DNA of 7,005 nt, taken from positions 1 through 7,005 of IMG/VR virus record IMGVR_UViG_3300045988_027194. One strand, given 5' to 3'. Below, in pieces: positions 1 through 7,005 of the stretch. The DNA comes from a virus. Under the pieces are notes generated by a model. That model saw only the letters and a program-made list of their open reading frames with translations. It was not told the DNA's origin and ran no database searches. Both the position numbers and the translations under genes were made by a program. Numbering within the stretch: the stretch's first letter is position 1; each line of letters begins with the position of its first letter.

Positions 1-55
1 CTTATATTGGTTATTTGGATTTGATTAAGGTTATTGATGCGCAACTTTCTGCTTG
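1..55. repeat. Terminal redundancy copy 1 (identical to 6951-7005); circular-assembly overlap
   Basis: The 55 nt cttatattggttatttggatttgattaaggttattgatgcgcaactttctgcttg occur at both window ends. A 55-nt overlap is what a k-mer-55 assembler would leave on a circular contig. Confidence 0.9.
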
Positions 56-1718
56 TTTGGATACTATTTATGCACATTTTCATAGTGTTTTAAGTACTAT
101 TTTGCCAAATGATGCGCTTAATATTTCTTATCAGGGTTATATGAATGTTCTTTCAACTTCTCATTTATCCCGAAATGATTCTTTTCGTTATAGCTCATTT
201 TGTAAGTTGCTTAATTATCTTGGTTATGGTAATTTTCCGCTTATGCATTATGATATTATTTCAAATTGGCAATCTTATGTTAAGTCTCTTAGTGATTTTA
301 AAACTGCTTCTGTTGCTGGTTTTAAAAAATCTTCTTATGCATGGTTTGTTTCTTTGACGCATACACATACACCTAACCTTTCAATTTTGCCTTTATTGGC
401 TTATCATAAGGTTATAAATGACCATTACAGATATAAACAGTGGCAGCCTTTCGAGCCTTGGACATGTAACATCGATTATATTACACCAAGTTCTAACATG
501 AATTTTGCTTCACGTTTTACTAATTGGAATTTTGATTCTAATACGTGTATTTTTGATTTGGAATACAGTAATTTGCCACTTGATTATTTTAATGGTGTTT
601 TACCCCGTGCTCAATATGGTGACGAATCTGCTGCGGTTGTTAACAATCCTTTACTTACTGGTTCTACCGTAATTTCTGGTTCTACTGGTGTACCTCGTTA
701 TGGTGGCAGTTCTACTTCTGCTGTTTATTCTGATGGTGGTTCTTCTGCTACTAATGTAGCTTTGCGTACTGATTCTACTGGTCGTGTAGCTGCTGATGGT
801 TCATCTGCTAATCCTTTAACTTTACATGATTCGCATTCTCATTCTATTCTAAACCTTCATGGTTCTGTTTCTGTTCCAACTTCAGAAAGTAGTTTGCGCA
901 TTTCTGCTTTGCGTTCTGCTATTGCTTTACAAAAGTATAAGGAGGTTCAAAATAGTAACGATTCTGACTTTGCTGCTCAGGTTCTTGCACATTTTGGTGT
1001 TAAGCCTAAAAACGATGATCGTACATCTTTATTTATTGGTGGTTCTGATTCTATTATTGATATTAACCCACAAGTAAACCAAAATTTAACAGGTGATAAT
1101 CAGGCTGAAATTAAAGCTATTGCCACTGGTGATTTGTCTGCTGGTTGTAAATTTACTGCTGAAACTTATGGAATTGTTATTGGTTTGTATCGTTGTGTTC
1201 CTCAACTTGATATAGCCCATTGCGGTATTGATAGACAACTTTTAAAAACTGATGCGTCCGATTTTGTTATTCCTGAATTGGATTCTATTGGTATGCAGAC
1301 ACAGTATAAGTTTGAATTGTTTGCCCCTCCCGTTGGTAAGTTTGCTGATGATTTCTTATTTGAAAATATTGGTACTGATAATTCCGTTGATATGTCATCT
1401 ACTTATGGTTATGCACCTCGTTATTGTGAGTATAAAACAAGTTTTGACCGTGTGGACGGTGCTTTCAATTCTGTTTTGTCTTCTTGGGTTGTTGGTTATA
1501 ATTCTCTTTACCTTCATCGTTGGCTTACTCCTAATAATGGTTTTTGGTCTCCTATTGACTTTAATCGTTTGTTGGTTTGTACTCCTTCTATTTGTTATCC
1601 GATTTTTCAGGAACAAATTTCAGGTTGTGTTGCCAACGATAAAATTTTTGTTGGTAGTGTGAATACTTGTGTTGCAGTTCGTAATCTTTCGGTTCACGGT
1701 TTACCTTATACTAAGTAA
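1..1718 (+). CDS. Major capsid protein VP1, remaining about 571 codons (5'-partial in this linearisation; same gene as 6584-7005)
   Basis: The frame is open from base 3 to TAA at 1716-1718. The TTG start at 15 in the ORF track is an artefact of the permutation. The joined gene is 2085 nt, about 694 aa. It shows strong T3 codon bias and the same family-typical sequence as the N-terminal part. Confidence 0.93.
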   Translation, partial: YIGYLDLIKVIDAQLSACLDTIYAHFHSVLSTILPNDALNISYQGYMNVLSTSHLSRNDSFRYSSFCKLLNYLGYGNFPLMHYDIISNWQSYVKSLSDFKTASVAGFKKSSYAWFVSLTHTHTPNLSILPLLAYHKVINDHYRYKQWQPFEPWTCNIDYITPSSNMNFASRFTNWNFDSNTCIFDLEYSNLPLDYFNGVLPRAQYGDESAAVVNNPLLTGSTVISGSTGVPRYGGSSTSAVYSDGGSSATNVALRTDSTGRVAADGSSANPLTLHDSHSHSILNLHGSVSVPTSESSLRISALRSAIALQKYKEVQNSNDSDFAAQVLAHFGVKPKNDDRTSLFIGGSDSIIDINPQVNQNLTGDNQAEIKAIATGDLSAGCKFTAETYGIVIGLYRCVPQLDIAHCGIDRQLLKTDASDFVIPELDSIGMQTQYKFELFAPPVGKFADDFLFENIGTDNSVDMSSTYGYAPRYCEYKTSFDRVDGAFNSVLSSWVVGYNSLYLHRWLTPNNGFWSPIDFNRLLVCTPSICYPIFQEQISGCVANDKIFVGSVNTCVAVRNLSVHGLPYTK

Positions 1719-1747
1719 TTTTTACTGTTTTTATTAATTTGATTTTT

Positions 1748-2206
1748 ATGAAACAAATTGTATATTGTCCTCCACCATTTGAGGATATTCAAAATGAAAC
1801 TACTCTTTTTTCTGATTCTGTAGATGAGAATGGAAATAAGATTCCTTTGGCAGTTTCTTTTCATTCGGATTTGTCTTTGTTGATGAATATCGATAAGGCT
1901 CATTTAACTAAACGCCAATTAGAAGTCATTGAAGATGCTCTTAAACCTTGTCTTTCTTCTGATGTTCTTTCTCAGTTTGAAGATAAGTTTGGTACTGTTT
2001 CTGATGATGAGTTGCTTTCTTCTTGTCCGTCTCGTTATATTTCTACTCAGTCTGAAAAAATGCAGTATTTGAAAGACCTTGCTGTTAAAGATATTCAGGC
2101 TAAGAAAGATTTTGCTGCTAAGGCTAAGGAACAGGAAGAAAAAGATGAATATGAGCGTCAAGAGAAAGAATTAAGACAAAAATTTCTTACTCTTTTTGGT
2201 GAATAA
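1748..2206 (+). CDS. Small acidic protein (152 aa), putative internal scaffolding protein (VP3-like)
   Basis: The ATG at 1748 (context tttttATG) is preferred over the TTG at 1739. The ORF has strong T3 codon bias and an acidic, K/E-rich C-terminal helix (KEQEEKDEYERQEKELRQK). The segment SDDELLSSCPSRYISTQSE resembles, from memory, a motif seen in gokushovirus VP3 scaffold proteins. The functional call is tentative. Confidence 0.55.
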   Translation: MKQIVYCPPPFEDIQNETTLFSDSVDENGNKIPLAVSFHSDLSLLMNIDKAHLTKRQLEVIEDALKPCLSSDVLSQFEDKFGTVSDDELLSSCPSRYISTQSEKMQYLKDLAVKDIQAKKDFAAKAKEQEEKDEYERQEKELRQKFLTLFGE

Positions 2207-2212
2207 TTATTC

Positions 2213-2276
2213 GTGTTTTGCTTTGTGAGCTCTTTGTAATTCCGTATTTTTATATGTGTTTTGCTTAGAGCTCTTT
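2213..2276 (+). repeat. Two copies of an about 22-nt direct repeat (2213-2235 and 2256-2276) in the VP3-like/VP2 intergenic spacer
   Basis: The copies are gtgttttgctttgtgagctcttt and gtgttttgcttagagctcttt. They are identical except for tgt versus a in the middle. Each contains the gagctc palindrome. Confidence 0.8.
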
Positions 2277-2302
2277 TTTATAAATTTGTTTATTTATTAA
2301 TT

Positions 2303-3643
2303 ATGAGTGCTTTAAAAAATATGGCTTCGGGTGCTGCTGCTGGTAGTGCTGGTGGTGTTTGGGGTGCTGCTATTGGTGCTGGTGCTGGACTTCTTGGTTC
2401 TTTTCTTGGTGCTGGTTCGCAAAGTGCTACTAATAAAGCTAATTTACAAATAATGCGTGAACAAAACGCATTTAATGCCCATCAGGCAGAATTGCAACGT
2501 TCTTGGCAACAACAAATGCTGAATAAGTATGGTACTGCTTCTGCTCAGGCTGCCCAATATCGTGCTGCTGGCTTAAATCCTCAATTGGCAAATGTTTCTC
2601 CTCAAGCTGTTGGCACTGGTGCTACTGCTCAGGCTGGTGAATCTATTCCACAACAACCTTTGAATTATTCTGGTATTGGTTCTGCCGTTCAAAATGGTCT
2701 TCAGTATTATCAGCAACAACAAAGTATTGATAATCAAAAAGTTGTTCAATATTCAGTTGCAGCCCTTAATGAGACTCAAGGGGCTTTGAATAAGGCTTTA
2801 GAATTACAATCATATCAAAAAGTTGAAGAGAGTAAACAGACTGTTGCCAATTTAAAACTTGCTTATGATTTTAGCGCTAAAACTCTTGCAACACGTGTTC
2901 GTCAACAGTATTTGCAAGAGGATTTGTTAACATGGCAACAAAATGATATGAAATTTGGTTCTATTACTAAGATGTATGATTTGTTCAATATTAAGCCTGA
3001 AATTGTGCAAAATTTACAATCTTCTACTTTCTTTAATTTTGCGTCTGCTTTTCGTGCAGTTGCTGAAGGTAAAATGACTTTGAAAGAGATCCAATATCTA
3101 CCCAAGAAATATGCTATTATGAATACTATGGCTCTTGGTTCTTATCTTAGTGGTAAAGGTTCTTTACTTGGTGGTTTTGCATCTGTTCATAACGCTAATA
3201 CTTTAGATAGAAATACAAAACCACAGTGGCAATTAGATAATTTTACTACCGATTATTTATTAGGTAAGAAAGGTGATGAAGACGCTTTGAAATATATTAG
3301 AGGTGATGTTCGCTTAAAACATTTGTTAGACATTAATATTGCTAATAATGAGTGGTCTTTGAATAAACTTATGGAAGAGCCTTCTTTAATTCGTAATTTA
3401 GGTCGTAAGTATGCTCAAGAGGGTGCTCTACTTGAAAAAGATAACCAATCTTATTGGACTGATAAAAATATAGACCGTGGTATGAAGTTTGTTGATGCTG
3501 CTACTAAAGCTGTTGATACTTACACTGGTCTTAAGTATGTTAATAAACCAGTCAAGGAAAAGCATAACTATAAATATGATTGGAAAAATGGTAGATGGGA
3601 CCATGAAATTTCGGTTGAAACTACTCGCAGTTCTAAAAAATAA
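2303..3643 (+). CDS. DNA pilot / minor capsid protein VP2 (H-like), 446 aa
   Basis: The ATG at 2303 is preferred over the TTG at 2261. The N-terminus is Gly/Ala-rich and hydrophobic (MSALKNMASGAAAGSAGGVWGAAIGAGAGLLGSFLGAGS). It is followed by a Q/N-rich helical region containing AAGLNPQLA, the pattern typical of Microviridae VP2/pilot proteins. Size and position fit that call. Confidence 0.82.
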   Translation: MSALKNMASGAAAGSAGGVWGAAIGAGAGLLGSFLGAGSQSATNKANLQIMREQNAFNAHQAELQRSWQQQMLNKYGTASAQAAQYRAAGLNPQLANVSPQAVGTGATAQAGESIPQQPLNYSGIGSAVQNGLQYYQQQQSIDNQKVVQYSVAALNETQGALNKALELQSYQKVEESKQTVANLKLAYDFSAKTLATRVRQQYLQEDLLTWQQNDMKFGSITKMYDLFNIKPEIVQNLQSSTFFNFASAFRAVAEGKMTLKEIQYLPKKYAIMNTMALGSYLSGKGSLLGGFASVHNANTLDRNTKPQWQLDNFTTDYLLGKKGDEDALKYIRGDVRLKHLLDINIANNEWSLNKLMEEPSLIRNLGRKYAQEGALLEKDNQSYWTDKNIDRGMKFVDAATKAVDTYTGLKYVNKPVKEKHNYKYDWKNGRWDHEISVETTRSSKK

Positions 3644-3647
3644 ATTG

Positions 3648-3686
3648 ATAGGTCAACATATATGTATTATATATATGTTGACCTAT
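3648..3686 (+). terminator. Perfect 16-bp stem / 7-nt loop hairpin starting 5 nt after the VP2 stop; candidate transcription terminator
   Basis: ataggtcaacatatat (3648-3663) pairs perfectly with atatatgttgacctat (3671-3686). A T-run (ctttttattt) follows only about 15 nt downstream, so this is not a textbook intrinsic terminator. Confidence 0.45.
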
Positions 3687-3791
3687 ATATTATATATGTT
3701 CTTTTTATTTCTTCTATGTTCCAACAAATACTTATCTACTAAAAAACGAATGCACCAAAGCACTAAACGAATAAAATACTAATAATAAATG

Positions 3792-3853
3792 ATGTTTAAT
3801 ATAAAGTCTATATAAGTATTTTTCTTATAAATAAAAGACTTTTTATTAAACAT
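3792..3853. other. Long AT-rich imperfect hairpin (18-bp outer stem with 1 mismatch, plus an inner 6-bp stem)
   Basis: atgtttaatataaagtct (3792-3809) pairs with agactttttattaaacat (3836-3853) at 17/18 positions. The inner stem is tataag (3811-3816) with cttata (3824-3829). The hairpin is followed by tttgtattggtttg. Confidence 0.6.
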
Positions 3854-3968
3854 TTTGTATTGGTTTGTCTAATAGAAAAAACCTTTTAGGAAAAGTTGTT
3901 TCATTTATATTTCATTCCTCTTGTTAACTTCCTCTTTGAGAAGTCTCGCCCCTCTTGATAAGGTTGAG

Positions 3969-4001
3969 CGCAAGTGCGATATCGTAATTTCAACACTTGC
4001 G
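3969..4001. other. GC-rich stem-loop (8-bp stem, 17-nt loop) with a nested cgatatcg palindrome; candidate ssDNA origin or recognition hairpin
   Basis: cgcaagtg (3969-3976) pairs with cacttgcg (3994-4001). The loop cgatatcgtaatttcaa contains the 8-bp palindrome cgatatcg (3977-3984). This is the most GC-rich structure in the non-coding region. Confidence 0.55.
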
Positions 4002-4029
4002 TACATTGCTATTTTACTGTTGTAAATTG

Positions 4030-4041
4030 TTTCACGTGAAA
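4030..4041. repeat. Perfect 12-bp palindrome tttcacgtgaaa (CACGTG core); possible protein-binding site
   Basis: The sequence is self-complementary on direct reading. A second 10-bp palindrome, caaatatttg, lies at 4069-4078. Confidence 0.7.
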
Positions 4042-4076
4042 ACAAATGTTAAAACCACAATTTGTTAGCAAATATT

Positions 4077-4104
4077 TGTTAACATAATGTTGCTTATATG
4101 CAGA
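4077..4104 (-). other. dif-like 11-6-11 motif (candidate XerC/XerD target, putative attP)
   Basis: The minus strand reads TCTGCATATAA-GCAACA-TTATGTTAACA. E. coli dif is GGTGCGCATAA-TGTATA-TTATGTTAAAT. The XerD-side arm matches 9/11 (TTATGTTAA exact) and the XerC-side arm 7/11. The motif lies in the only large non-coding region of a genome that encodes no integrase. Confidence 0.4.
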
Positions 4105-4111
4105 TTTTGCT

Positions 4112-4119
4112 TATTTTTG
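4112..4119 (+). promoter_or_regulatory. Bacteroidota-type -7 promoter box TAnnTTTG
   Basis: tatttttg matches TAnnTTTG exactly, 59 nt upstream of the first ATG of the gene string (4178). Only a weak -33-like element (gTTG, 4089-4092) is present at suitable spacing. Confidence 0.35.
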
Positions 4120-4177
4120 CCATCGAAACCAAGCAGATAACTAAGTTTGCCGTTTCTTACTTTTTAATTTTTCTTTT

Positions 4178-4360
4178 ATGTTGAATTTTAAATTGTCTTA
4201 TGCTGATTACTCTTTATTAATTCAGTGTTTGTTGTCTCGTATGGATACTTTATCGGCTTTAATGCGTTCTGTTGCTGATTCTAATCCTAATCTTTATAAA
4301 TTTTATTGTGATGAGTTTGAGGCTGTTCATGCTCTTTATGTTAATGCCCGTAACATTTAA
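4178..4360 (+). CDS. Hypothetical small protein, 60 aa (predicted helical)
   Basis: The ATG is in ttttATG context, and T3 codon bias is as strong as in the structural genes. This is the first ORF after the non-coding region. I recognise no family. Confidence 0.65.
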   Translation: MLNFKLSYADYSLLIQCLLSRMDTLSALMRSVADSNPNLYKFYCDEFEAVHALYVNARNI

Positions 4361-4371
4361 TTTTTTATCTT

Positions 4372-4581
4372 ATGAACAAAGAAATAATTAAAATTATTAT
4401 TAAGGTCGTTATTTATGCTTTAGGACTTATAGCGACATATCTCGGTATTTCTTCGCTTACTTCCTGCTCCTCTTCTCATAATGTAGAGTCTTCTGGAGTT
4501 ACACGTATTTATGTTACCGATACTACTTTTGTCAAACATAACGGTTTCATTCGTTCTAAAAATTATTTGCCTTATGATTAA
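4372..4581 (+). CDS. Predicted small lipoprotein, 69 aa (38-aa mature peptide)
   Basis: The ORF has a basic n-region (K3, K7, K11) and a hydrophobic h-region (VVIYALGLIATYLGI). The lipobox L-T-S-C places Cys32 at 4465-4467, followed by a Ser-rich linker (CSSSHNVESSG). Its stop overlaps the next start (ATGATTAA). Confidence 0.62.
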   Translation: MNKEIIKIIIKVVIYALGLIATYLGISSLTSCSSSHNVESSGVTRIYVTDTTFVKHNGFIRSKNYLPYD

Positions 4582-4756
4582 ATTTTATGGTTTTGTCTAT
4601 TATGTTTCTATAGGTGATACATGTTATGTTGTTAAGGTTAATCATCTTGACGAATTTATGTCACTTATGCATGGTTGCGGCTCTGTTATTATTTCAGATT
4701 TTGTTAAATCTCAGGTTTGTTTTGATTATGTCTACCAGTGGTACAAGAAAATCTAA
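4574..4756 (+). CDS. Hypothetical small protein, 60 aa
   Basis: This is an in-frame ATG within track ORF 4511..4756. Starting at 4574 gives an ATGATTAA start/stop overlap with the lipoprotein gene, instead of a 71-nt overlap. T3 bias is moderate. I recognise no family. Confidence 0.5.
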   Translation: MIKFYGFVYYVSIGDTCYVVKVNHLDEFMSLMHGCGSVIISDFVKSQVCFDYVYQWYKKI

Positions 4757-4958
4757 TTTTGAACGACCTACATATAATATGTATGTGGCTACTTTGACAA
4801 CTCTTCGGGATTTGTCACGTTGTTCTGCTGCCAAAACTGGTATGTGTCCTACTGTATTGCTTGAGATGCGCCGATATATTGAATTAAATTTCAAATTAGA
4901 TTTTCCTTTTCAGGCAGATTCTTTTATTAATTTAATGTATAATACGTTTGCAGATTAG
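4728..4958 (+). CDS. Hypothetical small protein, 76 aa (59 aa if started at ATG 4779)
   Basis: This is the downstream part of track ORF 4614..4958. The N-terminus is basic (MSTSGTRKSNFERP). The ORF ends 4 nt before the VP4 ATG. The start is uncertain: 4728 overlaps the previous ORF by 29 nt, whereas 4779 does not. Confidence 0.5.
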   Translation: MSTSGTRKSNFERPTYNMYVATLTTLRDLSRCSAAKTGMCPTVLLEMRRYIELNFKLDFPFQADSFINLMYNTFAD

Positions 4959-4962
4959 TTTT

Positions 4963-6573
4963 ATGAAGTATTTTATATCTTGTAACAATCCTATTTTGGT
5001 AAATACTCGAAAGGGTTCTTTTTATGTTGCGTGCCATAAGTGTATCCAGTGCCAACTTACACGTAAAAATATAGATACCCTTTCTTTAGATTTGGAATCT
5101 CAGTACAATTCTAAGTATCAGGAATTTCTAACTCTTACTTTTAATGATGATTGTATTCCTTATCTCGATTTTTCATTTTTAGGTTGTGAAAGTGTAGATA
5201 CCGGCAATTTCTTTTCTGTTGATTCTGTTCTTAATTCTTATAAGTTTTCCAATAATGTTAAAAATCAGATGCCCTGTGTGCCTATTTGTTTTGGTAATCG
5301 TAAAAAAAGAATGTTTAACCCTCGGACTAAAAAATACGTTTTAGTTAAAGATAGATATTTTTCTAAACCTTTTTATAGTCCTTTTTATTCTTCTTTTTCT
5401 GTTAAAGATGTTGTTTTATATAATGATAGAGTTGAAAAATATTTTAAAAAATATCCTCGACGTTCTCGTGGTATTCGTAAACTGGGTATTGTTCCGATTC
5501 TTTGGAAAGAAGATTTACAGAGGTTCATCGACCGCCTCCGCCTCTACTTCAAAAGAATGTTTGGTGATAAAGCCACCTTTAAATATTTTGCGGTTGGCGA
5601 GTATGGAACTGAATCCCTACGTCCGCATTGGCATATTTTATTATTCCACAATTCCGATGCAATTCATAGAATTATTACGTCCTGTGACTCCGATAATAAT
5701 AACAAAAATCTTTCTAAGATTTGGCTCTACGGTAATATTTATACAGAGACCACTGACGGGCATATCTCTGACTACCTTTCGGGATATGTTAATTGCCATT
5801 CTCATCTCCCTGAAATTCTTTCGCCTTATCCACAGAAAAGATTTAAAAGTCTCTTCCTTGGAGAAGTCCGCTCGTACTCGTTTGTATCGTCTTGTCTCAA
5901 AGAAAAGCGATTTTCAGAGCTGTCAACTGTTAGCGTTATTAGTAAAAAAGGAGTTAAATCAGATGTTTCCGTTTCCTCTTCGCTTGTCAGTCGATTACTC
6001 CCAAGATATTCAGGTTATGGAGCGCAAAATGTTGATTCAGTTTATGAAACTATCTCCTGCGCTTATACGGTTTTACAGTCAACGGATTTAAATATTTATG
6101 ATGATTGTCAAATTCATGACTTTTTGTTTTTTTTAATTAAAAATCAATTTCATGGTATTTCACGTTTGGATTCTGCCTTGCGAGTTTTGCAATCTTATTG
6201 TTTAGATGTTGCTTTGCCTGCTTATTTTCGTGCTAATACCCTTAACCCTTTATATTCGTTATTTTATGCAGCTAAAAAATTGTATCGGCTTTCAGCCTTG
6301 TTTAATTTACATCCGCTTACCTACTTACGTAATGTTTTTGACTTTGTTTCGTGGTTAAATTATCAATCACTTATCTCTCATTTTAGTTTGCTTGAGATTG
6401 ATTATAATTTTGCTTATGAATATTACTCATGTATTTCTAAACATACTGGTATTTATAATTTAGACGTTTTACGTACACGTTCCCTTTTCCAACGTCAACA
6501 AATTGATGCTGCGATGTCTTGGGATTGCTGTATTAAACATAAAACCGTCTCTGATTCTTATAATGATTATTAA
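4963..6573 (+). CDS. Replication initiation protein VP4 (A-like HUH rolling-circle endonuclease), 536 aa
   Basis: The ATG at 4963 is preferred over the TTG at 4948. An N-terminal Cys cluster reads CHKCIQC. Motif 1 is FLTLTF (5125-5142). The HUH motif lies in GEYGTESLRPHWHILLFH (HWH at 5626-5634). The catalytic double-Tyr motif YLSGYVN (5773-5787) parallels the YVAKYVNK site of phiX174 protein A. Confidence 0.93.
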   Translation: MKYFISCNNPILVNTRKGSFYVACHKCIQCQLTRKNIDTLSLDLESQYNSKYQEFLTLTFNDDCIPYLDFSFLGCESVDTGNFFSVDSVLNSYKFSNNVKNQMPCVPICFGNRKKRMFNPRTKKYVLVKDRYFSKPFYSPFYSSFSVKDVVLYNDRVEKYFKKYPRRSRGIRKLGIVPILWKEDLQRFIDRLRLYFKRMFGDKATFKYFAVGEYGTESLRPHWHILLFHNSDAIHRIITSCDSDNNNKNLSKIWLYGNIYTETTDGHISDYLSGYVNCHSHLPEILSPYPQKRFKSLFLGEVRSYSFVSSCLKEKRFSELSTVSVISKKGVKSDVSVSSSLVSRLLPRYSGYGAQNVDSVYETISCAYTVLQSTDLNIYDDCQIHDFLFFLIKNQFHGISRLDSALRVLQSYCLDVALPAYFRANTLNPLYSLFYAAKKLYRLSALFNLHPLTYLRNVFDFVSWLNYQSLISHFSLLEIDYNFAYEYYSCISKHTGIYNLDVLRTRSLFQRQQIDAAMSWDCCIKHKTVSDSYNDY

Positions 6574-6583
6574 ATATTTTTTT

Positions 6584-7005
6584 ATGAAACGTTCTGATAT
6601 TGTTGGACTTCATCGTATTAAAAATAAGGTTTCTCGCAATTCGTTTGACCTTTCTCATCGACACATGTTTACCGCTCAGATTGGTGAAATTTTGCCTATT
6701 TTTTCTGAGTGGGTTAATCCTGGTGATACCTTAAAACTTGGTTATAATGGTCTTTCTCGTACTGCTCCATTGCAGACTGCTGCATTTACACGTTTAAAGG
6801 AGAATGTACAGTATTTTTTTGTCCCTTTCCAGTCTCTTTGGAAGTATTTCGAACAGGTTGTAACTAACATGACTGAGGGACAAAGTGGTGAAAATATCTC
6901 TAAGTTTGCTGCTTCTGCTTCTACTGCTGATAAACTTGGTACTTCACTTCCTTATATTGGTTATTTGGATTTGATTAAGGTTATTGATGCGCAACTTTCT
7001 GCTTG
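6584..7005 (+). CDS. Major capsid protein VP1 (F-like), N-terminal part; runs off the window end and continues at base 1
   Basis: ATG at 6584 lies 10 nt after the VP4 stop, and the frame is open to the window end. Translation: MKRSDIVGLHRIKNKVSRNSFDLSHRHMFTAQIGEILPIFSEWVNPGDTLKLGYNGLSRTAPLQTAAFTRLKENVQYFFVPFQSLWKYF... This has the typical Microviridae MCP N-terminus (FDLSH, PGD, R..P, YFFVP..LW). The frame (6584 mod 3 = 2) equals that of the 15..1718 ORF after subtracting 6950. Confidence 0.93.
   Translation, partial: MKRSDIVGLHRIKNKVSRNSFDLSHRHMFTAQIGEILPIFSEWVNPGDTLKLGYNGLSRTAPLQTAAFTRLKENVQYFFVPFQSLWKYFEQVVTNMTEGQSGENISKFAASASTADKLGTSLPYIGYLDLIKVIDAQLSA
6951..7005. repeat. Terminal redundancy copy 2 (identical to 1-55)
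   Basis: Exact 55/55 match to bases 1-55. It lies inside the open capsid reading frame that starts at 6584. Confidence 0.9.

Follow-up and report, generated by a model that had tools for sequence, protein, structure and literature searches.

What occupies positions 3644–4177 of a gut microvirus genome in which every other intergenic gap measures only 4–96 nt? The window analyzed here is a stretch of 7,005 nt whose bases 1–55 are identical to bases 6951–7005, and the genome of this single-stranded-DNA phage is therefore a 6,950-nt circle. A preliminary description, made from the sequence alone, had singled out the 534-nt region as a structure-dense, non-coding exception in a tightly packed genome, and the spacing of the genes agrees with that view. 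We propose, with a probability of roughly 0.6, that this is the single non-coding control region of the phage, which would combine a terminator, a structured core, an attP site, and a promoter with its leader.

A conserved non-coding region

Each frame of 3644–4177 contains 9–14 stop codons, and the longest ORF encodes 46 aa. Relative to the close relative L017, substitutions fall evenly on the three codon phases (21/18/23), as compared with 71/29/150 in VP2, and indels of 1–2 nt are frequent. The earlier statement that the region holds no credible ORF is upheld by the stop codons and by the lack of a codon-phase pattern, and a comparison with homologues revealed no conserved ORF hidden within it. 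The AT skew rises above zero only in 3500–3900, in agreement with the reported loss of the T3 codon bias, that is, of the T-rich coding signature of the genome.

The region is non-coding, and its position is kept in more than 70 relatives. The contigs of all VP2 homologues retain a gap of 330–1,100 nt at the equivalent place, and a profile of the region matches about 60 of 80 metagenome relatives. Its nucleotide identity to L017 (87.8%) exceeds that of VP2 (81.4%) and VP4 (80.6%). Folding of the whole region beats shuffled sequences both as DNA (z = −5.7) and as RNA (z = −4.6), and among 28 overlapping 534-nt segments placed around the genome it is the most structured (z = −7.7; others, +0.9 to −3.0), which bears out its description as structure-dense. 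Each of the features named at the outset was recovered at, or within 1–2 nt of, its claimed position. The genome had no match among GenBank phages by megablast, a VP4 search in IMG/VR found nothing, and a tRNA/tmRNA scan found none.

A probable terminator after VP2

The first element of the region lies immediately downstream of VP2:

3648–3686, + strand: hairpin of 17 bp, 5 nt past the VP2 stop codon, probably ending the long transcription unit

This hairpin had been described as a perfect 16-bp structure; it is present, with a measured length of 17 bp. Its DNA fold reaches −13.7 kcal/mol (z = −6.9), and a consensus scan marks it as terminator-like. The tail, ATATTATATA, is AT-rich with no clean T-run. 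The hairpin is retained in the close relatives L017, L021, L025, and L026, while strong unrelated hairpins stand at the equivalent place in L022, L029, L030, L031, and L032; those of L022, L029, and L030 are followed by T-rich runs and constitute canonical terminators. In nearly every relative, a strong, unrelated hairpin is found within 45 nt of the VP2 stop codon. Since the relatives carry unrelated hairpins at the same place, several of them with T-runs, the hairpin at 3648–3686 probably terminates transcription of the long unit, as the preliminary description had suggested among its options. A connection between this hairpin and the att core described below, through a common AACAT..ATGTT, was considered and rejected: the hairpin is constant among close relatives, and the att core varies.

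Five stem-loops form a covarying core

Downstream of the terminator-like hairpin, a core of five stem-loops spans about 210 nt, from approximately 3792 to 4002. The core and the repeats that precede it comprise the following features:

3744–3772, + strand: two AAACGAAT direct repeats flanking GCACCAAAGCAC, conserved in the closest relatives only
3792–3853, + strand: hairpin 2, long, imperfect, and AT-rich, the first element of the core (z = −4.0)
3862–3895, + strand: GGTTT...AAACC stem-loop with a conserved tail (GGTTTGTCTnnTAGAAAAACC...GGAAAAGT), near-invariant across the clade
3917, 3931, and 3951: CCTCTT(G/T) repeats, three copies within 41 nt
3927–3944, + strand: hairpin c, ACTTC / GAAGT, with the second CCTCTT copy in its loop
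3945–3968, + strand: hairpin d, CTCG..CCT / AGG..TGAG, with TCTTGAT (3953–3959) in and beside its loop
3968–4002, + strand: hairpin e, GCGCAAGTG / CACTTGCGT, with nested CGATATCG; GC-rich (z = −2.4)

A single long hairpin equivalent to hairpin 2 occurs in 41 of 43 distinct relatives (median, −30 kcal/mol and 27 pairs), and its stems are wholly turned over: TTTAAT/ATTAAA is replaced by TTCGGT/ACCGAA, ATCCGTTTT/AAAACGGAT, or GTATCTGTTT/AAACAGATAC. The GGTTT...AAACC element is near-invariant and is therefore conserved in sequence rather than covarying. The CCTCTT(G/T) motif has five matches in the whole window against 1.6 expected. The arms of hairpin c read AATTTTC/GAAAATT, AATTTC/GAAATT, or GCTTTTC/GAAAAGT in relatives, the stems of hairpin d compensate from CTC..GAG to CAC..GTG and CCTAC..GTAGG, and hairpin e exists with at least 10 distinct complementary arm pairs. 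Conserved G.T pairs are found in hairpins 2 and e.

To quantify these changes, hairpins c, d, and e were represented by a covariance model (R1) built only from a different subclade, without the clade of the 6,950-nt genome; alignment to this model replaced RNAalifold on a plain MAFFT alignment, in which loop-length differences displace the arms. R1 finds a full-length match at 3921–4019 on the + strand (35.5 bits, E ~1e-6), and its matches in relatives all lie on the + strand (72/72). Both sides change in five of seven pairs of helix 1 (hairpin c) and in six of eight pairs of helix 2 (hairpin d), while helix 3 (hairpin e) is paired in 99.6% of cells and shows compensatory changes in seven of eight pairs. 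Over the whole alignment, which was fitted to the structure of the model and thus favors pairing in these counts, 92.1% of the cells are paired compared with 81.9% in shuffles (0 of 500 shuffles as high), and two-sided changes occur in 23 of 28 pairs compared with 13.5 ± 1.6. The covariation score is 0.300, higher than the 0.131 of the shuffles and the values of up to 0.075 obtained with slid partners. The stems of hairpins c, d, and e covary, and matches to the core fall on the + strand only. The covariation analysis of homologous regions that had been proposed as a check accordingly finds the paired elements conserved. With filters off, R1 gave no significant match in the distant groups L145, L007, L004, and L001, and the modeled core is therefore limited to its own clade. 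All 15 matches to the core motif CYYTCTTGATAAGRTTRRG in IMG/VR are chance occurrences in coding DNA of unrelated phages.

Candidate replication functions of the core

The core is non-coding, strand-specific, and extensively structured, with compensatory stems, and in these respects is as expected of a complementary-strand (single-strand) origin; we infer that it would serve as such an origin. The hairpins that had been offered as complementary-strand origins hold up as conserved, covarying pairs, and their origin role is our reading of this fit.

A possible site for the initiator protein lies in the same block. TCTTG[AT]T is invariant in 61 aligned relatives, save TCTAGTT in L031, and occurs on the + strand at 3919 and 3953 only. 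This invariant motif of the loop has CTTGATA in common with the origin annotated in phiX174, ...CCCCCAACTTG^ATATTAATAAC; the match to the nick site amounts to 7 contiguous bases, or 11 of 15 including the C-rich run. The conserved 30-nt phiX174 origin, CAACTTG^ATATTAATAAC..., is not present beyond CTTGATA and the C-rich run. The TCTTG(A/T)T site may act like a nick site, though it is not the phiX174 origin sequence. A phiX174-like 11-mer within VP1 (1203–1213, CAACTTGATAT) was rejected as an origin: relatives vary freely there at synonymous sites, and conservation of the motif is therefore specific to the non-coding copy. Hairpin d is a candidate recognition or nick site for the phage Rep. A fuller version, in which hairpin d is the viral-strand origin, nicked by VP4 within TCTTG^(A/T)T, and the neighboring hairpins are the complementary-strand origin, is put forward tentatively, with the odds against it. 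Such a viral-strand origin on a non-coding stem-loop would resemble those of CRESS-DNA viruses and rolling-circle plasmids, whereas that of phiX174 lies within the rep gene.

A probable attP next to the core

The segment that follows the core contains two short palindromes and a dif-like site, listed here with the host counterpart found in proviruses:

4027–4053, + strand: conserved box around the palindrome TTTCACGTGAAA (4030–4041, CACGTG); candidate site for a dimeric protein
4069–4078: palindrome CAAATATTTG
4083–4097 (to 4098 with the final A), + strand: dif-like att core CATAATGTTGCTTAT, CATAA-TGTTGC-TTAT(A); probable attP
attB of the L145 and L007 proviruses: TATTTACCATAATACCGGTTAGAATTAAA

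The palindromes TTTCACGTGAAA and CAAATATTTG fold no better than shuffles, and the TAnnTTTG count in the window is not above chance (17 against 12.4 expected); the significance of these short motifs therefore derives from conservation in relatives only. The CACGTG box is conserved in microviruses with only about 25% identical capsids, is located 41–53 nt upstream of the att core, and lies on the attR side in proviruses. It is a candidate binding site for a dimeric protein, either a regulator or a recombination accessory factor.

In four related proviruses (L007, L014, L016, and L145), which carry a homologous cassette with an att variant other than that of the 6,950-nt genome, the flanking direct repeat is the homologous CATAATACCGGTTA (ATAAT-N5-TTA), 14–18 nt long with identical host flanks, and the host–phage crossover falls within this motif. 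A fifth provirus, L164 from the Bacteroidaceae, has its copy of the motif (CATAATGTCCATTAT) starting about 65 nt past the terminator of a host gene, which places the host junction at most ~65 nt upstream of that motif. Circular relatives possess one copy of the att motif, immediately upstream of the promoter. The suggestion that the region harbors an integration site thus gains from four proviruses flanked by a homologous motif. The homology of 4083–4097 to the attP of relatives is well supported, and the site probably serves as attP for a recombinase of the Xer type supplied by the host.

With regard to the 28-bp dif layout (two 11-bp arms and a 6-bp spacer), the core is present at 4083–4098 and the outer arms fit poorly, at about 19/28 to what we take to be the general bacterial dif consensus, which is not specific to Bacteroidota. 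The window showed no further att core in inverted orientation. PHROGs matches comprised capsid, pilot, and Rep only, with no integrase, and besides VP1, VP2, VP4, and ORF152 the non-nested + strand ORFs all encode 114 aa or fewer. A search of 185,579 species genomes with VP1 patterns found no provirus of the clade of the 6,950-nt genome. Its own att type (CATAATGTTGCTTA) yielded more than 120 chance matches in IMG/VR as a 14-mer, none with the cassette, and zero as a longer pattern. Contigs of 8–13 kb were also considered as proviruses: L017, L022, L048, L055, and L125 proved to be concatemer assemblies, L090 and L091 have a 55-nt internal repeat only, and L074 and L127 show no self-match.

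Proviruses of Bacteroidetes microviruses (BMV1-7) are flanked by dif-like repeats (PMC3091885), and integration of the gokushovirus EC6098 depends on XerC/D and proceeds through a dif motif located in non-coding DNA (PMC7062461). As in these phages, an integrase gene is absent here, a short palindromic ATAA-N6-TTAT core lies in non-coding DNA, and related proviruses carry the core as flanking direct repeats. The present phage differs from them in the loose fit of the outer arms to the dif consensus and in that no provirus with its own att type was found. The recombinase would be XerC/D, and we infer that the 6,950-nt phage can still integrate.

Promoter, leader, and possible cassette exchange

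The last segment contains a promoter, which is followed by a leader hairpin:

4112–4119, + strand: −7 box TATTTTTG (TAnnTTTG) of a Bacteroidota-type promoter spanning 4089–4119
4089–4092, + strand: weak −33 element GTTG, with a 19-nt spacer to the −7 box (expected, TTTG ~19–21 nt upstream)
4125–4156, + strand: two-tier 5′ leader hairpin, outer stem GAAAC/GTTTC and inner stem GCAGAT/GTTTGC

The sigma-ABfr promoter consensus of Bacteroidota includes a −7 box of the form TAnnTTTG (PMC7366714). TTATnTTTGC is invariant in the four sequences of alignment A1, and bacterial genomes yielded 40 occurrences of the TTATnTTTGCnnnCGAAA architecture, of which about 30 were in Bacteroidota and many stood ahead of an ORF. 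The promoter motif is generic to Bacteroidota, and its assignment to 4089–4119, one of the roles originally considered, is well supported by this recurrence upstream of ORFs. A sigma-70 promoter scan gave counts not above shuffles; its model is wrong for this host. The same two-tier leader shape is found in L001, L002, L008, L030, L049, and L164, where changes in the inner stem are compensated (GTGAT/ATCAC, GCATT/AATGC, GCTAT/ATAGC, and GCAAA/TTTGC).

The cassette of CACGTG box, att core, and promoter shows about 76% nucleotide identity between phages with a capsid identity of about 25%, and one subclade contains two types of the cassette, the second with ACCGG at the −33 place. These observations suggest that lysogeny and expression modules swap between microvirus lineages. 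In most of the large subclade, the core is kept, the CACGTG/att cassette is absent, and the promoter abuts the o69 start codon.

A model of the control region and its alternatives

In the proposed arrangement, the small ORFs, VP4, VP1, ORF152, and VP2 would be transcribed as one long unit that ends at the hairpin at 3648–3686. The core at ~3792–4002 would probably lie outside the transcript and function in the packaged (+) strand, folded as single-stranded DNA. Host enzymes would prime the complementary strand at the long hairpin 2 and the GGTTT..AAACC element, while hairpin d, with TCTTG(A/T)T, would provide the recognition or nick site for the phage Rep (VP4). Together, the CACGTG box and the dif-like CATAATGTTGCTTAT (4030–4097) would constitute attP, through which a host Xer-type tyrosine recombinase would integrate the double-stranded replicative form at a chromosomal site that matches it. 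Transcription would then restart from the sigma-ABfr promoter, which with the leader is placed at 4112–4156, and the transcript would open with the conserved two-tier 5′ stem-loop. That the core would function as DNA rather than RNA, and which replication task would fall to which hairpin, are interpretive steps in this scheme.

Action of the core as DNA and action as RNA look alike in the sequence: the packaged DNA and any read-through RNA both have the polarity of the + strand, and the conserved G.T pairs fit either. An alternative that we consider unlikely, yet the strongest competitor, is that the core acts as RNA, either as a structured 3′ UTR (an anti-exonuclease or real termination signal) or as a processed small RNA. 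The covariation fits RNA equally well, as do the conserved G.T (G.U) pairs in hairpins 2 and e and the RNA fold z-score of −4.6; furthermore, the post-VP2 hairpin has no T-run, which makes read-through plausible. Against this reading, canonical terminators precede the still-conserved core in L022, L029, and L030, and the conserved −7 box was not found inside or just upstream of the core, where inspection by eye revealed no TAnnTTTG common to the relatives. An Rfam scan returned only three matches to miRNA models, all on the AT hairpin and far below gathering (E, 0.13–0.88). As neither an internal conserved promoter nor a match in Rfam was found, a free-standing small structured RNA, one of the roles initially envisaged, is unsupported. 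In addition, all ssDNA phages need a cis-acting complementary-strand origin, and 3644–4177 is the sole sizeable non-coding region in which the proposed DNA function could reside.

It is considerably less probable that the core is an accessory part of integration, such as an attP formed by a folded single strand, as in CTX-phi, or a set of accessory-factor sites, rather than a replication element. The core adjoins the att core and lies at the attR end of proviruses, and Krupovic and Forterre reported additional dif-like sequences close to the ends of proviruses and drew a parallel with CTX-phi (PMC3091885). However, most of the large subclade has the core without the CACGTG/att cassette, the attL/attR identity is a simple 14–18 nt, as expected for a double-stranded attP × attB exchange, and no inverted second att core was seen in the window. 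Finally, a decaying or hidden gene, or an AT-rich spacer with chance hairpins, is very improbable: ORFs of 20–46 aa exist on both strands and hairpins form readily in AT-rich DNA, but the many stops, the frame-breaking indels, the lack of a codon-phase pattern, nucleotide conservation above that of the genes, compensatory changes far above shuffled and slid controls, and the most extreme fold z-score in the genome all argue against it.

Comparison with known systems and significance

The control-region reading has a formal counterpart in the Ff phages (M13/f1/fd), in which a single intergenic region of ~500 nt just after the terminator holds a row of hairpins with the complementary-strand and viral-strand (Rep nick) origins, along with the packaging signal, and contains no attP. 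Both are ~500-nt non-coding regions of circular ssDNA phages in which a terminator is followed by a hairpin row; unlike Ff, the present phage belongs to an unrelated family without sequence similarity, includes an att core and the main promoter in the region, and has functions that are predicted. The phage shares its virus order and a homologous Rep with phiX174 and G4, which have a PriA n′ hairpin or primase origin in the F–G intergenic region and the viral-strand origin inside gene A. The two origins of phiX174 are widely separated, and its nick site is part of a gene rather than of a hairpin loop, whereas here both origins would share one non-coding block. The phiX174 origin is not known to need a hairpin, and the identity to its nick site is weak beyond 7 nt.

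The ssoA-type single-strand origins of rolling-circle plasmids are 150–300 nt long, non-coding, strand-specific, and highly structured. The core resembles them in its compensatory stem changes and conserved loop motifs, and differs in host phylum and in having no sequence similarity by eye. Intergenic hairpins are the expected complementary-strand origin (PMC9865509, section 3.8), and those of reekeekee- and roodoodooviruses, with compensatory substitutions and conserved loops, were proposed as negative-strand initiation sites (PMC9865509). Those 3-kb genomes carry one or two such hairpins, in contrast to the five-hairpin block of ~210 nt that is joined here to the predicted terminator, attP, and promoter.

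Microviruses are among the most abundant human gut phages, and to our knowledge their cis-acting signals are essentially unmapped outside phiX174 and G4. The analysis provides a base-resolved map of a putative control region for one clade of more than 70 genomes, comprising the terminator, the covarying five-hairpin core and its invariant loop motif, the att core, the promoter, and the leader. This map would define a minimal control region for replicating or integrating Bacteroidota vectors, and it gives targets for work on VP4 nicking, on ssDNA-to-RF priming, and on deletions. If the reading of hairpin d is true, an abundant clade of gut Bacteroidota microviruses would unite both origins, attP, and the promoter in one exchangeable control region.

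Genome layout and coding status

Bases 1–55 of the window recur at 6951–7005, and therefore the window is one circular genome of 6,950 nt. ORF and homology annotation places every gene on the + strand.

Gene layout
6584, through the junction, to 1718, +, VP1 capsid
1748–2206, +, 152-aa ORF
2303–3643, +, VP2 pilot protein
4178–4360, 4372–4581, 4511–4756, and 4728–4958, +, small ORFs
4963–6573, +, VP4 Rep

The sole long intergenic gap is 3644–4177, and the remaining gaps measure 4–96 nt. The preliminary description had recognized no credible ORF in this region, which is borne out by 9–14 stops in each of the six frames, an even distribution of substitutions over codon phases relative to a close relative (21/18/23, versus 71/29/150 in VP2), and frequent 1–2-nt indels in the same comparison. 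The region is therefore non-coding. Scans of it for Rfam families, tRNA, and tmRNA gave zero matches.

The second-largest gap, the 96 nt before VP2, contains a 29-nt direct repeat within 2207–2278 (76% identity), whose copies, TTATTCGTGTTTTGCTTTGTGAGCTCTTT and TTATATGTGTTTTGCTTAGAGCTCTTTTT, are spaced 43 nt apart. The 60-aa ORF at 4178–4360, which immediately follows the leader hairpin, has no homologue in any relative; at this position, L017 (a close relative with 83% identical VP2) has a different 51-aa ORF, and L164 (a provirus-bearing contig) has yet another small ORF. This position appears to be a hypervariable slot for accessory genes, unless the ORF is not a gene. The 69-aa ORF at 4372–4581 (o69) encodes a lipoprotein-type signal, MNKEIIKIIIKVVIYALGLIATYLGISSLTSC, with the lipobox LTSC. 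It is the small protein of widest distribution, with 50–64% identity in microviruses whose capsids are ~25% identical, and could have a role in lysis or superinfection exclusion.

Folding and conservation of the region

The description of the region as structure-dense holds: its fold surpasses all dinucleotide shuffles (z = −5.7 as DNA and −4.6 as RNA), and it is a clear outlier among 28 overlapping 534-nt segments (z = −7.7 versus +0.9 to −3.0). All the features listed initially were located, with coordinates exact or off by 1–2 nt. Against shuffles, the 17-bp hairpin following VP2 (3648–3686) scores z = −6.9, the AT-rich hairpin −4.0, and the GC stem-loop −2.4, while the folding of the two short palindromes does not exceed that of shuffles.

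A VP2 search yielded 87 homologues (32–100% identity) on circular genomes of ~6.7–7.2 kb or concatemers. Every one of these contigs keeps a gap of 330–1,100 nt 3' of VP2, so the region is not absent from relatives. Scanning metagenomes with a VP1 profile contributed another 80 genomes from the human gut, ~60 of which match a profile of the non-coding region. Similarity to GenBank phages is limited to its 3' quarter. The DNA identity with L017 is 87.8% in the region, 81.4% in VP2, and 80.6% in VP4. Several metagenome contigs of 7.5–13 kb (L017, L022, L048, L055, and L125) were considered as proviruses and rejected as head-to-tail concatemer assemblies of a circular genome.

The 3648–3686 hairpin is kept in close relatives, and other relatives have unrelated strong hairpins ≤45 nt from the VP2 stop; those of L022, L029, and L030 have T-rich tails. 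Since the hairpin that closes the last gene is conserved in position but free in sequence, it is probably a transcription terminator, of uncertain efficiency because its tail in the window is AT-rich and not a T-run. Further 3', positions 3744–3772 contain two AAACGAAT direct repeats around GCACCAAAGCAC, whose conservation does not extend beyond the closest relatives; in other subclades, ATATGCGAAAACT takes their place.

A covarying five-hairpin core

The order of five structural elements (~3792–4002) is constant across relatives. The first is the long hairpin 2: of 43 distinct relatives, 41 fold this part into one hairpin (median −30 kcal/mol), its stem sequences being wholly turned over. The second is a near-invariant GGTTT..AAACC stem-loop. 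Small hairpin c (3927–3944), the third element, precedes hairpin d (3945–3968), which has an invariant TCTTG(A/T)T within and beside its loop. Hairpin e (3968–4002) shows at least 10 distinct complementary arm pairs among relatives.

Because plain alignments shift hairpin arms, we built a covariance model of hairpins c, d, and e (R1) from 42 sequences, all from a different subclade than the window. R1 matches the window over its full length at 3921–4019 (35.5 bits), and all of its 72 matches lie on the + strand. In the R1-based alignment, whose fitting to the model favours pairing, paired cells reach 92.1% (81.9% in shuffles), two-sided changes occur in 23 of 28 pairs (13.5 ± 1.6), and the covariation score is 0.300 (0.131), falling to ≤0.075 with partners slid by 1–3 columns. 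None of 500 shuffles attained the observed values, and these swaps can also be read from the raw arm tables. The paired elements are thus conserved.

Function of the core

Single-stranded DNA phages need a site where host enzymes begin the complementary strand. The core lies 3' of the terminator, is strand-specific, and, as inspected by eye, contains no TAnnTTTG common to relatives; moreover, such a start site is obligatory, and the region is the only sizeable non-coding DNA in this genome. From these properties we infer, as the best reading, that the core acts in replication as folded single-stranded DNA. An equivalent argument has been made for conserved intergenic hairpins in very small microviruses (PMC9865509). 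Alternatively, the core may have a role at the RNA level.

Within the replication reading, hairpin d is a possible, if rather doubtful, candidate for the Rep nick site. Its motif and the annotated phiX174 origin, ...CCCCCAACTTG^ATATTAATAAC, have in common CTTGATA with a C-run 5' of it. This assignment is supported by the fixed state of the non-coding motif while a copy in VP1 varies, and is held low because the resemblance is short. The VP1 copy, CAACTTGATAT (1203–1213, codons Q-L-D-I), matches 11 nt of the phiX174 origin; as an origin it was rejected as a chance match, its synonymous sites varying freely in relatives.

Probable attachment site and promoter, and possible cassette exchange

The 3' quarter forms a cassette with a CACGTG palindrome, an att core, a promoter, and a leader hairpin. 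Its pattern occurs in further viral contigs and at 40 places in bacterial genomes (~30 in Bacteroidota), three of the 40 being microvirus proviruses. On the 173-kb Bacteroidaceae contig L164, CATAATGTCCATTAT begins ~65 nt past a host gene with its terminator, and then come promoter, leader hairpin, small ORF, o69, VP4, and VP1 in order. In L145, a 6.57-kb provirus lies between 18-nt direct repeats, TTACCATAATACCGGTTA; the repeat and host flanks are identical in the IMG/VR contigs L007, L014, and L016. Since the direct repeat flanks proviruses and circular relatives have one att copy, directly 5' of the promoter, the comparison places the crossover inside an ATAAT-N5-TTA motif. This motif is position-homologous to CATAATGTTGCTTAT (4083–4097) in the window, the site previously noted as dif-like. 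Integration at dif-like sites without a phage integrase has been proposed for microviruses of Bacteroidetes (PMC3091885), and a gokushovirus of enterobacteria has been proven to integrate in this way (PMC7062461); the att core of the window fits this mode, its outer arms being only loosely dif-like. Searches of 185,579 species genomes and of IMG/VR turned up no provirus with the att variant of the window itself.

The IMG/VR "viral contigs" L007, L012, L014, and L016 are proviruses in linear form, bordered by short stretches of host sequence, with one common host attB (...TATTTAC/CATAATACCGGTTA/GAATTAAAAAGAGG...), with a host-side hairpin, AGAAAGGGGTGA..TCACCTCTTTCT, just left of attL; in L012, the second flanking repeat was not found. 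The 11.3-kb contig L145 (CAVBFV010000077.1), binned as Lachnospiraceae, is probably mis-binned because its provirus has a Bacteroidota-type promoter and its host flanks are shared with the IMG/VR proviruses.

At 4112–4119, TATTTTTG fits the Bacteroidota −7 consensus TAnnTTTG and lies within a block, TTATnTTTGC, that is invariant in an alignment of four sequences and occurs 5' of ORFs in numerous genomes of Bacteroidota; the −33 element of this promoter is weak. The predicted transcript would start with a two-tier leader hairpin from ~4125 (outer GAAAC/GTTTC, inner GCAGAT/GTTTGC), the inner stem of which is compensated in relatives. Most members of a large subclade are without the cassette and have the −7 box ~5 nt 5' of the o69 start codon.

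The mosaic cassette is present in the window (4027–4177), L001 (5789–5935), L078, and L103, the last three being microvirus relatives. Two members of the large subclade differ in att type: the spacer is GTTGC in L103, as in the window, and L078 has the ACCGG type. These two att types in one subclade, together with ~76% identity of 4027–4177 to microviruses (including SH-CHD8) with only ~25% identical local VP1 matches, suggest that the cassette is exchanged by recombination.

Comparison with known control regions

The layout resembles the filamentous-phage intergenic region, in which a terminator is followed by origin hairpins, but the region in the window adds an attP and a promoter. The individual parts of this control region are of already known kinds. 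The literature searched and read gave no description of this specific core of five hairpins and the invariant motif in one of its loops.

Follow-up and report, generated by a model that had tools for sequence, protein, structure and literature searches.

The 28-nt dif-like motif at positions 4077-4104 of the virus DNA studied here (7,005 nt in full, hereafter the window) is probably the attP site of an integrase-less Bacteroidales microvirus, homologous to a site used by Segatella-associated relatives and overlapping an early promoter. We favor this reading because the motif is a conserved island in the non-coding region, its position is homologous to the crossover core of the att sites of a sister lineage, the full att set of that lineage was recovered, dif-like islands with the same core occur elsewhere, the genome holds no recombinase, and precedents are known. 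Against it speak the lack of a provirus of the window's own lineage, the existence of relatives without the motif (L099 and L004-L006), the overlap with the -33 position of a promoter, and the weak statistics of the motif itself.

The window represents a circular genome of 6,950 nt, its positions 1-55 being identical to 6951-7005, with coding capacity for VP1, a VP2-like pilot protein and Rep/VP4 and with every gene on the plus strand (Table 1). Scans of nine ORFs against Pfam and PHROG gave matches for VP1, Rep, and the pilot protein only and none for a recombinase or integrase, which bears out the characterization of the genome as integrase-less in a preliminary description of this DNA. A megablast search with the whole genome gave no match among GenBank phages, and no Rfam family was recognized in the window, merely chance microRNA-like matches on a hairpin.

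Table 1. Position of the dif-like motif, the elements around it and the genes of the circular microvirus genome (window coordinates).
Feature	Position	Strand	Sequence or remark
Dif-like motif of 11-6-11 layout, candidate attP	4077-4104	minus	TCTGCATATAA GCAACA TTATGTTAACA; plus strand TGTTAACATAATGTTGCTTATATGCAGA
XerD-like arm	4077-4087	minus	TTATGTTAACA; most conserved part; 9/11 to E. coli XerD arm
Central spacer, 6 nt	4088-4093	minus	GCAACA (TGTTGC on plus strand)
XerC-like arm	4094-4104	minus	TCTGCATATAA; inner TTATA (4094-4098) conserved, outer 6 nt variable
Stretch aligning with crossover core of temperate relatives	4079-4100		TTACCATAATACCGGTTAnAAT
Phage sequence flanking candidate junction	4088-4093 (junction)		...TTTCACGTGAAAACAAA..TTAACATAATGTTGC on one side, TGTTGCTTATAT..TTATTTTTGCC on the other
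Candidate -33 element	4090-4092	plus	TTG (GTTG); 19 nt upstream of -7 box, inside dif spacer
-7 box	4112-4119	plus	TATTTTTG (TAnnTTTG); drives gene block starting at 4178
Palindrome	4030-4041		TTTCACGTGAAA; phage-arm landmark left of att core
Second, partial XerD-arm-like element	4044-4054	plus	AAATGTTAAAA; 8/11 to XerD arm
Non-coding region holding the dif-like motif	3644-4177		534 nt
Small ORF	4178-4360	plus	
Small ORF	4372-4581	plus	
Rep/VP4	4963-6573	plus	Pfam REP_ORF2-G2P, PHROG 942
VP1	6584-1718	plus	Spans circle junction; Pfam Phage_F, PHROG 514
ORF	1739-2206	plus	
VP2-like pilot protein	2261-3643	plus	

The motif is the best dif-like site of the genome and is located in non-coding DNA. 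Its letters and its 11-6-11 layout, read on the minus strand from 4104 to 4077, were found as previously described, and so were the matches of its arms to the E. coli dif reference (GGTGCGCATAA TGTATA TTATGTTAAAT), i.e., 9 out of 11 on the XerD side and 7 out of 11 on the XerC side. However, this likeness to E. coli dif is not significant as evidence by itself, since a match of at least 16 out of 22 positions to the E. coli arms was equaled in 16% of the dinucleotide-preserving shuffles of the genome; for shuffles of the 534-nt non-coding region this was 2%. We also applied a weight matrix for the arms, derived from dif sites predicted for Bacteroidetes (16 sites; Kono et al., 2011, supplementary file), a source in which the predicted sites of the Bacteroidia are heterogeneous. 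The motif again topped the genome with 12.9 bits, a score reached by 9.6% of the genome shuffles and 1.8% of the non-coding-region shuffles and higher than those of the attP (11.3 bits) and attB (10.0 bits) of the sister lineage discussed below. The comparison with shuffled sequence proposed in the preliminary description thus gives 10-16% for the genome as a whole and 1.8-2% for the non-coding region taken alone. The motif is real at this place, yet sequence statistics alone put it marginally above chance, and with shuffle statistics this weak its significance has to come from comparison with other genomes.

Relatives were obtained by a protein search with VP1, which gave matches of up to 97% identity, all on contigs of ~7 kb. 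Ten contigs found in this way were compared together with three microviruses from a metagenome scan and three GenBank microviruses that were distant blastn matches of the non-coding region. This part of the non-coding region is common to 13 genomes, the window included; VP1 identity to the window is 63-97%, and the set includes the distant SH-CHD8 (VP1 18% identical) and MG945191 (20%). Over these 13 genomes the mean identity was 0.92 for the XerD-like arm, 0.85 for the spacer, 0.88 for the inner XerC-like arm, 0.87 for a block around a CACGTG box further upstream, and 0.90 for the -7 box, against 0.54 for the outer XerC-like arm, 0.46-0.54 for the bases that adjoin the motif's conserved parts, and 0.46-0.57 for the intervening stretches and the outer arm. 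Ten out of the 12 other genomes have kept the XerD-like arm, spacer, and inner XerC-like arm, with variable flanking bases; the core TTA[A/G]CATAATGTTGCTTAT is intact in nine of them, and the tenth (L101) carries one spacer change. Conservation in relatives had been suggested as a check on the motif and supports it, the exceptions being L096, where both arms and spacer (TACACT) are degenerate, L099 (VP1 73% identical), where the motif has been replaced, and MG945191 (spacer TACGCC), where an insertion of 10 nt displaces the motif relative to the -7 box. Across lineages the XerD-like arm has the consensus [TC]GTTAnCATAA on the plus strand. Between lineages it is the spacer that changes (TGTTGC, TACCGG, TACGCC) and the arms that persist, a pattern predicted for sites fitted to differing host targets and not for a -33 box.

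In three further genomes (L004-L006, i.e., PV067919, MG945894, and one IMG/VR contig; VP1 ~50% identical) the motif is absent and the non-coding region is unrelated. These three are the closest VP1 relatives in GenBank and IMG/VR. A 20-nt palindrome (GTTAGCAAATATTTGTTAAC, 4063-4082) was considered as an element in its own right and dropped, since it is not conserved in the relatives.

The preliminary description had proposed to look for the junctions of related proviruses. To this end 185,579 species genomes were scanned with a VP1 alignment, which yielded two proviruses, L106 and L107, neither of which belongs to the window's lineage. In L107, from a Bacteroidales MAG, phage DNA of 33% GC is set in host DNA of 50% GC and flanked by a 34-nt direct repeat that reads TTGTTTCATAA TTTATA TTATGTTAAGT on the minus strand and is near the Bacteroidetes dif consensus. 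Provirus L106 (VP1 43% identical to that of the window) represents the sister lineage and is flanked by the direct repeat TTACCATAATACCGGTTA[T/G]AAT. At its attR the phage block with TTTCACGTGAAA precedes the repeat (...TTTCACGTGAAACATTG...), and at its attL the phage promoter block TTATATTTGCACTCGAAATCAG follows it (AAAATAGTGATTATATTTGCACTCGAAATCAG). Since the same two blocks flank the motif in the window, the crossover maps to window positions 4079-4100 (alignments A4 and A5). The outcome of this check is thus divided: the junctions of the sister lineage fall at the homologous position, and for the window's lineage no provirus was found in the 185,579 species genomes.

Both attL and attR were recovered in L106, L109, L110, L111, and the att-bounded L108, and the last four are integrated at the same place in the host genome as L106, which is downstream of the operon for an RND efflux system. 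The free circle L176 (terminal overlap of 127 nt) carries the reconstituted attP, and the empty attB was found in four contigs (L180-L183; ...CTATT TACCATAATACCGGTTAGAAT TAAAAAGAGG...). L108 had been regarded as a free genome of the sister lineage; this was rejected when it proved an att-bounded provirus fragment, L176 being the true circle. The spacer of the sister lineage, TACCGG or TACCTG, replaces the TGTTGC of the window and matches the spacer variants of the host attB; CCGG and CCTG variants are present in host and phage copies alike. The XerC-like arm has distinct phage and host versions that end up at opposite junctions, and this places the exchange in or beside the spacer. The host's RND pump and its Segatella copri counterpart share 86% identity, so that the label "Lachnospiraceae" of L106 is probably a binning error. 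As judged from these junctions, the homologous site of the sister lineage demonstrably mediates chromosomal integration; its attB is putatively a true chromosomal dif site and its recombination putatively Xer-dependent.

The 19-nt core of the motif was also found in other bacteria. A metagenome scan with the pattern TTANCATAATGTTGCTTAT gave 64 matches. Three of these were free microviruses and ~15 lay in an AT-rich island of contigs with 70-74% GC and homologous flanks (GAGTCTGATAA GCAACA TTATGTTAAGT). Five were in similar islands of contigs with 54-61% GC, and another five in contigs with 32-35% GC, between two terminator-like hairpins (TGTACAGATAA GCAACA TTATGTTAACT). Their shape and conservation suggest that the islands of these three unrelated bacterial groups are chromosomal dif sites, in which case the inner arms and spacer of the window's motif would be exactly those of working dif sites. 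The group of 32-35% GC was considered as host and rejected, since its Lsa-type ABC-F gene suggests a Firmicute. None of the organisms carrying these core islands is a plausible host.

The primary (sigma-A-type) promoters of Bacteroidetes have the consensus TTTG at -33 and TAnnTTTG at -7, and such a promoter overlaps the motif, its candidate -33 element falling within the dif spacer (Table 1). The -7 box is kept in all relatives and, together with the CGAAA that follows, in almost all. The pattern TTATNTTTGCNNNCGAAANNAAG, which combines the -7 box with this CGAAA start region, was found in 85 IMG/VR contigs, mostly of large dsDNA phages from gut samples and usually with a TTTG ~19-21 nt upstream. 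As the window shares its promoter type with these gut phage contigs, its host very probably belongs to the Bacteroidota, and both this promoter type and the finding that the sister lineage has a Segatella copri-like host speak for a member of the Bacteroidales. A scan of the non-coding region for sigma-70 promoters gave results no better than shuffles. The dif-like motif and the -33 element can be separated: L099 and MG945191 retain TTTG-19 nt-TATATTTG though their dif-like motif is lost or displaced, a new TTTG supplying the -33 element of MG945191 after the 10-nt insertion, and in the sister lineage, which keeps the arms, the -33 position is occupied by CGG or CTG. Upstream, an apparent control region (3918-4075) comprises the CACGTG box and a conserved hairpin block. 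The palindrome TTTCACGTGAAA is conserved in the window's and the sister lineage and stands beside attR in the sister provirus.

Integrated copies of the window's own lineage were sought in several ways. In the 120 closest VP1 clusters the longest contigs were all ≤7.7 kb, none being longer, whereas with the same database and method 35 out of 120 VP1 clusters of the sister lineage were on contigs >8 kb, 19 of these >15 kb and up to 93 kb. In all ten contigs of relatives fetched via VP1 the locus is internal and not at an att-bounded end, and most of them have terminal overlaps at arbitrary positions, which indicates that they are circles and not att-bounded pieces. Scans of metagenomes and IMG/VR for the 19-nt core gave no hybrid attL or attR; an exact IMG/VR search with the 23-nt motif gave 0 matches and one with the 19-nt core 3 unrelated matches. 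A matching attB (spacer GCAACA) was met in no Bacteroidales chromosome, the bacterial core matches in metagenomes being non-Bacteroidales. However, Xer-integrated gokushoviruses are excised all the time and seldom encountered as prophages (Kirchberger and Ochman, 2020, PMC7062461), and the absence of proviruses is, therefore, not decisive for the window's lineage. The preliminary description had proposed a candidate attP and a temperate lifestyle. The attP is credible by its conservation and its homology to the sister-lineage site; the temperate lifestyle is unsupported, only free forms having been seen, and lysogeny in the window's lineage is unproven.

It could be argued that what is conserved here is a promoter or operator element, i.e., the -33 TTG and the sequence upstream of it, that the dif shape is a relic or coincidence and that the lineage is strictly lytic. 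The TTG lies exactly 19 nt upstream of TATTTTTG, the -7 box is conserved at 0.90, L099 and MG945191 hold TTTG-19 nt-TAnnTTTG with the dif-like motif lost or displaced, long contigs are missing from the 120 closest VP1 clusters, and the dif match score is reached in 10-16% of the genome shuffles. The -33 overlap could indeed account for part of the motif's conservation. However, this conservation reaches 15 nt upstream of the -33 element and covers the whole XerD-like arm, with the inverted CATAA/TTAT symmetry kept; the sister lineage, with CGG or CTG in place of TTG, keeps the arms and recombines there; and the 10-nt insertion of MG945191 with its new TTTG shows that the elements are separable. 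We consider a promoter as the sole explanation rather unlikely, and regard the Bacteroidetes promoter as a second, overlapping function of the locus and not as an alternative identity of the arms of the motif. That the motif is a functionless chance resemblance in AT-rich non-coding DNA would fit the equal scores of 10-16% of the genome shuffles, but conservation of the motif extends over genomes with VP1 identities of 18-97%, and the motif is homologous to a proven att core, which makes coincidence hardly credible.

ColE1 cer and pSC101 psi are dif-like sites for multimer resolution that consist of a core and ~180 bp of protein-bound accessory sequence. By analogy, the motif could be an Xer substrate for resolving multimers of the replicative form, with no chromosomal integration involved. 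It is a dif-like core on a small circle, ~150 nt are conserved on one side of it (3918-4075) and could be accessory sequence, and no proviruses of the window's lineage were met among the 120 closest VP1 clusters. Still, the homologous site of the sister lineage integrates chromosomally, binding sites for accessory proteins could not be recognized, and multimer resolution is not known to be needed when microviruses replicate by the rolling-circle mode, so this role seems improbable to us. The preliminary description had further pointed to a second, partial XerD-arm-like element and to a folded single-stranded attP as in CTX-phi. The element is indeed present, inverted relative to the motif and 22 nt upstream of it, with 8 out of 11 positions matching, but it has an XerD-like arm only. 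It is conserved in relatives as AAAAGTTAAA and absent as such from the sister lineage, and a comparison of fold, relatives, and sister lineage gave no evidence that it has a role in recombination. In the proposed arrangement the packaged plus strand would pair 4044-4054 with 4077-4087 into a forked hairpin recombined by XerCD, and the minimum-free-energy fold does pair ATGTTA with TAACAT between these two inverted elements; extra dif-like sites have also been noted in BMV4-6 by Krupovic and Forterre (2011, PMC3091885). The fold of the plus strand at 4030-4115 is, however, unexceptional (-9.4 kcal/mol, z = -0.83, with 43 out of 200 shuffles folding equally well), and neither the pairing nor the 20-nt palindrome is kept among the relatives. 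The proviruses of the latter have plain attL/attR duplications, the outcome that double-stranded DNA would give on recombination, and these coexist with attP circles, unlike the irreversible arrangement of the CTX type. A folded attP is accordingly very improbable.

If the motif is an attP, as we favor, the single-stranded genome would upon infection be converted to the double-stranded replicative form, and host tyrosine recombinases of the XerC/XerD type are predicted to bind the inverted arms TTATGTTAACA and TCTGCATATAA. Strands would be exchanged where the 6-nt spacer meets the arms, the partner being a chromosomal site with the same inner arms and spacer, and the product would be a provirus between two dif-like sites, in a reaction that would be reversible. 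That Xer proteins would be the enzymes, that the site of the window would be active and that its lineage would at times integrate are parts of this scheme that we infer. The site lies between the upstream control region and the -7 box of the Rep-VP1-VP2 promoter, overlapping the -33 position; integration would shift the upstream control region by ~6.5-7 kb to the other end of the provirus and bring host DNA before the promoter. Speculatively, Xer recombination could then serve as a lysis/lysogeny switch that works without an integrase or a recognizable repressor or, alternatively, have a non-integrative role such as cer-like resolution, a proposal to which we would give little weight.

IMEX of the VGJ-phi type in Vibrio have a double-stranded attP with XerC and XerD arms, give plain attL/attR and may be excised. 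The window resembles VGJ-phi in having a single dif-like site, the probable attP, on the replicative form, but VGJ-phi is a filamentous inovirus. With the attP(+) of CTX-phi it shares that the site is carried by a single-stranded DNA phage and that host XerCD would be used, although CTX-phi needs two inverted dif-like sites that fold in ssDNA, an arrangement not found in the window. The gokushovirus EC6098 has a 28-bp phage dif motif, integrates reversibly in an XerC/XerD-dependent manner and is rare as a prophage (Kirchberger and Ochman, 2020, PMC7062461). Like the window, it has a non-coding dif motif and no integrase, and its double-stranded form integrates beside the host dif. EC6098 belongs to another subfamily and has a host of another phylum, and its dependence on XerC/XerD and on the arms is experimental, whereas the window is known from its sequence; in that source XerC/XerD dependence is shown for enterobacterial gokushoviruses only. 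The Bacteroidetes microvirus proviruses BMV1-7 ("Alpavirinae") have dif-like att sites (Krupovic and Forterre, 2011, PMC3091885). They also are integrase-less, with the gene order Rep-VP1-(ORF)-VP2, a dif-like 28-mer between VP2 and Rep, and a Bacteroidales host, and BMV1 has short direct repeats as does the sister lineage integrated in Segatella copri-like genomes. The BMV1 genome is 6.3 kb, against ~6.95 kb for the window's lineage, which has been seen solely as free circles, and the likeness to BMV relates to described features and not to the letters of the att sites. The passages of that paper considered here make no mention of an overlap with a -33 promoter element for the BMV att sites. 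Two of the precedents named in the preliminary description, dif-like proviruses of Bacteroidetes microviruses and a gokushovirus at dif, agree with these two sources. The kind of site is, therefore, already known (Krupovic and Forterre, 2011, for Bacteroidetes microviruses; Kirchberger and Ochman, 2020, for the mechanism in gokushoviruses), and what is new here is the lineage to which the window belongs.

The microviruses that infect Bacteroidales in the gut occur in great numbers, have hardly been cultured, and are as a rule regarded as lytic. If our reading is correct, a widespread 7-kb lineage would have a conserved site of the type used by host Xer proteins, and these phages could then persist in the form of transient proviruses. 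The reading also yields a prediction for the host, in which nnTTAACATAA-TGTTGC-TTAnnnn is expected, with the replication terminus as its probable place; the corresponding host-site pattern for the window's lineage is TTA[ACGT]CATAATGTTGCTTA. To our knowledge, chromosome dimer resolution in Bacteroidales has hardly been studied, and the attB, attP, attL, and attR of the sister lineage offer a ready system for Xer-dependent integration in this order. Such side products, i.e., the full att set in Segatella copri-like hosts and an integration that would separate a promoter from its control region, may prove of more value than the motif itself. Since att core and early promoter overlap, integration and gene expression may be linked; the coincidence of the motif with the -33 element had been missed in the preliminary description.

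L108, a Logan contig of 6632 nt, is a genome-sized microvirus that is not circular, and it represents a provirus severed at both att repeats with a few host bases left at either end. A temperate microvirus can thus yield contigs of genome length that pass wrongly for free genomes. A separate provirus in a Bacteroidales MAG (L107) is flanked by a direct repeat that runs past the 28-nt dif-like site into the beginning of a phage ORF (ATGAAACAAAAT...). The att site of this provirus lies between two small phage ORFs and not ahead of the promoter and, consequently, the att position differs among Bacteroidales microviruses.

For the sister lineage, the right flank of attB in Segatella copri-like genomes varies by sample, as is evident from three proviruses (L106, L109, and L110) and a contig with an empty attB (L181). 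The genes seen to the right of attB encode an AAA_21/AbiEii-like ATPase, or McrBC, or MutH with a DNA methylase, and this sample-dependent flank indicates that the att site adjoins a variable island with defence-type genes. The contig of L106 (CAVBFV010000077.1) is annotated as part of a Lachnospiraceae MAG. This label is probably a binning error, since L106 and L109 have the attL left flank, the AAA_21 ATPase gene, and an adjoining 397-aa ORF in common, and the RND pump of L109 shares 86% identity with its Segatella copri counterpart. Among metagenome matches (L112–L175), identical copies of the 19-nt core of the window's motif, ATAAGCAACATTATGnTAA, come from three unrelated bacterial groups, i.e., one with 70–74% GC, one with 54–61% GC, and a Firmicute-like group with 32–35% GC. 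The sites with this core look like chromosomal dif sites, and the spacer GCAACA is thus common to distant taxa.

Within the non-coding region, conservation is highest in a block that lies upstream of the dif-like motif and contains a hairpin (see Table). Of 10 relatives, 9 have this block, among them L099, a genome with a VP1 73% identical to that encoded in the window. L099 has a longer non-coding region (L099 1–860 and 6954–7261) with two extra minus-strand ORFs of 67 and 87 aa; it is devoid of the dif-like motif, yet it has retained the promoter as well as the block with the hairpin. The hairpin shows compensatory changes, with G:C in the window vs. C:G in the others, and in L101, another relative, it reads GCACAAG/CTTGTGT. 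We consider this block a candidate for an origin of replication or for an element of strand initiation.

Table. Coordinates of the features discussed in the window and in provirus L107.
Feature	Position	Description
AT-rich 18-bp hairpin	3648-3686	directly 3' of VP2 stop codon
Conserved block	3918-4010	upstream of dif-like motif
Hairpin within conserved block	3968-3976 / 3994-4002	GCGCAAGTG...CACTTGCGT
-7 box and start region	4111-4133	TTATNTTTGCNNNCGAAANNAAG
Stem-loop	4133-4150	just 3' of promoter; stem GCAGA / TTTGC, loop TAACTAAG
Repeated 9-mer	275-283, 4079-4087, 4336-4344	TTATGTTAA
69-aa ORF	4372-4581	N-terminal hydrophobic segment, then LTSC
34-nt direct repeat of L107	8083-8116 and 14404-14437	flanks provirus in Bacteroidales MAG

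The -7 box and start region of the promoter has exact matches in 85 IMG/VR contigs (L008–L092), mostly gut phage contigs of 30–80 kb, and in many of these paired CTTAA/GTTAA boxes occur ca. 55–70 nt upstream. Together with these boxes, it may represent a promoter and leader architecture common to Bacteroidales phages. The stem-loop next to the promoter also shows several compensatory changes across relatives (GCTGA/TCAGC, GCAAT/ATTGC, GTGAT/ATCAC, and GCATT/AATGC) and could be a structure of the 5' leader RNA or of single-stranded DNA. The AT-rich hairpin behind VP2 has the appearance of a bidirectional terminator; all Rfam matches in the window fell on this hairpin and were judged to be due to chance.

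The three copies of the 9-mer in the window genome compare with 0.35 expected, and just 1 of 200 shuffles contained three. Apart from the copy at the dif-like motif, they are coding, one in VP1 and one in a 60-aa ORF. The start of the 69-aa ORF, which is kept at 69–70 aa in relatives, looks like the lipobox-bearing signal peptide of a lipoprotein.

Follow-up and report, generated by a model that had tools for sequence, protein, structure and literature searches.

The stretch of DNA analyzed here (the window, 7,005 nucleotides) is a complete circular microvirus genome of 6,950 nt, since its bases 1-55 are a repeat of bases 6951-7005. Every gene of this genome is carried on the + strand. We use LPP as the name for the 69-aa prolipoprotein predicted at 4372..4581. 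The genes and features of the window are as follows:

6584 wrapping to 1718, + strand: major capsid protein (MCP), 694 aa, Pfam Phage_F
+ strand: 155-aa ORF (O155), conserved in 60 loci
2261-3643, + strand: pilot protein, PHROG pilot families
4116..4149, + strand: Bacteroides-type promoter-like pair, TTTG at 4116-4119 and TAAGTTTG at 4142-4149
4178-4360, 4372-4581 (LPP), 4574-4756, and 4728-4958, + strand: small-ORF cluster
4178..4360, + strand: O60up, upstream 60-aa ORF, the first ORF past the non-coding region
4372..4581, stop included, + strand: LPP gene, a 69-codon ATG ORF
4372..4464, + strand: predicted LPP signal peptide (residues 1-31), in which a Lys-rich n-region precedes a long hydrophobic helix (YALGLI..Y.G)
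4456..4467, + strand: lipobox L29-T30-S31-C32, with Cys32 as the predicted lipidation and signal peptidase II site
4465..4578, + strand: predicted mature lipopeptide (residues 32-69), 38 aa counting the Cys
4477..4557, + strand: long β-hairpin predicted by AF2, strands 36-47 and 51-62
4574..4756, + strand: O60dn, downstream 60-aa ORF, with an 8-nt overlap with the LPP end (ATG at 4574, LPP stop at 4579-4581)
4728..4958, + strand: O76, 76-aa ORF between the LPP pair and Rep, found in the closest relatives only
4963 (ATG) to 6573, + strand: Rep, Pfam REP_ORF2-G2P

An AT-rich non-coding stretch (GC 0.23-0.28) separates the pilot gene from the small-ORF cluster. The promoter-like pair sits approximately 30 nt upstream of the cluster and is a lead only, because the motif count in the window (17) is not above that expected by chance (12.4 ± 3.3). 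A whole-window megablast against GenBank phages detected no DNA-level relative; relatives with a 91 to 94% identical LPP and the same small-gene cluster are present on 6.9- to 7.0-kb metagenomic contigs. The status of O60up as a gene is uncertain because its sequence is not kept even in close relatives, where a 57- to 60-aa ORF occupies the same position, and tblastn with O60up gave no match in any locus. In 43 loci, an O60dn homolog (33-40% identity) overlaps LPP in the same way, and the LPP/O60dn layout is also present in the close relatives L159 to L163. O60dn, which has no Pfam or NCBIfam match and is without a transmembrane segment, is probably translationally coupled to LPP. The O76 protein is 82 to 83% identical in L159 to L163.

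The LPP protein consists of MNKEIIKIIIKVVIYALGLIATYLGISSLTSC followed by SSSHNVESSGVTRIYVTDTTFVKHNGFIRSKNYLPYD, with the predicted cleavage between the two, before Cys32. The lysines of the n-region are K3, K7, and K11, and the hydrophobic core (h-region) spans residues 12 to 29. According to the PROSITE PS00013 rule, a lipoprotein Cys lies at position 15 to 35 and a Lys or Arg is found within the first seven residues. Of the 23 ATG ORFs in the genome that encode 40 aa or more, only LPP, with Cys32, conforms to this rule; shuffled genomes contain 0.06 matches each. The L-T-S-C of LPP also fits the lipobox pattern [LVI][ASTVI][GAS]C. LPP also possesses the only transmembrane-grade segment in the genome, with a 19-residue Kyte-Doolittle maximum of 2.23. 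This N-terminal segment is the sole hydrophobic part of the protein, and the C terminus is polar and basic. A first-pass annotation, made from the sequence alone, had described a 69-aa ORF with a lipoprotein signal composed of a Lys-rich n-region, a hydrophobic core, and an LTSC lipobox with Cys32, leaving a 38-aa mature peptide, and both points hold, the 38 residues including the Cys. It had further stated that lipoproteins are outside the known Microviridae gene repertoire, in agreement with which we found no paper in the searchable literature on a Microviridae lipoprotein or on the LPP family.

We aligned LPP with its relatives, and the Cys is invariant across the 68-member family alignment. 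Both S31 and C32 are invariant though six and two synonymous codons, respectively, are in use. The signals of the family range from 14 to approximately 40 residues and their sequences are unrelated between subfamilies. Many relatives have classic short lipoprotein signals, with SSC, ASC, or SAC ending at positions 15 to 21, and others have long N termini. Distant relatives with signals of 14 to 20 residues, for example, MKPLILILISFLSSC and MKQLILFLALIAVGLASC, share with the window LPP only the lipobox Cys and the mature motif. Such signals cannot be membrane anchors because they are too short to span the bilayer. Lipidation and cleavage by signal peptidase II best account for a Cys that is conserved at the end of a freely varying signal, and from these sequence features LPP is very probably a lipoprotein.

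A protein search with LPP identified at least 400 homolog clusters at 90% identity, nearly all on microvirus-size contigs; the 120 clusters among the matches listed are 69 to 94% identical. A profile search of 1.84 billion representatives matched 110 clusters (50% identity), every one a small protein. All 135 microvirus-type homologs retain the Cys together with the core motif, as do 118 to 119 of 120 podovirus-type homologs and 87 to 89 of the 110 representatives at 50% identity, several of the others being truncated or mis-called ORFs. By tblastn, LPP was detected in 18 microvirus records of GenBank (dog, human, lemur, pig, and chicken samples), 13 of which have no annotated feature under the match. 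The homolog search proposed in the first-pass annotation thus finds the ORF widely conserved, including in a Bacteroidaceae prophage, L013, described below.

Selection on the LPP gene was assessed with 65 distinct microvirus genes (Nei-Gojobori). The pooled dN/dS is 0.33 with dS of approximately 1, i.e., synonymous sites are near saturation and purifying selection is strong. The invariant residues use two to six synonymous codons, which places the constraint on the LPP protein and not on the DNA. In the same genomes, identity to the proteins of the window is 46 to 74% for LPP, 24 to 53% for MCP, 23 to 40% for Rep, and 24 to 39% for the pilot protein. LPP is the best-conserved protein of its clade, above the capsid, pilot, and Rep proteins. 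In a capsid-selected sample chosen blind to LPP, 55 of the 64 loci that are 6 kb or longer carry the gene; it is old and near-core in its clade. Off-frame ORFs in these T-rich genomes are often hydrophobic, and a chance ORF of this kind could resemble LPP. That origin is refuted by hundreds of homologs that keep frame, length, and motifs, with the dS and dN/dS values above, and we regard its probability as negligible.

The first-pass annotation had considered the LPP codons less T3-biased than those of the neighboring genes and, for that reason, LPP a recently acquired moron. The T3 value of the LPP ORF is 0.58, within the range of 0.54 to 0.66 formed by MCP (0.66), O155 (0.56), pilot (0.56), and Rep (0.54). 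When LPP codons were redrawn from large-gene usage, the P values were 0.07 for low T3 and 0.16 for high GC3, and many 69-codon windows of Rep and pilot have a lower T3 than LPP. The codon usage of LPP is ordinary. With this, and with the conservation, selection, and clade prevalence of LPP, a recent moron with atypical codons is ruled out.

AF2 predicts a helix at LPP residues 3 to 31 with pLDDT of 86 to 95. In the microvirus subfamily, entropy is 0.72 to 0.75 bits in the signal region versus 1.1 to 1.7 bits in the mature peptide. The dN/dS by segment in microviruses is 0.18 for residues 2 to 28 and 0.09 for the lipobox, and in the mature part 0.65 for the linker, 0.35 for the core, and 0.90 for the tail. 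In this subfamily the signal helix is more constrained than the mature peptide. The NCBIfam 'smalltalk protein' profile matches the window LPP over profile positions 1 to 28 of 29, with E = 0.007 and 16.1 bits, below the cut-off of 24.7. Pfam DUF6486 matches six of the 68 LPP relatives (best E = 4e-8), of which only the microvirus protein P0290 is above the gathering score (25.1 bits versus a cut-off of 22.7). Both are free-standing helix families of approximately 30 residues (29-31). The LPP-negative genomes L140 and L143 have a 42-aa helix-only ORF whose N terminus matches that of an LPP variant. The helices of the podovirus LPP subfamilies, introduced below, differ from the microvirus helix.

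Alternatively, LPP could be an unlipidated, bitopic inner-membrane protein (N-in, C-out) with an active transmembrane helix, either holin-like or a 'protein antibiotic' like phiX174 E, which in the latter case would bind a membrane enzyme of cell-wall synthesis. The greater constraint on the microvirus helix (0.18 vs 0.35-0.90 for the mature parts) is consistent with this, as are the small-residue motifs A16, G18, A21/A22, and G25, the resemblance to the smalltalk and DUF6486 families, and the helix-only ORF of L140 and L143. However, the 14- to 20-residue signals of many members could not span the bilayer, and these members nevertheless retain the Cys and the mature motif. Between microviruses and podoviruses the helix sequences are unrelated, whereas no variation is seen in the Cys, in its 10-residue distance to the Gly, or in the hairpin. 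A helix that has a function and is afterwards cleaved off is, moreover, compatible with a lysis lipoprotein, and we consider an unlipidated LPP distinctly improbable.

The mature LPP is 33 to 40 residues long across the family, with a median net charge of +2, and the spacing from the Cys to an invariant Gly is fixed at 10 residues. The invariant or near-invariant features of the family are the Cys, the Gly 10 residues later, D-T-T, a His, and a near-invariant Gly. In the predicted hairpin of the window LPP these correspond to G42, D50-T51-T52 at the tip, H56, and near-invariant G58. AF2 with the 68-sequence alignment gave a mean pLDDT of 82, and 86 to 89 at residues 41 to 60; with a shallow 31-sequence alignment, the mature part was predicted without a fold. 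Foldseek of the predicted LPP against PDB and BFVD returned nothing at E < 0.1. The non-significant matches (E = 4-7) include stem hairpins of pore-forming toxins and the TraT lipoprotein and are a lead only. There was no match above curated cut-off for the window LPP in Pfam, PHROGs, or NCBIfam, and a profile search of PDB sequences found no LPP relative. Three family members have sub-threshold matches (E = 0.003-0.06) to the YgdI/YgdR lipoprotein family, which we rejected as resemblance of signal peptide and composition only. The invariant D-T-T fits the Bacteroidetes O-glycosylation sequon, D-[ST]-[AILMTV], and this fit suggests a glycosylated envelope protein.

The host of LPP carriers is indicated by L013, a microvirus prophage with LPP, Rep, MCP, and pilot genes on a 174-kb Bacteroidaceae contig. 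The prophage is flanked by a peptidase M13 gene and a 2-hydroxyacid dehydrogenase gene, and LPP is the first phage gene beside host DNA. Bacteroidetes proviruses of the Alpavirinae group are known (PMC3394797), and L013 agrees with them. Only two LPP loci, one of them the L013 prophage, were detected in 185,579 species genomes, which makes the family phage-specific. LPP is also found in many phi29-like podoviruses of 11 to 11.8 kb from gut samples, which carry DNA polymerase B, Gp16 ATPase, connector, and Phi29-type MCP genes; tblastn of two podovirus-type proteins against GenBank phages gave no match. The Bacteroides -7 promoter motif is present as TATCTTTGCACC in both the LPP microviruses and the LPP podoviruses. 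The hosts of LPP carriers are Bacteroidales/Bacteroides-type gut bacteria. LPP has moved between two unrelated virus realms, the ssDNA microviruses and the dsDNA podoviruses. A phage-specific gene that has crossed realms argues for a self-contained, host-directed function, i.e., that LPP acts on the host rather than as a part of the virion.

In microviruses, LPP is always located between pilot and Rep, next to Rep, and in podoviruses it is found in four gene contexts. Most podoviruses (context A) have it among the small genes clustered at the left end, with the terminal protein and DNA polymerase genes downstream; in contexts B and C, a tail-type gene of 514 to 522 aa runs convergently toward it. 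In three podovirus lineages (L072, L074, and L124) a Peptidase_M15_3 gene is followed by LPP, with a 2-nt gap in L072 and a 4-nt ATGA overlap in L074 and L124. The M15 proteins of these lineages are 57 to 59% identical and the LPPs 36 to 42%. In the near-complete L124 genome, the M15 and LPP genes are the only + strand genes, at one genome end. A second lysin candidate is adjacent to LPP in the microviruses L004 (Dulem virus 260), L042, and L048, where a signal-less DUF5675 protein directly precedes LPP; in L004 the two genes overlap by 4 nt. On structural grounds, a 2026 preprint placed DUF5675 as a lysin candidate alongside the C82 (YkuD-type) peptidoglycan peptidases. In L004, as in the window, no protein other than LPP has a transmembrane-grade hydrophobic segment. 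LPP is not next to a lysin gene in the window or in the context A podoviruses.

Lysin candidates of microviruses occupy the same pre-Rep slot as LPP. Among microviruses of at least 6 kb, they are present in six of 10 LPP-negative genomes (DUF5675 in L149 to L153 and M15 in phiHBP1) versus three to four of 79 LPP-positive genomes, counts that reflect few independent evolutionary events. We rejected the possibility that LPP supplies export of the lysin, as the DUF5675 proteins of LPP-negative microviruses have gained no signal peptide. In MG945185 and MG945327, GenBank carries the note 'similar to peptidase', but the ORFs concerned (~100 aa, acidic) match neither the M15 nor the DUF5675 profile and were disregarded. 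As the first-pass annotation had stated, there is no recognizable lysis gene elsewhere in the window: Pfam, PHROG, and profile searches revealed no E-like protein, amidase, peptidase, or lysin in it.

The presence of LPP in unrelated phages, in some of them beside a lysin, suggests that it is probably part of virus exit from the cell. Coupling to two unrelated lysin families, the shared slot, and the transfer between realms point to envelope disruption at lysis. We therefore favor LPP as an envelope-disrupting lysis lipoprotein in a Bacteroidales host, a reading that we hold at about even chances. Conservation above that of MCP and Rep would imply a conserved host target. Since the window has neither a lysin nor another membrane protein, LPP is possibly the sole lysis effector of this genome. 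Some observations run against lysis: most podoviruses keep LPP beside replication genes and not by a lysin; the Bacteroides fragilis isolate phiHBP1 (M15) and L149 to L153 (DUF5675) manage without LPP; and adjacency has limited statistical weight in genomes of six to 15 genes. LPP has no sequence or fold similarity to characterized lysis proteins in Pfam, PHROGs, NCBIfam, PDB, or BFVD.

The alternative role raised by the first-pass annotation, superinfection exclusion, would make LPP an outer-membrane-anchored, receptor-masking lipoprotein of the T5 Llp or phi80/N15 Cor type, which blocks the receptor or DNA entry and thereby protects the infected or lysogenic cell and spares progeny from adsorbing to debris. 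Small phage lipoproteins with such a role are known (T5 Llp and Cor), and the position of LPP would suit it: the first phage gene beside host DNA in L013, an early-type left-end location with replication genes in most podoviruses, and convergence with the tail-type gene in contexts B and C. One of the 68 members has a weak PHROG match to Cor (E = 0.0016), no better than expected by chance. A protein that masks a receptor would be expected to vary with that receptor, so the conservation of LPP across unrelated adsorption proteins fits exclusion poorly: the microvirus capsids, which are the adsorption organ, are only 24% identical, and the podoviruses that also have LPP possess unrelated tails. 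LPP is near-universal in its clade and not sporadic, and selection on it is purifying and not diversifying. Its start overlaps the stop of signal-less lysin genes, and its presence is anticorrelated with lysin genes in the same slot. Overall, LPP shares with T5 Llp and Cor the properties of a small phage outer-membrane lipoprotein convergent, in some podoviruses, with a tail-type gene, but it is without sequence or fold similarity to them, conserved across unrelated adsorption proteins, and lysin-linked. Of the two roles first proposed, lysis is the better supported, through lysin adjacency in relatives; exclusion is weaker, and we consider it unlikely.

Some other envelope role is also conceivable, such as modulation of the host surface or of outer-membrane vesicles, a periplasmic step of genome delivery or assembly, or inhibition of defense. 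The constant position of LPP next to Rep in microviruses would be in keeping with this, as would the lack of likeness to known lysis proteins and the D-T-T sequon, which suggests a glycosylated envelope protein for which other partners are possible. Such roles leave the repeated coupling of LPP to lysin genes unexplained, and the occurrence of LPP in two structurally unrelated virus types argues against assembly or delivery. We attach little probability to them.

Among known systems, the nearest analogy for a lysis lipoprotein of this kind is the colicin lysis protein, or BRP. BRPs are lipoproteins of small mobile replicons that act alone on the envelope, through activation of outer-membrane phospholipase A, and release cytoplasmic cargo. 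Their signal peptide shows unusual conservation and stability and accounts for part of the lethality. Like BRPs, LPP is a very small lipoprotein, with a mature part of 33 to 40 residues compared with approximately 27 to 35, and the strongly constrained LPP signal helix parallels the conserved BRP signal peptide. In contrast to BRPs, neither the window LPP nor its 68 relatives match Pfam Lysis_col at E ≤ 0.1, the host phylum is different, and the mature part of LPP is a conserved β-hairpin with an invariant D-T-T...H. The phiX174 E protein, an unlipidated transmembrane protein encoded within gene D that inhibits MraY, is comparable to LPP in that a tiny genome, without an endolysin in the case of the window, encodes one small membrane-targeted protein. 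However, the LPP gene is free-standing and encodes a lipobox, and the conserved core of the protein is predicted to be outside the membrane.

Lambda Rz1, whose mature part is 40 aa (PMC6139136), is likewise a small phage lipoprotein of outer-membrane type, and the LPP gene follows an endolysin gene in some relatives. An o-spanin is defined by an i-spanin partner and is typically proline-rich, and a u-spanin has a C-terminal transmembrane domain (PMC6139136). Unlike Rz1, LPP has no i-spanin gene embedded, overlapping, or adjacent, and no enclosing ORF in another frame; none of its neighbors O60up, O60dn, and O76, nor the podovirus neighbors, has a transmembrane segment. LPP contains one Pro in 38 residues versus 10 in 40 for Rz1, is usually without a periplasmic Cys, and is predicted to be structured and not disordered, and the window genome has no endolysin for a spanin to follow. 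The T1 gp11 u-spanin is similar to LPP in its N-terminal lipoprotein signal, β-rich periplasmic part, and lack of a partner (PMC6139136), but LPP has no C-terminal transmembrane domain, and a mature part of this size is much too short to reach across the periplasm. As there is no recognizable lysin in the window, a purely spanin-like, peptidoglycan-gated mechanism cannot explain lysis here.

If LPP is a lysis lipoprotein, the N-terminal helix would insert the precursor into the inner membrane, after which Cys32, judging from the lipobox and its family-wide conservation, would be lipidated and signal peptidase II would cut before it. The 38-residue mature LPP would form a long β-hairpin with the invariant D-T-T tip and His. 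Staying lipid-anchored on the periplasmic side, probably at the outer membrane, it would accumulate and destabilize the envelope. In phages with a cytoplasmic Peptidase_M15_3 or DUF5675 protein, to which it is linked by gene order, LPP may work jointly with the lysin. In the window genome, where a lysin is not recognizable, it could be the main or only lysis factor, acting more like a BRP-type lipoprotein than a spanin. From the selection pattern, the 31-residue signal helix, which is unusually conserved, is probably also membrane-active in its own right, whether before cleavage or after it. Tentatively, LPP might represent a new class of single-gene lysis effector that combines a membrane-active signal helix with a lipid-anchored, possibly O-glycosylated hairpin. 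The hairpin of such an effector might oligomerize in, or attack, the outer membrane and suffice to release endolysin-less microviruses, and in phi29-like podoviruses LPP might be a partner-less spanin substitute; we regard these possibilities as realistic but less likely than not.

For lysis by microviruses beyond the phiX174 group, the only candidate described by Roux et al. in 2012 is an M15 peptidase in a minority of genomes (PMC3394797). LPP is a concrete candidate for the large gut clade of Bacteroidales-infecting microviruses; most of its GenBank occurrences carry no annotation, and it is common to abundant gut podoviruses of approximately 11.5 kb. Should LPP be able to lyse cells without help, it would be the first single-gene lysis protein of the lipoprotein type, and its action would indicate a vulnerable, conserved component in the Bacteroidota envelope. 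Should it only help lysins, it would be a partner-less outer-membrane disruptor in a phylum with poorly known spanins. Either way, LPP documents gene exchange between ssDNA and dsDNA phages of the same host.

Homologues of LPP, the predicted 69-aa prolipoprotein encoded between the pilot and Rep genes of the window, are carried by a large group of gut-metagenome phi29-like podoviruses of about 11-11.8 kb (loci L066-L070, L076-L118, L121, L122, and L124). These podoviruses encode a protein-primed DNA polymerase B, a Gp16 ATPase, a connector, and a Phi29-type MCP, and the presence of LPP homologues in them indicates that genes have been exchanged between ssDNA and dsDNA phages. Two podovirus examples are:

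L068, 710-907: LPP homologue
L124, 527-688: LPP homologue

The Bacteroides -7 promoter motif, in the form TATCTTTG followed by CACC, ends just 4 nt ahead of the LPP start codon in many microvirus relatives (L001, L005, L008, L015-L037, and others), a spacing which suggests that the LPP mRNA is leaderless, or almost so, in those relatives. The left end of the podovirus genomes also has TATCTTTGCACC, e.g., at about 225-245 of L068, and in the window TTATCTT lies immediately 5' of the LPP ATG.

Positions 1-55 of the window are identical to 6951-7005, which makes it a complete genome, circular and 6,950 nt long. Its features considered here are:

6584, across the circle junction, to 1718: capsid gene, starting at ATG 6584
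3650-3684: perfect inverted repeat, AGGTCAACATATAT / ATATATGTTGACCT, with 14-nt arms and a 7-nt loop
4519-4527: D50-T51-T52 of LPP, invariant, at the tip of the predicted hairpin
4574-4756: 60-aa ORF, with an 8-nt overlap with the 3' end of LPP

The inverted repeat begins 7 nt past the stop codon of the pilot gene, where the AT-rich non-coding region opens; it may act as a terminator, or as an element of replication or integration. For Rep, the ORF finder listed a start at the TTG at 4948, but ATG 4963 is the probable start codon.

The general O-glycosylation sequon of Bacteroidetes is D-[ST]-[AILMTV]. The invariant D-T-T of LPP is compatible with it, and more distant LPP variants mostly keep compatible forms (DTL, DTI, DTV, and DST); judged by this motif, LPP may be glycosylated. 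The 60-aa ORF has homologues of 33-40% identity in identical overlapping placement in 43 related genomes, and its product may work together with LPP. It lacks a transmembrane segment and matches no family.

Two LPP-negative microvirus genomes, L143 and L140, contain a 42-aa ORF that forms a single hydrophobic helix. Over about the first 26 residues this ORF matches the N-terminus of the LPP variant P0353, and it has neither lipobox nor hairpin.

L143, 4186-4314: 42-aa helix ORF
L140, 3911-4039: 42-aa helix ORF

One LPP-bearing microvirus genome, L014 (CAVBFV010000077.1), lies on an 11.3-kb contig binned into a "Lachnospiraceae" MAG; this assignment is probably an artefact of binning rather than an indication of the host.

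In several microviruses the slot upstream of Rep is occupied by a gene for a DUF5675 protein, which has an H...GC motif and is a candidate C82/YkuD-like peptidoglycan peptidase. The literature consulted reports no Microviridae peptidases other than M15.

L004, 3649-4041: DUF5675 gene
L042, 3024-3386: DUF5675 gene
L048, 414-788: DUF5675 gene
L149-L153: further DUF5675 genes

GenBank notes label as "similar to peptidase" two acidic ORFs of about 100 aa located after Rep, in L007 (MG945185, 1444-1764) and L011 (MG945327, 1572-1865). This annotation looks unreliable, because neither the Peptidase_M15 nor the DUF5675 profile matches them. The sole isolated Bacteroides microvirus found, phage phiHBP1 (L166, PV598014), carries a gene for a signal-less M15 peptidase downstream of Rep and lacks an LPP homologue; phiHBP1 is a possible natural comparison strain with regard to lysis.
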